Virus record (IMG/VR): IMGVR_UViG_3300023116_000003
Reading direction: 5' to 3' (one strand)
Length of the DNA stretch: 51,436 nt
From: a virus
Part shown: positions 1 through 51,436 of the stretch, one piece after another
Layout of the letters: every line of letters begins with the position of its first letter
Position numbering within the stretch: position 1 is the stretch's first letter
Made by a program: the position numbers and the translations under genes
Notes under the pieces: generated by a model
Told to the model about the DNA's origin: nothing
Database searches by the model: none
The model's input: only the letters and a program-made list of their open reading frames with translations

Positions 1-127
1 TCCATCAACGCACCAGCAGCAGTGACGTTAGTTGTGTCTGTAACGTCTGCGAGGGCTTCAATGCCGTCCAGCTTGGTCTCGTCTGCTGTGGTAAAGGAAG
101 CAGTAGTAGCATCTAGTACAGCACTGT
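1..127. repeat. Terminal overlap: nt 1-127 are identical to nt 51310-51436 (circular closure or terminal redundancy). Unique length is 51,309 bp.
   Basis: Direct comparison of the two window ends: tccatcaacgcaccagcagc...gcatctagtacagcactgt is present at both with no mismatch. Confidence 0.97.
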
Positions 128-1304
128 AGGCTTGTACGTCTGTGCCTATGGTAAGTCCCAGAGAGGCTCTAGCAGTCGCTCCTGACTCAGCTACCCATGT
201 AGAACCATTGCCTACGATAATGTTGCCGTCAGTATTAACAAGAGCAGCAATGGCTGTCAGGTCAGCATCAAGAGGCTGTTTGTTATCTAGCTGTGTCTGA
301 ATAGCACTGGTAACGCCGTCAGTGTAGTTCAGTTCGGTGACAGTAGCAGTGATGCCATCTAGTGTATTCAGTTCTGATACGGTAGCTGTGATACCGTCAA
401 GGGTGTTGAGTTCGGCGGCTGTCGCTGTAATAGCAGTACCAGCCAAGTCAATAGAATCAACATACGCGACACCGTTAATGTAGATGTCTTTCCACTCTGC
501 GCCAGTAGCACCAATGTCGTAGGTGTTGTCAGCAGAGGGCAGTATGTTTGAGGCAACATCGGCAGCTAGATTAATTGTGTCTGTAGCTGCATCACCAAAA
601 GTCAGGTTGCCTGATATTGTTGCGTTACCTGTTACGGTAAGGTTCCCACCAACAGATATATCACCAGTAGTAGTAACAGCATCAATATAACCATGTGACC
701 AGTAATTAGAAGAATCACCAAGAGTATATGTGCTGTCTGCACTAGGAATGACGTTGGAAGCTACATCGGCAGTAATTGTAAGTGTGTCTGTAGCTGCATC
801 ACCAATAGTTACATTACCATTAAATGTTGCAGCACCTGTGACACCTAGTGTGCTAGAAAGAGTTGTCGCGCCTGTAACGTCTAGTGTAGTTCCAATTGTA
901 CCAGCACCATCTACAGTAAGCGTGTCTATAGTAGCTGTGCCATCTAAATACAGGTCTTTAAACTCTAATGAAGATGTACCTAAATCAATATCATTATCAG
1001 TTACCGGAACAATTGCGCCGTCTTGAATGCGAACTTGTTCTACAGCTGCGCTACTTACTTCTACATAAAAACCCCAGCGGTTATTGGTGCTATCAACTGC
1101 AATCTTATTTAAAAAGTCTTCGTCACCAATAACATGAATGTTACCGCCCTCGCCAGACGTACCATCATGCCTGTGTCCAGTTGTACCACTGCTTGCATAT
1201 GAAAACGCATTTACTAGCTGGTTGTATTCATCATTGAATAACGCAGCAGTAATAGTATCCCCATCCGCGAATGTACTTTGTCTAGTATAACTAGTTCCAG
1301 CCAT
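1..1304 (-). CDS. Tail fibre, N-terminal part. The gene crosses the window origin and continues at 51436->48759, about 1284 aa in total.
   Basis: ATG at 1304-1302 lies behind AGGAG (taggagataaaagaaaATG). My hand translation MAGTSYTRQSTFADGDTITAALFNDEYNQLVNAF...GHRHDG... has no stop down to nt 1. Through the 127-nt overlap it is in frame with track ORF 48759..51317. It is absent from the track because it has no stop inside the window. Confidence 0.85.
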   Translation of the reverse strand, partial: MAGTSYTRQSTFADGDTITAALFNDEYNQLVNAFSYASSGTTGHRHDGTSGEGGNIHVIGDEDFLNKIAVDSTNNRWGFYVEVSSAAVEQVRIQDGAIVPVTDNDIDLGTSSLEFKDLYLDGTATIDTLTVDGAGTIGTTLDVTGATTLSSTLGVTGAATFNGNVTIGDAATDTLTITADVASNVIPSADSTYTLGDSSNYWSHGYIDAVTTTGDISVGGNLTVTGNATISGNLTFGDAATDTINLAADVASNILPSADNTYDIGATGAEWKDIYINGVAYVDSIDLAGTAITATAAELNTLDGITATVSELNTLDGITATVTELNYTDGVTSAIQTQLDNKQPLDADLTAIAALVNTDGNIIVGNGSTWVAESGATARASLGLTIGTDVQAYSAVLDATTASFTTADETKLDGIEALADVTDTTNVTAAGALM

Positions 1305-1310
1305 TTTCTT

Positions 1311-2906
1311 TTATCTCCTACCCGAGGGCATATAATCTATGTACAAACCATTTATTGAATATGCAGGATTGTTGTCATTGCTTGAAAGTCTGAAACTAGC
1401 TACATGTCCACTTCCCTGTAATGATTGCCTTACTAAGGGGTCTAGTGAACCACCAAATACATTTGTTCCAAATACTGCTGATCCAAATAATGAAGGAGTT
1501 TGTACTTCAGTTAATGTGTAATCAGCTGGTTGAGGAATACTTGTATCTTCATAATTAAATCTTACACGCAAAGATGGTTGTACTTCACCTTCAGGGCTTA
1601 ATGAAATTTTTGCATAGTGTAATGTTTTTAATGTTCCTGCGTCACCAAAGTCTAAGTTTGGTGTTTTGTATCTCGCTGATATAGTTTGTGGTGTGCCTGT
1701 TTCATAAAAATAATTACCAGTGTCATGCACATAAATATAACCAGAGTTATCGCCGTGGTATGTTTTTTCAACACCATTACTCAAAAATGCAGATGAAATT
1801 GCGGGGGCTTGTATGCCTTCTGTTTCTGACCACTCAAATCCGTTTGGTGTAAGTGTTCCAATTAATCCTCTTGATGCAGAAATAGATGAACCAATTGGTG
1901 TGTAAAACAATCTATACTGCGATTTATTTCTTAATACTACACTGCTTATAGTGTAGTCAGTTATGTTAGAAGCTATATCTGCAACAATAGACTGCACCTG
2001 TCTTGATACAGAACTCAACTCAACGTCACCAATACGGGCTGTTGCAGCTACAAGACGAATACCGTCTGGGGCTAAGAATAAAACATCACCACCAATTTCT
2101 TGGATGCTATATCCATTTAAACAGCCTACGTTAGATGTAATCTGTGAAACAGCCACAGAAGCCGAGTCATTAATGTTGTCTAACCTATGTATTGTATTCT
2201 GACAGAAAATATAAAGAGAATCACGGAAGCTTTTAATACCTGTGATTCTATCATCAATTGTTACTGAACCAGAACCGACACCAGTAAAATCTCTATCATC
2301 ATTTGTTTTACTGTAATAAACAGTTGCAGGGGCGTTTGCCGTATCAACAATACAAATATGTTTGTTATGATTTTCAACATATGTAGCAGCAGCGGGAGTA
2401 GCTATTTCTTCGTAAACAAATACTCTACTAGCACCTGTACCATCAATATGGAAGTGTGCCATCTTGTCTGAGCCTGTTGCAATACTCAGCGAACCATAAG
2501 CACTACTTGTATGCCCAGTAGGTGCCCGCATTATTGCAAACTGAGCCTGACCTTGATTAGGTCTGTCTAATTCTGCCTGAGAACTGAGATTAGCTTCAGT
2601 AACTCCAGAATGACCTGTATCCCTATTAATCTGAGTCCATGTTGTGCCATCTTCAGTGTAGTAAATACTTGTGTCTACACATACAACAAGACCTAGTGCA
2701 TAAGGAAAAACACCATGAATTTTTGATGTCCCCTCAGGTCTAGTTGTTCCATAATTAGCATAACCATTTATGCGCCTATATCCACCGTCCGGGTCTACTT
2801 CAAAATTAATTAGCTGCGTAGCAAAGCCCGGCTGTTGCAGCATATCAAACTGGTTAAGGTTAGTATTTAACCCTCCCCTACATGAAAGACCAAATGGTTG
2901 GGACAT
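1311..2906 (-). CDS. Virion structural protein, 531 aa (tail tube/nozzle-like by position only)
   Basis: Track ORF. Its start overlaps the stop of the upstream gene (TAATG at 2906) and its stop is 7 nt before the fibre start. It lies between the coat-proximal genes and the fibre. I can name no motif. Confidence 0.85.
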   Translation of the reverse strand: MSQPFGLSCRGGLNTNLNQFDMLQQPGFATQLINFEVDPDGGYRRINGYANYGTTRPEGTSKIHGVFPYALGLVVCVDTSIYYTEDGTTWTQINRDTGHSGVTEANLSSQAELDRPNQGQAQFAIMRAPTGHTSSAYGSLSIATGSDKMAHFHIDGTGASRVFVYEEIATPAAATYVENHNKHICIVDTANAPATVYYSKTNDDRDFTGVGSGSVTIDDRITGIKSFRDSLYIFCQNTIHRLDNINDSASVAVSQITSNVGCLNGYSIQEIGGDVLFLAPDGIRLVAATARIGDVELSSVSRQVQSIVADIASNITDYTISSVVLRNKSQYRLFYTPIGSSISASRGLIGTLTPNGFEWSETEGIQAPAISSAFLSNGVEKTYHGDNSGYIYVHDTGNYFYETGTPQTISARYKTPNLDFGDAGTLKTLHYAKISLSPEGEVQPSLRVRFNYEDTSIPQPADYTLTEVQTPSLFGSAVFGTNVFGGSLDPLVRQSLQGSGHVASFRLSSNDNNPAYSINGLYIDYMPSGRR

Positions 2907-3676
2907 TAAACGTATACCACTCTATCGTCTTTAAAATATGATGGAGTAGGATCAAGAAGATTAGAACGCATGCTTCTTAGTCCTTTGTTATAGTCATCTA
3001 ACGCAAATGCAGCAGCCTGTGGGTTATCTTTAAACTGCCAAATGTAATATCTTGCCCTAGCCATTAAGACGGGCTTGTATAAATCTGGGAACACTATTGT
3101 GTCTGAATATGCAGATAGTTCTGTTGGCAAATCCCAAGCATAGAACCAAATACGATAGGTCTGTTTAGGGATTGGGCTTAGTCCAAACTTACGAGAGTCT
3201 GGACTACGAATAACAAAACGGGGTTCTCCCCAAGTCTGCGTATCCGCATCGTCTGCATTTTCTGCGGTACGCCTAAAATCTTTCCACTCTTCCGTGGTTA
3301 AAAATTTTAGATTCTTAGAAACATACGGGGCAGTCTCACCAGTAACTCCGATTGTAGTTACATAGAAAGTATCCCAATCAATTGCACCATAGTCAGTTGT
3401 TACATCTGAACTAGCAGCTTTAAGTTCGTACCAACGTGTACCCGCAGTAGTTTCAACATATACGTTGCCATACATTGGGTCTGTTGTACCACTTTCCCCA
3501 GTAGCAAGAAAAGGCCACTTAGGTTCATAGTTAGCTATGTCTAAGTAACCTCTATTGATACAGTCTTTAGCGTGTTGCTGTATGCCTGTAGCTGAAGCAA
3601 AGTTAGCAGAAGTTAATGGAACTTCATTCAGTTCGCGTAACAGTTCATTTGTAACAGTTAAGAATGATGCTGCCAT
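2906..3676 (-). CDS. Virion structural protein, 256 aa (adaptor / tail-tubular-A-like by position only)
   Basis: Track ORF, start-stop coupled on both sides (3676 and 2906), in the structural operon downstream of the coat gene. Confidence 0.85.
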   Translation of the reverse strand: MAASFLTVTNELLRELNEVPLTSANFASATGIQQHAKDCINRGYLDIANYEPKWPFLATGESGTTDPMYGNVYVETTAGTRWYELKAASSDVTTDYGAIDWDTFYVTTIGVTGETAPYVSKNLKFLTTEEWKDFRRTAENADDADTQTWGEPRFVIRSPDSRKFGLSPIPKQTYRIWFYAWDLPTELSAYSDTIVFPDLYKPVLMARARYYIWQFKDNPQAAAFALDDYNKGLRSMRSNLLDPTPSYFKDDRVVYV

Positions 3677-3798
3677 TATTTATCCTTTTTAAAGATACGA
3701 TCCCAGTTTTTTTCAAACTGTTCTCTAGACACCTGACTTTTGCGGGGTCTACCTCTGTGCTTGTTTCTAGCTTTTAAATTTATGCCTTTCTTTCTCAT
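3676..3798 (-). CDS. 40-aa basic micro-protein with NWDRIF motif
   Basis: Hand translation: MRKKGINLKARNKHRGRPRKSQVSREQFEKNWDRIFKKDK. Its TAA shares one nt with the next ATG (TAATG at 3676). It is below the 60-aa track threshold. A paralogous motif occurs in ORF 29124..29288. Confidence 0.55.
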   Translation of the reverse strand: MRKKGINLKARNKHRGRPRKSQVSREQFEKNWDRIFKKDK

Positions 3799-3828
3799 AA
3801 AAGAATGGGGGCAGTTTCCTACCCCCAC
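3799..3828 (-). terminator. Rho-independent terminator after the coat gene
   Basis: Minus strand reads TGGGGG-taggaaactg-CCCCCA followed by TTCTTTT. Plus-strand stem arms are 3806-3811 and 3822-3827. It starts 15 nt after the coat stop codon. Confidence 0.6.
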
Positions 3829-3842
3829 CTTCCTATCAACTA

Positions 3843-4829
3843 TTAGTCAATAATGTAGTACGCACCGACCATTGCTTCGGGACGCAATACTTTAACACCG
3901 TGAACATGAAGACCACGAACGATGTCACCGAAAGATGACGGATCGCGAATTACTTCAGTGTTAACGATAGTCTGTGCAGTAGCAGTAGAAGAAATATGAC
4001 CAGCCAGACAAACGCCAGTGGCATTAGACTGAGAAGGCATATTGTTAGTCTTGTACATGCTAAAGCCACGCAGCTTACCTTCAGCTACTAGACCATTCCT
4101 GATGGAACCCTGTCCACCGTTGTAGTCTACTGACAGCAGTTTAGAATCTGTCTGTGACAGTTCTTCATAAAAGTCAGGAGAAGCTACGAACCAACGACCT
4201 TCTTCAGGTACGCTCTGCTCGTCAAGAAGACGGGCCATACGCGCCATAAGATCGAGAGGATCGGTTTCACTAGCAACGCCAAGGTCTACCGCGCCAGCAC
4301 CATCATAAGTACCAGCAGCAAGAGCAGTCGCAGAGTCAGCACCCAGAGTGTGATCGGGGCTTGAAGCTGACAGACCAGAGACCATTTTGCTAAATACATT
4401 TTCGTCAAATGCATCGCGGAGTGAATAAGCAGCAGAAGAAGCTGCAACTTCACGCCAGTTTACATGAGACATGTTAGCTTCAATATCATCTACGATGAAC
4501 TTGAAAGCGTTAGCAGTGTCAACGACCAGAGTAATTTCCTGATCTGTCAACTTGGTCTGAGTTACGTCCTGACCACGCTCGTACTGATAAACAGTGATGG
4601 TAGGCTCTTTGATGATTTTAACAGAATCTCCATAAGCGGAAATCTCACCAGCGTAGTCAGTGTTAGTGACTGCTTCAGCAACCGCTGCCTTACGGAAGAA
4701 GTTAAGTACCTTCTTGCTGTAAACGGCAGGTAGGAAGAATGAATTGGCTTGACCACTTACGGAGTTAGCAAAGTTAGCATCAGTATCTGTTGCTGGTTCA
4801 AAATACTGATCGGCCTGATTATAAGCCAT
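3843..4829 (-). CDS. Major capsid protein (HK97-fold coat, P22-coat-like family signature)
   Basis: 328 aa with a GAGG RBS. It lies directly downstream of the scaffold-like gene and is followed by a terminator. The N-terminal signature FLPAVYSKKVLNFFRKAAV..TDYAGEI..GDSVKI matches coat proteins of this family, from memory. Confidence 0.88.
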   Translation of the reverse strand: MAYNQADQYFEPATDTDANFANSVSGQANSFFLPAVYSKKVLNFFRKAAVAEAVTNTDYAGEISAYGDSVKIIKEPTITVYQYERGQDVTQTKLTDQEITLVVDTANAFKFIVDDIEANMSHVNWREVAASSAAYSLRDAFDENVFSKMVSGLSASSPDHTLGADSATALAAGTYDGAGAVDLGVASETDPLDLMARMARLLDEQSVPEEGRWFVASPDFYEELSQTDSKLLSVDYNGGQGSIRNGLVAEGKLRGFSMYKTNNMPSQSNATGVCLAGHISSTATAQTIVNTEVIRDPSSFGDIVRGLHVHGVKVLRPEAMVGAYYIID

Positions 4830-4856
4830 GATGTATTACCTCAATATTAGACAAAA

Positions 4857-5696
4857 TTATCCTTTGATTACCCTGCCTTCAGAGATAGCTTGATTAATTT
4901 CATCTTCATATTTATCAAACTGATCTACAGACATACGGGCAATCTCCCGTTCTGTCCAAACCTTTGCTTCTTTAGCATCAACAGTTTTGGTCTTAGTAGA
5001 GACCATATCCGCTGCACTAGAGGTTGCAGGTCTAGACTGTTTAGAAGTTTTAGACTGAGGGATACCGTTTTCAAGCTTATACAAGTCAATTGCACGAGCA
5101 GCTAAAGACGCATTATTAGGATTGTTGTAAATCCAATCTTGTATTTCTTCAGGCTGTTCTTTGGCCCATGTGTGGAAACTATCATCTCCACGAATCTGGT
5201 CAAAGTCCGGGTGGCGTGACATTAACTCCGCTTCAGCTTCTTTCCGAGAAATATCTGCTTCGCGTTGTTTAATGCTAACCAATTCCTGACGAATATCTGC
5301 AATCTGCTGTTCGCTACGCATGTGCGCTACAGTTTCTACAGTTTCATACAAGTCGGGATACTTTTCCTTAAACTGTTCCAGTTCTTCAATAGACTTAGGT
5401 GCTTTATACTCGGGGGCTGCTGCCCTTGCTTGAGCAAGAAGCTGTTCCTCTTTCTGCTTGAACTCTGAAACACGTTTGTCATAATGTTTCTTTAGATCAT
5501 CATACCTTTTCTTGTAATTTGTTTTACCTTTTTCCTTCGGGGCTTCAGCTTCTTCGCTGGAGGTGGCCTCTGGTCTTTTCGGGGTAAACAAAGTGTCGGC
5601 ACTCACGAACTCTTTATCTGTTCCTTTGTGCCATTCCTTATCCATGTTGTAAGGATTAGCTTGTACTTCATCGTTATCCATAACTGCTTCAGTCAT
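4857..5696 (-). CDS. Scaffolding protein (start re-called at ATG 5696; the track used GTG 5726)
   Basis: Charged, coiled-coil-like sequence (KKRYDDLKKHYDKRVSEFKQKEEQLLAQARAA...) immediately upstream of the coat gene. GGAG lies 6 nt before ATG 5696. The GTG at 5726 sits inside an intergenic direct repeat. Confidence 0.8.
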   Translation of the reverse strand: MTEAVMDNDEVQANPYNMDKEWHKGTDKEFVSADTLFTPKRPEATSSEEAEAPKEKGKTNYKKRYDDLKKHYDKRVSEFKQKEEQLLAQARAAAPEYKAPKSIEELEQFKEKYPDLYETVETVAHMRSEQQIADIRQELVSIKQREADISRKEAEAELMSRHPDFDQIRGDDSFHTWAKEQPEEIQDWIYNNPNNASLAARAIDLYKLENGIPQSKTSKQSRPATSSAADMVSTKTKTVDAKEAKVWTEREIARMSVDQFDKYEDEINQAISEGRVIKG

Positions 5697-5708
5697 AATA
5701 GTCTCCAA

Positions 5709-5788
5709 ACGGGGCTTGTTGTCCACAAGGTAGCCATACCAATTTAGTCTCGTCAGACAAGTACGGGGCTTGTTACTCCAAGGTAGCC
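5709..5788 (-). repeat. Pair of ~26-nt direct repeats upstream of the scaffold gene
   Basis: Plus strand: acggggcttgttGTCCAcaaggtagcc (5709-5735) and acggggcttgttACTCcaaggtagcc (5763-5788). I saw this motif nowhere else in the window. Confidence 0.8.
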
Positions 5789-5791
5789 GTG

Positions 5792-6877
5792 TTAACGAAC
5801 ACTAGGCATTCTGTTTGCATCTAACATTTGTTTTCTGATTTCCTCATCAGAAAGTGTATCGTAAGATGTTGTATCAGAGGGTTGCCTAGACATTAATCCA
5901 CCATCATAAGCCCGTTCAGCATCATCCATCATTTTCTGGAGATTTTCGGGGCCAATCTGATCGGTGGCTTTTTTGGTGATCACAAACTCACCCGCAGACA
6001 ATCTAGCGGGAATTGAATCTGACACACCACTTCCCGGGCCATCAACCATGCCTGACCCGGAAAACTCTGAGGCAGTCTCTACAACCTTGTCAAAGATTTG
6101 ACTCAGTTGCGGGTCTTGACTCAAAGCATTCATTAGGTAGTCTTTTTCCTCATCTTCTAATGATTCATCAACTACGAAATCTATATATTCTTGCATCATT
6201 TCTTCATCTGGAAGCTGTGATGCCATCGCCTCATCCATTTCTTCGGGCGGGATGTTGGGGTAAGTATCAACAGGTTCTGCTTCCATGTCTGCCATTTCAG
6301 GGGGCATAGCCATGCTACCTTCGTTGTACTTTTTCATCTTACCACCACCGTACTTCTTTTCTTTCATATCAGTATTGTAAGCCCTTCCTTCAAACATAAA
6401 TACATCTGCATTTTTGTCTACTGCATCTTTAAAAGCTTGTCTAAAAGCTTGAGCCGACTCTGTATCTTTTTTATACGTTGGGTAATCCGCTGGATTTGTT
6501 CTTTCGCTAAGTTCAACAACAGTTGCTGGCTCTTCACCAGCTTCTGCTTTTGCAATTATATCCTTACCTTCTTTTGAATTAAGTGAATAACCAACTCCCC
6601 CTGAAACTACTACAGCACCTGCCATATCTTTAGCATAACCCTGCTGCTTTCTAGTCAAGTTTTTCATTACTTGTTTCTGATCCGCAGTTAAAGGTTTTAT
6701 AATTTTAATAGCAGTTTTTACTATACTGCCTAATGCATACTGCTCTCTTTCTGAAGGAACCATTAAACTACCATTTGATTTTTTTTCTTTATTTTCCATA
6801 GCGTAGTATACCCGTTCACCTTTTTCTGAACCGTATTGTTTTTTCATGGCTTCCATCTTTTCTTTGTTAACAGGCAT
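5792..6877 (-). CDS. Acidic head-assembly or virion protein, 361 aa
   Basis: Track ORF between the portal-proximal micro-genes and the scaffold. It has a D/E-rich centre and a C-terminal motif DSIPARLSAGEFVITKKA that I remember from phage assembly/internal proteins. Confidence 0.85.
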   Translation of the reverse strand: MPVNKEKMEAMKKQYGSEKGERVYYAMENKEKKSNGSLMVPSEREQYALGSIVKTAIKIIKPLTADQKQVMKNLTRKQQGYAKDMAGAVVVSGGVGYSLNSKEGKDIIAKAEAGEEPATVVELSERTNPADYPTYKKDTESAQAFRQAFKDAVDKNADVFMFEGRAYNTDMKEKKYGGGKMKKYNEGSMAMPPEMADMEAEPVDTYPNIPPEEMDEAMASQLPDEEMMQEYIDFVVDESLEDEEKDYLMNALSQDPQLSQIFDKVVETASEFSGSGMVDGPGSGVSDSIPARLSAGEFVITKKATDQIGPENLQKMMDDAERAYDGGLMSRQPSDTTSYDTLSDEEIRKQMLDANRMPSVR

Positions 6878-6887
6878 GTCTATACTC

Positions 6888-7043
6888 TTAAAAAATAACT
6901 ATAAGCAAAGCAAGTACTACTACAGCAGCTGCTCCAGCTGTACCTACACCAAGTTTAAAATCTTCTACACCATTTACAGCAGCTTTTACTTTGGCACCAA
7001 GCTGGTTACAAAGTTCAGTACCTTTCATTTTCAAATATGTCAT
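6888..7043 (-). CDS. 51-aa membrane-anchored micro-protein
   Basis: Hand translation: MTYLKMKGTELCNQLGAKVKAAVNGVEDFKLGVGTAGAAAVVVLALLIVIF, with a hydrophobic C-terminus. Its ATG overlaps the upstream stop (ATGA at 7040-7043). Confidence 0.5.
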   Translation of the reverse strand: MTYLKMKGTELCNQLGAKVKAAVNGVEDFKLGVGTAGAAAVVVLALLIVIF

Positions 7044-7294
7044 TTTCTGTATTTCCTAGTTTTAGCTGCAATCTTTTTTGGCTGTGCTGAGAACTGTTTG
7101 CCTTTCTTGGTGTCTTCTCTTTTTTTTCTGCTGGTAGCTGCATACTCTTTTGAAGACATTCCCTTTATAGCTTTTTCAGGCAGATATCTTTCACCTGTTG
7201 CCTTTGGGCCTTGAGTGGACGGCTTACCACTTTTAGTTCGCCACTTCTGGTCAGTCCACTTCTTTAATGACTTTTGTGGTTTTTTTAACGCCAT
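7040..7294 (-). CDS. 84-aa lysine-rich conserved small protein
   Basis: Track ORF with RBS AAGGCTAGG. The motif KWTDQKWRTKSGKPS...GERYLPEKA resembles a widespread small basic protein family (from memory). Confidence 0.75.
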   Translation of the reverse strand: MALKKPQKSLKKWTDQKWRTKSGKPSTQGPKATGERYLPEKAIKGMSSKEYAATSRKKREDTKKGKQFSAQPKKIAAKTRKYRK

Positions 7295-7464
7295 TGAGAC
7301 CTAGCCTTTTCTTTTGCTTTCTTGCTCAAGTCACCATAATGGAATAAGTCAACAGACTTGCTACTCATTGTCTTACCGGACATCAGCTTACCATCAGGGT
7401 GCTTGTGGTAGGCTCCTTTATGGACAGTGCCGTCTTTCTTGTAATGTTTAACGCCCATGCCCAT
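7285..7464 (-). CDS. 59-aa His/Lys-rich micro-protein
   Basis: Hand translation: MGMGVKHYKKDGTVHKGAYHKHPDGKLMSGKTMSSKSVDLFHYGDLSKKAKEKARSQWR. It overlaps the neighbouring genes at both ends. The H.HPDG.LM.G motif recurs in small phage proteins (from memory). Confidence 0.55.
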   Translation of the reverse strand: MGMGVKHYKKDGTVHKGAYHKHPDGKLMSGKTMSSKSVDLFHYGDLSKKAKEKARSQWR

Positions 7465-7643
7465 TATGATTTATAACCCCCGCCGTTAGCTTTGTATTCT
7501 TTGGCTAACATCTGTGCCTTACGCGCACTCCACTGTCCGGGTTTACCACCCTTGTCACCAGCTTTAATTTTGTTAAATAGCCTTTCACGCATAGCAGGTT
7601 TGGTGTAATTTCCTGCTTTGTTTACTGTTGACTTTTTCTTCAT
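7464..7643 (-). CDS. 59-aa basic micro-protein
   Basis: Hand translation: MKKKSTVNKAGNYTKPAMRERLFNKIKAGDKGGKPGQWSARKAQMLAKEYKANGGGYKS. This is a widespread bacterial/phage small-protein signature (from memory). Stop and next start overlap as TAATG. Confidence 0.6.
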   Translation of the reverse strand: MKKKSTVNKAGNYTKPAMRERLFNKIKAGDKGGKPGQWSARKAQMLAKEYKANGGGYKS

Positions 7644-7652
7644 GAGTAAAAG

Positions 7653-7886
7653 TTATAAATTTTTACTTTCTTTAATTGTGTTGTTAACTATATCTCTAAG
7701 CTGCTCTAGGCGTTCCAGAGAACTCACTCTCCCCTGACTGCGGTACAACTCCAGTTCCGATGTTGCCCCCACCAGTACCCGTAACTCCAAGGTCTTGGCC
7801 TTCTGGAGGTACTCCTTCAGGGCTTCCCATAACTCCGGGCTGTTGACCAGCGGGGCCAGCCTGTGCGCCAGTTCCTTGTCCAGCAT
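7653..7886 (-). CDS. Candidate overprinted gene (77 aa) overlapping the last 191 nt of the portal ORF in another frame
   Basis: Track ORF MLDKELAHRLAPLVNSPELWEALKEYLQKAKTLELRVLVGATSELELYRSQGRVSSLERLEQLRDIVNNTIKESKNL looks like a folded helical protein. TAGGA lies 7 nt upstream of its ATG. It could instead be an out-of-frame artefact of the GNN-rich portal tail. Confidence 0.35.
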   Translation of the reverse strand: MLDKELAHRLAPLVNSPELWEALKEYLQKAKTLELRVLVGATSELELYRSQGRVSSLERLEQLRDIVNNTIKESKNL

Positions 7887-9876
7887 TTTGTAGTCCTATG
7901 ATTTGTGCCATAACAGCTGCTTCTTCTGGATCGTTCAGAATTTCTTCCGGGTCAAGTTCCAGAGAGTAAGCAAGTTCGCTGATAAGTTTATTGATTTTTA
8001 TGAAAGGTGCAATAGCAGGATTCTGTGCGGTCTGCAAGAACATAGTCAAACGCTGACTGCGTACTTCCTTCTGCATCAAGCTATTTGTACCTGTAGCCTT
8101 AACTTCTAAATCGCCTTCTACATTTAACTTAGAATCTAAAAACTGCATGTTCCACTGAAAGTAAGCTTCGCCAAGAGGACGCAGCAAAAAGTCATCAAGG
8201 TTTTTGATTACTGTTTTAATATTCAGTGAGGCTGCACCCAGCAGCATTGACATGCCGGATGCTGTTCTAGTCATACTCTGTACGCCAGTTTGACCATGAG
8301 AATAACTAGGAATACCTGTCTGTTCGTCAGCAAGCTGCCTAAACCGATCAAACATCATCATGTTTTCATTAGAGGTATTGGGGAACTTTAATCCATTAAT
8401 CGCTTGACCGGGCACCCCTGCTTGCCGCCTAAAGATTTTGCCGGGGTAAATTTCCATGCTTTGACCACCAACAAGAGCAGACTCATCTACATCAAAGACT
8501 AGTGAGCCGGACAACGCCAGATTATCAATAGCCATCCTTGCATGACCATTCATAATCTTCTGGGAGTCGTCCATGTTTTCTGCTACGCCAATCCCAAAAA
8601 AGCTGTAGGGGTTGCGCTCGTAAGAAAAAGCATGATACGGAATACGATGAGGTGTGAATGGATTAACAACAGCCCTGAGTATCTTACCATTACATACCCA
8701 AGCATTTATTTGAACTTCATCCAATGCATCTACATCTTCAGGAAGTTCCATGCCAATCTGCTCGGCATACTCAGCATCCATTATTCCCCAATACTCTAAT
8801 ACTTCGTACTGGCCTGAACCATAGTCTTCTGAACGCTGGTCATCTTTCAACTCATGTTCATAATCTTCTGGTTCGTAGTTCGGCCCCATCATCATGCACT
8901 CACGAATAGCATCCTTATCAAAGTAAGGCATCTTTGCTAACGCACGAACCTGAGACTTGTTCATTTTGTGACGATGGAAAACATATTCACATTCGGATAT
9001 TGATGTTGCGTTTGGATCGGGAAAGAAATCCCAGATACTTACAAACTCAATGCGGGGAACTCGTACATCAACCGGGGAGTAGGTTCTAGTCCCATCTTCT
9101 GCTTCTTCCCAACGATTCAAAGTCTTGTTGAAATTAAACGGGCCTTTTACTATGCCTGTACCAAAAAGCGCAGCCTCAAACAATGCGCTTCTGATTTCAC
9201 TTGATCCATTAGACTCTTCTATCTGATCATGGATAAGTTTCTCCATCCGTCTTGCAGCAGCCTGTGCTGGCTTAACTTCAAACATTCCGGGGATTGGAGT
9301 TGAACCGGGGGTTAAGCTATCTTTAACTATAGCATCAATATCTTCTTGTGGCCCTTTGATAAAGGTACTACCAGCCTTATTTACTTCATCTTTCCCATCA
9401 CCAGCATAGCCGACATCAAAGGGATTCCTTTTCTTTTCAAACTGTTCACTGGAGGTTTCAATTCCGGGGAGAGGGTTGGCTGTATCTAAATGCGCATACT
9501 CAGAAGAACCTTCTGGCATTTTAGTTTCAGATATACCAATCGGGAACTTACCTGAACCAAAGATAACATCAACAAGTTGACCATAAGCAGCTAGTACTTT
9601 TGTCTTAGTTACTTTAACAAAGACTCTAGACTTTTCTGACTCACGGAATTTAACATGCTTTGGATACATACCACGATAGTTGTGGTATCCGGTTATCCAA
9701 CGCTTTTCATCGTAATCCCTTGCCTGTTGCGCAGCAATATAACGATCAGTAATAAGACCAACAAACTGGTTGTGCAGCTGTTCTTCAAGGGTCATTATCC
9801 TTGAATCTTCACCCGCTACTTCTTGGAAGTACAGGTCATCTGCTCCTAATACTATACTGTTGTCTTGTTCTGCCAT
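7696..9876 (-). CDS. Portal protein
   Basis: 726 aa with RBS AAAGGAAA, immediately downstream of terL as is usual for portals. The last ~63 aa are a G/P/Q/T low-complexity tail. Confidence 0.85.
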   Translation of the reverse strand: MAEQDNSIVLGADDLYFQEVAGEDSRIMTLEEQLHNQFVGLITDRYIAAQQARDYDEKRWITGYHNYRGMYPKHVKFRESEKSRVFVKVTKTKVLAAYGQLVDVIFGSGKFPIGISETKMPEGSSEYAHLDTANPLPGIETSSEQFEKKRNPFDVGYAGDGKDEVNKAGSTFIKGPQEDIDAIVKDSLTPGSTPIPGMFEVKPAQAAARRMEKLIHDQIEESNGSSEIRSALFEAALFGTGIVKGPFNFNKTLNRWEEAEDGTRTYSPVDVRVPRIEFVSIWDFFPDPNATSISECEYVFHRHKMNKSQVRALAKMPYFDKDAIRECMMMGPNYEPEDYEHELKDDQRSEDYGSGQYEVLEYWGIMDAEYAEQIGMELPEDVDALDEVQINAWVCNGKILRAVVNPFTPHRIPYHAFSYERNPYSFFGIGVAENMDDSQKIMNGHARMAIDNLALSGSLVFDVDESALVGGQSMEIYPGKIFRRQAGVPGQAINGLKFPNTSNENMMMFDRFRQLADEQTGIPSYSHGQTGVQSMTRTASGMSMLLGAASLNIKTVIKNLDDFLLRPLGEAYFQWNMQFLDSKLNVEGDLEVKATGTNSLMQKEVRSQRLTMFLQTAQNPAIAPFIKINKLISELAYSLELDPEEILNDPEEAAVMAQIIGLQNAGQGTGAQAGPAGQQPGVMGSPEGVPPEGQDLGVTGTGGGNIGTGVVPQSGESEFSGTPRAA

Positions 9877-9887
9877 TTAAATTTCCT

Positions 9888-11567
9888 TTAATACCCAAAC
9901 TCTGAATCAGCAGGAGTATATGCTTGTTCTAATCTCAAATGTCTTAGTCGGGATATCGGGTCTTCAATTCTCGGCCTAGACATTATTAAGTATCTTAACG
10001 CATCATACGCATGATCAGAAGCGTGTGTATCTACATCCTCAGGATTTGATTTATCCAGAGGAATACTTTGAAGTTCCCGTATCAGGTTAGGGCATGTATT
10101 AAATATCTGTAATCGTGGCCTACCGCTTTGGCGTAACTTTAAGTATTCGTGGATTTGTATCTTTCCTTGTATTCTGTTTTTATCGGCGCGTCTTAGCTTG
10201 TGTCCAATCTTCATTAGTGCTTCACCAACAGTCGGGCCGGATGCACCTGTCTTTGCCCATGCTGCGGTGTCTAACACTCCGGGTACAGCAAAAGGATCAT
10301 CTAACTCCATTTGAGTAATAAGATGACCTAAGTCTTCGCCAGTCAGCCCCTTGCGGTACAACTCACGATATATTATCAGTGTCCCGTCTGAGGGGTCAAC
10401 ACATCCCCAAATACACGCACTTTCGGAGGCGTACCCGTAGTCAATCCCTTTGACTCTTTCCCATCCTATGGGGATTGCAAACGGAGTAATAACATGCATT
10501 TCGTTATTGAACTCCGTAAATGCTGCGCCCTCTGCAATATCCCAATTACCTTCAAGCAGTTGTCTGCGTTGAACATCTGGCAGGGCTTTCAGCATTTGCT
10601 CATACCTGCCATCTGTAGCAAGGTATGGATTATCGTCTAAGCGGGCTGGTATAAACTTACGGGATAGCCCATCTTCACCCTTAAACGATTCATGCGGGGG
10701 GTTAGGATCAATGTATCGTTTCTTAACCCAATGCGCACCTACGCCACCCGGGTTGGCAGTACACCTCATGTAGGGTGTGATCTCCGGGTCAGTTGTTCTG
10801 AGTCGGGAAGCCAGATAGTTCCAACCAAACTCAGTGGGCAGATGTGTTATCTCATCAAACCCAATCCAACTGTATGCTTGTCCTTGGTAGCGGTACACAT
10901 CAGCATCTCGCTCCAAGAATCCAAATTCTATTTTAGCCCCGCTTGGAAAGTTCCAAAGCTTTTCTACTTCTCGGTACTTACAACCGGGGAACGCACGGGG
11001 GTACAACTCCCGGCTCTTGTCAATCAACTCCCTTAGTTCGGGCATTGATCGCCTTAGTATCAGTGCGCGGTGGGCTGCTTTGTGCGCATAACGCAATGGG
11101 TCAATAAGCATTGCGTAACTTTTACCACCACCAGCTGCACCACCATACAGTACATCTGTTTCGGGTGCAGCCAAGAACTCTGTCTGCGGGCCTTCATTTG
11201 CTTTGAAGATTACGTTGTCTTGTACTTCTTCTCGCAGAGCCTTTGGTACTTTAGACAAGACATCAGTATCTATTACTTTGCTGCCTTTGTCTTTCTCTAG
11301 CTTTGAGAGGGTCTCTTTGGACGCTCTAAGCTTTTCTCGCTGCTGGTGCAGCTTGACCCTATCCTTTTCTAACTTACGCTCACGGGCCTTTACAGAGCGT
11401 CTAGCGACCATCTTGGCCTTTGTCTCGGAATGAAAGTGGTAGCCCCTGCCTTTTGACCCTTTAGGCCTTCCAGTTTTTTTGCGGGGCGTACCATCTTTCT
11501 TTAAAACAAAGTTACCAGCTTCATCCTTCTGGTAGTCGTCCGGGTTATTGTCCCAATCGTTCGTCAC
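9888..11567 (-). CDS. terL: Terminase large subunit
   Basis: 559 aa with a Walker A-like GGAAGGGKSYA, a downstream ATPase/nuclease-sized body and a basic N-terminal extension. The GTG start overlaps the upstream ORF, suggesting translational coupling. It follows terS. Confidence 0.9.
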   Translation of the reverse strand: MTNDWDNNPDDYQKDEAGNFVLKKDGTPRKKTGRPKGSKGRGYHFHSETKAKMVARRSVKARERKLEKDRVKLHQQREKLRASKETLSKLEKDKGSKVIDTDVLSKVPKALREEVQDNVIFKANEGPQTEFLAAPETDVLYGGAAGGGKSYAMLIDPLRYAHKAAHRALILRRSMPELRELIDKSRELYPRAFPGCKYREVEKLWNFPSGAKIEFGFLERDADVYRYQGQAYSWIGFDEITHLPTEFGWNYLASRLRTTDPEITPYMRCTANPGGVGAHWVKKRYIDPNPPHESFKGEDGLSRKFIPARLDDNPYLATDGRYEQMLKALPDVQRRQLLEGNWDIAEGAAFTEFNNEMHVITPFAIPIGWERVKGIDYGYASESACIWGCVDPSDGTLIIYRELYRKGLTGEDLGHLITQMELDDPFAVPGVLDTAAWAKTGASGPTVGEALMKIGHKLRRADKNRIQGKIQIHEYLKLRQSGRPRLQIFNTCPNLIRELQSIPLDKSNPEDVDTHASDHAYDALRYLIMSRPRIEDPISRLRHLRLEQAYTPADSEFGY

Positions 11568-11778
11568 GTTTGATTATCTGCCTCAGTCCTACATGGCTTA
11601 ATGGTCTGCCAGTAATATAACTTAAATACTCTGCACCTTCGCGGAGACTGAAAGAGTTGTTCTTCACCAACTTCTTGGTCTCTGCTAATGCTGCCAGTTC
11701 AACTTCAACTGGCCTTAACGTATTTGTTTCTTCATCTAAGGTGTAGCCAAACGGGATTGTACTGCTTGTTCTACGCAT
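11545..11778 (-). CDS. Small HTH-type DNA-binding protein between terS and terL
   Basis: 77 aa. IPFGYTLDEE...SLREGAEYLSYITGRPLSHVGLRQII resembles the recombinase/resolvase-type HTH domain (from memory). Its ATG overlaps the terS stop and AGGGA serves as RBS. Confidence 0.7.
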   Translation of the reverse strand: MRRTSSTIPFGYTLDEETNTLRPVEVELAALAETKKLVKNNSFSLREGAEYLSYITGRPLSHVGLRQIIKRDERLGQ

Positions 11779-12151
11779 CGTCCCTGATCATCTCTTTGGC
11801 GGGGAGTATAAATAAACCACCCTGCACATTGTTATTTACTTCTAGCCTTTCCTGTTTACCCAAGCCTGTACGGTCTAGTATGCTTTGGGCTGCTTGAAGT
11901 TTCAAGTTAGCTTGAGGTAGCGGAGCATTTGAGTTCATAACCTCTACTAACTTCATGGCGGCTTGCGGGGCTGACTGTGCCAGTATCCCTGAAGCAAGTT
12001 CTACTATCTCATGCTTAAGGGCTTTGATTACTTGGTAGTGGCTGTTGTCGCTGTACCCAGCTAGTTCCGCTGCTTTCTTTGGATCACCTCCTGTGGTTAC
12101 AAGGTTATCAAGAAAACTTTGCTGTTTAGTTGTTAGTTCTTTACTAGACAT
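11771..12151 (-). CDS. terS: Terminase small subunit (start re-called at ATG 12151; possibly leaderless)
   Basis: MSSKELTTKQQSFLDNLVTTGGDPKKAAELAGYSDNSHYQ is the typical terS N-terminal HTH signature. The track start at 12172 lies inside the promoter. ATG 12151 begins 8 nt after the TATAAT hexamer and no SD precedes any candidate ATG. Confidence 0.85.
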   Translation of the reverse strand: MSSKELTTKQQSFLDNLVTTGGDPKKAAELAGYSDNSHYQVIKALKHEIVELASGILAQSAPQAAMKLVEVMNSNAPLPQANLKLQAAQSILDRTGLGKQERLEVNNNVQGGLFILPAKEMIRDDA

Positions 12152-12158
12152 ACAAGAC

Positions 12159-12187
12159 ATTATACAGGTCATTTACAGTTTTGTCAA
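12159..12187 (-). promoter_or_regulatory. Consensus sigma70 promoter for the structural (minus) arm
   Basis: Minus strand reads TTGACA (12187-12182), a 17-nt spacer, then TATAAT (12164-12159). Both hexamers are 6/6. Confidence 0.7.
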
Positions 12188-12194
12188 GTATTTC

Positions 12195-12223
12195 TTGACA
12201 AAAAGCTAATCTGACTGTATAAT
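12195..12223 (+). promoter_or_regulatory. Consensus sigma70 promoter firing rightward into the non-coding hub
   Basis: TTGACA (12195-12200), a 17-nt spacer, then TATAAT (12218-12223). Its -35 and the -35 of the divergent promoter are the two arms of the palindrome TTGTCAAGtatttCTTGACAA (12181-12201). Confidence 0.7.
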
Positions 12224-12273
12224 ATAGATTACTAGCCCCCCCGGGCCACACCTAATATATACTGGTAGTCTTT

Positions 12274-12297
12274 AAAAGCCCGACCAAAATCCTTAAC
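12274..12297 (+). repeat. Iteron-like repeat, copy 1
   Basis: aaaagcccgaccaaaatccttaac. Compare copies at 12377-12405 and 12758-12780. Confidence 0.75.
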
Positions 12298-12376
12298 TCC
12301 CCTAGTAATACCCAGAGTCCCGACTAGAGTACTGGCGAATTCCCCCCACAAGTACCTCCCCGCCCTGTCTCTAGAG

Positions 12377-12405
12377 GCCCGCCCAAACTGGTTAACATCC
12401 TTAAC
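12377..12405 (+). repeat. Iteron-like repeat, copy 2 (with a ~9-10-nt internal insertion)
   Basis: ggcccgcccaaaCTGGTTAACAtccttaac has the same GCCCGnCCAAA...TCCTTAAC frame as copy 1. Confidence 0.6.
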
Positions 12406-12464
12406 CCGGCAAAATGTATATGATTTAGTATATATACGGGGGGTAGGCCCATGGCCTCCTGCCC

Positions 12465-12759
12465 CACCCTCTTAGTCATGGATGACTATAGAGGGTGAAA
12501 GAGACCTCCAAAATAACTTTAGTTATTTTTAACCCTCTAAAGCTTTGCTTTAGGACTCCACCAACTCCTCAATCATCCTGATTGAGAACTCTCCAGACCT
12601 CTCAGACCTCTAAAGCTACGCTTTAGGACTAGCTAGTTACCAAAGGATTTAAAAATCCTTTGAACTGTTAAAGTAAAACTTTAACCTCCACAGATTCCAA
12701 AGGAATCAGTAACTTACCGAGTTATCGGCCTCAACTTAAAACTCTTAAACGAGTTTTAA
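12465..12759 (+). repeat. Train of 10 short hairpins/palindromes (H1-H10)
   Basis: H1 12465-12497, H2 12510-12529, H3 12537-12553, H4 12568-12586, H5 12610-12626, H6 12641-12662, H7 12667-12685, H8 12693-12707, H9 12710-12724, H10 12736-12759. Stems are 5-15 bp and loops 2-6 nt. A tandem CAGACCTCT x2 lies at 12594-12611. Confidence 0.85.
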
Positions 12760-12780
12760 AAAGCCCCGCCAAAATCCTTT
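12758..12780 (+). repeat. Iteron-like repeat, copy 3
   Basis: aaaaagccccgccaaaatccttt. Together with copy 1 it brackets the hairpin train, about 485 bp apart. Confidence 0.7.
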
Positions 12781-12795
12781 CCTCACCCGCGCATA

Positions 12796-12820
12796 CCTGC
12801 ACATGATGCAGGGTTTCTTC
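12796..12820 (+). terminator. Weak terminator-like hairpin (H11)
   Basis: CCTGCA-catga-TGCAGG followed by GTTTCTTCGCCTGTTTT. The stem is short and the T-tract interrupted. Confidence 0.25.
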
Positions 12821-12871
12821 GCCTGTTTTAGCCCGCATTATGCGCAGGAAAAATCACGCACCAGAAACTTG

Positions 12872-12901
12872 TTGACTCCAAAAAAAATCTGTGAGTTTAA
12901 T
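12872..12901 (+). promoter_or_regulatory. Probable early promoter
   Basis: TTGACT (12872-12877), an 18-nt spacer, then TTTAAT (12896-12901), about 60 nt upstream of the first early ORF. Confidence 0.5.
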
Positions 12902-12963
12902 GTAAATCGTCTCAGCAACACCGAGACAAAACAACACACACACAACTCCAAAGGAGAGTACAC

Positions 12964-13113
12964 ATGAAGACTTTCGAAGAAAGACAAGCACAAGTTGAAT
13001 CCGGCCTGATCACCCCGACCGAAGCGAAGCTTGAGGAACTCAGAGATCAGGTAGCCGTAGGCTTGATAACTGCCGAAGAAGCAGAGAACGCAGCGAAGCT
13101 GCTGACGCACTAA
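12964..13113 (+). CDS. 49-aa early protein
   Basis: Hand translation: MKTFEERQAQVESGLITPTEAKLEELRDQVAVGLITAEEAENAAKLLTH. An AAAGGAG SD sits in a CA-rich leader. Below the track threshold. Confidence 0.65.
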   Translation: MKTFEERQAQVESGLITPTEAKLEELRDQVAVGLITAEEAENAAKLLTH

Positions 13114-13158
13114 AAAACTAAAACACACACATACACACAACTCCAAAGGAGCATACAC

Positions 13159-13683
13159 ATGAAAGCAACATCCAAGTCATTCGCCAACATCGACAACAAC
13201 CGTCTTGCAACTGCGAAGCAGTTCTTCAGGGTTACCGTACACCACGCTAACCTCGTCAAAGACGAGAAGGGCATCCCTGAAAAATACTTTTTCAGGCTCC
13301 GTAAGCAGGTTGAAGCAGTCCTTGCCCGGCACAACCCCAAAGGGTTGACTCATGGTGACGTACAGAAATTCCTAGCTTCAAAGAAGCTACCCAAGTATTT
13401 AATTGGAAACTTGCAGATACTCACCCTTGTTGAGCCGAAGGCTGAAGAACAACCGAAGGTTGCCAAGAAAGCCCCGGCAAAGCCGAAGGCTAAGAAACAG
13501 CCGAAGGCTGTCAAAACTCAACCGAAGGTTGTTCAGCCAACAGCAACAGCCACCCCGGAGTTTAATCATAAAGACTTTGATGCCCGTCTGACCTTCCTTG
13601 AAGGTGAAGTCAGCGTCATGTCAGAAGATATCCAGACTATCAAGTCTGGTATGGAAATGATTCTGGAATCCATCCGGGGTTAA
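13159..13683 (+). CDS. Early protein with a histone-H1-like PK(A/V) repeat tract, 174 aa
   Basis: Track ORF with the same CA-rich leader plus AAAGGAG. It has five CCGAAGG(C/T)T repeats (13435-13530) encoding EPKAEEQPKVAKKAPAKPKAKKQPKAVKTQPKV, and a helical C-terminus. Confidence 0.85.
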   Translation: MKATSKSFANIDNNRLATAKQFFRVTVHHANLVKDEKGIPEKYFFRLRKQVEAVLARHNPKGLTHGDVQKFLASKKLPKYLIGNLQILTLVEPKAEEQPKVAKKAPAKPKAKKQPKAVKTQPKVVQPTATATPEFNHKDFDARLTFLEGEVSVMSEDIQTIKSGMEMILESIRG

Positions 13684-13729
13684 TTTAAAATTCACGGGCC
13701 AAGGACGGCCTAAACTTAAGGAGTTTAAA

Positions 13730-13888
13730 ATGGTAGTTTTAAAATTAATTAATTTAATATTTAATCGCCAGTGCAAGTTAGTTGAAATTAAATCAATAAG
13801 AAAATCAAGGAGTTATGCCAGATCAGGCTACTACCACTACATTGTAGTGAACAACACCCAGTACGTTTTCAGAGAGTTTATAATTTAA
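13730..13888 (+). CDS. 52-aa hypothetical early protein
   Basis: Hand translation: MVVLKLINLIFNRQCKLVEIKSIRKSRSYARSGYYHYIVVNNTQYVFREFII. AAGGAG lies 7 nt upstream. The region is AT-rich, so it could be non-coding. Confidence 0.4.
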   Translation: MVVLKLINLIFNRQCKLVEIKSIRKSRSYARSGYYHYIVVNNTQYVFREFII

Positions 13889-13901
13889 TTTAATTTTAAA
13901 T

Positions 13902-13948
13902 GGGTTATAATTATCTCTCAAAGGTTTTTGAGAGAGATAATTAAACCC
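13902..13948 (+). repeat. Early intergenic hairpin element R1
   Basis: GGGTTATAATTATCTCTCAAA-GGTT-TTTGAGAGAGATAATTAAACCC, followed by cc-aaagccgaaGGAGG and ATG 13970. Confidence 0.85.
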
Positions 13949-13969
13949 CCAAAGCCGAAGGAGGCAAGC

Positions 13970-14212
13970 ATGAAATCAATCAGGATTGGCAAGATTCGTA
14001 AAGACGGTAAATTCCCAGTTAAGATAGTTTACCAAGGCTCACCAAATATGTTTGGTGGTTTCTATCCAAGCACTGAATATAATAAATTATTCAATTTAGA
14101 AGACATTCAAGATTATTCTCTTTATGAGGGGGATATGTTCTTCAACGACAGCGGTATGTCCGACTCACTGTTTTTCAGTGAGGAAGATTTAGCCAAAGTC
14201 GCAGTTAATTAA
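13970..14212 (+). CDS. 80-aa early protein (start re-called; the track used TTG 13928 inside the hairpin)
   Basis: GGAGG lies 6 nt before ATG 13970. Sequence begins MKSIRIGKIRKDGKFPVKIVYQGSPNMFGG... Confidence 0.8.
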   Translation: MKSIRIGKIRKDGKFPVKIVYQGSPNMFGGFYPSTEYNKLFNLEDIQDYSLYEGDMFFNDSGMSDSLFFSEEDLAKVAVN

Positions 14213-14226
14213 TTTAATTTTTAAAA

Positions 14227-14272
14227 GGGTGTTTATATATCTCAAAGGTTTTTGAGAGATATATAAACCCCC
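14227..14272 (+). repeat. Early intergenic hairpin element R2
   Basis: GGGTGTTTATATATCTCAAA-GGTT-TTTGAGAGATATATAAACCCCC, then ccAAAGGAG and ATG 14291. Confidence 0.85.
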
Positions 14273-14290
14273 CCAAAGGAGAAAAGCACC

Positions 14291-14497
14291 ATGCTAGTTT
14301 TAGATTACCCAAGCAAAAAAGAACTGAAAGAAAACATTGGCGAGTCACTTTGTTACATGGAAACTTCCATGTTTGGCCCAGAATACACTCCGAATGGGAC
14401 ATTCTGTGGCTGTAACCGACCTCATATTACTGGTCACAAGCGGGAGTTTTTCGCACAAGTTACTATGAAAGACGGCAAGATTTTTAAAGTTAGTTAA
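14291..14497 (+). CDS. 68-aa early protein
   Basis: Track ORF with an AAAGGAG SD. Confidence 0.8.
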   Translation: MLVLDYPSKKELKENIGESLCYMETSMFGPEYTPNGTFCGCNRPHITGHKREFFAQVTMKDGKIFKVS

Positions 14498-14506
14498 TCT
14501 ATGAAA

Positions 14507-14550
14507 GGACTTATTATCTCTCAAAGGTTTTTGAGAGAGATAATAAGTCC
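14507..14550 (+). repeat. Early intergenic hairpin element R3
   Basis: GGACTTATTATCTCTCAAA-GGTT-TTTGAGAGAGATAATAAGTCC. The lower stem differs from R1/R2 but remains complementary. Confidence 0.85.
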
Positions 14551-14571
14551 CAAAACCCAAAGGAGTACGGC

Positions 14572-14796
14572 ATGATCACTTTAACTAAAATTAGTTTGTT
14601 AACTGGTAACACTAACAAAATGGTGTTGCCAATAACCCAAGATGAATATAACAAAGCTGAACAAGCTAGAAAAGGAGGTATGTACATACAAGATGCTTAC
14701 CCTACTCTCACAGCAGATCAAAGAGAGTTTTTACTAAGTGGAGCAACCCCAGAAGAATGGGATGCTTTATTTGGAGAAGATGAGGAGGCAGCATGA
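14572..14796 (+). CDS. 74-aa early protein
   Basis: Track ORF with an AAAGGAG SD. The motif YIQDAYPTLTADQREFLLSGATPEEWDALF is a conserved small phage protein signature (from memory). Confidence 0.85.
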   Translation: MITLTKISLLTGNTNKMVLPITQDEYNKAEQARKGGMYIQDAYPTLTADQREFLLSGATPEEWDALFGEDEEAA

Positions 14797-15023
14797 AAGA
14801 AGTAAAAATCATTGAATGGATTGGCTATGATGCAGGGGCAATTACTTGTAATTCTATAGCTAATAAACGTAGGACAGCTGGTGGAAACATTAAAGTTACA
14901 GATCATAATGGTGACATTTATGATGTGCATCCTCTTGTTTATTCCTGTGGTGGCTATGGTCTCCAAACTATTGAAAGTGAAGTTGGAGTGTATCCAATAC
15001 GATGGAAAGAGATTGCATTTTAA
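14793..15023 (+). CDS. 76-aa early protein
   Basis: Track ORF with an ATGA overlap to the upstream gene and a GGAGG SD. Confidence 0.8.
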   Translation: MKEVKIIEWIGYDAGAITCNSIANKRRTAGGNIKVTDHNGDIYDVHPLVYSCGGYGLQTIESEVGVYPIRWKEIAF

Positions 15024-15039
15024 AATTAATTAATATAAA

Positions 15040-15085
15040 GGGTGTTTATATATCTCAAAGGTTTTTGAGAGATATATAAACCCCC
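15040..15085 (+). repeat. Early intergenic hairpin element R4 (within the 73-nt perfect repeat 15021-15093)
   Basis: Same sequence as R2/R5. The block 15021-15093 is identical to 15910-15982. Confidence 0.9.
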
Positions 15086-15099
15086 CAAAGGAGTACGGC

Positions 15100-15912
15100 A
15101 TGAATTTCAATACCTTAAAAGAAATCACCCGATCAAAATCAATACCCGAAGCAGTAGCATCAGCATATAAAAAAGAAGATAAAGCAGGTTGGCGTAAAGC
15201 GATGCTAAAGTTTATGCAATGGCTGAAAGGAGAGGATGCTGGTTGGTCAATTATGATGCAAAAGGGTAACATCAAACAGCAGTTTCTATCCTTCAGTAGC
15301 GTACCTGAAGTAAGCTGTCCCGGTGCTGGTGCTTGTCTCAAGTTTTGTTATAGCTTTAGAGCTTGGAGATATCCCGATGCATTTTTTAGACAATTACAAA
15401 ACTATGTTTTGATGCAAACAGCTGAAGGTAGAGCCAAGATACTTGAAGACTTAGACAAGTATAAATCAGACAAACCAGTAGACTTTAGGTTATATGTTGA
15501 TGGAGACTTTGCCAGTGCTTCAGAAGTTACCTTCTGGATGGAAGCCTTGAAAGCCCGACCTTGGTTGAAAGCCTATGGCTACTCTAAATCTTGGGAAGAG
15601 TTGTTAGCTTACAAGGGCGAATGGCCTAGTAATTATAAATTAAATTTGTCTTCTGGTAGCAAGCATGATGCTGAGTTAAAAGCTAAGGTTAAAGCTTTAC
15701 CAGTTACAAGGGGTAGTTTTGTTGCAGTAGATGTTGGTTATAAAGTAACCAGTGATATGCATGGCGATAGGAAACATCAGAGTTTCCTCAGAAAACTATA
15801 TGGTATTAAAGCCTTCACCTGCCCCGGAAAATGTAATACTTGTACCCCAAAAGGTCATGCTTGTGGATCAGATAGATTCCAAGGCATGGATATAATAATT
15901 GCAACGCATTAA
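15100..15912 (+). CDS. Cys-rich 270-aa protein, possibly GP88-family; function unknown
   Basis: Track ORF with an AAAGGAG SD. The motifs SCPGAGACLKFCYSF, FRLYVDGDF, YGYSKSW and the C-terminal CPGKCNTCTPKGHAC resemble the phage GP88 domain from memory. Confidence 0.85.
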   Translation: MNFNTLKEITRSKSIPEAVASAYKKEDKAGWRKAMLKFMQWLKGEDAGWSIMMQKGNIKQQFLSFSSVPEVSCPGAGACLKFCYSFRAWRYPDAFFRQLQNYVLMQTAEGRAKILEDLDKYKSDKPVDFRLYVDGDFASASEVTFWMEALKARPWLKAYGYSKSWEELLAYKGEWPSNYKLNLSSGSKHDAELKAKVKALPVTRGSFVAVDVGYKVTSDMHGDRKHQSFLRKLYGIKAFTCPGKCNTCTPKGHACGSDRFQGMDIIIATH

Positions 15913-15928
15913 AATTAATTAATATAAA

Positions 15929-15974
15929 GGGTGTTTATATATCTCAAAGGTTTTTGAGAGATATATAAACCCCC
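15929..15974 (+). repeat. Early intergenic hairpin element R5 (within the 73-nt perfect repeat 15910-15982)
   Basis: Identical to R4. Confidence 0.9.
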
Positions 15975-15990
15975 CAAAGGAGACAGCGAT

Positions 15991-16164
15991 ATGCTATTGC
16001 TAGTAAAAGTTAAAAACAATTATGGTACTGAACACATCTATCCAGTCAGCGAAGAGGCCAAACTACTGGCCCAGCTGGCTGGTAGTAAAACATTGACCAG
16101 AAGCACTATAGAAATAGCTAAGAAACTAGGATTTAAATTCTCGGTTGAGAGGGCAGAAGTATGA
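15991..16164 (+). CDS. 57-aa early protein
   Basis: Hand translation: MLLLVKVKNNYGTEHIYPVSEEAKLLAQLAGSKTLTRSTIEIAKKLGFKFSVERAEV. It has an AAAGGAG SD and its stop overlaps the next ATG. Confidence 0.65.
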   Translation: MLLLVKVKNNYGTEHIYPVSEEAKLLAQLAGSKTLTRSTIEIAKKLGFKFSVERAEV

Positions 16165-16379
16165 TAACTAGAATTCACGTTAACCAGCATAACATTAGGG
16201 CCAACAGTAAAGACGGTGGCTCAAGGCCAATACTTACTGTTAAAGACTACAAGCAGAACAGAAAGTGTAACGAAGTAGTATTTACTAATGGACGAGTAAT
16301 ATATTCCCCGGACAAACCATTGTCCTGTGGAGCTAAAGTATGGATTGAGACAAACGAACCAGTAGAAATTGTACGCTGA
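16161..16379 (+). CDS. 72-aa early protein
   Basis: Track ORF. The pattern IHVNQHNIRAN...PILTVK...CGAKVWIET is a recurrent small phage protein pattern (from memory). Confidence 0.8.
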   Translation: MITRIHVNQHNIRANSKDGGSRPILTVKDYKQNRKCNEVVFTNGRVIYSPDKPLSCGAKVWIETNEPVEIVR

Positions 16380-16394
16380 ACATGGGAGTTTAAT

Positions 16395-16712
16395 ATGACT
16401 GAAGATAGGATAGCGGTTAGAAGAAAGCAGTGGTTGAACTGGCATAGAAAAAATCCTGAGATTTGGAAAGCCTTTGAAAAGTTTACCCTTGAAGCAATTG
16501 AATCTGGGCGTACAAAGTATTCTCATTGGGCAATTATGAATAGGGTTCGATGGCATACTGATATCGAAACTACAGGTAAACCTTTTAAAATATCTAATGA
16601 CCACATAGCTTTTTATGCTAGGGCTTTTGTGCATAAATATCCTCAACATAAAACTTTTTTTAAACTAAAACCTTTAAAGGAGGAACGTGAACCATGCCCC
16701 GCGACCCAGTAG
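16395..16712 (+). CDS. 105-aa early protein
   Basis: Track ORF with a GGGAG SD. Confidence 0.8.
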   Translation: MTEDRIAVRRKQWLNWHRKNPEIWKAFEKFTLEAIESGRTKYSHWAIMNRVRWHTDIETTGKPFKISNDHIAFYARAFVHKYPQHKTFFKLKPLKEEREPCPATQ

Positions 16713-16843
16713 ATATTGCAGAATTAAAACGAGACTTTGAAGAAACCTACGGTTCAGAAGAGCAAAGGTTTAAGGATTGGTGGGAACATCAAGAAGAGAT
16801 AGCAGATAGAGAATACACTTCATGTGAATCAAAGGAGATATAA
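16694..16843 (+). CDS. 49-aa acidic micro-protein
   Basis: Hand translation: MPRDPVDIAELKRDFEETYGSEEQRFKDWWEHQEEIADREYTSCESKEI. AAGGAGG lies upstream. It overlaps the previous gene by 19 nt. Confidence 0.5.
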   Translation: MPRDPVDIAELKRDFEETYGSEEQRFKDWWEHQEEIADREYTSCESKEI

Positions 16844-16844
16844 A

Positions 16845-17057
16845 ATGAAAAAGAAAACAATGATAAAGTTTTGCAAAAAAACTCAAGAAACAGCTATGAA
16901 ATATAATTTATCCGATTTAGAAGTCATTGAAGCTTTGCTGGTAATGTATTCATCAATAGCAAAGCTGCATGAGATTTCAAAGGATGAAGCGTTAAACGGT
17001 CTGAGTGTAACGCTAGACATGATTTATGAAAAATCCGAAGAGGAGGTAGTGCATTAA
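16845..17057 (+). CDS. 70-aa early protein (start re-called at ATG 16845)
   Basis: AAAGGAG lies 6 nt before ATG 16845. The track used GTG 16824. Confidence 0.75.
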   Translation: MKKKTMIKFCKKTQETAMKYNLSDLEVIEALLVMYSSIAKLHEISKDEALNGLSVTLDMIYEKSEEEVVH

Positions 17058-17239
17058 TGAGTCATATGAAAAGACAGGTTTTAAACTGGGAAGTTTATAC
17101 TTCGGGACATAAGATATTAATTAAGGACAAAACTTATCCCGAAGCTATAGAACTTGCGGAGCAGTACGGTACACCGTTTGCCATATCTCAGATAAGTTCA
17201 GAGGCTTATGAAAATAAAAAAATAAAGGTTGTTAATTAA
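17057..17239 (+). CDS. 60-aa early protein
   Basis: Track ORF with a GGAGG SD and a TAATG overlap. Confidence 0.75.
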   Translation: MSHMKRQVLNWEVYTSGHKILIKDKTYPEAIELAEQYGTPFAISQISSEAYENKKIKVVN

Positions 17240-17268
17240 TCTCTCAAAGGGTTTTGAGAGAGATTAAT
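17235..17268 (+). repeat. Early intergenic hairpin element R6 (divergent copy)
   Basis: ATTAATCTCTCAAA-GGGT-TTTGAGAGAGATTAAT. The loop is GGGT instead of GGTT and the lower stem is different. Confidence 0.8.
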
Positions 17269-17295
17269 AACAACCCAATCCAAAAGGAGAACGCT

Positions 17296-17565
17296 ATGCA
17301 AATTAATGAAATCCGAAGAGAAATGGGTGAGTTTGATCTCGCCCTAGAAGAATGCAAGCAAATGGTTGAATTTGCCCCGCTTGTTTCTGACTTGGTTGAC
17401 GCAGTACTAATAAAAACCAGAAGTGAAGAAGACGATATAAGATTCTCATGTGCGAGAGCATTGGGTAGAGTTACAGGAATGATGCCCGCAGTACTGGCTA
17501 TTGAAGATGTTGAAAAGCGTAAAGAAAAATTAATTCAAATGACAAAGGAGCAAAGCAATGACTAA
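17296..17565 (+). CDS. 89-aa early protein (start re-called at ATG 17296)
   Basis: AAAGGAG lies 7 nt upstream. The track start TTG 17254 is inside hairpin R6. Confidence 0.8.
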   Translation: MQINEIRREMGEFDLALEECKQMVEFAPLVSDLVDAVLIKTRSEEDDIRFSCARALGRVTGMMPAVLAIEDVEKRKEKLIQMTKEQSND

Positions 17566-18466
17566 TGTACTTTCAATAAACAACAATCGTAAGCATATGC
17601 TTGATATATACAATCAGGGCTATGGGGCTGCTAGTTTTGATACCCACATAACTCCACTTTATTTTAACCCGACTCCACATGATAGGATTCAATCCAATAA
17701 GATGGCTATCTATCGTGGAGATACTTGGAATTTTCTGGGGGCTGTCAGTAGGAAGTACAAGCTGGTCACTCACCGAGAAATGATTGATAACCAACGTGTA
17801 ATTCTTGAGCGTTCTGATCTTGATTGTACTGGTATTCAAGAAAGAATTACTATCGGAGGTAACGGCTCTAAGTGCTTTGTTCATCACACCCTCCCGGCTC
17901 ATAGTGTAACTACACCGGACGGTGATACTGCTGTCCTGACTTTCCTTGGTACTAATAGCTACGATGGGACGTTCAGTTTCTTATTGTCTGGTGGTGCAAA
18001 GCAGGGTGCTTGCATGAACGGTCAGGTCTGGACTAAGGACGCAGCCACAATTTATAGGGCTAAACATTCTAAGAATCTTAATATAAATCATGCAGCTAGG
18101 GTTGTTGGTGGTGCTTTGGAAGTATTTGCCCAGCAGAATGAGTTGTGGTCAACGCTTAGAAATACACCTATTTCTATAAATGAAGTTAAGATAGCGATCT
18201 TCCATGCGTTGAATTTAGGTTCTAATTTCCATGAGTTTGAAACCAAATGGAAAGAAACAGGCAAGGCTAGTAAAGATTATATGTATCTTTTAAGGGCTTG
18301 GTACAACTACTCTAGAAAACTTGGTAATAATCAGTGGGCTTTGTACAATGCCTTCACTGATTGGTCAACCCATGCCCCAGCTGCGAGAAAGGGTTCAGAT
18401 ATTAGTAACTTACAGCGTAAGCGTGAGGCAACAGTTCAGAATGTAGTAACTAAGCTGGCTGCTTAA
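17558..18466 (+). CDS. DUF932-like protein, 302 aa
   Basis: Track ORF with an AAAGGAG SD. Its size and the motifs GTNSYDGTFSF...GAKQGACMNG match the DUF932 phage/plasmid family from memory. Confidence 0.8.
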   Translation: MTNVLSINNNRKHMLDIYNQGYGAASFDTHITPLYFNPTPHDRIQSNKMAIYRGDTWNFLGAVSRKYKLVTHREMIDNQRVILERSDLDCTGIQERITIGGNGSKCFVHHTLPAHSVTTPDGDTAVLTFLGTNSYDGTFSFLLSGGAKQGACMNGQVWTKDAATIYRAKHSKNLNINHAARVVGGALEVFAQQNELWSTLRNTPISINEVKIAIFHALNLGSNFHEFETKWKETGKASKDYMYLLRAWYNYSRKLGNNQWALYNAFTDWSTHAPAARKGSDISNLQRKREATVQNVVTKLAA

Positions 18467-18511
18467 ACCAACTAACAGTTGCCAAGGATGGCATTTTTTA
18501 AAGGAGGTAAC

Positions 18512-19024
18512 ATGAATATATTTTATCTAGACCCAAACCCAAGAATTTGTGCCGAGAATCACTGCGACAAGCATTGTGTCAAAATGATTTTAGAATATGC
18601 CCAGCTGTTATCAACAGCACACCGCGTACTCGATGGTAATGAGAACAAAGAACTGCCTGACGGTAGGCAAGATGTATTGTACAAGGCTACACACGTTAAT
18701 CATCCAAGTGCTGTCTGGGTTAGACAAAGTTCTGCTAATTATAAATGGCTTTATAAAATGTGGATGTATCTCATATTTGAATATAATTTTAGATACAACA
18801 AGATGCACAAGTCGGCATCCCTTTCAATATACTTGGAAGACCTTCCAGTAAATATCCCAACCGGGGAGTTTACTGAGCCTACATTGGCTATGCCGGATGA
18901 ATGCAAACTACATGGCGTTAGTCATGTAGAGTCTTATAGAAATTATTACAATAAAGAAAAAGCCTACATGGCTAAGTGGAACTATACAGCCCCGCCAATG
19001 TGGTTTGGAGAACAGTATGCCTAG
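18512..19024 (+). CDS. Conserved hypothetical protein, 170 aa (HCDKH-motif family)
   Basis: AAGGAGG lies before ATG 18512. MNIFYLDPNPRICAENHCDKHCVKMILEYAQLLSTAH is a widespread viral/bacterial signature with no function that I can assign. Confidence 0.8.
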   Translation: MNIFYLDPNPRICAENHCDKHCVKMILEYAQLLSTAHRVLDGNENKELPDGRQDVLYKATHVNHPSAVWVRQSSANYKWLYKMWMYLIFEYNFRYNKMHKSASLSIYLEDLPVNIPTGEFTEPTLAMPDECKLHGVSHVESYRNYYNKEKAYMAKWNYTAPPMWFGEQYA

Positions 19025-19328
19025 AAAAAAGAAACTTGAGATAGTTGATAAGCTTGATAAAAAGCTTTTGAATTTAAAATCTGGTGACAATTTTATTGTT
19101 GAGATGTACTTGGAAGGTACAAGATTATGTGAAATAAAAATGGGATACAAGTATGCTAAGGTAAAGCCTTTGTTTGGTAGTCCTTTCTCTAAAAAATTTA
19201 GTGCAAGGAAAATAAAAGACCTGCTTGCAGCAACATATTGGTGTGCTGCTAGATCAGATGCCACATATAAAGCTTGGGAAAAAGGCAGGAAACGTAGGCC
19301 TAGAAACTGGGAGACCGCATATAAATGA
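19017..19328 (+). CDS. 103-aa basic hypothetical protein (start re-called at ATG 19017)
   Basis: Track ORF frame. The ATG overlaps the end of the previous gene. Confidence 0.7.
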   Translation: MPRKKKLEIVDKLDKKLLNLKSGDNFIVEMYLEGTRLCEIKMGYKYAKVKPLFGSPFSKKFSARKIKDLLAATYWCAARSDATYKAWEKGRKRRPRNWETAYK

Positions 19329-19744
19329 GACCTAAATATGAGACAAAGCATAGTTTAAAGGAAGAGCAAAGTTTTGCTGACATGATCCAAACTGTTTGGG
19401 ATTGTGAGTTAACAAAGATGCCAGTGCAATACGGAATAGATTACTGTTGCTATCGAGGTGACACTTTAATCGGGTTTGTTGAACTAAAAAACCGAACATG
19501 TAGGAAGGAGCAGTACCCTACATATATAATAAGTTTAAGTAAATATTTGAAAGCTAAAGAGTTTTCACGGTCTCTTAGAAAACCAACTAACCTCTGTGTT
19601 AGATGGTCAGACCAATCAGGATACATAAGATTGGATACAATTAGTGACTTTTGCATATCCCAAGGTGGTAGAACAGACAGAAATGATTGGCAAGATGTTG
19701 AGCCAGTACTCCATATAGATATTAATAGTTTCATTAGGATATGA
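19325..19744 (+). CDS. Putative PD-(D/E)xK nuclease, 139 aa
   Basis: Track ORF. GIDYCC...GFVELKNR fits a D...E-x-K nuclease core. This rests on the motif alone. Confidence 0.75.
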   Translation: MRPKYETKHSLKEEQSFADMIQTVWDCELTKMPVQYGIDYCCYRGDTLIGFVELKNRTCRKEQYPTYIISLSKYLKAKEFSRSLRKPTNLCVRWSDQSGYIRLDTISDFCISQGGRTDRNDWQDVEPVLHIDINSFIRI

Positions 19745-20031
19745 TTATGTTTAATAATGTACAACATGCAATAATTAAATGTTTAAAAGATATAAAAGAT
19801 ACTTATAATTCTTCTTACGACAACTACCACAGGCTGCTTGTAGTACTTTCTTTAAGTTGTTATATAATAAGTTTAATAGGTGCTTTACTGGTCTTTATAG
19901 AGATTATAGAACTAAAAGACTTTGAAAGCAAGACAGGATTTATTCCATCCACAATTGAGTTTGCACTGCTGGCTGTTGTTGGCTGGCATGCAAGTCAGAA
20001 GCTTGCGGATAGAATAATAGTAAAGTCGTAA
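19741..20031 (+). CDS. 96-aa membrane protein (two hydrophobic segments)
   Basis: Track ORF with the segments LLVVLSLSCYIISLIGALLVFI and FALLAVVGW. Confidence 0.75.
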   Translation: MIMFNNVQHAIIKCLKDIKDTYNSSYDNYHRLLVVLSLSCYIISLIGALLVFIEIIELKDFESKTGFIPSTIEFALLAVVGWHASQKLADRIIVKS

Positions 20032-20039
20032 CTTTTTTC

Positions 20040-20068
20040 TTGACATGCCACAAGAAAGGAATTACGAT
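20040..20068 (+). promoter_or_regulatory. Sigma70-like promoter ahead of the SSB gene
   Basis: TTGACA (20040-20045), a 17-nt spacer, then TACGAT (20063-20068), with a T-rich stretch upstream. Confidence 0.5.
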
Positions 20069-20102
20069 TCAATTTCAATCAACAATACACAAGAGGTGTA
20101 AT

Positions 20103-20540
20103 ATGCCAGTTGTATCTGGAACCGCTTACTGGGCAAGCGTAACTCAGCCCAACACAACTTACGATCCAGTTTATTCAGTTAATCTGGTTGTTGACAGCAA
20201 GACCGCCAAGGATTTTGAATCTCGTGGTTTCTCCATCAAGGAGATGGATGAAGGCCCGGCACTTGTTATCAAGCGTAAGGTCAACGGCCCCAACGGTATG
20301 GTGCGCTCTGCACCGAAGCTGTTTGATGCTGCCAAGCGCGAGATCAATTGTCTGGTTGGCAACGGCTCCAAGGTTAAAGTTCAGTACAAGGAGTGGGAGT
20401 CCAACTACAAAGGTACTAACCACAAAGGTCTGGACTTTATGGCTATGCAGGTCATTGATCTGGTCAGCTATGCTAACCAGCCCGGTGATGAGTTTGAAGT
20501 TGAAGCAGAGTCAGCTGATCCTTTTGAGGATGAGTTGTGA
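20103..20540 (+). CDS. ssDNA-binding protein, T7 gp2.5-like (start re-called at ATG 20103)
   Basis: 145 aa. It has the OB-fold-like N-terminus AYWASVTQPNTTYDPVYSVNLVV and an acidic C-terminal tail EAESADPFEDEL. It sits immediately upstream of the replication genes. Confidence 0.8.
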   Translation: MPVVSGTAYWASVTQPNTTYDPVYSVNLVVDSKTAKDFESRGFSIKEMDEGPALVIKRKVNGPNGMVRSAPKLFDAAKREINCLVGNGSKVKVQYKEWESNYKGTNHKGLDFMAMQVIDLVSYANQPGDEFEVEAESADPFEDEL

Positions 20541-20740
20541 TTTACACAGTAGACGGCAAGCAATACGATGTATCCACACTGAGCGAGGAAGTCAAGGAAG
20601 ACTTCCTTACTCTTTCAGAGGTACAGAACGAACTTACCCTGCTGGGTAAGAAAGCTTATGTGCTTAAGTGTTGTGCTGCCGAACTTAATCGTAAAATCCA
20701 AGCTGCTTTGACTGACGAGGTTCTAGTTCAGGAAGAATGA
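20537..20740 (+). CDS. 67-aa hypothetical protein
   Basis: Track ORF. Its GTG start overlaps the SSB stop. Confidence 0.65.
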   Translation: MIYTVDGKQYDVSTLSEEVKEDFLTLSEVQNELTLLGKKAYVLKCCAAELNRKIQAALTDEVLVQEE

Positions 20741-20752
20741 GTACCCCTCACC

Positions 20753-20816
20753 TTCACCTGTTTACTCCTTTCAGGTGAACTTTAGGGAGGGCCGTAAAAA
20801 GCCCTCCTTTTTTTTT
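20753..20816 (+). terminator. Tandem hairpins forming a rho-independent terminator
   Basis: TTCACCTG-11 nt-CAGGTGAA (20753-20779), then GGGAGGGC-cgtaaaaa-GCCCTCC followed by T9 (20785-20816). Confidence 0.8.
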
Positions 20817-20832
20817 CTGAGGATACTTATAA

Positions 20833-22506
20833 ATGTCATTCATTAAAACACACATCTATTGTCCTAATTGCAAGGGGTCAGACCCCGCATCTTTAAATGA
20901 GGATGGTTCTGCCTATTGCTTTAGTTGTAACAGTTATATAAAAGATTATGAAAAAGCCACTGAGGGTGAGGTATTTATGGCTCAACAAAAATCAATAAAC
21001 ATTACTCAAAGTCTACCCGATATTATTGATACCAGTTCGGGGGAGTTCAACCCCCTTACGGACAGGGGAATCTCATTAGAAACAGCCAAGTTCTTTGGCG
21101 TTAAATCCTTAAAAAATATTAATGGAAAAATCTGTAGGCATATGTACCCGTACTATGTTGCCAATGAGGTAGCAGGTTACAAGGTGCGTGAACCTGACAA
21201 GATTTTTTCTTGGAAGGGCACATCAATAGGTACTGGTCTGTTTGGTCAGAATCTGTTTGCTGAAGGTGCTGCGAAGCGTATCACCATAACTGAAGGCGAG
21301 TGCGATGCAATGGCATCCTATGAAATGCAAGGTTCAAAGTGGCCTGTAGTTTCCCTGAAGAATGGTGCAGCAGGTGCAGAACGTGATGTGAAGAACTCAC
21401 TTGAGTTCCTAGAAAAATATCAGGAAGTAGTTATCAACTTTGATAACGACCAGCCGGGACGGGAAGCTGCCCGCAAGGTGGCTAGGTTATTGAGTCCGGG
21501 CAAAGCTAAGATACTCACGATGCCTGAAGAATTCAAAGATGCTAATGACATGCTGAAGAAAGGCATGCGTCAGAAGTACATGGAAGCTTGGTGGGGCGCG
21601 AAGCTTTACACTCCAAGCGGGGTTGTCAGGGCCAGCGATTGCTTTGACAGCTGGATGAACAGGGAAAAGAAAGACTCTATACCATTCCCTTGGGAAGGCC
21701 TCAACAAGAAGCTGTACGGCATCAGGCAGGGCGAGTTGCTGACTGTTACTGGAGGCACAGGCCTTGGTAAATCTAGTGTTGTACGAGAACTGGAACACTG
21801 GCTGCTCACTACAACCAAAGATAATCTCGGCATCATTGCTCTCGAGGAGAATCAGAACAGGACTCTTGATGGCATCATGTCTATTGAAGCTAATGACAGG
21901 ATATACATTGACCACATCAGGGAGAAGTATGATTACGATTATCTTGCTAACATCTGGCAGAAGATAAACGGTGAGAATAACGATGGCAGGGTCTGGGTGT
22001 ACTCGCATCTTGGTGTTCAGGATATTGAAGAGATATACAGTAAGATCAGGTTTATGATTATCGGCTGCGACTGTAAGTGGATTGTGCTTGACCACTTGCA
22101 TATGCTTGTGTCGGCTTACACCGAAGGTGATGAGCGTAGGATCATTGATAGCATCATGCACAGGCTCCGTTCAATAGTGGAGGAGACAGGCGCAGGGATG
22201 GTATTGGTGTCCCATTTGAGGCGCACAGAGGGCAACAGGGGCCATGAGAATGGTATTACTGTTAGCCTTAGTCACTTGCGGGGCAGTCAAAGCATAGCCC
22301 AGTTAAGCGATTGTGTTATTGCTCTTGAGCGCAACCAGCAGTCTGATGATCCCGAGGAAGCCAACACCACTACAATGCGTGTACTTAAATCCAGATACAC
22401 CGGGGATGTAGGTAAAGCTACAAACTTGCATTACAATAATGAAACAGGCAGACTCAACGAAGTGTTTGATGATGAGTTTGATGAAGAGGTGGGGGATTTA
22501 CTGTGA
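20833..22506 (+). CDS. Bifunctional DNA primase-helicase (T7 gp4-like)
   Basis: It has a Zn ribbon CPNCKGS..CFSC, a TOPRIM motif EGECDAM...NFDNDQPG, a DnaB-type Walker A GGTGLGKSS and a Walker B IVLDHL. Confidence 0.93.
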   Translation: MSFIKTHIYCPNCKGSDPASLNEDGSAYCFSCNSYIKDYEKATEGEVFMAQQKSINITQSLPDIIDTSSGEFNPLTDRGISLETAKFFGVKSLKNINGKICRHMYPYYVANEVAGYKVREPDKIFSWKGTSIGTGLFGQNLFAEGAAKRITITEGECDAMASYEMQGSKWPVVSLKNGAAGAERDVKNSLEFLEKYQEVVINFDNDQPGREAARKVARLLSPGKAKILTMPEEFKDANDMLKKGMRQKYMEAWWGAKLYTPSGVVRASDCFDSWMNREKKDSIPFPWEGLNKKLYGIRQGELLTVTGGTGLGKSSVVRELEHWLLTTTKDNLGIIALEENQNRTLDGIMSIEANDRIYIDHIREKYDYDYLANIWQKINGENNDGRVWVYSHLGVQDIEEIYSKIRFMIIGCDCKWIVLDHLHMLVSAYTEGDERRIIDSIMHRLRSIVEETGAGMVLVSHLRRTEGNRGHENGITVSLSHLRGSQSIAQLSDCVIALERNQQSDDPEEANTTTMRVLKSRYTGDVGKATNLHYNNETGRLNEVFDDEFDEEVGDLL

Positions 22507-24251
22507 ACTTAGTCTTTGACATAGAAACAAACGGCCTGACAAATTGTAATACCATCTGGTGCGTTGTTGCTTATGACATTGATGCCGAGATACTGCACAG
22601 TTTTGGGCCTAAAGAGATAGATGAAGGCATAGAATTTGTTAGTCAGGCCGATAAACTTATCGGGCACAACATCCTTGGATTTGATATACCAACAGTCAAG
22701 AGACTGACAGGTGTCAACCTATACGATAAAAAGATTGTTGACACACTTGTCTTATCTAGGCTTTTCAATCCTACTCGGGACGGTGGTCACGGTCTTGAGT
22801 CTTGGGGTTACAAGCTTGGCTATAACAAGATTGAGTTTCATGACTTCAACAAGTTTTCAAGCGAGATGCTTGAGTACTGTGAGCGTGATGTACAACTCAA
22901 TGCTAGGGTCTATTTTCAACTGCGAAAAGAAGCCCAAGGTTTTTCCGGGGACAGCATCAAGCTGGAGCATCAGTGCTACCGTCTACTAGACGAGCAGCGC
23001 ATCAATGGTTTTATGTTTGATACAGAACATGCAGCTTCCCTTCTTGCTAGACTTAAGAAAAGGCTGGATGAGGTTGTTGATGAGGTTCATCAGCAGTTCA
23101 AACCTAAGGTTGAAACCATCAGGCTGTATGCCAGAGAAACCAAGTCGGGAGTCCCCGCCCGAATGGCTGACACAGCATCTGGGAACCGCGTCAGAATGAC
23201 AGACGAGGAGTTTAAGATTGCGTGTGTCGCTGGGTTCGTTGATAGGCATCTTGAAACAGAATTCAATCTTGGTTCCCGCAAACAGATCGGCGAGTATCTG
23301 CAAGACTTTGGGTGGAAGCCAACCAAGTTTACGCCTACTGGTCAGCCGATAGTTGATGAAGGTACACTGATGGAAATAGATGACATCCCTCAAGCACAGC
23401 TTATAGCGGAGTACCTGCTGCTTCAGAAGCGGATAGCACAGATTAAATCTTGGTTTAAGTTTTCATGCGAGGATGGTAGGGTTCATGGTTATGTGAATTC
23501 AAATGGAACTATTACTGGACGCATGACACATCGTGACCCCAACATGGCACAAGTACCGAGTACCCGTGCGCCATATGGGAAAGAGTGTAGAAAATGCTGG
23601 CGTGTACCTACTGGTTACAAACTGGTAGGTATTGACGCTAGTGGTTTGGAACTGCGCATGTTAGCCCACTACATGAATGACGAGGCATTCACAAATGAAA
23701 TACTCAATGGAGACATCCACACCGCTAATCAAAAACTTGCAGGACTTGAATCAAGAGATCAGGCTAAAACTTTCATCTATGCACTTATATACGGAGCAGG
23801 AAATGAAAAGCTTGGAACAGTGGTTGGAGGAAACAAAAGTCACGGTAAACGCCTTAGAGAATCTTTCCTTAATAATCTCCCAGCATTTGCTGCTCTTGCA
23901 AAACGAGTTGAAAGAGCGTCAGCAAAAGGCTACGTCCGGGGATTAGATGGGCGTAAGATATTTATCAGGTCATCACATGCTGCTTTGAACTCATTGCTTC
24001 AAGGTGCAGGTGCAATCGTGATGAAGAAAGCTTTGGTTCTATTTGATGACAAGCTAAAGTCAAACAATCTTAATGCCAAGATTGTAGCCAACATACACGA
24101 TGAATGGCAGGTTGAGGCTTTGGCGCAGGATGCTGAACTGGTTGGTGAACTTGGTATTGATGCTATTGTAGAAGCGGGTGTTGCGCTTGAACTAAACTGT
24201 CAGCTTGATGGGGAATACAATGTAGGAGATGATTGGAGTGAAACACACTAG
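22503..24251 (+). CDS. Family A DNA polymerase with 3'-5' exonuclease domain
   Basis: ExoI motif LVFDIETNGL, motif A GIDASGLELR, motif B RDQAKTFIYALIYGAG, motif C NIHDEWQ. 582 aa with a GTG start. Confidence 0.93.
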   Translation: MNLVFDIETNGLTNCNTIWCVVAYDIDAEILHSFGPKEIDEGIEFVSQADKLIGHNILGFDIPTVKRLTGVNLYDKKIVDTLVLSRLFNPTRDGGHGLESWGYKLGYNKIEFHDFNKFSSEMLEYCERDVQLNARVYFQLRKEAQGFSGDSIKLEHQCYRLLDEQRINGFMFDTEHAASLLARLKKRLDEVVDEVHQQFKPKVETIRLYARETKSGVPARMADTASGNRVRMTDEEFKIACVAGFVDRHLETEFNLGSRKQIGEYLQDFGWKPTKFTPTGQPIVDEGTLMEIDDIPQAQLIAEYLLLQKRIAQIKSWFKFSCEDGRVHGYVNSNGTITGRMTHRDPNMAQVPSTRAPYGKECRKCWRVPTGYKLVGIDASGLELRMLAHYMNDEAFTNEILNGDIHTANQKLAGLESRDQAKTFIYALIYGAGNEKLGTVVGGNKSHGKRLRESFLNNLPAFAALAKRVERASAKGYVRGLDGRKIFIRSSHAALNSLLQGAGAIVMKKALVLFDDKLKSNNLNAKIVANIHDEWQVEALAQDAELVGELGIDAIVEAGVALELNCQLDGEYNVGDDWSETH

Positions 24252-24260
24252 GGGATAATC

Positions 24261-24887
24261 ATGCCTTATCTAGTTGAGTGCGAAAACTGTAACGAAGACT
24301 TGAAGATACAACATCTTCATTGGGAAGAACTTGTCTGTGCTGAGTGCGGCGATACAATCAAAAACACTCTACCTGAAATGTATCGTCATTATATTAATCT
24401 ACAGTACAAGGATGGTATCTGGTATTACACTGGTAATGCGTCCGGGAGAAGCACACTAGAAGCGCATTTAAAAAAGAACAAGAAACGTATGTATGTAGGC
24501 GGTAAGTATGTACCTGTTAGTGATGCTACTCATGCCCCCGGCAGATTCAAAAACTACAATGATGTAGTATTCAAAGAGTATTACAAAAGCAGACACATAC
24601 AAGAAGGCAACATCTATCTGATATCCAATCCCGCTTGGGACGGGTGGCTAAAGGTTGGCAGGGCTATGTCAGTCCCAGATAGATTGAATGTCTTTCAAAC
24701 AGGCTCCCCATATAGGGACTACAAAGTTGAGTATGCAATAGCCGTTGAAGATGCTCCCCACATAGAAAAGCTTTTACATAAAGAATTAAAAAACAAGTAC
24801 CGTTCCAAGTATGAATGGTTTAAACTGGATGTTTCCGATGCACTAAACATCCTCAATGAGGTAATTGATAATGTCAAAAACGATTGA
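24261..24887 (+). CDS. Zn-ribbon plus T5orf172 (GIY-YIG-superfamily) domain protein
   Basis: The N-terminus has CENC...CAEC. The C-terminal NIYLISNPAWDGWLKVGRAMSVPDRLNVFQTGSP...LHKELKNKYRSKYEWFKL matches the T5orf172/MUG113 signature (from memory). Confidence 0.85.
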   Translation: MPYLVECENCNEDLKIQHLHWEELVCAECGDTIKNTLPEMYRHYINLQYKDGIWYYTGNASGRSTLEAHLKKNKKRMYVGGKYVPVSDATHAPGRFKNYNDVVFKEYYKSRHIQEGNIYLISNPAWDGWLKVGRAMSVPDRLNVFQTGSPYRDYKVEYAIAVEDAPHIEKLLHKELKNKYRSKYEWFKLDVSDALNILNEVIDNVKND

Positions 24888-25731
24888 TACGTTAGTAGAA
24901 GATATATACACATCGTTAGAACCGCTAACAAATGGTGAGGCTATTGATGTATCTGATGACCTCATTGAGGAATTTGGTGAGGCAATGAAACAAGCCTTTA
25001 TAGGATGGGCTAGACCTACCCCAAGGGATTCTAATTTCAATCTTAGGATGTCTAATATTGGTAAGCCTTTGAGAAGACTTTGGTACGACTCCCGGGCCGA
25101 AGGTAAGGATGGTGATCTGTCACCAAGCCTGATGATTAAGTTTCTGTACGGGCATCTGCTTGAAGAACTAGTTCTACTACTGGTTAAGATTTCAGGGCAT
25201 GAGGTAACAAGTCAACAGAAAGAAATAGCCGTTGACAGTATTGCAGGACATATGGACTGCAAGATAGATGGTGAAGTAGTTGACGTTAAGACTGCGTCCA
25301 GCTTTGCATTCAGCAAGTTTAAGTACGGCACACTGGCAGAGAACGATCCCTTTGGATACCTGAGTCAGCTTGCAGGATACGAAGCTGCTGAAGGTACAAA
25401 CTCTGGTGGGTTCTTGGTTATCAATAAAGAAAGCGGTGAACTTTGTTTGTTTATACCCGAGGACTTGGATAAGCCTAACATCAAAAATAGGATCAACATA
25501 GTTAAAGATGTGATTGCTACAGACTCCCCGCCTGAAAGATGCTACCCCGTTGAAGCAGATGGTGCGAAAGGTAACGAAAAGATTTCTAAAAACTGCTCCT
25601 ACTGTAGCTATAAGTACGACTGCTATGCAGATGCCAATGACGGTCAGGGTCTGCGCACATTTAAATATGCCAAGGGCTTGGTGCATTTGACCAAGGTTGT
25701 GGTTGCCCCGAATGTTGAGGAAGTTTTATGA
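24871..25731 (+). CDS. PD-(D/E)xK exonuclease with a Cas4/AddB-like Cys cluster (start re-called at ATG 24871)
   Basis: Core motif GHMDCKIDGEVVDVKTAS. The C-terminal Cys pattern is C-x17-C-x2-C-x5-C (ERC...NCSYCSYKYDC). GAGG lies 9 nt before the ATG. The position after the polymerase matches T7-like exonucleases. Confidence 0.8.
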   Translation: MSKTIDTLVEDIYTSLEPLTNGEAIDVSDDLIEEFGEAMKQAFIGWARPTPRDSNFNLRMSNIGKPLRRLWYDSRAEGKDGDLSPSLMIKFLYGHLLEELVLLLVKISGHEVTSQQKEIAVDSIAGHMDCKIDGEVVDVKTASSFAFSKFKYGTLAENDPFGYLSQLAGYEAAEGTNSGGFLVINKESGELCLFIPEDLDKPNIKNRINIVKDVIATDSPPERCYPVEADGAKGNEKISKNCSYCSYKYDCYADANDGQGLRTFKYAKGLVHLTKVVVAPNVEEVL

Positions 25732-25964
25732 ACGGCAGACAAGCAAAACGGATAAGGAAACTAGCCAAGCTAGAACTTGTAGACTGGCTGCGTGGGCAGC
25801 TTGGGAAAGAAGATCAGGCTAGTGTCACTATTGATACTATCTTAAGTAAGCTGTCAACACAGACGCATTTCCTTCTTCAAGGAAAGTATACAGTGGCTCC
25901 GTATTCTTTTAGGTGGGCCATAAAGCAGATCAAAAAGAATGAACGAAGAAAACGATCAGCTTAA
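25728..25964 (+). CDS. 78-aa basic hypothetical protein
   Basis: Track ORF with a GAGGAAG SD and an ATGA overlap. Confidence 0.75.
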   Translation: MNGRQAKRIRKLAKLELVDWLRGQLGKEDQASVTIDTILSKLSTQTHFLLQGKYTVAPYSFRWAIKQIKKNERRKRSA

Positions 25965-26100
25965 TGAACTGCTCATGATTATTGGGTTAGAGATACATAA
26001 GCATAATAAGAATGTGTATCTTAGTGATGACACATTAATGCATTTGTATGACCTAATAGAAATAGAATTAATTAACAGGGAAGAGGTTGTAATACATTGA
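25939..26100 (+). CDS. 53-aa hypothetical micro-protein
   Basis: Hand translation: MNEENDQLNELLMIIGLEIHKHNKNVYLSDDTLMHLYDLIEIELINREEVVIH. It fills the gap between two track ORFs and overlaps both ends. Confidence 0.45.
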   Translation: MNEENDQLNELLMIIGLEIHKHNKNVYLSDDTLMHLYDLIEIELINREEVVIH

Positions 26101-26606
26101 AGGCCAAGATTAGAAACGGACTTCGGAAGAAAAGGCGGGAGCGTCCAGTACGAAAGAACGTCCCGGCTAACTACGATTCAATTTGGGAATCTGAATTACA
26201 TACTGGGCTTCTGAAAGGCTGGAAACATCACAGTAAAATTCTGGATTACACTATAAACCACAAGTACCATCCAGACTTCATTAAGAAAATAGGGCGTGTA
26301 ACCTATCTCATAGAAGCCAAGGGCAGGTTCTGGGACTTTGCCGAATACAGTAAATATATTTGGGTAAAGAAAGCACTGCCTCGCGGTTATGAATTAGTAT
26401 TTTTATTTGCCAACCCTTCTGCTCCGATGCCTCAGGCTAAACGTAGAAAGGATGGTACAAAACGGAGCCACTCAGAGTGGGCCGAAGCAAACGGATTTAA
26501 ATGGTACAGCGAGTACACCCTGCCGGATGAATGGGTTGATATGGAATATCGCAAGAGCGAGAGTTTTGTAAACGAGTACTTTGATGAAAATAAGGAGACA
26601 GACTAA
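26097..26606 (+). CDS. Holliday-junction resolvase, T7 endonuclease I-like
   Basis: SIWESELH..., YHPDF and YLIEAKG match the endonuclease I catalytic signature (E...PDF...E-x-K). 169 aa with a TTG start. Confidence 0.8.
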   Translation: MKAKIRNGLRKKRRERPVRKNVPANYDSIWESELHTGLLKGWKHHSKILDYTINHKYHPDFIKKIGRVTYLIEAKGRFWDFAEYSKYIWVKKALPRGYELVFLFANPSAPMPQAKRRKDGTKRSHSEWAEANGFKWYSEYTLPDEWVDMEYRKSESFVNEYFDENKETD

Positions 26607-26902
26607 TGTCTATTGATAACGCAACACCAGAAGAGTGGTATGCAGTAGGAAAGAAACTAAGGGCAGAAAAGCAGCATGATACTGTTAACTCTCCTACCCA
26701 TTACAACCAAGGTGATATTGAATGCATTGATGCGATCCGCGCAATGCTCACGCCCGAAGAATTTCTTGGCTACTGCCGGGGCAACAGCTTGAAGTATCGC
26801 TGGAGGTTCAGGTACAAAAATGGAATTGAAGACTTACGCAAGGCCGAATGGTATGAAAAGCGTATGATATCCACAATTATTAAGGAAGGAATTGTGCCGT
26901 GA
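26606..26902 (+). CDS. DUF3310 protein
   Basis: NSPTHYNQGDIECIDAIRAMLTPEEFLGYCRGNSLKYRWR..KNG..DLRKAEWY is the classic DUF3310 signature. Confidence 0.85.
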   Translation: MSIDNATPEEWYAVGKKLRAEKQHDTVNSPTHYNQGDIECIDAIRAMLTPEEFLGYCRGNSLKYRWRFRYKNGIEDLRKAEWYEKRMISTIIKEGIVP

Positions 26903-28791
26903 GTAATGACAAATTAGGTGTGCAGGAATATCTAGGATTAAAAATAGATTACGACAAAGAAACTTTACTAGATGCTTTTGCAATTGCGACATTAAAAGAT
27001 AGATATTTCTGGGAAGGAGAAACTCATGCTCAAGAGGCTTTTGCTAGGGCTGCTGTATATGGGGCAACGTACAAGGGGATTACTGATTTCGGTCTTGCAC
27101 AGCGACTTTATACCTATGCTAGTAATCTGTGGTTTATGTTTAGCACTCCTATCCTTAGTAACGGGGGAACTAGCCGTGGCCTACCTATCAGCTGCTTTCT
27201 TAATTTTGTTCCTGATTCCCGCCACGGTCTCTCTGCTCATTATGATGAGAACATATGGCTGGCAAGCACAGGTGGAGGGATCGGCGGTTATTGGGGTGAT
27301 GTGCGGAGTAATGGTGTGGATACTACTCACGGTAGTAAGTCTACTGGTTCCATCCCTTTCATGCACGTTGTAGACAGCCAGATGCTGGCCTTCAACCAAG
27401 GCGTTACACGGCGGGGTAGCTACGCTGCTTACATGGATATTAGTCATCCAGAGATAGAAGAGTTTATAGCCATGCGTAAGACTACTGGCGGGGACATCAA
27501 CCGTAAGTGCCTCAACCTGCACAACGCAGTTAACCTGACTAACGATTTCTTGGATGCCGTAGAGAATGACAGCGAATGGAGGTTGATAGACCCCAAGAGC
27601 AACACTGCGGTTAAGACCGTATCGGCCCGTGATCTGTGGTTTCAGATCATTAACACCCGGGCAGAAACCGGGGAGCCTTACATTGTTAACATTGATACCT
27701 GTAATGCAGCCCTGCCTAAACAACAGAAAGACTTGGGGCTTCAAATAAAGCAAAGTAATCTTTGCTCTGAGATAACTCTAGCAACCAATGAGGAAAGGAC
27801 AGCTGTCTGCTGCCTGTCTAGTGTTAACTTAGAATACTATGACCAGTGGAGCGAGGACGACAACTTCATCCCCGACCTGATTACAATGCTGGATAACGTG
27901 CTGGAACATTTCATTTCAGCTATCGTGGACACCAGTAACTTGGGTGGGTACACAGCTAACTTTAAACGATTTAAAAGCTACGTTAATCCGGGCATGGAGG
28001 GCTACACAAAGGCAGCTTATTCTGCCTACAGGGAGCGTTCTGTGGGCCTAGGAGCGATGGGATTTCATACCTATCTTCAGGCACACCACATCCCGTTTGA
28101 AAGCATGTACGCCACGGCATTCAACCACAGGGCATTTAATAACATTAAGACTAAGGCAGTTGAGGCCACAGAACAGCTGGCTGCTACAAGAGGGGAGGCT
28201 CCCGATGTAAGCGGTAGCAACAGGCGTAACGCACACCTTATGGCGGTGGCTCCTAACGCCTCCAGTTCAATTATATGTGGTGGTACAAGCCCCTCTATTG
28301 AACCGTTCCGGGCCAACGTGTACACACACAAAACCCTGTCGGGCAGCTTTAAGGTCAAGAATAAATACTTAGACGATTTAATCTTTGAAATGTTCCCGGG
28401 CGATAAAAAGAAACGCGATGAAATTTGGCGGGATATTTCAGCCCATGAAGGGTCAATTCAACACATGGATGTCTTCAGCGAAGAGCAGAAAGAGATATTC
28501 AAGACTGCGCCCGAGATAAACCAGATATGGATTGTTGAACACGCACATCAGCGTCAGGATTATATCTGCCAGAGTCAGAGTGTTAACCTATTCTTTGTCC
28601 CGCCAAAAGCCACGGAACCACAGCAGGTTCACGATGAGTATCTTCAATATGTGAATGATGTACACTGGGCCGGGGCCAAGAAGCTGAAGTCGCTGTACTA
28701 CCTGCGATCTGATGCTGCTAGGTCAGCAGAGAATGTTAACATAAAGATTCCCCGCATTGATCTGGGCGTTTGTTTAAGCTGTGAAGGTTAG
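26899..28791 (+). CDS. nrdA: Ribonucleotide reductase class I alpha subunit (no ATP-cone)
   Basis: Catalytic SNLCSEITL and a C-terminal redox pair CLSCEG. 630 aa. A beta-subunit gene lies downstream. Confidence 0.9.
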   Translation: MSNDKLGVQEYLGLKIDYDKETLLDAFAIATLKDRYFWEGETHAQEAFARAAVYGATYKGITDFGLAQRLYTYASNLWFMFSTPILSNGGTSRGLPISCFLNFVPDSRHGLSAHYDENIWLASTGGGIGGYWGDVRSNGVDTTHGSKSTGSIPFMHVVDSQMLAFNQGVTRRGSYAAYMDISHPEIEEFIAMRKTTGGDINRKCLNLHNAVNLTNDFLDAVENDSEWRLIDPKSNTAVKTVSARDLWFQIINTRAETGEPYIVNIDTCNAALPKQQKDLGLQIKQSNLCSEITLATNEERTAVCCLSSVNLEYYDQWSEDDNFIPDLITMLDNVLEHFISAIVDTSNLGGYTANFKRFKSYVNPGMEGYTKAAYSAYRERSVGLGAMGFHTYLQAHHIPFESMYATAFNHRAFNNIKTKAVEATEQLAATRGEAPDVSGSNRRNAHLMAVAPNASSSIICGGTSPSIEPFRANVYTHKTLSGSFKVKNKYLDDLIFEMFPGDKKKRDEIWRDISAHEGSIQHMDVFSEEQKEIFKTAPEINQIWIVEHAHQRQDYICQSQSVNLFFVPPKATEPQQVHDEYLQYVNDVHWAGAKKLKSLYYLRSDAARSAENVNIKIPRIDLGVCLSCEG

Positions 28792-28796
28792 TTACA

Positions 28797-28949
28797 ATGA
28801 GTAAGAACACGATTAAAGAAACCAACAAGCTTATAAAAGAAGGCAAGGGCGAAAAAGGTACGTCCATCGGACGAGGTAATATCAAACGTAGTACGATGAG
28901 TAAATATCAAAAGGCTTCGCACAAGAAATACCGGGGCCAAGGTAAATAG
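28797..28949 (+). CDS. 50-aa basic micro-protein
   Basis: Hand translation: MSKNTIKETNKLIKEGKGEKGTSIGRGNIKRSTMSKYQKASHKKYRGQGK. Confidence 0.45.
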   Translation: MSKNTIKETNKLIKEGKGEKGTSIGRGNIKRSTMSKYQKASHKKYRGQGK

Positions 28950-28951
28950 TT

Positions 28952-29137
28952 ATGGAATGCAAATGCACTCCCAATTCTTGGGGAACATTAGAAAAGTTAG
29001 ACATCTGTGAGACACCAGAGTTTGATGATCTTACTGGCACATGCTTCAACTGCTATCATGAACGTAAGTGTCACAAAGAATATTGGGAAGAGTTTGGTTA
29101 TTTGTACTACGGTGAACAAGACAATGAGCAAAGGTAG
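28952..29137 (+). CDS. 61-aa Cys/His-rich protein (possible Zn-binding)
   Basis: Track ORF: MECKCTPNSW...CETPEF...TCFNCYHERKCHKEYW. Confidence 0.65.
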   Translation: MECKCTPNSWGTLEKLDICETPEFDDLTGTCFNCYHERKCHKEYWEEFGYLYYGEQDNEQR

Positions 29138-29288
29138 TAGACGTAGGCCTTTAGCCGTTACCACTACTCAGTTCAATAGAAACTGGGATAGGATATTTCA
29201 AAACAAAAGGAAGCAAGATGGGAAAAATAATAAATCTAATAAGGCAGTGGAACAGAAAAACAATGATAATTATGCAAGAAGGAGATAA
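29124..29288 (+). CDS. 54-aa basic micro-protein with NWDRIF motif (start re-called)
   Basis: MSKGSRRRPLAVTTTQFNRNWDRIFQNKRKQ... The upstream part of track ORF 29007.. overlaps the previous gene out of frame. The motif is paralogous to ORF 3676..3798. Confidence 0.55.
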   Translation: MSKGSRRRPLAVTTTQFNRNWDRIFQNKRKQDGKNNKSNKAVEQKNNDNYARRR

Positions 29289-29291
29289 CGA

Positions 29292-30260
29292 ATGAGTTTA
29301 CTTAGCACTAGAGATTACTACAAACCTTTTGACTACCCGTGGATGTTTGACTACTACTTCCAGCAGAACCAGATGCACTGGTTCCCAGAGGATGTACCCC
29401 TGCACAATGATGTTAAGGATTGGCAGGACATGACGCAGGAAGAAAAGAACCTCCTTACACAGATATTCAGACTGTTCACGCAGTCAGATGTGGATGTAGG
29501 TAGTGGTTACATTGACCGCTACATGCGCATCTTCAAGAAGCCGGAAGCCCGGATGATGATGGGCGCATTCGCCAACATGGAGTCTATTCATCAACACGCC
29601 TACAGCCTGTTGTTGGATACGGTAGGTATGCCCGAGATAGAATACAAAGCCTTTGCTGAGTACGAGGAGATGTCCGACAAGCATGAGTATGTCAACAGCC
29701 TACGCATATCAGTGAAGGACAAAGGTTCAATTGCCAAGAACCTTGCCGTGTACAGTGCCTTCACCGAGGGGCTACAGTTGTTCAGCAGCTTTGTTATCCT
29801 GCTAAACTTCCCCCGCTTTGGGCGTATGAAGGGTATGGGCCAGATAGTTAGTTACAGTATCAAAGATGAGTCTCTGCATGTAGAAGCCATGACCCGCTTG
29901 TTCCGGGAGTTTATTCAGGAGAATCTGGATATTTGGACAGATGATTTCAAGAAAGAAATCTATCAGGCATGCCGGGACATGGTCAGGTTGGAGCAGAAGT
30001 TCTTGGATTTGGTGTTTGAGATGGGCGATATCCGAGGATTAACCCGATCAGAAATGGGTGATTATGTTCATTATATAGCTGACCGTAGACTGCTACAGCT
30101 GGGTCTCAAGCCCAACTACAAAGTTAAGGAAAACCCGCTGCACTGGTTGGATGATGTGCTTGGTGTTGAACACCAGAACTTTTTTGAAGGTAGGGCAACA
30201 GCCTACATGAAAGCAGGACTGCGTGGTAAGCAGGAGAATGTGGTATGGAAGGGAATCTAA
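29292..30260 (+). CDS. nrdB: Ribonucleotide reductase class I beta subunit
   Basis: Di-iron and tyrosyl signature MESIHQHAYS (E-x2-H-x3-Y), FTEGLQLF and KDESLHVEAM. AAGGAG SD. Confidence 0.9.
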   Translation: MSLLSTRDYYKPFDYPWMFDYYFQQNQMHWFPEDVPLHNDVKDWQDMTQEEKNLLTQIFRLFTQSDVDVGSGYIDRYMRIFKKPEARMMMGAFANMESIHQHAYSLLLDTVGMPEIEYKAFAEYEEMSDKHEYVNSLRISVKDKGSIAKNLAVYSAFTEGLQLFSSFVILLNFPRFGRMKGMGQIVSYSIKDESLHVEAMTRLFREFIQENLDIWTDDFKKEIYQACRDMVRLEQKFLDLVFEMGDIRGLTRSEMGDYVHYIADRRLLQLGLKPNYKVKENPLHWLDDVLGVEHQNFFEGRATAYMKAGLRGKQENVVWKGI

Positions 30261-30463
30261 TATCTTTTAAGTTACTTATTAATTTGCAGGGCGACCTGAT
30301 AACAGAAATGAGTATGCTTCCTAAAGATAAAATATCAAAAGTGTTTAAAAAAGATGATGCCCCGCTAATTTATAAAGCAATTAGCGAGGCTGAGTTAAAG
30401 TTGGAAGGACTACACAAATATCTTGAAGATGAGATATGTGCGTTTAATAACTCCAGACTGTAG
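30245..30463 (+). CDS. 72-aa hypothetical protein, last gene of the plus arm
   Basis: Track ORF with an AGGAG SD. Its 3' end overlaps the convergent endolysin gene by 20 nt. Confidence 0.6.
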   Translation: MEGNLISFKLLINLQGDLITEMSMLPKDKISKVFKKDDAPLIYKAISEAELKLEGLHKYLEDEICAFNNSRL

Positions 30464-30800
30464 GACGAATGCCATAGTCCAGATCATCGATGTGGATAAA
30501 ACGGCCTGAGCCTTTCTGGTTTATACCTATACCAGTAAACCCGGAATTGAGAGCAGCCTGTACTAGCTTATAGGCGTTCTCATGGGTTACGCCTATATCA
30601 ATTGCACGACCACTAGCATGTGCGCCCGGAGTAGATTTTTTAGCTTCTATTGGATGTTCCGGGCAGCGGTATGCGCTGGTAACGGGAAAGGGAAACCCTA
30701 ACTCCTCACGCAGCTTTTCTACTTTCTGCATGAACTCAGCGTCCATACCCTGCTCCCCGCAGTGAGAGCATTTCAGTTCATCTTCTGTGAAGTACTTCAT
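30444..30800 (-). CDS. Peptidase M15 (L-Ala-D-Glu / D-Ala-D-Ala peptidase-type) endolysin; start re-called at ATG 30800
   Basis: SAYRCPEHP, HASGRAIDI (H-x6-D) and FIHIDD are the Zn-peptidase M15 motifs. ATGA overlap with the giant upstream gene. Confidence 0.88.
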   Translation of the reverse strand: MKYFTEDELKCSHCGEQGMDAEFMQKVEKLREELGFPFPVTSAYRCPEHPIEAKKSTPGAHASGRAIDIGVTHENAYKLVQAALNSGFTGIGINQKGSGRFIHIDDLDYGIRPTVWSY

Positions 30801-33800
30801 GCTGCACAAGCCTTCATGACCTTACCACCAGCTGCGCGTTGCTGACGTTTATTGATAATAGCATCATACATTTTTCTACGTTCTTCTTCGGCCTGTTTAG
30901 GATTGTCATATCCTTTGATCACTCCGCTGTCTATCAGTTTTTTAAACTTCTTTCTAGTTCCACTGTCTGATAGTATTGTGCCGCTTTCAGGGTCATAGCT
31001 AGGAAGTAGATACTCCTTTCCATTTACTCCCAGTCCTTTGATGTACATAGTTACATCCTCTCCCTTCATCTTACCAGTCATACCACCACGCACTACTGCA
31101 TCATGGTAGCTTTCTAAAAACTTAAAGTTTTCTGGATGTATGTAACCGCCCTTGGCATACCCATGTAACTCCTGACTTTGGGCGGGAGTCATATAGCGGG
31201 CTTGCTGCTCATCTATCAGTTTGGTTATACGCTCCTCTGCTTCAGCCCTACTCCTAGCTTGCATAGCAAAGCCAAGGTTGTTGTTAAACTGATCCATCTC
31301 CCGTTCGGGGACGTTAGATATAACCTCCCGGGCATTGATCAGGAACTTGGATAACTCAGGTTTCTTAGAACGCTGTGCTAACCAGCCAAGGGCAAGATGT
31401 CGTGCTGCATCTCCCTTACCATCCATCTCTTCCCGCTGACCGTACTTCATGCCAAGGGAGTTGGCCCATTCTATATCGCTGTTTTCTATGCCGAGTTTGG
31501 AGGCAACACCCCGGCCTACAGCGTTACCCGCTTTTTTCAGTTTGCTGGCTGTAGTTTTGAAGATTGACTTCAATATTCTACCGCCTTCGTTGTATCTAGG
31601 TATCTCTATTTGCTTGTCGGGGAGATCAATAACTAGCCAACCATCTTTCATTCTAGTTGTAGCATCAATATCTTTTGCTACAGCTTTAGCAATTTTAGGT
31701 ATCTCTGTTTCGTATCTTTTCTGTACTTCTTTAGATCGTACTAAATCATTAACACCTGAAGGATCAACAGCTATTTCTATACGGTCAAGACCTTCATCGT
31801 ATGCCCTTTGGATTTCTCCGTAGATACCCCGCTTAACGTAAGGGAAGTCTGTTACTGGCATGATATACTCATCACCGAACATATCTTCAAACTCTTTTAG
31901 TTCTTTAATTTCTTCTTTAGTTTTATTAGGCTTATCACGCAGCTTCTTACCTTTCTTTATTATTTCAGCCCTTTCTATATTACTGTTCAGCTGATCAGAC
32001 TGTATCTCAAGTATCCTTACTGCACCATCTTCTACATCAGTGCGTGTGTGGAAAGAAAATTCACCTTCATCAGGAAAATGAGTAGATTTACCCATTACAC
32101 GAGGATCGTTGTATAGCCTTACTTTATAAGTATCTAGATTTGTGTCGGGAAGAGTAATTTCTGAAAAATCTACTTTTGTTGCGTCTGGCTCAAAGTAATC
32201 AATGCTGGGTATTTCCCAACCTAGCAAGAAGTCATCACGGAACATGCCATCAATTTGTTCCGGTACACTCTCATATTCCTCTTCCATATCTAAATAGCCA
32301 ATGTCTTCATATTCCTTAATACCTTTTGGTGTTAGAGTAACGTCTTCTATGAATGTTTCTCCGTTATTTAAAATACCAAGTTTATAATCTTTTACTAGTC
32401 CGTTATCTACAGCCTCTTTTAATTCTGCTTCATAGGCGGTTTTTATTGCGTCTAATCTTGCTTCGATAAGTTCTTCCTCAGAAGGTACTACAACCTCTGG
32501 TATGTCATCCATATCAACTTCTCTAACACCAAACTTATTTTTATCTGAACGAGCAGACTTTATAGTGTTTAGAATTTCAGGAGTTAACCTACCTTTTGTT
32601 GCTAATTGAGACTTAGGTATCTTACCTTTAGCATCATCCAAGTTGTCACCCAGAAACTCAATAGCATCTTTTATTCTAGATGATTCTATTTCTACTTTAG
32701 GTACACCCTGATTAATCAGAAAGTTTTCAAACGACTGCACAGGTATAGGCTGCCCACGTTCAATAAGCTTGTCCAAAGCATTGTCTAGTTTAGAAACCAC
32801 CTTTACATTACTTGTTGTGGTTTGGGCGGGGGCTTCTGACAACTGTTCAAGAGCCAGTTCTAGTTCGTTCTCTAGTTCATTTGCTAGATCATCATCGCCA
32901 GCAGCAACAGCCTCGTCTATCCTTTTATAGTACTGTTCTTGGAGTTCCTGTTCTGGGGAAACAGTGGGTGTCTCTATATCTCGCGCATTAATTTCATCAA
33001 GGACATTGGTCATTTCAAAATTAATACCTTCTGCGTCCAACGGAAGTTCATCCGCAAGCTGGTTTGCTTTGTTAAAAGCTTCCATTTCTTCGCGGGTGTA
33101 CCCACGCCAGATACTAAACTCGTCACCGCCTATCGGCCCCTGCCATCCCTGTTCCCTCATCTGGTCAACAGTCAAGTCGTGTTTCTCGTCCAGCAGCGCA
33201 CGGGCGTTTAACTCTGTAAACTCTTGGACTTTAGGGTCAGCCAGTTCTTCAGGGGTGTAGAAACTTTCTATTTTTTTGGCAGCTGCTTCTGCTGCCTCAT
33301 CAGATATATTCTTTTTAGAATAGGTTTTGATTATGTTAAATACGCCTTTGGCAAAACCACCCAAAGCAAACCCAAACCTATCTTCTTCATCAATCATGAT
33401 ATCCCCGGCCTGTTCCTTGTAAGGAAGTCCGGTCATTCTGTCAATACGCTCGTCTGGTTCTACTGGGGCTTGAGGTACGTTATAAACCTCCCCGCCTTTA
33501 GCAAACGTAGGATACTCTTCTTGGTATTTTGGTATTTGTTGTAATTTGTCTTGATATTCTCCTGTCCAACTTCCCTGACTTAACTCTTGCAACTCTGCAA
33601 GGAGTCTAGGATGTCTCGTTTCTATAACATAATCTATAGAATCTAAAGGTACTGTTGTTAACAAATTTCTTGCTTTTGTCAAAGCCTTTTTTGTTTCTCT
33701 AATTTTTTCTCTATTCCACCCACCTAAAAACTGACCAGTTTCTCGGTCTCTTTCAACTACAATATCAAGTATATGGTCAACACTATCAGGTCTGAACACG

Positions 33801-36800
33801 CCGTCACTCAGTTCATCAAATCTTTCTTTACCATAATCGTTATCTGTAAGTATTCTTTTAGCTGCCCTTTCACCTTCGCGTCTAGTCCCAAACAAATTTA
33901 CAAATGCATTATATTTTCTAAACAGTGTCTGTTGTGCTTCGTAATTGTCAGATTGCTTTTGTATGTATTCCTGTACAATTTCTTCGGGAGTTCCTGTGTT
34001 GTCATACTTAACTGTACTACTTTCAACCTCAGTACCATTGTATTCAACAAGAGCCATCGCAAGGCTATCTTCAGGTCTAAATTCAACCCACCTAAGTCCT
34101 ATATTATTTAATAATATTTGAGAATTGGTTAGCTGCTGGGCTGTATAAGGATTAGGAGCATTAACAACAGATTTTGAAATATCTATTAAACTTTGAGGTA
34201 TAGCTAACTCAACTAAATTATAAACGCCATGTGCTATTTTTTCAGAAACAGACTCACTAGGGGATATAATAACCTTACCATCAATACCTCTACCAGCTTC
34301 CCAGTTTGCTATTAATGCGCCAACATCTAAAAGTTTTTCTGTCAGCATACTTTCGCCAGCAAAAGGTTCAGCTAGTTTTATAGTTGATCTAATGGCAATA
34401 CCAATTAACTCTTTATCTAATTCTTCCGCTGAAATATCGTCATTTAAAACCCGATTGGCTACTGCCATTAGCGGCTGCTGGATATAATCATATGAATTCA
34501 AAAACTGTGTATCTAAATAATAGATACGACCATCTTCTTCATCCAGCTTCCACATGCGCGGAGACTCTTTAGAGTATATCGTTTCAGTTAAGATAGAAGC
34601 ATTGCGTTCTTGCTGTTCTGTAAAACCAGCTGCCTCCCCTGACATGGTAGAAGCACCTTCCCAGATAGGTGCGCCTGTTACTAGAAAAGCACCTAGCCTA
34701 CGCTGCCCTCTTTCAACTATTACAGGGTTTCCGCTTTTTAGTTCTTTAGTTGCTTGTACAATAATGTTAGTACTAGTCCTCATTACTTCAGCAGGAAACG
34801 CAATAAAGTTACCTATAGGCAGCGATCTTATTCTTTTGATCCCCGGAGGAACTCTGTTGTAAGTAGGGAATGTATTTTTTACTATTTCTGCTGCTTGTAC
34901 TTCTAGTTCAGAAATAGGTGTATCAGGATATGCTTGCTTTAAAGTATCCAGTTCTTGTAGATAACCACTAATTTTGAAAAAGTCATCTGTAGCTGTATAT
35001 ACTTTAGCGGGAGTACTGTCTCCGATAGCACTACCTATTTTATCTAATGGCCTTGTGTTGATATCAAAGCCTCCTGAAATCCCTACATCCATAAGCTTAA
35101 GGAATTCGTTTGCTCTGACACTAGAACTAACTAGTCCTAGTTCTAAATAACGATTGTACGTTTCGTTAAGAGAAGCATCACCGCCCGCAGTAATATTATT
35201 TTTTAATAATTTAAAAGAATCTACAGGTGATTCAAACGGATTTAAACCGTTACGTATTGCAAACTGAGTAGCACCTATAAAGTTTCTGATATGAGTTGTG
35301 TGACTACCTACAGTTTTTGCAGCCTGAGAAAAACCTTTGAGTTGCAAAAATCTGTCATACATATCGTATTCATGTCTGGCTCTATCTCTAAAACGATCTT
35401 CTGTTCCTTTTAAAGCCCTCGCCATTTCAGGAGTTGTATACATACCCTCAATAGGAGAACCCCCAGTACCCTGTATTTTAGTAGCAAAAGGCCCGACAGG
35501 CTGGTCAAACAAATACTGATTTTGAGCCATGTCTTTAACACGCCCAAGATATTCTGTATTTCTTAAATAGTTAGAAGCTTGAGTTATAGATAAAACTAAG
35601 GAACTTTCAGGCTCTCGTATTTCACCTAACAAGTTTCTTATTTCTTCCGGTATCTCTTGGCGGGCATTCATGATTTTATCATTTACTCTACGCATAGTTG
35701 TAAAGTAAGTCATGTTGCCTTCAGCACCCATTATAATTTCTTTTAAATTAGCCTTTGCTTGCGCTTCTATCTGAGCCTCATTAAAATTAGGATTGGCTTT
35801 AGCTACTTGACGATACATATAATTTTCAGCATCTAAAATAACTTGAGGCTTCTTGTTTATATTTGTCTCGTCTAACTGTTTTAATGTCTGGTCAACGTAA
35901 CCAGCATCAGTATATGCCCTGTATGATCTACGAATGTAAGCACCCATGTTAGCTGAAAGAATTTCTTTTAACTCAGGGGCTACATAATTAGAATTTATAA
36001 GCTGTTTAGACAAGTCATCTAGCAGCATCCTAGCTTCATAGATAGGCTCTGCAACTTCAGGCGGGATATCAAATTTTTCTGTTAAATCAAGAATAGCCCC
36101 TTCACGATCAGAGTCATAAATTAAATTTAGATCATCTTCTAAAGCACCCATTATTCTTTCACGGATACCAGCCCGTTCACTGCTTCTGGTAAACGCAGTG
36201 TCTATAGCATTTTTTAAATCATTTGCAATATTAACTGCTCTAGCAGAATCTGCCTTCGCAAAGTTTATAGACATTTCTTCTAGTGCTTTAGCACGTTCTG
36301 ATAAAGAACCTCTGGAACTAAAAACTAAATTCTTAGTCCTAGTAACAACAGCAGCTATGTTTTCAAGAAGATTATTAGTCGGCTGCATTGTCTGATTTAA
36401 AGCCCGAACTCCACCTTCAATGTCAGGAGTTTGTGTATCTCCAAACATATCTATAGTTGCAGACCTAAGTGGGGGTCTTATTGTTTCTTCTTTAGGCTCT
36501 TCTAATTTTTTAATATTTGTAATTATATCGTCAAATAGTTCTAACTGTTCTGGCTGGTCTAAATCGGCAATAGGCTTACCAAATTTATCTCTAACGTAAC
36601 CAGAAATATCATTCATTGCATTTTTGCCAAAACCGAACGCTTTAAACAAACCAACAAATGTGCCTTCTAACAGACTATTTTCTACTAAATTGGTTAGTCT
36701 ACGTTTGGTTACAGTTTCTTCTCTAGAATCTGTAGCAGATGCAAAATATTGCTGAAGCAGATTACGGGACTCTTCTTCTTCTCCTTTAAAAAAAGTAGGG

Positions 36801-37429
36801 AAAAGTTCTACTGCTGTGTCCATTAAAGTAACGTCAGATGCTGCTCCAGAATATATTTGTTCTGCCATTAAAGAACCAGTAACACCCCTTGTAGCAGCTG
36901 TTCGTCCTACTCCAAGTCTATTCATAGTAGCTATATAAGTAGCTATGTCTGTACCTATGCCAGCAGTTGTTTCTCTTTCTTTAGCTAGAAAATCTTCGTC
37001 TACATTTGCTTCAATAAACTTCTGTATATCTTTACCTACAACAGGAATATCCCCGGCTAACTGAGACATAGCCTGTGTACTTAAACCTACAGCTTTTTCA
37101 GGATCAATCACCTTTAAAGATTTTTGCCACTCTCCAAACTCTTCATCCGTCAGCCATTCTCCATTTTTACTTGGTGGCACAGAAAAATTTTCTACTACTA
37201 GATTAGGAACATCCAAAACAGTAGCTGCTATATCTTGGGAAGTATCTAAAACTGACCTAAAAATATCAGCACCATAACCTGTCCTATTTTCTCTCTGTTG
37301 TTCTCTTAGAATGTCCATCATAATTGATGGGCTTTCCCGAACATTAGGTTCAGTAACAGTAATGCTGCTTTCTATTTCATCTAAATCTAAATCTAAAGAT
37401 GGTCTAATAGGTTTTAGTTTTTCTGACAT
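30797..37429 (-). CDS. Giant 2210-aa internal virion / ejection protein (multidomain, polyvalent-like)
   Basis: Single uninterrupted track ORF, last of the internal-protein block. I recognise no catalytic domain with confidence. Notable motifs: HFPDEGEFSFHTRTD..RILEIQSDQ (~31990-32100) and GDAARHLALGWL (~31385-31420). Confidence 0.9.
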   Translation of the reverse strand: MSEKLKPIRPSLDLDLDEIESSITVTEPNVRESPSIMMDILREQQRENRTGYGADIFRSVLDTSQDIAATVLDVPNLVVENFSVPPSKNGEWLTDEEFGEWQKSLKVIDPEKAVGLSTQAMSQLAGDIPVVGKDIQKFIEANVDEDFLAKERETTAGIGTDIATYIATMNRLGVGRTAATRGVTGSLMAEQIYSGAASDVTLMDTAVELFPTFFKGEEEESRNLLQQYFASATDSREETVTKRRLTNLVENSLLEGTFVGLFKAFGFGKNAMNDISGYVRDKFGKPIADLDQPEQLELFDDIITNIKKLEEPKEETIRPPLRSATIDMFGDTQTPDIEGGVRALNQTMQPTNNLLENIAAVVTRTKNLVFSSRGSLSERAKALEEMSINFAKADSARAVNIANDLKNAIDTAFTRSSERAGIRERIMGALEDDLNLIYDSDREGAILDLTEKFDIPPEVAEPIYEARMLLDDLSKQLINSNYVAPELKEILSANMGAYIRRSYRAYTDAGYVDQTLKQLDETNINKKPQVILDAENYMYRQVAKANPNFNEAQIEAQAKANLKEIIMGAEGNMTYFTTMRRVNDKIMNARQEIPEEIRNLLGEIREPESSLVLSITQASNYLRNTEYLGRVKDMAQNQYLFDQPVGPFATKIQGTGGSPIEGMYTTPEMARALKGTEDRFRDRARHEYDMYDRFLQLKGFSQAAKTVGSHTTHIRNFIGATQFAIRNGLNPFESPVDSFKLLKNNITAGGDASLNETYNRYLELGLVSSSVRANEFLKLMDVGISGGFDINTRPLDKIGSAIGDSTPAKVYTATDDFFKISGYLQELDTLKQAYPDTPISELEVQAAEIVKNTFPTYNRVPPGIKRIRSLPIGNFIAFPAEVMRTSTNIIVQATKELKSGNPVIVERGQRRLGAFLVTGAPIWEGASTMSGEAAGFTEQQERNASILTETIYSKESPRMWKLDEEDGRIYYLDTQFLNSYDYIQQPLMAVANRVLNDDISAEELDKELIGIAIRSTIKLAEPFAGESMLTEKLLDVGALIANWEAGRGIDGKVIISPSESVSEKIAHGVYNLVELAIPQSLIDISKSVVNAPNPYTAQQLTNSQILLNNIGLRWVEFRPEDSLAMALVEYNGTEVESSTVKYDNTGTPEEIVQEYIQKQSDNYEAQQTLFRKYNAFVNLFGTRREGERAAKRILTDNDYGKERFDELSDGVFRPDSVDHILDIVVERDRETGQFLGGWNREKIRETKKALTKARNLLTTVPLDSIDYVIETRHPRLLAELQELSQGSWTGEYQDKLQQIPKYQEEYPTFAKGGEVYNVPQAPVEPDERIDRMTGLPYKEQAGDIMIDEEDRFGFALGGFAKGVFNIIKTYSKKNISDEAAEAAAKKIESFYTPEELADPKVQEFTELNARALLDEKHDLTVDQMREQGWQGPIGGDEFSIWRGYTREEMEAFNKANQLADELPLDAEGINFEMTNVLDEINARDIETPTVSPEQELQEQYYKRIDEAVAAGDDDLANELENELELALEQLSEAPAQTTTSNVKVVSKLDNALDKLIERGQPIPVQSFENFLINQGVPKVEIESSRIKDAIEFLGDNLDDAKGKIPKSQLATKGRLTPEILNTIKSARSDKNKFGVREVDMDDIPEVVVPSEEELIEARLDAIKTAYEAELKEAVDNGLVKDYKLGILNNGETFIEDVTLTPKGIKEYEDIGYLDMEEEYESVPEQIDGMFRDDFLLGWEIPSIDYFEPDATKVDFSEITLPDTNLDTYKVRLYNDPRVMGKSTHFPDEGEFSFHTRTDVEDGAVRILEIQSDQLNSNIERAEIIKKGKKLRDKPNKTKEEIKELKEFEDMFGDEYIMPVTDFPYVKRGIYGEIQRAYDEGLDRIEIAVDPSGVNDLVRSKEVQKRYETEIPKIAKAVAKDIDATTRMKDGWLVIDLPDKQIEIPRYNEGGRILKSIFKTTASKLKKAGNAVGRGVASKLGIENSDIEWANSLGMKYGQREEMDGKGDAARHLALGWLAQRSKKPELSKFLINAREVISNVPEREMDQFNNNLGFAMQARSRAEAEERITKLIDEQQARYMTPAQSQELHGYAKGGYIHPENFKFLESYHDAVVRGGMTGKMKGEDVTMYIKGLGVNGKEYLLPSYDPESGTILSDSGTRKKFKKLIDSGVIKGYDNPKQAEEERRKMYDAIINKRQQRAAGGKVMKACAA

Positions 37430-37437
37430 TTTAATAT

Positions 37438-38724
37438 TTACTCTTGCCCGCTAAAAGTATTTAAACCTGATAGTTCTTCAAACAATCTTATCAGTGCAGT
37501 TTCCTTTTCTTCCTGTGATGCATATTCATCACTTAATATTTCATCAGTTTCAAAAATATTCCTAACATAGTTCTGCATCAGTAGTTGTTGAAGATCAAAG
37601 CCTTGCCTTGGAGCAAAATCAGGTTTGATATTTTCCGGCTTATCAGCAACTTCTTTATATATGTTATAGGATTTTTTGAATTCCTCAGCATTTTTAGGTT
37701 TTATTATAAAGTCGGGATTAGTTATTAATTCTTCCTGCGCCTTTCTTGTTAAAGGAGACATGTACACAGAGTCACTAAAAGGTACAATTGAATCTGCAAA
37801 AGCTTTTTGTATACCTTCTTCTGTTCTAAAATCTATTGGATCAGCATCTACATCAGTTATTGCAATATTTTTATTTAGCCTACGGTCAAAGAAAGTGCTT
37901 TTTGTAACTTTTTTATAGACACCAGTAGTTCCCGTACCAGTATAACTAATATTTTTATCTACTAAAGTCCTAAACTCTCCAGCCCTTTCGTCACTCATTA
38001 TATCTTTTTCCATTGCAGTTAGTTTATCTGCAATTTCAAAAGATTCACTAAGACCTCTACCTGAATTAAAGGCTGCATTAGCTAATTCAAAAGCTTCAAG
38101 ATTATCTTTATATTTGTTGTTAGCACTTTCTAACAAAACATTATATTCTATTTTCTTTTTATCTTCAGGTTTAAAAAGATTTACTGCCCAACCAGCAAAA
38201 GCCTGTCCCACATTAGTAGGTAAATTTTCTTTTACTAATCGCTGACGGGCTGCTATAGCCTCTTCAGGCGTAGCTAACTGCGAACCATATTTTATAACAT
38301 TATCAAATGCCTTTGCTTGTGCTACGGCTTCTTCATGAATTTGTTTTCTAACAAATGCTTGAACTTCTGGTAATGTAGCTAGTTCGTCATTTTCTAAAAT
38401 TTCTCTTGCTCGGGCATCGGCCTGAGTCATTAAATTATCTTCAATATACTGCAAAGAATTTTTGTTTTGTTTTATCATCTCTTCTTGCATAGGAAGAGCC
38501 TTTTCATATTCTTTGGATGCCCTGCCTAACTGTACTAACTCAGCCCTAAAACCTTCATCGTTTAAAAAGTCTTCAGCTTTTTGTTTAAGAAATGCGTTAC
38601 CTATACCCCCAGCTATAGTACCAAGGGCAGTTTCTCTCTGCATTCTACGCTGCTGTTTAGCTACCCTTCGCTGCCTCTGACGCTGTCCCGCAAGCAGTGA
38701 TTGTCCAAACTGTTCAATAGCCAT
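37438..38724 (-). CDS. Internal virion protein, 428 aa
   Basis: Track ORF with an AAGAGGA SD, in the block of large genes between the fibre/lysis region and the giant gene. Confidence 0.85.
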   Translation of the reverse strand: MAIEQFGQSLLAGQRQRQRRVAKQQRRMQRETALGTIAGGIGNAFLKQKAEDFLNDEGFRAELVQLGRASKEYEKALPMQEEMIKQNKNSLQYIEDNLMTQADARAREILENDELATLPEVQAFVRKQIHEEAVAQAKAFDNVIKYGSQLATPEEAIAARQRLVKENLPTNVGQAFAGWAVNLFKPEDKKKIEYNVLLESANNKYKDNLEAFELANAAFNSGRGLSESFEIADKLTAMEKDIMSDERAGEFRTLVDKNISYTGTGTTGVYKKVTKSTFFDRRLNKNIAITDVDADPIDFRTEEGIQKAFADSIVPFSDSVYMSPLTRKAQEELITNPDFIIKPKNAEEFKKSYNIYKEVADKPENIKPDFAPRQGFDLQQLLMQNYVRNIFETDEILSDEYASQEEKETALIRLFEELSGLNTFSGQE

Positions 38725-38737
38725 CTATATAATCCTC

Positions 38738-39310
38738 TTACTGTTGTGCCATCAAACTGGCGGGGGCTTCTTCAGCTTCTTCTGCGGGCGGTTGAGCCAT
38801 CAAGCTGTCTACAGGCATTTCTTCAATTGCTGTTTCTATTTTATCAGGTAACACACCCGCAGGTACGCCCTTGGCATTTTTTATTTTATCCAATACTCTT
38901 TTAGTAGAAGCGATGCCCATTACTTCTTCTTCAGCTGCTTCTTCTTCCTCTTCACCCCGATATATAACGTAGTCAATATCAAGACGTTCAGCTAAAGCCA
39001 TAATCATGTAGGTCATAGGTTCAGCCAACAGAAGCATCAAGTCGGGGTTCCATTTGCCGTTGTTAAACCCTTCAAACAGAAACACCTGCACAAAGTCCAT
39101 AATAGGAAAGCCACCTGAAATTTCCTGCATCAAGGGCATGTAAGTTTCTTTTTCGGTGATTGCTACAAAAATGTATTCAAGGGCATCACGCATCTCTGTA
39201 AACTCAGGAGACTTCTCAAAAGGCTGTGGGTTTTCAGGATCATTAGTCAGGGACTGCCCGGGGATAGCCCGTCCCGCCCTATTGATATAATCTGCCATAT
39301 CTTGATTCAT
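38738..39310 (-). CDS. Acidic virion-associated protein, 190 aa
   Basis: Track ORF with an E-rich C-terminal half. Confidence 0.8.
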   Translation of the reverse strand: MNQDMADYINRAGRAIPGQSLTNDPENPQPFEKSPEFTEMRDALEYIFVAITEKETYMPLMQEISGGFPIMDFVQVFLFEGFNNGKWNPDLMLLLAEPMTYMIMALAERLDIDYVIYRGEEEEEAAEEEVMGIASTKRVLDKIKNAKGVPAGVLPDKIETAIEEMPVDSLMAQPPAEEAEEAPASLMAQQ

Positions 39311-39314
39311 GTTA

Positions 39315-40544
39315 TCATCCTATCGTTACTGGTGATGCAAATGCGCCCATCCTTCTAGCCCACTCACCTGTTGGTCTATAATAACGGTCTCCCGGCTGGG
39401 CTATATCAATTTGGAACATGGGATTACCAAACATAGGTAAAGGTGCTGCCTCTTCTACTTCGTACTGAGGCATTATTATAGGTGCTGCACCGTAAACTGA
39501 CTGCCCGCCAAAGCCTGTTTCAGGTGTAGAGAAATATTCTTGGGCAGCAGTAGTGATCCCTGCTGTAACTGCCTCTCCTGTTAGGTTAATACCAGAAGTA
39601 GATTTTTCTAATCCAAAATCATAGTCTAATGCTTCCTCTTTTAATTCTTTAAGAGGGCGCACAGTCGTTGTTGGTACTTTAGAAGGATCAGCAATTGCCT
39701 CTTCCCAGCTGGGTGCAGAATAACCATCTCTTAAAAGATTAGTTTTTTCAGGCTGAACAGCTTCAACTCCACCTTTTATAAATCCTTCTTCATACAAACC
39801 AGCAGATTTCTGGGCTAACAAGCTATCCCCACCAGTAATAGTAGCCTGTGCAGATGTAGGTATTTCTGGGAGTTCAGGCATTTCAGGTAAACCTAAATCA
39901 AATCCTTGTTTGCCCGGGGCTTGAAGGCTAACTTCTGGCATATCATATTTAATTCCAGAATCAAATACATTATCAGTTTGTACTACAGGTCTAGATACTG
40001 CGGTTTCTAAACGCTGGAAAGACGGGTCAAACTGACGCATCCATTTGCTTGATCCAATTGTAGTGTTCCAAGTTTTAGCAGTAGCACCTGCTGCTCTGCC
40101 AAATGCAGTATCTGCTCCAAAGAATCCATCTTTGCCCATAAGAAAACTATCAGCTGCACCTTCAATATTTATTCCGGGGATTTTATTAGCAGCTGTCTTA
40201 ATTGTTTCACCAAGAAAGTTTTTAACACCTGAGGTAACAGTATTAAACGCCCTAGCAGTCTGAGTTACAAACTTTGTTGCTGTACCTATAACTGCTTTCG
40301 CGCCCTGTACCAAAGCGTTGCCTCCAGCAGTACTCGCCCAAGCAGCTACTTTTCCTAGTGTCCCGCCTAGCGTTTTAAGCAAGGCTCCTCCAACTCCCGG
40401 CAGAATAAAGGACATAGCAATCTGACCGACAATGCCAACCTTGTCCATAAACTTACCAACACTTTTGGCAATTTTTTTAATACGTTTGCCTATAGACTTA
40501 AAGACTTTCTTTACGCCTTTAAATATTTTGCTAAAAAATCCCAT
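39315..40544 (-). CDS. Internal virion protein with amphipathic and hydrophobic N-terminus, 409 aa
   Basis: Track ORF. MGFFSKIFKGVKKVFKSIGKRIKKIAKSVGKF followed by IVGQIAMSFILPGVGGALL. Confidence 0.85.
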   Translation of the reverse strand: MGFFSKIFKGVKKVFKSIGKRIKKIAKSVGKFMDKVGIVGQIAMSFILPGVGGALLKTLGGTLGKVAAWASTAGGNALVQGAKAVIGTATKFVTQTARAFNTVTSGVKNFLGETIKTAANKIPGINIEGAADSFLMGKDGFFGADTAFGRAAGATAKTWNTTIGSSKWMRQFDPSFQRLETAVSRPVVQTDNVFDSGIKYDMPEVSLQAPGKQGFDLGLPEMPELPEIPTSAQATITGGDSLLAQKSAGLYEEGFIKGGVEAVQPEKTNLLRDGYSAPSWEEAIADPSKVPTTTVRPLKELKEEALDYDFGLEKSTSGINLTGEAVTAGITTAAQEYFSTPETGFGGQSVYGAAPIIMPQYEVEEAAPLPMFGNPMFQIDIAQPGDRYYRPTGEWARRMGAFASPVTIG

Positions 40545-40546
40545 GT

Positions 40547-43500
40547 TTAAACACCACTCATTAGTATGCCTGTAATTATATTAACTACTCTGTCCATAGC
40601 AGATGTACTGCCTGTTTCAGAAATACTTGCTTCGTTAGACAACGCTGTAGCATACAATGTTGTCTTACGCTGCTGTTCATTTTCATATGCTGTTCTAGCA
40701 TATGTAGCCTCATCACGCAACTGCTGCCAAATGTTAGATAACTCAGCAGCCGTCAGATTAAATGCCATCTGCGCAGCAGCTTGGTTAGAAGCATTCTGTG
40801 CAGCAGTGTCTATTGTGTTAGCCTGTCTGCGCCATTCAATATTAGACTGTTGGATTGCCTGTGCATTTTGGGCATTCCAAAGTTCCCTCTGTTGATCCAT
40901 CTGAGCATTGAACTGCTCTAGCTGTGTGGTCAACTGGTTGTTGAACTTAGCTATATCAATTTCATTTCCTGCGTTTATAGCAGCGATCCTGTTCTGTTCA
41001 GTAGCGTTAAACTGAGCCATAGCATTTGTCTGGGCTGCATTAAACTGCTCTGTCTGCGTATACAAGTTAGCCATAAATTGCTGGGCCTGTTGCTTGTTAG
41101 CTGCGTTAAACTGCAAGGCAGCGTTTGTAGCAGCCTGATCTGACAACAGTCTCTGCTGCTGCATCTGCTGATCAAGAACAAGTGCCTGTTGCTGATTGGA
41201 TAAGTTAGCCATATCAAGTGTCAGAAAGTTCTGTGCATTCTGTATAGCTAATTTTGTACGCTGATCCGCAGTAGCCAAATCCATTGAAGCCATAGCCGTG
41301 GCATTCTGCATAGCAGCTTGCTGCCTAGCGTTCATATTGGCTATTGTAGTTGATTGCATAAACTGGCTGTTAGCCAACTCAGCTTGCTGTGCAGCATTAA
41401 ACTTAGTTAAGTCTATGTTAGCAACAGTAGTAGCATTCTGTACTGCCCGCTGCTGGTCTACGTTAAGCTGGGCCACATTAAGCTGTCTTGCAATCTCGGC
41501 AGCAGCCAAGTTAGTCTGCATCTGGGCATTTAGATTGGCTAATTCAGTCTGCTGTGCTGCATTAAGGTTGTCAGCACCCGCCTGATTTAAAGCCGATAGA
41601 TTTGCCAGCCTTGTCTGTTGTTCTGAACTAAGGTTAGCTAATTCCATCTGCTGTTTTAGGTCAGCGTTCTTAGCAAGAAACTCCGCAGCTGTCTGAAACT
41701 CTGCAAGCTTGGCTTGATTCTCAGCAGACATGTTAGCCAAGTCAGTTTGGCTCTGTATCTGTAGATTGGCTAACTCAACCTGCTGCGCATTAGACAGGTT
41801 CTGTGCATTCATGGCCTGTTGGTTTTGCGCATTAAGTTCGGCAGACCGTTGCTGGTTCTGTAGGTTCTGCAACCTAACCTGCTGTGCCTGTTCTGCACTA
41901 GCCAGCGTGGCTTGCTGACTGAACTGACTCTGCAACTGAGCCATATCATTAGCCATCTGAGCAGTCTGGCTTCCTGCTGTCTGCTGGTTAGCTAGATTCT
42001 GCATGCGCCTTGTCATGTCTAACTGAGAAGTTTGCAAGTTTGCCTGTTGCTGGTTGGACAAATTCTGTGCAGCCCTAGCCTGTAACGCCTGTGCATTGGA
42101 CTGTGCAATAGGTAACGCACTCTGAATAATTGCATTAAACAAAGAATCACGGCCTACAGTAGACGCACTCATGCCTCGCTGGGCTAGATTCTGTTCAATA
42201 AGAGAAACAGCTGGTTTAGCCCAAGCCGGAACTTCACCGGACTCTAGCCCGCCAAGAAGTGATTCCATTTGGGATGAAACAAGTGCTTCAGGCGGGAGTG
42301 CAGCAACAGCAGCTTGTACATTAATAGGTTCGTTATCTATCTGGGCTTCAACTGTAGCCGGGTCTTCTACAATAGCAGCCGTGATGTTTTCAGGTATATC
42401 ACCAACCTGCGCCACCATTGTTGCAGCTTCGCCTTTAGCAGCTGTGCCTTTAACTGCCCTAGCCTGAGATGCTGTGTAACTAATCTTCTCTAGTATCTGC
42501 GCTTCAACACCAGTAGGGGCAGTGCCTGTTATAGCCTGTCGCTCTTGTTTTTCTGCTTGAGGGGTAGGTGCTAGATTAACCCTACCTACAGTAACCTCCG
42601 GCACAAAAGCATCTGGGCTAATAGTGTAGTCTGCTACTCCTGCCCGGGCTGCTTCAACTTCTGCACCACTAACTTGTGCAGCTTCGGCGGGTGCGCTAAG
42701 TGTTCTAATTTCGTCTACAGTTATGGGAGGACGGGTAACACCCTGTGCAGCTGTTGTTTTATTTAGCTCTTCAGCTAGTGCTGCTTGATATTGCTGGGGT
42801 GTTATTGTTCCTTTTAATACAGCTTCTTTTACATTTGCAACAGCTGATGTTAACTGTGATGCAGAAACTCCTTGCGGGGGAGTTAAGTTAGCAAACTGAT
42901 CTAACTCCTGTATAGCAGAGTCCGGGGTGATACCTGTTTCAACATCAACAGTAGCTACTTGAGGTTGTGTAGCTTTTGTTATTTGCTGTACGTTTAATGT
43001 GCGTCTTTCTTCCGCTGTTCTTGTATCTTCTACAGGTTTAGGTGTATCAGTTGCCAATTTAGCAGCAGCGGGGACATTAGTAGGAGTAGGATTAAAAGTA
43101 TTAGTAGTAGTAGTAGTAGAACTTGGTACCCCGGGCATATTTGGGTAGTAACCAGTAAAAGTATTATTAGTTACCCCGGGCATATTTGGGTAGTAACCAG
43201 TAAAAGTATTATTAGTTATAGCTTGCTGCCGTGCTGCCGCTGCTTCTGCTTCTGCTTCTGCTTTTGCTTTTGCTGCTGCTTCTGCTGCTGCCCGCTGCTG
43301 TGCTGCTAATGCATCATTTTTATCACGCAGCTGTTTTTCCAAAATTCGATTAGCTTCCGCAGAGAATTTTTTATCGGTAGTTGCTCGCTTTTCTATGGCA
43401 GATTGAAGGGTTTTAACAGTTGTCCCTGTTTCTTTAGCAATATCTTCTAAAGTTTTTTCACCAGCAAGATAGGCATCTATATACCCCTGCACAGAACCAC

Positions 43501-43561
43501 CGCCAGCATAATTAAAACGCTTAACCCCGCCTCTTTTGCGGTTGTATTTAGCTTGTGCCAT
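40547..43561 (-). CDS. Q/N/A-rich low-complexity internal virion protein, 1004 aa
   Basis: Track ORF. About 600 aa consist of degenerate (Q)ELANL..Q.Q-type repeats. There is an Ala/Glu/Lys helix near the N-terminus and a duplicated TNNTFTGYYPNMPGV unit. Confidence 0.88.
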   Translation of the reverse strand: MAQAKYNRKRGGVKRFNYAGGGSVQGYIDAYLAGEKTLEDIAKETGTTVKTLQSAIEKRATTDKKFSAEANRILEKQLRDKNDALAAQQRAAAEAAAKAKAEAEAEAAAARQQAITNNTFTGYYPNMPGVTNNTFTGYYPNMPGVPSSTTTTTNTFNPTPTNVPAAAKLATDTPKPVEDTRTAEERRTLNVQQITKATQPQVATVDVETGITPDSAIQELDQFANLTPPQGVSASQLTSAVANVKEAVLKGTITPQQYQAALAEELNKTTAAQGVTRPPITVDEIRTLSAPAEAAQVSGAEVEAARAGVADYTISPDAFVPEVTVGRVNLAPTPQAEKQERQAITGTAPTGVEAQILEKISYTASQARAVKGTAAKGEAATMVAQVGDIPENITAAIVEDPATVEAQIDNEPINVQAAVAALPPEALVSSQMESLLGGLESGEVPAWAKPAVSLIEQNLAQRGMSASTVGRDSLFNAIIQSALPIAQSNAQALQARAAQNLSNQQQANLQTSQLDMTRRMQNLANQQTAGSQTAQMANDMAQLQSQFSQQATLASAEQAQQVRLQNLQNQQRSAELNAQNQQAMNAQNLSNAQQVELANLQIQSQTDLANMSAENQAKLAEFQTAAEFLAKNADLKQQMELANLSSEQQTRLANLSALNQAGADNLNAAQQTELANLNAQMQTNLAAAEIARQLNVAQLNVDQQRAVQNATTVANIDLTKFNAAQQAELANSQFMQSTTIANMNARQQAAMQNATAMASMDLATADQRTKLAIQNAQNFLTLDMANLSNQQQALVLDQQMQQQRLLSDQAATNAALQFNAANKQQAQQFMANLYTQTEQFNAAQTNAMAQFNATEQNRIAAINAGNEIDIAKFNNQLTTQLEQFNAQMDQQRELWNAQNAQAIQQSNIEWRRQANTIDTAAQNASNQAAAQMAFNLTAAELSNIWQQLRDEATYARTAYENEQQRKTTLYATALSNEASISETGSTSAMDRVVNIITGILMSGV
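43129..43218. repeat. Perfect 45-bp tandem duplication inside the 1004-aa gene
   Basis: ccccgggcatatttgggtagtaaccagtaaaagtattattagtta x2 (43129-43173 and 43174-43218), encoding TNNTFTGYYPNMPGV twice. An adjacent (TAG)n run lies at ~43103-43120. Confidence 0.95.
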
Positions 43562-43727
43562 CTTTGTTTACCTTTTTATCCTTTAAAACTGTTATCTGTG
43601 CTGAACTTTCTTGTTCAATGTTTTTAATAATATTAAACATTTCTACAATTTGTTTAGGTGTATACGATCCTGCTGTATATTCCAATATAGTTAAAATTAA
43701 ATTAACCGGATCAGCAGAATATTTCAT
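43548..43727 (-). CDS. 59-aa hypothetical micro-protein
   Basis: Hand translation: MKYSADPVNLILTILEYTAGSYTPKQIVEMFNIIKNIEQESSAQITVLKDKKVNKDGTS. TAATG overlap with the upstream gene. Its end overlaps the start of the 1004-aa gene by 14 nt. Confidence 0.5.
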   Translation of the reverse strand: MKYSADPVNLILTILEYTAGSYTPKQIVEMFNIIKNIEQESSAQITVLKDKKVNKDGTS

Positions 43728-44035
43728 TAGCCTTTAACCCACTTCTTTGACTTTGACTTAGTTTTACTAGGACTCCATTTTTCTTTGTCGGCCCAGTAGG
43801 CTGCTGACATTTTTCCTTTGGCAATGTTTTTGGCGTGTCTTGATTTAAAAGCTTCACGTTGTCCAACGGTCTGGTTTGTCTTAACTCCCTGCTGCCCGAA
43901 CCTAATTGTCTTAATTTTGTCACCTACTTTGGCAACAACAATGTGGCTTTTGGTCGGGTGGTTCGGGGTACGCTTTGGTTTGTTGTAACCACTAACCCCA
44001 GCCCTCTCTAGTCTTGGGTCTTTTTGTGTAGCCAT
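43727..44035 (-). CDS. 102-aa basic conserved small protein
   Basis: Track ORF with an AGGAAA SD. GYNKPKRTPNHPTKSHIVVAK...FKSRHAKNIAKGKMSAAYWA is a recurrent phage/giant-virus small-protein signature (from memory). Confidence 0.8.
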   Translation of the reverse strand: MATQKDPRLERAGVSGYNKPKRTPNHPTKSHIVVAKVGDKIKTIRFGQQGVKTNQTVGQREAFKSRHAKNIAKGKMSAAYWADKEKWSPSKTKSKSKKWVKG

Positions 44036-44037
44036 AC

Positions 44038-44442
44038 TTATTTCCTGTCTACTTGTTTAACTTTTTCAACTGTTCTCATTGCACCTAATCCTAACATACC
44101 TAGTAGTACGGGCAACAAAGTTTCCATGTCAATTAAAGGAATAACTACATCATATTCTAACAATTCTAACATCATATTGGTAAATGGAATTGTAATAAAA
44201 TTACCAGCCATACCTATAACACAGACCCAACCTACTGCTGGCCTCCAGCCTGACACAAACAAAGAGGGATGTTCAGCTTCTTTCTTGTTAATCTCTAGCT
44301 GTGCTTGTACAACCTCATGAGCGTGTTTCTCAGCCATAGTGGCTATGTCGTGAGCAAGCTGTGCTTTCTGGTCTTTGTCTTCTATGAATTTGTCTAGTAT
44401 GGCTCCTACCGGGCCAGCCAGAGTGCCTATCAAGTTAAGCAT
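44038..44442 (-). CDS. Holin (GTA-type 3-TM holin family)
   Basis: AQLEINKKEAEHPSLFVSGWRPAVGWVCVIGMAGNF plus further hydrophobic segments matches the GTA_holin_3TM signature from memory. Confidence 0.8.
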   Translation of the reverse strand: MLNLIGTLAGPVGAILDKFIEDKDQKAQLAHDIATMAEKHAHEVVQAQLEINKKEAEHPSLFVSGWRPAVGWVCVIGMAGNFITIPFTNMMLELLEYDVVIPLIDMETLLPVLLGMLGLGAMRTVEKVKQVDRK

Positions 44443-44684
44443 TACTTATTACCCCAGTTCATCCACACGCCAGTAGCCAACGCAGCTAACAAGGCGGTAG
44501 TCAGCATACGGGCTATAGTCTGTCCCACAGTCTTTTTAGTGTCGCGCCAAGTCTCCAGCAAAGACCGTAACTCTTTGACATCATCATACGCTTCTTCGTC
44601 AGACAGCCCGATGTCTTTCAGTGCCTGTTTAGCACCTTCTTTTGCGGCTCTGTCAATCAATACCTCTATTTCTTGTTCGGTCAT
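44442..44684 (-). CDS. 80-aa C-terminally anchored membrane protein (lysis-cassette associated; start re-called at ATG 44684)
   Basis: AGGTG lies before ATG 44684. The C-terminal TM is MLTTALLAALATGVWM. Its stop overlaps the holin start. Confidence 0.7.
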   Translation of the reverse strand: MTEQEIEVLIDRAAKEGAKQALKDIGLSDEEAYDDVKELRSLLETWRDTKKTVGQTIARMLTTALLAALATGVWMNWGNK

Positions 44685-44693
44685 GTTTAACAC

Positions 44694-45167
44694 CTACTGA
44701 CTCGCTGCTATTAACGCAACAATGCTTGCTAGAATAGCTCCAGCAGTACCAAATAAAAAGAGAACTAATGCTAAGTCTGCTGCGTCTTTCTTTGCCATTG
44801 CTCTAGCTCGTGCCTCTCGTAGTCTTTCGTTCTTAATGTTTTTACGCTCTCGTAGCATTTCTCTATAGAACTCACCTTGTCCACTATAGATAAGATATTC
44901 GCGCAGTTCGTTCTCCATCTCCCTTGCTTTAGTTTTTGCTATTGTTATCTCTAATGCTTGTGACTCAATACTTTTGCCCTTCAGCAGTTTTTTAGCATAG
45001 GAAGCTGTCTCATTCTCAATACCAGCTTGCGTAATACGCTCATTAGCATCCCAGAACTTGCCAAGAGTCTCGCCCATGTCCTGTAGTTCTTTGCCTTTGG
45101 CTATCCCTGTCTTGAGTGCATTGAAGGCAGAGTTAGCTATACTGACTGCTGCCATCACTTCTATCAC
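44694..45167 (-). CDS. 157-aa coiled-coil protein with a C-terminal TM segment (lysis-cassette associated)
   Basis: Track ORF with C-terminal LALVLFLFGTAGAILASIVALIAA. The start codon (GTG 45167 or ATG 45155) is uncertain. Confidence 0.7.
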   Translation of the reverse strand: MIEVMAAVSIANSAFNALKTGIAKGKELQDMGETLGKFWDANERITQAGIENETASYAKKLLKGKSIESQALEITIAKTKAREMENELREYLIYSGQGEFYREMLRERKNIKNERLREARARAMAKKDAADLALVLFLFGTAGAILASIVALIAASQ

Positions 45168-45205
45168 ATTATTCGCCTATAGTTATCCAGCCTGTTGTGT
45201 TGTCT

Positions 45206-45532
45206 TTATGCTTCTTCGGCAGGTTCTTCTTCAGTAACCCACGGCATACCAATGGCAGTGGCAGGGGTCTTTACAGAGTCCAGCTTTGCCTGAAGAGATG
45301 CAGTAACAGCATCAACATCGATGGAAGATTCTACCCAGCCAATAACATCAGCTTCGGTGAGGCTGTCAAAAGAGATAAAGCCATCAGCAGATGCGTCAGG
45401 GGTGAAGCTGGCGTGTACCATGTCGCTGACAGTGATATCACCGTCAACCATTGAGGCTATTGCCCGGACACGGATAACACCGCCGTCAGTTGTATTACGT
45501 ACTACTTTGTCTATTGTGTAAGAGAGTGCCAT
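45206..45532 (-). CDS. 108-aa hypothetical protein
   Basis: Track ORF with a GGAGG SD. Confidence 0.8.
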   Translation of the reverse strand: MALSYTIDKVVRNTTDGGVIRVRAIASMVDGDITVSDMVHASFTPDASADGFISFDSLTEADVIGWVESSIDVDAVTASLQAKLDSVKTPATAIGMPWVTEEEPAEEA

Positions 45533-45533
45533 G

Positions 45534-45755
45534 TCAGTTTACCTCCGCTGGCTGTTCGTTAAGGGCTTCCTTCAGGAGATTTACAAAGGCGTTTTTCCCT
45601 ACGGTAAGTTGGTCTAAATTAAACTGTGTAGTGCTAATTTTCCTATCAAGGTCTGAGATGTGGTTCACAAGTGCTTTCTGCTGGTCTGTCATGTCTTCAA
45701 ATGTGTATTCCACATCGTCAACAAAAACAGGCGTAGTCTTTTTTTCTGTAGCCAT
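45534..45755 (-). CDS. 73-aa hypothetical protein
   Basis: Track ORF, tightly coupled to the downstream gene. Confidence 0.75.
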   Translation of the reverse strand: MATEKKTTPVFVDDVEYTFEDMTDQQKALVNHISDLDRKISTTQFNLDQLTVGKNAFVNLLKEALNEQPAEVN

Positions 45756-45785
45756 TTTTTGTTACCTTTTTGGTTTAGTTAAAAT

Positions 45786-46373
45786 TTAGATGGTTACCCA
45801 TCCAGTTGTGTTATCTGCCTGATACGCATCTTCATCCCAGTATGCCTCACCGTCCGGCTTGGGCAGGGGTGCTTCCCAGACAAAATCGGTAGAGTTATAT
45901 GTCCATGAATCATACGGCTGCTGGTCTGGGCCTTCAGGTAGCGGGTTGTTCGGGAACCCATCCTGTGCCGGGACATCACGTAAAGCAACGCGGTAGTTTG
46001 CCATTATGCCCTTGTCGTAATCAATAAGCGGGGAGTCCGGCATCATGGCCCAGTCAGTCTCAGCTAGCCGTGAGTTTCTCTGTGCGCGTACCTGTGCCTT
46101 CTTGTTGTTCAGGTCATTCTCTATTGCTTCGGCACTGCGGTCAATTACGCTAAAGGTCTGGAAGTAAGAACCTTCACGTTCCTCAACAGCACCCTCAATA
46201 ACAGTCTGGGTGTCTGCATCGTAGCTGGGGCGTGGGTCTTCCAGCAGTTTAGCCATGTTCAAGTCAGCCAGAGCCGCATCACTCAGAGGCAACGCAAAGC
46301 TGGTGTTCGGGTTAGCCTTGAGAATCTGTCTCTCACTGACTATAGCCGAATTAGTAATGTCGTAGTATCTCAT
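45786..46373 (-). CDS. Tail-fibre assembly / chaperone-like protein
   Basis: KKAQVRAQRNSRLAETDWAMMPDSP matches the tail-assembly-chaperone motif (R..R...L..TDW). It lies directly after the fibre-like genes. Confidence 0.75.
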   Translation of the reverse strand: MRYYDITNSAIVSERQILKANPNTSFALPLSDAALADLNMAKLLEDPRPSYDADTQTVIEGAVEEREGSYFQTFSVIDRSAEAIENDLNNKKAQVRAQRNSRLAETDWAMMPDSPLIDYDKGIMANYRVALRDVPAQDGFPNNPLPEGPDQQPYDSWTYNSTDFVWEAPLPKPDGEAYWDEDAYQADNTTGWVTI

Positions 46374-46379
46374 TGTTGG

Positions 46380-48758
46380 TTACCTTGCGTTTGCGTATTT
46401 GAAAGGATTTTCTGCGAATGCCATGTAGATGTATGAACCGCCTGATGCGTTCCAGCCACCATTAGTTGTTCTTAATTTAAAGCCATTAGATAAAAAATCT
46501 GCCCCAAAAGAACCGCCACTTGCTTCGGCATTTGATAGGTTCGCATATAATCGCCAATCATTCACATTATATGGGCCTCTAGCACTATCGTGCATATCCC
46601 AGTTATCCGCACTATCAGTTCTTTTTATCATTAACCAAGCAGGTCTAAATCCAGTGTACACAAAGGGGCCATCTGTTGAGCCATTCCCGGTGTAGGAGCC
46701 GACTTTGCACATCCCTTCCATGTTTGCCCACAAATAATTCATAAATGACCAATTGCCACCGTTGTTTCCGTTGTTTGCGCCAACGGTAAATTGACTGCTA
46801 GTAGGTGCTGTATCATTCCAGATTGTGCTGTCATCTACAAAGGCATTAGTTAAATCCAAATAGCCGTAATCGGTTTCTGGGTCTGTTACTTGCCCGCCAT
46901 CAATATAAGTTAGCCAGTTTCCAGCATAGTCAGAAATGCGGGGTGTCATCATCCAATTAGGCACAGCATTCAAGTTGTGTGAAATGCTTTGTGGCGTTGC
47001 ATTATTTCCTGTGTAGGCAACTATATCGTGTAAGCCTTCTCGTTTTTTCCAGCAATAAGCAACATAATTGATTCCATTGCTATTGACTGAAGAATTATTA
47101 CCAAGAGTAAAACCATCGGCATCAAAAGATGTTAAAGATTCTGTATCAGTAGTTTCTAAGATACCAACGTCCCATGTTAGATATTTTGTGGCTCCTCTAG
47201 TGGTATCAAATTGCATCCAAGAAGTAGCACTATCTCTGCTTTTAATAACTACATGGTCTGGTGTAAATCCAACACCAGTAATAGATTTTCCCCCGCTACC
47301 TATAGCTGTGCCATTACCTGTGTACAGCACAACATTGAAGTAGTCTGTGACGTTCTCAGCACTATTAGGCCCGATTGTGGGTTCTGGGAAGTTGGCTGTG
47401 CAGAGTGCTAGTGCGTCTGTAGGGACGGTGTAATAAAAGTCACCAATGCCATTAGCGTCAGTATTACCTTGTGCGGTCTTTGCTCCAGAAAAGGATGAGT
47501 CTTGACCGAAATTTGCTATACATCTGCCTGTTGAACCAGCAGTACCAAAGCCAAAGCGATATTCTGAATCTGCGTCAATCGAGAAGGCTCCCTGCGATAC
47601 GCCGTTTATATAATATGTCAATTCATCGTTGTCGCAGTCTAGTAGTATCCCAATGATGCTGCCAGCCCCATAACTTGTAGACGCGTAACTGTAGGCTGAA
47701 CCATCGTGATATATGTCGCCATTGATGTACATGGCCCATCCTTCAGACCCTGCTATCCAATTCTCGCCTCCATTGTCAACTTGTACGGACGTTTTTATTA
47801 TCCCATGACCCTGATAGGTTGAAGCACAGTAAACTTCTGCGTACCACTTACCAGAACTAACAGCATGAGTACCAGCACTTGAGCGAAATATGGTATTTAA
47901 TTGGCCCCCATTATGGTCAAGGTTTCCATCAGAGATTACCGTGGAGCTTGATATATCAATCGGGTTAATAGTGCAAAAATTATTAGTAGGCGTGTCCGGC
48001 GTCTGATCTGAACTTGTCAGCCCTGAAGATGTAAAGTCGTTGTTGTTACCAGAGACATCGTTGCCCAGTGCTGATGAGTCTGCAAAGTCTAGTAGATAAC
48101 CATTAGTGCCGTAGGTTAGCCCAGTAATGTCTTTAGGAACCCAGACACCATTTTTGTATTCAGCAAAGTCAGTTGGGTCAAGTGCCTGACCATCAACAAA
48201 AGCAAACTGTGACAAATACGCATCAAGATGATTATTAATTCTTTGATGCTCGCCAATAACAGTTGTGTAGCTGGAGTTGGTTAATCTGCTAGTTTGGTTG
48301 AGCGATGGGTAATTAGTGTCTCCAGAGGCCGTAGGAGCAAGATTACCGTTGACATACCAAGCCAATCTATCTGAGGTAGTAGCGTTAGCACTGTCCCACT
48401 TCAAGACAATGTGATACCAAGCAGAAGGGTCACGATAAAATACGCTATAATCGCCATGAAAGTTACTGGTTGTATCGTATCTATAGAACAAATAACCATT
48501 ACCTTTTATAGCTATTAAATCTTCGCTACCATCTGCTGTCCCTGCATTTACGAAAGTCTGGGTTTTGTTAGAGGCAGTTAGTTTTGTCCAAAAAGATAAA
48601 GTCCATTGAGTAGAGGACGTATTAGAGGGCGTTCTTGTCAAGATAGGACTGTCTCCGCTGTTAAACCGCGCAGAGTAATCCACCGTATACGGATAGAAGT
48701 CACCACCGCCAGCATTCCCAGCGGCGGCTTGTAGCATTTTGCGTGAAGAACTGCTCAT
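46380..48758 (-). CDS. Receptor-binding-type structural protein with LamG-like and SPRY domains plus a triplicated C-terminal module, 792 aa
   Basis: LamG-like: WTLSFWTKL...WYHIVLKWD...LAWYVNG. SPRY: SGKWYAEVY...GWAMYINGDIYHDG...GSIIGILLDCDNDELTYYINGVSQGAF. Three YTGNG...GF.P..(V/L)(V/M)IK..DSA..W modules. Confidence 0.88.
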   Translation of the reverse strand: MSSSSRKMLQAAAGNAGGGDFYPYTVDYSARFNSGDSPILTRTPSNTSSTQWTLSFWTKLTASNKTQTFVNAGTADGSEDLIAIKGNGYLFYRYDTTSNFHGDYSVFYRDPSAWYHIVLKWDSANATTSDRLAWYVNGNLAPTASGDTNYPSLNQTSRLTNSSYTTVIGEHQRINNHLDAYLSQFAFVDGQALDPTDFAEYKNGVWVPKDITGLTYGTNGYLLDFADSSALGNDVSGNNNDFTSSGLTSSDQTPDTPTNNFCTINPIDISSSTVISDGNLDHNGGQLNTIFRSSAGTHAVSSGKWYAEVYCASTYQGHGIIKTSVQVDNGGENWIAGSEGWAMYINGDIYHDGSAYSYASTSYGAGSIIGILLDCDNDELTYYINGVSQGAFSIDADSEYRFGFGTAGSTGRCIANFGQDSSFSGAKTAQGNTDANGIGDFYYTVPTDALALCTANFPEPTIGPNSAENVTDYFNVVLYTGNGTAIGSGGKSITGVGFTPDHVVIKSRDSATSWMQFDTTRGATKYLTWDVGILETTDTESLTSFDADGFTLGNNSSVNSNGINYVAYCWKKREGLHDIVAYTGNNATPQSISHNLNAVPNWMMTPRISDYAGNWLTYIDGGQVTDPETDYGYLDLTNAFVDDSTIWNDTAPTSSQFTVGANNGNNGGNWSFMNYLWANMEGMCKVGSYTGNGSTDGPFVYTGFRPAWLMIKRTDSADNWDMHDSARGPYNVNDWRLYANLSNAEASGGSFGADFLSNGFKLRTTNGGWNASGGSYIYMAFAENPFKYANAR

Positions 48759-51436
48759 TTAAGCCATTCCCTGTCCAGCAGTGAAGCCGTACCAAGTAGT
48801 ACCGCCATTGTGAGTGAAGAAGGTGAAAACGTCTGTTGCGCCACTAGCAGACAGCGTAGGTGCTGTACCAGCGGGCCAGTCAACAGAGGCGGGCCATGTG
48901 ATAGCAGAGCCGTTGTTGACAACCTTCAGGGTAAAACTAGAAACTCGTCCAGAAGCGGCGGGATTGCTAAACGTGTAAGTTACCGCACCAGCCATTGCTG
49001 TGGAGAAGTTGTTGCCTGTATCCAAGTCTATGGTGACTGCACCGCTTGTGCCTGTTGTGGCGTATTCTTCAATGTACTGACCGTTGCTTAATACAATGTT
49101 ACCGCCGTCTGCGTAGAGAGCGTTGCCAGAGCCGTTGTGGTCAATGTTAATGCTATCACCAGAGCCATCTTGCTGAATACGCAAAGCCCTACCAGAAGCA
49201 GATGCGTTATTCACAATAATTTCTACCAAGCCACTGGAGGATGTAAATGCTGATGAATCTGAAGCAACACGCAGACCAGAACCATTTATCAAAGAGTCTG
49301 CATCTATGCGCATAACGGTTGCTGTTGTATTAGCCGCCAACACCCTAATAGCATTCTGTGTCGTAGTTTCGGCATCTATATACAAAGCATTGCCGTTACC
49401 ATCTTGATTAATGTAGAGTCCAACTCCTGTACCAGCGTTTTGAACTTGTAGCCCATTTGCGGCGGAGCCAGAGTTCTGTTGATAAAAGTACGCCAGATTG
49501 CCAGATGCATGAACCCCGGCGTTTTGAACTTGCAACACCTGACCAGTTGTGTTTACTGCCGCGACATATAGTGACTGCTGGCTGGTCGCTTCACTATCAA
49601 TGTTCAGGGCGCGTCCATTACCATTCTGGTCGATGAAGATTGCGTTGCCTGTGCCTTCGTTTTGAACCTTGAAAGCAATACCAGAAGCCACACCGTTAGC
49701 CATAGTTGCCTGTAACAGCACACCGCTAGTTCCAGCAGCAGACCTGAATTGCGCCAATGTTCCAGATGTTAACGTGTTGGTGTTACAGTAAATCCCAACA
49801 CCGCCTGTTCCAGTAGTCCCGGCAGTATCAATACTTATTGCTGAAGAAGTTGCTGCCTCTGAATCAATGGCCAGCGCAGCACCACTACCATTCTGGTCGA
49901 TGACCACGCCAGTGCCTGTGCCATTATTGTAAGCATAAATAGCACTACCTGTTGCAGATGCGTTATGTACTTGCGAACGGACAAGGCCATCTGCAGAAAA
50001 GGAAGCAGAATTACAATAAGCGTAAATAGCGCGTCCGGTAGTGGCTACGTCATTCCTAACGTATATAGCGTGTGCCGTGGTTGCCTCTGAATCAACGTAC
50101 AACCCATTCCCATTACCGTTCTGGTCGATAAGTACACCGCTGCCTGTGCCGTCTTGCTTGACACGCAATGCGATTCCAGTCGAAGTGGCGTTGTCTGCTG
50201 ACACCTGTAACAAATTTCCGCTAAAACTGGCATTGTTGCTGTAAAGTGAAACTCCAGTTCCGCTGGTAATAGTTTCTAAATCAAAATAGTTTCCTATACC
50301 AGTAGTCGCATCAGTAACAGTGTGCAGGGTGTAAGAAGGACTGCTCGTACCAATACCTACATTACCATCAGAGGTAATGCGCATACGTTCGTTAGCACCG
50401 GAATTTGCACCAGTTCTAAACTCTAAATCTCCCGTGTCAGAAGAATTTATACCCCCAGCTACAGTTCCAGAATGGGCAAACTCTAAACCTGTGTCTGCTC
50501 CAGCACTATCAATTTTAAATGGAGTGCCACCAGAACTGGCATATACATGCAGGTATCTGTCCGGACTACTCGTGCCAATACCCAATCTCTCAGTACTTGC
50601 ATCCCAGAATAACTTTGCAGTCGTGCCAGTGTCTTCGTAGAAAGAGATGTCCCCGCCTTCTCCAATAAGCATACGGTCACGGATTGTTCCTAGCGTATCC
50701 GAAGTACGAATAAAAAGGTTACCACCGTCTACGTCTGAAACACGTTTATCTACAATCTCAACCGTATTGTGTGTCGCATTTGTGCGATAAATATCAATAC
50801 TAGCGGTGTCCCCTACCGCATTTCCCAACGAAGCTATTGTTGCGGTAACGGCAGTAGCACCGCTATCCACAGTCAGCCCATCAGCAGTGACTGTGCCTGT
50901 TACGTCAAGAGCAGTAGCAGGTGAAGTATTACCTATACCAAGACGTTCTGTTGAGGCATCCCAGAAAAACTTTGCTGTGGTGCCAGTGTCTTCGTAGAAT
51001 AAGATGTCGTTTGTTGCAGCATCGGCTTTGAGTGCTATTATGTTGTTGGCGTATAATAGTAAATCATCAGCCGTTGAAGACCCAAACCGTACAGAGCTAC
51101 CTGTTGCTGTTATAAACCCAGTAGTTGCCCCATCCGTATCATTTATAGTTATGCTGGGCGTAGTGTCATTAATAGTAATGTCACCATCAACAGTCAGCCC
51201 ATCAGCCGTAAGCGTACCTGTTATGTCTGCGCCAGCAAAAGATGGACTGTCAGTTGTGGCTACGCCCTGATCTAATGCTTTAACGGCTGTGATGTTTGTT
51301 AATTCGCTGTCCATCAACGCACCAGCAGCAGTGACGTTAGTTGTGTCTGTAACGTCTGCGAGGGCTTCAATGCCGTCCAGCTTGGTCTCGTCTGCTGTGG
51401 TAAAGGAAGCAGTAGTAGCATCTAGTACAGCACTGT
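48759..51436 (-). CDS. Tail fibre, C-terminal part (continuation of the gene that starts at 1304)
   Basis: The track ORF 48759..51317 frame stays open to the window end and is continuous with 1..1304. It carries five IDQNGNG.AL.IDSEA-type solenoid repeats and a duplicated FYEDTGTTAK.FWDASTERLGIG module. Confidence 0.88.
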   Translation of the reverse strand, partial: SAVLDATTASFTTADETKLDGIEALADVTDTTNVTAAGALMDSELTNITAVKALDQGVATTDSPSFAGADITGTLTADGLTVDGDITINDTTPSITINDTDGATTGFITATGSSVRFGSSTADDLLLYANNIIALKADAATNDILFYEDTGTTAKFFWDASTERLGIGNTSPATALDVTGTVTADGLTVDSGATAVTATIASLGNAVGDTASIDIYRTNATHNTVEIVDKRVSDVDGGNLFIRTSDTLGTIRDRMLIGEGGDISFYEDTGTTAKLFWDASTERLGIGTSSPDRYLHVYASSGGTPFKIDSAGADTGLEFAHSGTVAGGINSSDTGDLEFRTGANSGANERMRITSDGNVGIGTSSPSYTLHTVTDATTGIGNYFDLETITSGTGVSLYSNNASFSGNLLQVSADNATSTGIALRVKQDGTGSGVLIDQNGNGNGLYVDSEATTAHAIYVRNDVATTGRAIYAYCNSASFSADGLVRSQVHNASATGSAIYAYNNGTGTGVVIDQNGSGAALAIDSEAATSSAISIDTAGTTGTGGVGIYCNTNTLTSGTLAQFRSAAGTSGVLLQATMANGVASGIAFKVQNEGTGNAIFIDQNGNGRALNIDSEATSQQSLYVAAVNTTGQVLQVQNAGVHASGNLAYFYQQNSGSAANGLQVQNAGTGVGLYINQDGNGNALYIDAETTTQNAIRVLAANTTATVMRIDADSLINGSGLRVASDSSAFTSSSGLVEIIVNNASASGRALRIQQDGSGDSINIDHNGSGNALYADGGNIVLSNGQYIEEYATTGTSGAVTIDLDTGNNFSTAMAGAVTYTFSNPAASGRVSSFTLKVVNNGSAITWPASVDWPAGTAPTLSASGATDVFTFFTHNGGTTWYGFTAGQGMA
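51310..51436. repeat. Second copy of the terminal overlap (identical to nt 1-127)
   Basis: Identical to the window start. Confidence 0.97.

Follow-up and report, generated by a model that had tools for sequence, protein, structure and literature searches.

A train of short hairpins as the probable variable arm of a conserved non-coding hub and likely DNA-packaging start in an HMO-2011-type podovirus

Ten consecutive short hairpins in the genome of an HMO-2011-type marine podovirus are real and have been kept by evolution. Most likely, this hairpin train (H1–H10, positions 12465–12759, not assigned to a strand) does not form a large folded RNA; it would instead be the variable half of a non-coding control region that is otherwise conserved and in which DNA packaging probably begins. 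More specifically, we favour the reading, tentatively and as nearly an even call, that the train forms the right arm, variable and rich in palindromes, of a hub that combines a headful packaging site (pac) with early-gene control.

Results

A non-coding hub between the small terminase gene and the early genes

The window analysed here, 51,436 nt, is the whole of IMGVR_UViG_3300023116_000003, which was assembled as a circle with a 127-nt overlap. Its placement among HMO-2011-type phages is established, as are its circular assembly and the order terS-terL-portal, and all isolates of the group likewise have circular assemblies. A circle is compatible with headful, permuted virion DNA, but is not specific to it. 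Phages of this type infect SAR116, SAR11 and Roseobacter hosts, and the group ranks among the most abundant viruses of seawater. Its replication genes resemble those of T7 (primase-helicase, family A polymerase and exonuclease), and no phage RNA polymerase was found among the genes of this genome, nor any tRNA or tmRNA gene. An N4-like virion RNA polymerase acting at hairpin promoters was considered and dropped, as the early genes appear to use sigma-70 promoters; no Pfam domain was detected in the 2210-aa virion protein, whose sole PHROG match is to "virion structural protein".

The hub is the 791-nt gap (12173–12963) between the small terminase-like gene and the early genes, with a left part at 12224–12463 and the train as its right part. 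The gap is the longest stretch without an open reading frame of at least 45 codons on the expected strand, which bears out its earlier description as the largest non-coding region. That description also found no reading frame above about 15 codons; this has to be corrected, since a 28-codon frame with a GTG start (12495–12581, plus strand) lies inside the train. The hub begins 20 nt upstream of terS (11771–12151, minus strand), which encodes a 126-aa protein. The ATG at 12151–12149 is its conserved start: the alignments to 209 IMG/VR relatives begin with residue 1 of the protein counted from that codon. The gene has a PHROG terS match (1e-6) and a weak Pfam Terminase_2 match, and its homologue in HTVC115P is annotated as putative terS. 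With terL and portal downstream of terS, the hub thus adjoins the small terminase gene at the head of the packaging and structural operon. The hub heads this operon in CRP-1 and HMO-2011 too, but there several kb separate it from terS.

Two perfect sigma-70 promoters stand back to back at the left edge of the hub. One, P_R1 (12195–12223, plus strand, 12/12 consensus), reads into the hub; the other (12187–12159, minus strand, TTGACA-17-TATAAT, 12/12 consensus), which the preliminary description had not mentioned, serves the terS and late side. The predicted start of the latter, ~12152, falls on the terS ATG, so that the terS mRNA would be leaderless, and relatives keep the 7-nt spacing between the -10 element and this ATG. 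A near-consensus TTGACA-17-TATAAT occurs upstream of the core in 40 of 40 terS-anchored, motif-bearing loci, and also in 64 distinct leader variants of an enlarged set. At about +6 to +17 of the P_R1 transcript is a small stem-loop with a C-rich loop, GCCC-CCCC-GGGC (12235–12246, plus strand), whose place is kept in the 64 variants while its stems differ (GTAATCGG/CCGGTTAC, TAGCC/GGCTA, CCTTG/CAAGG); its folding energy shows no strand preference.

Beyond the train, the sequence reads as a weak terminator-like hairpin (12796–12812, plus strand) followed by GTTTCTT, and GATGCAGGGTTTCTTCGCCTGTTTT after this hairpin is conserved as sequence in 12 IMG/VR contigs. About 60 nt before the start site of a second promoter lies a palindrome, CGCAT-T-ATGCG (12834–12844), that may be the site of a regulator; it is kept as GCATTATGCGC or GCATAATGCGC in relatives L010, L013, L014, L016, L022 and L072. 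The second promoter, P_R2, would serve the early operon (12872–12901, plus strand, TTGACT-18-TTTAAT); it was read directly, as it scores below the threshold of the promoter scan, and TTGAC is conserved at its position in relatives. A stem-loop lies at the 5' end of the P_R2 transcript (12907–12929, plus strand, although listed by the scan on the minus strand), with equivalents in L017 and L022. P_R1, the terminator-like hairpin and P_R2 are therefore all present, as had been proposed.

A dense train of perfect palindromes

All ten proposed hairpins were recovered at their positions. H1–H8 and H10 have perfect stems of 6–10 bp, H1 reaching 15 bp with one bulge, while H9 (12710–12724) is weaker, with five Watson-Crick pairs as DNA and seven as RNA only if two G.U pairs are allowed. 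The window has 57 perfect hairpins whose stems reach 7 bp or more, and 8 of them fall within 12473–12759, which is 0.57% of the sequence. The train holds nine hairpins of at least 6 bp per 300 nt, compared with 0.75 ± 0.84 in dinucleotide shuffles. As RNA it has folding z-scores of -7.9 (plus strand) and -5.8 (minus strand), and its centroid fold consists mostly of independent local hairpins. The stabilities are -3.1 to -8.3 kcal/mol as RNA, with H1 at -19.2, and -1.9 to -6.4 kcal/mol as DNA; with AT-rich arms of 6–10 bp, extrusion from duplex DNA is unlikely.

The direct repeat shared by H3 and H5 and the tandem CAGACCTCT x2 are both visible in the sequence. The train also carries a conserved box, CTAGTTACCA (12633–12642, plus strand; CTAGTTTACA in relatives), which resembles the GTTAAC box of the left arm, and it is closed by an iteron-like box, AAAAGCCCCGCCAAAATCCTTTCC (12759–12783, plus strand), found also in L010, L011 and L013. 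CTAGTTTA, TAGTTTAC and AGTTTACA are 20–24 times enriched in the right arm of the hub.

Structure is kept while sequence changes

Because blastn of the hub against 50,697 phage records gave no match, relatives were reached through the terS and terL proteins. Trains similar to H1–H10 occur in 42 of 73 distinct variants, about five times the shuffled expectation overall, and in most lineages the arm is a train of 5–10 short perfect palindromes, with stems that are almost purely Watson-Crick and centres of 2–4 nt. The preliminary description held that the stems were unrelated in sequence and that structure is what is kept. The first statement is correct within this genome only: across the 73 relatives, the train arms are largely inverted copies of the octamer CTYYRRAG, whose density is 14.7/kb in the right arm and 8.4/kb in the left compared with 1.5/kb overall, a right-arm enrichment of ~10-fold. 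The second statement is well founded. The close relatives L010, L011 and L013 alter both arms together in H1, H2 and H6, and the hairpin directly after the invariant motif described below shows three or four Watson-Crick pair types at each of its opening positions among 44 variants. In addition, the places of the hairpins relative to conserved linkers (CTAGTTTACA, TTCAACAGC) are held across deep divergence while the sequences change, and strong structure marks the 90 nt just past the core in 57 of the 73 variants, compared with a weak signal in the left arm.

Many other relatives have replaced the train with direct repeats, 20-nt tandem repeats or microsatellites ((CGCACA)n), none of which can fold, and a comparable train is absent from PhiM6, HTVC115P, CRP-1 and HMO-2011. 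Homology to the close relatives L006–L009 breaks exactly at 12463–12465, the start of the train, and the train is swapped together with the early genes, not with terS. The hub as a whole is ~0.6–1.3 kb long across the group.

A conserved core and a candidate packaging cut

The left part of the hub (12224–12463) is conserved across the phage group as sequence, without a conserved RNA fold: RNAalifold on 24 diverse left-arm sequences gave 0 covarying pairs, and the left 235 nt are unstructured as RNA (z = -1.0). Direct reading identifies two iteron-like boxes there, AAAAGCCCGACCAAAATCCTTAAC (12274–12297, plus strand) and AGGCCCGCCCAAACTGGTTAACA (12375–12397, plus strand), the second of which contains a GTTAAC box and is conserved in CRP-1, HMO-2011 and HTVC115P. 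Together with the box that closes the train, the hub has three such 25-mers, with fuzzy matches at window offsets 153, 252 and 638. A GTTAAC-like box occurs at -80 to -61 relative to the end of the core in 52 of 73 variants and at +80 to +159 in ~26 of 73. Aeromonas phage MQM1 has comparable direct repeats upstream of its terS.

Alignments define a core (12411–12463) in which an AT-rich block, AAAATGTATATGATTTAGTATATATAC, is followed by a G/C run and then by the 12-mer TGGCCTCCTGCC (12452–12463), which is invariant and ends the left part. This pattern is present in 114 IMG/VR stretches and in HTVC115P, CRP-1, HMO-2011, PhiM6 and RHph_N3_19. CRP-1, HMO-2011, L038, L040 and L072 carry a C run in place of the G run, and the fact that the two are interchangeable points to a feature of the duplex. 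A sigma-70 promoter, the start of a reading frame and a tRNA-like att site were each rejected by eye as identities of the core; no ATG or GTG is conserved in it.

A DNA-level role, one of the possibilities raised in the preliminary description, is the best-supported hypothesis: the core lies by terS, and the packaging cut of a relative, PhiM6, lies near its core, although the terminus itself is known from that relative only. A published PhageTerm analysis placed the initiating pac site of PhiM6 at position 1 of its record. In that record position 56 is the last of the core and 601 the first of terS, so that the cut is 55 nt beyond the core, on the side away from terS; cut and core fall within ~65 nt of each other in 68 kb, with a chance of ~0.2%. 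Genome ends mapping to this region had been named beforehand as evidence that would favour DNA over RNA, and because of the cut in PhiM6, which is a relative and not this phage, that is now partly the case. The link to PhiM6 is one PhageTerm prediction, and its terL is only 44% identical.

By analogy with PhiM6, packaging could proceed as follows. The small terminase would bind boxes on either side of the core, one ~70 nt ahead of it and one ~120–150 nt past it, inside the train. The large terminase would cut some tens of bp beyond the right end of the 12-mer, near 12519, in H2 or more broadly within H1/H2, and the DNA would then be packaged leftwards through terS by a headful mechanism. The region to the right of the cut would need no fixed sequence, hence its fast evolution and its exchange with the early-gene cassette. 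It is filled with inverted copies of the hub-specific CTYYRRAG, giving short AT-rich palindromes, which could fold whenever the region is single-stranded, the P_R1 transcript included. Such palindromes may aid cleavage or the wrapping of DNA around terS, or may merely fold the transcript. Several observations stand against the pac reading. Since PhiM6, HTVC115P, CRP-1 and HMO-2011 have no comparable train, the hairpins cannot be essential for packaging. Palindromes of differing sequence cannot be the sites of one sequence-specific protein, and these are weak as DNA hairpins. The train travels with the early genes, the hub is kilobases from terS in CRP-1 and HMO-2011, contig ends in the hub fall at no single site, and H9 pairs fully only with G.U pairs on the plus strand.

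The ends of IMG/VR contigs in the hub are scattered, with 4 inside the core and ~20 at +90 to +450 among terS-side contigs. Contigs starting at H1 were sought through an early 174-aa protein (8 loci) and through a conserved promoter-proximal pattern (12 loci), and none starts there, so that a fixed end or terminal repeat at the core/H1 boundary found no support in these few loci. The packaging type could not be read from the relatives of terL, which are of mixed kinds. A search of the literature on HMO-2011-type phages found nothing on termini, promoters or non-coding DNA.

A possible role of the train as RNA

It is possible, though we consider it doubtful, that the train acts as RNA, as the 3' half of an untranslated early transcript of ~0.57–0.74 kb from P_R1. 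This transcript would be either a discrete non-coding RNA or the long leader of the early operon, and its local hairpins, set apart by C-rich, G-poor linkers, would protect it from nucleases or Rho, or display linkers or loops as a sponge for a host factor. Consistent with this, all relatives checked have a consensus promoter directed into the hub, the 5' stem-loop with its C-rich loop survives changes of its stem, and the hairpins, reasonably stable as RNA, hold their positions despite sequence change, with the conserved short linkers in between. On the plus strand the loops are A-rich (48% A vs 34% T) and the linkers G-poor (14% G vs 27% C), H9 pairs fully only on this strand, with its two G.U pairs, and the left arm has a C/G ratio above 2, resembling a Rho-loading site.

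Base pairing in the stems bears on the same question. G.U pairs are rare (~1%), which speaks against RNA. A first small sample gave 8 G.T vs 1 A.C mismatches, but in a larger sample A.C was as common or commoner, with 8 vs 15 internal mismatches and 46 vs 117 at stem ends, the latter driven by a preference for C...A flanks. Perfect stems do not in themselves speak against RNA, as six intergenic hairpins of this genome that are clearly transcribed have them too. Neither strand folds better after composition is allowed for, and the strand tests of RNA versus DNA are not decisive. Also unfavourable to an RNA function are the many hairpin centres of only 2 nt, the conserved left part that has no RNA structure, the relatives that swap the train for unfoldable repeats, the absence of an Rfam family and the lack of a convincing terminator to delimit a discrete RNA.

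A large ornate RNA of the GOLLD/ROOL type, suggested earlier from the size of the region, is not supported. An Rfam scan of the whole window at the gathering score gave no match, and a scan of 11500–13500 at E ≤ 10 gave chance-level hits (E 0.3–9). No long-range pairs with covariation were found; the hairpins are local, the left arm is unstructured and the train is replaced in relatives. With no Rfam match and no long-range structure, the comparison fails. An antitermination leader of the put/nut kind had also been suggested: no boxA/boxB or two-hairpin put element was recognised by eye, Rfam again gave no match, and hairpin sequences that are not conserved argue against a specific fold that binds RNA polymerase. 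A more particular version, which we regard as unlikely, is that the P_R1 RNA is an abundant immediate-early decoy whose hairpins display C-rich linkers (CCUCC, CUCC) and which would overlap the packaging site. Its targets could be host Rho, another RNA-binding host factor or ribosome-binding sites.

Other possible readings: a replication origin or a neutral spacer

T7 and T4 origins consist of a promoter and an AT-rich element. The hub has such an arrangement, with a promoter, then ~190 nt, then the AT-rich block and a G/C clamp, and could be the origin used by a T7-like replisome without an RNA polymerase of the phage's own, a role we think improbable. Host RNA polymerase from P_R1 would transcribe the AT-rich block and the G/C run, opening or priming the origin; an initiator would bind the iteron-like boxes, and the palindromes would fold on the displaced strand. 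The T7-like replication genes without a detected RNA polymerase and the three iteron-like 25-mers fit this idea, as do gene directions that diverge from the hub and a minimum of cumulative GC skew at 12–13 kb, although the skew is confounded by gene orientation. Evidence against an origin comes from the C-rich composition of the plus-strand RNA, unfavourable to a stable RNA-DNA hybrid, from the C run that replaces the G run in the relatives named above, and from the fact that the region's sole experimental datum in a relative is a packaging cut.

Least probable of all, and in our view very unlikely, is that the palindromes are functionless and the right arm a weakly constrained spacer in which template switching during replication makes and perfects palindromes and tandem repeats, compensatory changes being arm-to-arm copying: its hypervariability, the microsatellites and 20-nt tandem or direct repeats of relatives, near-perfect stems with very few wobble pairs and frequent assembly breaks would suit such a spacer, but the presence of trains in 42 of 73 distinct variants, at ~5 times the shuffled expectation overall, hairpin places fixed relative to conserved linkers across deep divergence, and strong structure just past the core in 57 of 73 variants do not.

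Discussion

These results define, group-wide, a hub of 0.6–1.3 kb with an invariant 12-mer, positioned boxes and back-to-back consensus promoters, to which most lineages add a hairpin train that evolves by paired changes. The hub is a concrete candidate packaging site. It also provides a DNA pattern by which HMO-2011-type phages may be recognised and a handle to orient and complete metagenomic genomes, and it accounts for the frequent breaks of the group's assemblies at this place. Should the train prove to work as an RNA, it would represent a new type of early phage RNA; were the decoy proposal true, an RNA-based host-takeover device would be common to one of the ocean's most abundant phage groups.

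Like the sponge RNAs CsrB and RsmZ, and like GOLLD and ROOL, the train comprises many short hairpins over a few hundred nt downstream of a strong promoter. It differs from these RNAs in that no conserved loop motif was found, its loops being simply A/T-rich, in that it has no Rfam match, no long-range helices and no covarying multi-domain fold, and in that unfoldable repeats take its place in relatives.

Headful pac regions are known from SPP1 (pacL-pacC-pacR) and from P1, whose pac has clustered hexamer repeats. Like these, the hub is a non-coding or gene-proximal region by the small terminase gene, with repeated short motifs flanking a candidate cleavage region, embedded promoters, an initiating cut (by PhageTerm, in PhiM6) and circular assemblies. 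In contrast to them, it is much longer (~0.6–1.3 kb), its 12-nt motif is invariant across hosts from SAR11 to Roseobacter, its arm beyond the cut is a palindrome train in most lineages, and it lies several kb from terS in CRP-1 and HMO-2011.

The junction of T7 concatemers differs from the hub in having fixed ends with a 160-bp direct terminal repeat, whereas the PhiM6 termini, the only datum for the group, point to pac/headful packaging. T7 arrays are direct repeats and those of the hub palindromes, with no sequence homology, and the hub phage has no phage RNA polymerase. In the literature on the T7 repeat arrays we found only indirect mention of a T7 hairpin intermediate. The T7 order is phiOR, SRR array, terminal repeat, SRL array, phiOL and A1/A2/A3. 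As in T7, a promoter reads into the hub and strong host promoters that drive the early genes follow directly after it; the top strand is rich in C and poor in G, and the replication genes are T7-like. The short-motif arrays have a similar flavour (CCTAAAGAC, CTAAAGAG and CTATAGAG in T7; CTCTAAAG, TAAAGACT and CTATAGAG in the hub), and the T7 repeat itself contains short hairpins with 3-nt loops. The hub thus shares with the T7 junction its repeat arrays and an inward promoter, a resemblance in kind, not one of homology.

Genome context

The window begins and ends with the same 127 nt (1-127 and 51310-51436) and is therefore a circular assembly of ~51.3 kb, whose join falls inside an 852-aa tail-fibre-like gene. 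A second gene-poor stretch of ~1.3 kb (9-1310), containing only a 63-aa ORF (-) and a 98-aa ORF (+), separates this gene from a 531-aa gene. The largest ORF-free stretch is the 791-nt gap at 12173-12963, termed here the hub. To its left, the minus strand encodes a small-terminase-like protein (terS-like, 11771-12151), the large terminase and an SU10-type portal; to its right, small early genes on the plus strand lead to a T7-like primase-helicase, a family A DNA polymerase, a Cas4-like exonuclease and ribonucleotide reductase. No RNA polymerase gene was found in the window. Because the large terminase shares 66% identity with its counterpart in Pelagibacter phage HTVC115P and 44-49% with the large terminases of Roseobacter CRP phages, Puniceispirillum phage HMO-2011 and Sinorhizobium phage PhiM6, we assign the window to the HMO-2011-type marine podoviruses. 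A 2210-aa protein predicted from the sequence (30797-37429, -) matches a 'virion structural protein' PHROG over residues 486-1013 only, and a sequence-level search, which could miss a cryptic enzymatic domain, found no Pfam domain in it.

A hairpin train adjoins a conserved core

Reading 11900-13200, together with a scan for all perfect inverted repeats, recovered all ten hairpins of the preliminary description (H1-H10, 12465-12759). Only H9 is weak, with 5 Watson-Crick pairs as DNA and 7 pairs, two of them G.U, as RNA. The window has 57 hairpins whose stems reach 7 bp or more, eight of them in 12473-12759; with the cutoff at 6 bp, the train holds nine per 300 nt versus 0.75 +/- 0.84 in dinucleotide shuffles. 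RNA folding of a 378-nt stretch gave z = -7.9 on the plus strand and -5.8 on the minus strand. The train had been described as free of ORFs longer than ~15 codons; a 28-codon GTG ORF inside it had been overlooked.

To compare relatives, we drew on IMG/VR loci, 80 found via terS and ~80 more via the core DNA pattern, among which a long gap (0.6-1.3 kb) is general. The left part of the hub (12224-12463) is conserved as primary sequence: downstream of the promoter it holds a small stem-loop whose loop is C-rich, iteron-like 25-mers and a GTTAAC box, and it ends in the core (12411-12463), made up of the block AAAATGTATATGATTTAGTATATATA, then a G or C run, then the invariant TGGCCTCCTGCC. The core is shared with HTVC115P, CRP-1, HMO-2011, PhiM6 and Rhizobium phage RHph_N3_19, all of which align together. 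In 52 of 73 variants, GTTAAC-like boxes lie 61-80 nt ahead of the end of the core. Further boxes cluster at +80 to +159, among them the window's CTAGTTACCA at 12633. The most conserved AT-rich block (12414-12428, +) also reads as a four-codon mini-ORF, ATG TAT ATG ATT TAG. Many relatives keep four codons and a stop (MYEY*, MYNI*, MYIN*), some lose the stop, and no ribosome-binding site precedes the mini-ORF; it probably arises by chance from the AT-rich element.

The train makes up the right part of the hub. Four close relatives (L006-L009), with terS 95-98% identical to the window's, match it at 88-95% until 12463-12465, where homology ends; beyond, they carry another cassette and another first early gene, and the train is therefore part of the early-gene module. 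At least 5 perfect hairpins per 300 nt occur in 42 of 73 distinct right arms, where about one is expected (374 hairpins observed over all 73 versus 68 expected). The first 90 nt past the core are strongly structured in 57 of 73 variants (median z = -4.8), compared with a median z of -1.4 for the left-arm control. That structure rather than sequence is kept, as initially proposed, is borne out by three relatives (L010, L011 and L013) in which the same hairpins vary on both arms: H2 changes from AAAATAACT/AGTTATTTT to AAAGTAACT/AGTTACTTT, H6 from GGATTT/AAATCC to TAATTT/AAATTA, and H1 from T-A to C-G and from A-T to T-A. The hairpin immediately past the invariant 12-mer (12452-12463), present in 44 variants, shows 3-4 Watson-Crick pair types at each of positions 1-4 (CAC/GTG, CGC/GCG, CAG/CTG, TAG/CTA, for example). 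Short linkers between variable hairpins, such as CTAGTTTACA, are conserved.

The sequence of the train arms is not random. The hairpins are largely inverted copies of a CTYYRRAG octamer (CTTTAAAG, CTCTAAAG, CTTTAGAG, CTCTAGAG and others), often lengthened to AGTCTTTAAAGACT, with a density of 14.7/kb in right arms, 8.4/kb in left arms and 1.5/kb over all loci. Stems are 68% A+T and mostly 7-9 bp, typically starting with T and finishing with A between flanking C and A, around A/T-rich centres of 2-4 nt. In RHph_N3_19, as in PhiM6, CTTGAAG repeats, the rhizobiophage version of the octamer, fill both sides of the core. Other lineages carry (CGCACA)n, 20-nt tandem repeats or direct repeats in place of the train: (CGCACA)n-like microsatellites replace it in L027, L028 and CRP-1 (L004, reverse complement, ~500-420), L027 having six tandem CTCAGAAGAACTCAGAAGCA copies there. 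No comparable train is present in PhiM6 or HTVC115P. Repeat turnover has a hot spot in the right arm. Aeromonas phage MQM1 (OQ628262, L211 1-200) carries 3-4 direct repeats of ~24 nt (TTCTGATACTATGTGGTTATTCCT, containing TGTGGTTA) directly upstream of terS, and eight tRNA genes between terS and terL.

A putative packaging site

Our leading, still tentative, reading is that the hub is a pac and early-control region and the train a fast-evolving, palindrome-rich arm at and beyond the cut. For PhiM6, PhageTerm predicts a terminally redundant genome with the initiating pac-site cleavage at position 1 (PMC6256558). In that record the core (...GTGTATACAACTATAAGTACCCCACCCTTGGCCCTGCC, reverse strand) ends at 56, with the start of the terS-like gene at 601; the cut thus lies 55 nt past the invariant motif, away from terS, and packaging proceeds through the core towards terS. 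By analogy, the window phage would be cut near 12519, in H2. The small terminase would bind the GTTAAC-like boxes, and the palindromes may aid packaging. The circular record of RHph_N3_19 (MN988527) is opened within the core's AT-rich block, four IMG/VR contigs end inside the core and about twenty end 90-450 nt past it. These positions are scattered, and palindromes and microdiversity would explain them equally well. Of the packaging reading, the pattern of conservation, the boxes and the cut in PhiM6 are shown. Overall, the data favour a DNA-level function, the third of the initial hypotheses.

Less likely, the train acts within the transcript of the consensus promoter P_R1 (12195-12223, +) as a protective or decoy leader. 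This promoter is conserved in all relatives, and the region is therefore certainly transcribed if it works. The hairpins are moderately stable as RNA and weak as DNA, plus-strand loops are A-rich and linkers G-poor, H9 requires G.U pairs on the plus strand, and equally perfect stems occur in six undoubtedly transcribed early-operon hairpins. However, wobbles make up ~1% of stem pairs, A.C mismatches are no rarer than G.T in a larger sample, folding energies do not favour the plus strand, no clear terminator delimits the transcript, and the conserved part of the hub is kept as sequence rather than structure. RNAalifold found no covarying pairs in the left part over 24 diverse sequences, and folding of the window copy is no more stable than that of shuffled sequences (z = -1.0), leaving the earlier suggestion of an ornate RNA unsupported. 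An origin activated by transcription and serving the T7-like replisome is an improbable reading of the hub, and less probable still is one in which the palindromes are a by-product of mutation within a spacer. The four readings can overlap.

Candidate control elements

Two back-to-back sigma-70 promoters, at 12159-12187 (-) and 12195-12223 (+), both match the consensus at 12/12 positions. Transcription from the former is predicted to start at ~12152, on the conserved terS-like ATG (12151-12149), which would make the mRNA leaderless. A 7-nt spacing from -10 to ATG is kept in L006, L008, L010 and L013. The -35 boxes form a palindrome, TTGTCAAG-TATTT-CTTGACAA, that one regulator could bind. A second palindrome, CGCAT-T-ATGCG (12834-12844), precedes the start of the second promoter, P_R2 (12872-12901, +), by ~60 nt. 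Several relatives keep it as GCATTATGCGC or GCATAATGCGC, alongside GATGCAGGGTTTCTTCGCCTGTTTT, and it is a candidate site for a regulator of early transcription.

Comparison with known systems

The searchable literature on HMO-2011-type phages makes no mention of termini, promoters or non-coding regions, and the hub, the invariant 12-mer and the hairpin trains appear to be undescribed. By type, the hub would be a variant of a known element, a packaging and regulatory hub, with an unusual, well-supported structural feature. The early operon contains six long, near-identical intergenic hairpins on the plus strand (13904-13945, 14228-14268, 14507-14548, 15041-15081, 15930-15970 and 17230-17271), with a core TCTCAAAGGTTTTTGAGA lengthened to ~16 bp (for example, GTTTATATATCTCAAA/TTTGAGAGATATATAAAC). 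Behind every copy come a C run and the next early gene's ribosome-binding site, an arrangement reminiscent of the intergenic RNase III processing sites in the T7 early region. An example of how the readings given for the hub can overlap is the T7 concatemer junction, which combines a promoter reading into the junction, repeat arrays and early promoters. Its arrays have a CTAAAG-type motif in common with the hub. In contrast to the fixed ends of T7, the relative PhiM6 points to headful packaging.

Follow-up and report, generated by a model that had tools for sequence, protein, structure and literature searches.

The early arm and its intergenic hairpins

The window, a stretch of 51,436 nucleotides, is the complete genome of an HMO-2011-type podovirus, an uncultured marine or estuarine phage. 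Its early arm contains an operon of small genes, ~8.6 kb in length, which lies between a consensus sigma-70 promoter and an intrinsic terminator (Table 1) and harbors a family of six intergenic hairpins. The promoter is accompanied by a mirror-image partner on the - strand (12187-12159, also with 12/12 matches), the two forming part of a palindrome; to judge from its sequence, it would initiate the early transcript in which the hairpins lie. The terminator directly precedes the primase/helicase gene and probably ends the early operon. It also shows the form that a terminator takes in this phage.

Table 1. Coordinates and characteristics of the early-arm features in the window
Feature	Position	Strand	Characteristics
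Sigma-70 promoter	12195..12223	+	Perfect consensus (TTGACA, 17 nt, TATAAT); 12/12 matches
Hairpin 1	13902..13948	+	Lower-stem type A, GGGUUAUAAUUA.../...UAAUUAAACCC; between ORF 13730-13888 and ORF 13970-14212
Hairpin 2	14227..14272	+	Type B, GGGUGUUUAUAUA.../...UAUAUAAACCCC; upstream of ORF 14291-14497
Hairpin 3	14507..14550	+	Type C, GGACUUAUUA.../...UAAUAAGUCC, perfect stem; upstream of ORF 14572-14796
74-nt linker, copy one	15020..15093	+	Stop-rich AT tract, hairpin 4, CCCCCCAAAGGAG
Hairpin 4	15040..15085	+	Type B; upstream of GP88-family ORF 15100-15912
74-nt linker, copy two	15909..15982	+	Holds hairpin 5
Hairpin 5	15929..15974	+	Type B; upstream of ORF 15991-16164
Hairpin 6	17227..17275	+	Type D, GGUUGUUAAUUAA.../...UUAAUAACAACC, loop GGGU; upstream of ORF 17296-17565
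Intrinsic terminator	20784..20819	+	Canonical; GC-rich 9-bp stem, then T run

The hairpins share the core TCTCAAAGG(T/G)TTTTGAGAGA, which occurs in six + strand copies between 13.9 and 17.3 kb (chance expectation from shuffles, 0.01). All six lie at the positions given by an earlier, sequence-only reading of this DNA, and the shared apex that it described, with a GGGT loop in the last copy, is borne out: the TCTCAAAGGTTTTTGAGAGA core is exact in five copies and has one mismatch in copy 6 (17242-17261). Copy 6 has a longer helix than the 17235-17268 originally assigned to it (GGUUGUUA...UAACAACC). In our own hairpin scan of the whole window (at least 11 bp, at most one mismatch), the long hairpins of the 51-kb genome comprised the six family copies and one unrelated hairpin at 30359-30390, and nothing else; 20 shuffles of the window yielded no hairpin of at least 13 bp. 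Because the hairpins of copies 2, 4 and 5 are identical to each other, and the two 74-nt linkers are 100% identical direct repeats on either side of the GP88-family gene, the window contains four independent versions of the stem rather than six. The motif is confined to one phage lineage, and 185,579 bacterial and archaeal genomes contained no genuine match to it, with only three chance hits.

The placement of the hairpins follows a regular pattern. As had been proposed, the upstream stop codon is contained in or adjoins TTAATTAAT at copies 2, 4, 5 and 6. Hairpin 6 overlaps the end of ORF 17057-17239, including its stop codon. Upstream of each hairpin lie 13-20 nt of nearly pure A/U (e.g., UUAAUUUAAUUUUAAAU); downstream come a CA-rich spacer without structure and AAAGGAG, with 14-21 nt between the end of the helix and the next ATG. 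This position between stop codon and Shine-Dalgarno sequence does not vary within the window or in its relatives.

As the sequence-only reading had remarked, no U-tract follows any of the six copies, which bears on the very unlikely interpretation in which the hairpins would serve as partial or factor-dependent transcription attenuators and grade expression along the early operon in the manner of PeSL stem-loops. The G run and C run at the stem base and the inter-ORF position are indeed as in PeSL stem-loops, which terminate transcription in a reporter assay (PMC2839356), but the terminators used here (20784) and in related contigs (2926 in L064rc, 3846 in L084) are canonical GC-rich hairpins followed by U residues. 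Furthermore, six attenuators in series would leave little transcript for the remaining early genes up to the 20784 terminator.

It is extremely improbable that the TTGAGA of the apex represents the -35 element of - strand antisense promoters, with a -10 element in the AT-rich flank and antisense RNAs directed against the upstream genes. A consensus scan shows TTGAGA, 17 nt and then TAAAAT, TATTTT, TAGATT or AAAAAT on the - strand at hairpins 1, 6, 3 and 2, but no match at hairpins 4 and 5. The signal is at noise level, since the region contains 31 promoter-like sites compared to 26 expected from shuffles, and -10-like hexamers are expected by chance in a flank of near-pure A/T. The stems themselves would be left unexplained.

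Folding and covariation

The window hairpins are AU-rich with a GC clamp at the base of the helix. The minimum free energy of hairpin 1 is -20.4 kcal/mol (z = -5.4) for a fold with 17 bp and a 12-nt loop, with an alternative fold of 20 bp, a tetraloop and a 2-nt 3' bulge; the value for hairpin 3 is -23.8 kcal/mol (z = -6.4). The claim that the lower stems covary stands as regards complementarity, although it applies to four independent versions and not to six: among the four distinct lower stems, 9/16 stem positions differ on both arms and all pairs are Watson-Crick. No G-U pair occurs in the four stem versions, and consequently nothing in the window hairpins distinguishes RNA from single-stranded DNA.

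Variants from other contigs extend this pattern. The L081 variant shows a compensatory change from AAA/UUU to GAA/UUC and retains the extra GA, and at one position of type B the metagenome variants form the series T-A, TxC, G-C. Variation within the loop is limited to the four central bases (GGTT, GGGT and GGTG). None of the contigs contained a chimera with its 5' and 3' arms drawn from different types; for most of these combinations the loss would be 4-11 kcal/mol. The compensatory stem changes, the T-A/TxC/G-C series and the lack of chimeric arms thus point to pairing that is under selection. Compensatory changes in a palindrome can also come from template-switch mutation, without selection at the RNA level.

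In every copy, the number of GA units in the 3' arm exceeds that of TC units in the 5' arm by one, as previously described. The "conserved bulge" derived from this excess is better viewed as one of two near-isoenergetic registers of a slippery (UC)n/(GA)n+1 helix. ViennaRNA slightly favours the register in which the slack has slid into the loop, giving a continuous 16-18-bp stem with the 12-nt loop AAAGGUUUUUGA; such a stem is short for RNase III and counts against processing by that enzyme. The originally proposed register, with 19-21 bp (about two A-form turns), a GGUU tetraloop and a 2-nt 3' bulge, is only 0.9 kcal/mol costlier, and the variants in relatives favour it as the conserved one.

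Hairpins in related phages

The sequence-only reading had made presence at syntenic positions in relatives a test of the element, and relatives do bear hairpins in the same early arm, mostly of 19-20 bp and different from those of the window, in one case at an orthologous junction. There, before gene 17296 and between homologous flanks, contigs L078, L079 and L064 bear a different 20-bp hairpin that has only the AAUCUCU/AGAGAUU core in common with window hairpin 6. Other hairpins of 19-20 bp and unrelated appearance are found in the early arm of L064rc (3698 and 6162), L068rc (1324), L078 and L084-L086. The L084-L086 family contains a U-G wobble, which on the opposite strand would become a C-A mismatch, as well as a conserved 1-nt bulge in the 3' arm. 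The 3'-side irregularity is not universal in this wider class, as the L078-type hairpin (the one at the orthologous site), L064 and L068 hairpins are perfect duplexes, a point that counts against the RNase III interpretation. Also against it, single junctions gain or lose hairpins among close relatives, and therefore no single copy is essential.

These comparisons also bear on the distinctly improbable view that the apex is the binding site of a phage protein that coordinates the small early genes, similar to actinophage stoperators or CIR-type sites. The protein could be an RNA-binding regulator of translation or stability, or a DNA-binding repressor of the TCTCAAA-N4-TTTGAGA palindrome. Such a site would be in keeping with an invariant 20-24-nt apex above drifting lower stems, and with the location of all copies in one co-regulated block of early genes. 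On the other hand, relatives retain structure and length but not sequence, a double-stranded DNA operator needs no complementary covarying flanks, and identity of the apex within one genome can stem from duplication or gene conversion. The early ORFs scanned contained no HTH, repressor or RNA-binding domain.

Gene exchange at the hairpins

Among the alternatives raised by the sequence-only reading, that of module boundaries for recombination is directly supported as an added property of the hairpins. When the window is compared with its relatives, homology breaks off at about 10 distinct points no more than 25 nt from a hairpin, in zones that make up only 16% of the 13.7-17.4 kb region. The cassette at 13974-14206 is replaced or deleted in relatives, and a 324-nt segment (14764-15086), consisting of one ORF and hairpin 4, is an insertion that is missing in the closest relatives. 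The type C hairpin (hairpin 3) precedes unrelated genes in L003/L081 and L066.

The primary role might even lie in the DNA, the hairpins being selfish or recombinogenic palindromic linkers (cruciforms or homology patches) in the manner of T4-type PeSL, with RNA structure incidental. The clustered breakpoints and mobile cassettes would suit such a role, as would the occurrence of the same hairpin type ahead of at least three unrelated genes, the identical 74-nt linkers flanking the GP88-family gene and the T7-type endonuclease I encoded by the phage. We nevertheless consider it quite unlikely as the primary role. Homology alone would not preserve the complementarity of the arms or a helix of ~20 bp, and crossovers within the shared apex should give mismatched arms, none of which were seen in the contigs. 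Further breakpoints fall at plain gene borders and at a repeated ribosome-binding-site linker that has no hairpin (12934-12968 / 13129-13163), and any repeated linker therefore recombines. Moreover, no transposase or integrase was found among the ORFs scanned, and the motif is absent, chance hits aside, from bacterial genomes.

Proposed processing of the early transcript

The hairpins might act as RNA stability or insulator elements without RNase III. In one variant, RNase E would cut the AU-rich single-stranded tract 5' of the hairpin and leave the downstream cistron with a protective 5'-terminal stem-loop; in a second, the hairpins would block 3' exonucleases in a REP-like manner; and in a third, they would keep the next Shine-Dalgarno sequence free of pairing with coding sequence upstream. 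The A/U tract before each hairpin, the unstructured spacer and AAAGGAG after it and the constant stop-to-Shine-Dalgarno position are all compatible with this explanation. It does not account for the narrow 19-21-bp range of helix lengths among unrelated sequences or for the conserved slack in the 3' arm, and 5' stabilisers and exonuclease barriers are not known to require helices of ~20 bp; we regard it as unlikely.

The reading that we tentatively prefer is that the hairpins are RNase III-type signals for processing and stability, with cassette exchange as a by-product. Host RNA polymerase would produce one long early mRNA from the promoter to the terminator that includes all six elements, each of which would fold in the RNA into a ~20-bp AU-rich helix with its GC clamp at the base, just past the stop codon of one cistron and shortly ahead of the start codon of the next. 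The hairpins would then be processed by the host double-strand-specific endonuclease RNase III, as in the early transcript of T7, and the 2-nt GA slack may restrict the cut to the 3' arm. A protective hairpin would remain at the 3' end of the upstream message, and the downstream cistron would be freed with its CA-rich leader and Shine-Dalgarno sequence exposed, such that each small early gene would be independent of the others in stability and translation. Because the same linker of ~50-75 nt recurs between genes, it would double as a homology patch for exchange, gain and loss of early-gene cassettes.

The idealised E. coli RNase III substrate comprises 22 bp in two turns, and where the target site has bulges or loops only one strand is cleaved, so that 3' hairpins with a stabilising effect can remain (PMC3867540). 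The plan of the window hairpins agrees with these substrate rules. Against RNase III stand the lack of G-U pairs in the window hairpins and their restriction to 3.4 kb of the early arm, as T7 has further sites in its late region.

Comparison with known systems

N4-type virion-RNA-polymerase promoters are likewise conserved hairpins ahead of early genes in a podovirus with a giant virion protein. Their stems measure 4-7 bp with a 3-nt loop (PMC9163698), compared to 16-21 bp here, and the present phage has perfect sigma-70 promoters; in its 2210-aa virion protein, neither a Pfam domain nor a PDB sequence match was found. The REP/BIME elements of enterobacterial operons are also repeated, transcribed, imperfect intercistronic palindromes that can stabilise upstream mRNA. 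Unlike the present hairpins, REPs belong to the host chromosome, where their families number hundreds of copies and are associated with a RAYT transposase.

The PeSL cassettes of T4-type phages (PMC2839356, PMC4122927) share the order of an AT-rich tract, a stem-loop with G/C runs, a Shine-Dalgarno sequence and ATG, as well as the repetition of an intergenic motif that flanks small genes of unknown function and in which the indel and replacement breakpoints between close relatives fall. PeSL combines a strong sigma-70 early promoter with terminator action, whereas the consensus scan revealed no + strand promoter-like site at the six elements, the stems of which are twice as long and AU-rich.

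The T7 early sites (R0.3, R0.5, R1, R1.1 and R1.3) provide the closest analogy. In both phages, about five or six intercistronic hairpins punctuate an early operon of 7-9 kb attributed to the host polymerase; here the operon context consists of the consensus sigma-70 promoter, ~8.6 kb of small genes and the canonical terminator. When we folded the T7 early intergenic regions, they showed a conserved upper stem (AAGGUCRCUC/GAGUGGCCUU) and lower stems that vary yet remain complementary, as in the window, with an internal loop whose 3' side is the longer one, a total helix of about two turns and 10-24 nt from the helix end to the next start codon, compared to 14-21 nt here. The two sets have no sequence similarity, and the present hairpins differ in being AU-rich and nearly perfectly paired, with a sliding 2-nt GA slack instead of a fixed internal loop, and in having no copies in the late arm. 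The phage, of the HMO-2011-type group, also differs from T7 in that no RNA polymerase of its own was detected among the ORFs scanned. The T7 analogy drawn by the sequence-only reading is thus partly supported, with every feature accessible in silico in agreement (placement, sense orientation, length, top and 3' bases), and the six hairpins would be a new example of an already known kind of signal.

Genome context and a proposed early operon

The first 127 bases of the window are identical to 51310-51436, and the window is therefore a complete genome of about 51.3 kb, the repeat being due either to overlap in the assembly of a circular contig or to terminal redundancy. The terminase (63-66% amino acid identity) and DNA polymerase (49%) have their nearest counterparts in the Pelagibacter phages HTVC115P, HTVC103P and HTVC104P, followed by those in the Roseobacter CRP phages and Puniceispirillum phage HMO-2011. 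By these similarities, the phage is an HMO-2011-type podovirus. Phages of this type are among the most abundant marine podoviruses.

The structural genes are carried on the - strand, and the + strand arm (~12.2-30.3 kb) contains small genes without known function, followed by those for primase/helicase, DNA polymerase, endonuclease I and ribonucleotide reductase. The divergent promoters at the start of this arm form a 30-nt imperfect palindrome, an arrangement that recurs at 2269-2307 in the related contig L084, and the switch between the early and the - strand arm probably lies at these promoters. From the promoter at 12195-12223 to the terminator at 20784, the small genes would constitute one host-transcribed early operon of ~8.6 kb. 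The main features are collected in the table below.

Features of the window and hairpins of related contigs
Feature	Position	Strand	Description
Divergent sigma-70 consensus promoters	12159-12223	both	two perfect TTGACA-17-TATAAT promoters, back to back
Leader	12230-12960	+ arm	~730 nt, ORF-poor, C-rich/G-poor, directly after the divergent promoters
Direct repeats, RBS linker	12934-12968, 13129-13163		35 nt, CA-rich, 91% identical, each ending in SD + ATG
Hairpin 1	13902-13948	+	type A lower stem
Hairpin 2	14227-14272	+	type B
Hairpin 3	14507-14550	+	type C
Hairpin 4	15040-15085	+	type B
Hairpin 5	15929-15974	+	type B
Hairpin 6	17227-17275	+	type D
Intrinsic terminator, canonical	20784-20819	+	just 5' of the primase/helicase gene
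ORF with T5orf172/MUG113 domain	24261-24887		directly 3' of the DNA polymerase gene
Other long hairpin	30359-30390		11 bp, 8-nt loop; where the + and - strand arms converge
Hairpin, contigs L078, L079 and L064			perfect 20 bp; GGGAUGAUAUAAAUCUCUUU-AUUUUAC-AAAGAGAUUUAUAUCAUCCC
Further hairpins, contig L064			19, 26 and 29 bp, each immediately 5' of an SD
Hairpin, contig L068			20 bp, perfect duplex
Hairpins, contigs L084-L086 (47% aa identity)			three or four copies; 19-20 bp, 1-nt 3'-arm bulge, U-G wobble

The leader is crowded with short hairpins (e.g., 12437-12496 at -34 kcal/mol) and contains CCCTCTAAAG...CTTTAGG motifs near 12533 and 12609; an equivalent hairpin series occurs in L084 (2336-2870), L057, L062 and L072. 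The ORF at 24261-24887 may be a homing-endonuclease-like insert. Elsewhere in the genome, a tail-fibre-like ORF of 852 aa contains diverged repeats with a period of ~222 nt (48905-50177), and an ORF of 1004 aa bears a 45-nt tandem duplication (43109-43198).

A six-copy hairpin family

The hairpin core TCTCAAAGGTTTTTGAGAGA occurs in the whole window as five exact copies and one with a single mismatch, always on the + strand, compared to 0.01 matches expected from shuffled sequence. Each copy folds at -20 to -24 kcal/mol, far below shuffled controls (z -3.7 to -6.4). A stem scan of the genome (at least 11 bp, at most one mismatch) returned the six hairpins and 30359-30390, the latter probably a terminator of one or both arms, and nothing else; stems of 13 bp or more were never obtained from shuffled sequence. 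A sliding-window MFE scan of the + arm gave no discrimination, as many coding-sequence windows were similar in energy. The family proposed in the sequence-only reading is thus real and was well described, including its stop codons, TTAATTAAT, CA-rich spacer, AAAGGAG and missing U-tract. Its coordinates stand as well, except that copy 6 is longer than noted.

Hairpins 2, 4 and 5 are identical, and 74 nt are shared exactly by 15020-15093 and 15909-15982, so that only four independent lower stems (types A-D) are available for comparison. All six hairpins lie in sense orientation between co-directional ORFs, downstream of the 12195-12223 promoter and upstream of the 20784 terminator, and they would be transcribed through.

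Pairing of the arms and the two registers

Covariation was counted pair by pair for each sequence, from the loop outward, since MAFFT placed the bulges inconsistently. Positions 5, 8-11 and 13-16 of the stem, counted in this manner, vary among types A-D with both sides changed each time, and the four helices contain neither a G-U pair nor a mismatch. The covariation that had been claimed for the lower stems is therefore borne out, complementarity being kept in all four types. At one type B pair, the metagenomes supply a series of GGGTGTTT/AAACACCC (T-A), GGGTGTTT/AAACCCCC (TxC) and GGGGTTT/AAACCCC (G-C). The longest identity between types is the common apex, yet chimeras whose 5' and 3' arms belong to different types were absent among the copies found in the contigs. 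Most such chimeras are predicted to lose 4-11 kcal/mol, and from these two observations we conclude that the pairing is maintained.

The GA units of the 3' arm exceed the TC units of the 5' arm by one in all six copies and in a variant hairpin of contig L081. The asymmetry noted earlier is thus present throughout, and is better described as a slippery (UC)n/(GA)n+1 helix with two registers. Both arms consist of dinucleotide repeats, so the two surplus bases have no fixed place within the run, and ViennaRNA places them in the loop (16-18 bp with the 12-nt loop AAAGGUUUUUGA). In the register first described, a stem of 19-21 bp is closed by a GGUU or GGGU tetraloop and interrupted by a 2-nt 3' bulge; this form is only 0.9 kcal/mol costlier. 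Loop variants in the metagenomes are restricted to the central four bases (GGTT, GGGT and GGTG), and the L081 hairpin shows a compensatory change of AAA/UUU to GAA/UUC in its apical three base pairs. The natural variants thus favour the tetraloop register. As for a kissing partner of the 12-nt loop, its complement TCAAAAACCTTT is absent from the + strand of the window.

Signal classes compared with the hairpins

Intrinsic terminators are ruled out, as had been proposed, since CCCCCAAAG, CAAAACCC or CAAUCC follows the hairpins instead of a U-tract. None of the six is among the + strand terminator matches, whereas 20784 was detected; the real terminators of the phage are short and GC-rich, followed by a T run.

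In a consensus scan, no promoter-like site was found on the + strand at any of the six elements, and by eye TATAAT is seen only in type A, without a usable -35 element. Promoter-like matches on the - strand (13893-13921, 14217-14245, 14496-14524 and 17219-17247), in which the apex TTGAGA serves as -35 and the AT-rich flank as -10, are probably due to chance. An N4-type hairpin promoter, read by a virion RNA polymerase, is excluded both by geometry and by the absent polymerase signal. Such promoters have stems of 4-7 bp and loops of 3 nt (PMC9163698), compared to stems of 16-21 bp and loops of 4 or 12 nt here. No RNA polymerase was found among the scanned ORFs of the window, and the 2210-aa virion protein has neither a Pfam domain nor a PDB sequence match.

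Rfam 15 gave no match at gathering thresholds; at E<=1 it returned generic miRNA-precursor models alone, at 25-29 bits versus thresholds of 63-80. A host-derived REP-like element was rejected, the genome scan having produced three isolated chance matches in unrelated MAGs. Integron attC elements have conserved sites at the hairpin base and a variable centre, whereas the present hairpins vary at the base and are constant in the centre; this class was also rejected. No integrase or transposase domain was detected in the part of the ORF set that was scanned.

Hairpins in related phages

Exact-motif scans of IMG/VR and the JGI metagenomes limited the true family members to a tight group of estuarine contigs, which carry the same four stem types and small variants thereof. 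A looser motif scan of IMG/VR (CTCAAAGNNTTTTGAGAG) gave mostly single matches in unrelated contigs. More distant relatives, located through the DUF932 protein encoded at 17558-18466, bear different hairpins within the same early arm (see table). The ~4-8 distinct versions of the family, together with these structural counterparts, are enough for seeding a covariance model.

The window and L078 can be aligned in the flanks of the junction preceding gene 17296, but their hairpins have just an AAUCUCU/AGAGAUU core in common; the junction is an orthologous site at which the helix has been restructured without a change in length. BLASTP revealed no homology between the 89-aa gene downstream of the L084 hairpin and gene 17296, and for L084-L086 we therefore limit the claim of synteny to an equivalent position in the early arm. 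No comparable hairpins occur in the early arm of HTVC115P or in HMO-2011, both cultured relatives, and the feature is thus confined to a sub-clade. The hairpin-bearing junctions also vary among close relatives: contig L080 has no hairpin before its 89-aa gene, and in contig L066 a hairpin separates two genes that overlap in the window.

In L064 (reverse complement, 2382-2446), the flanks of a 27-29-bp hairpin, CUUCUCC/GGAGAAG, also pair and thereby sequester the Shine-Dalgarno of the next gene. Cleavage of this helix would free that Shine-Dalgarno.

Breakpoints and cassette exchange

When the window is compared with its close relatives, homology is interrupted at the hairpins. Contigs L080, L005 and L056 have a replacement for the cassette 13974-14206, and L057, L062 and L066 have lost it, their hairpin 1 being joined to the flank that lies downstream of hairpin 2. 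Only the window has the segment 14764-15086, which comprises one ORF and hairpin 4, and further breaks occur at 14274, 14488, 14558-14575, 15976-15993 and 17284. About 10 distinct breakpoints lie no more than 25 nt from a hairpin, in zones that represent 16% of the 13.7-17.4 kb region, and ~7 are situated away from hairpins, at ordinary borders between genes. In different contigs, the type C hairpin is found ahead of three genes that are unrelated to one another. This clustering of gene gain, loss and replacement shows repeated regulatory linkers shaping the fast-evolving small early genes.

Module boundaries for recombination had been among the suggested roles. The clustering agrees with this suggestion, but we regard recombination as a by-product of having repeated linkers rather than as a selected function, because the hairpin-less RBS linkers at 12934-12968 and 13129-13163 bracket an indel as well. 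Close relatives all lack the intervening 49-aa gene (12964-13113), and the breakpoints lie at 12968 and 13113.

The PeSL cassettes of T4-type phages show similar breakpoint behaviour (PMC2839356, PMC4122927): indels and replacements between close relatives break in the motif. The layout is also shared, with an intergenic stem-loop containing a G run and a C run, an AT-rich tract before it, and SD and ATG after it (PMC2839356). PeSLs are, however, defined by an internal sigma-70 promoter, and the lack of a + strand promoter in the present elements rules out a PeSL in the strict sense.

A broader proposal is that the hairpin linkers are the joints of promoter-less early-gene cassettes in HMO-2011-type podoviruses, each unit consisting of hairpin, CA-rich spacer, SD, small ORF and stop-rich AT tract. 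The two-register (UC)n/(GA)n+1 helix would then be read by a dedicated phage or host factor other than RNase III, and the linkers would insulate expression and actively promote the exchange of anti-host genes between co-infecting phages. We consider this proposal improbable. The principal comparative study of HMO-2011-type phages (PMC9038755) never uses the words promoter, terminator, early, hairpin or intergenic and, judging from that study, no expression signals are described for them.

Comparison with the RNase III signals of T7

Several properties are constant across the otherwise unrelated hairpins of the window and its relatives. The helix is Watson-Crick paired, AU-rich and ~20 bp long, with a GC clamp; its top is rich in pyrimidines on the 5' side and in purines on the 3' side. 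The orientation is always sense, and the helix stops a few bases short of an SD. The idealised RNase III substrate comprises two A-form turns, or 22 bp (PMC3867540), and the helices of 19-21 bp in the tetraloop register, like the 19-20 bp of the relatives, accord with a length of ~20-22 bp. Where the target site contains bulges or loops, only one strand is cut, and stabilising 3' hairpins can remain as a result (PMC3867540). An irregularity on the 3' side is found as the 2-nt GA slack of all six copies and the L081 variant, and as the 1-nt bulge of L084-L086; the hairpins of L078, L064 and L068 are perfect duplexes. For antideterminant base pairs, the relevant proximal and distal boxes are placed by their distance from the cleavage site, with the E. 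coli enzyme as reference (PMC3867540).

Processing of the RNase III type, by analogy with T7, which the sequence-only reading had favoured, is the best available reading of the six hairpins, with comparative and structural support. We rank it first, tentatively, as a possibility somewhat short of probable; it is unproven, and from a helix of ~20 bp in an mRNA we infer both the cut by RNase III in the 3' arm and its consequences. Should the hairpins prove to be RNase III signals, T7-like punctuation of a host-transcribed early operon would exist in a lineage that is not related to T7 and has no RNA polymerase of its own. The design would then be a recurrent solution and not a peculiarity of T7, and would provide a simple sequence marker of cistron boundaries in uncultured relatives.

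The early precursor of T7, of ~7000 nt, contains five RNase III signals (PMC3867540). Folding of the early intergenic regions of T7 gave hairpins whose upper stem (AAGGUCRCUC/GAGUGGCCUU) is conserved and whose lower stems vary. They contain an internal loop with more bases on the 3' side (UAUGAU), and they end 10-24 nt ahead of the next start codon. The T7 sites are thus built on the same plan as the hairpins described here, which are a new sequence family of an already known kind of signal.
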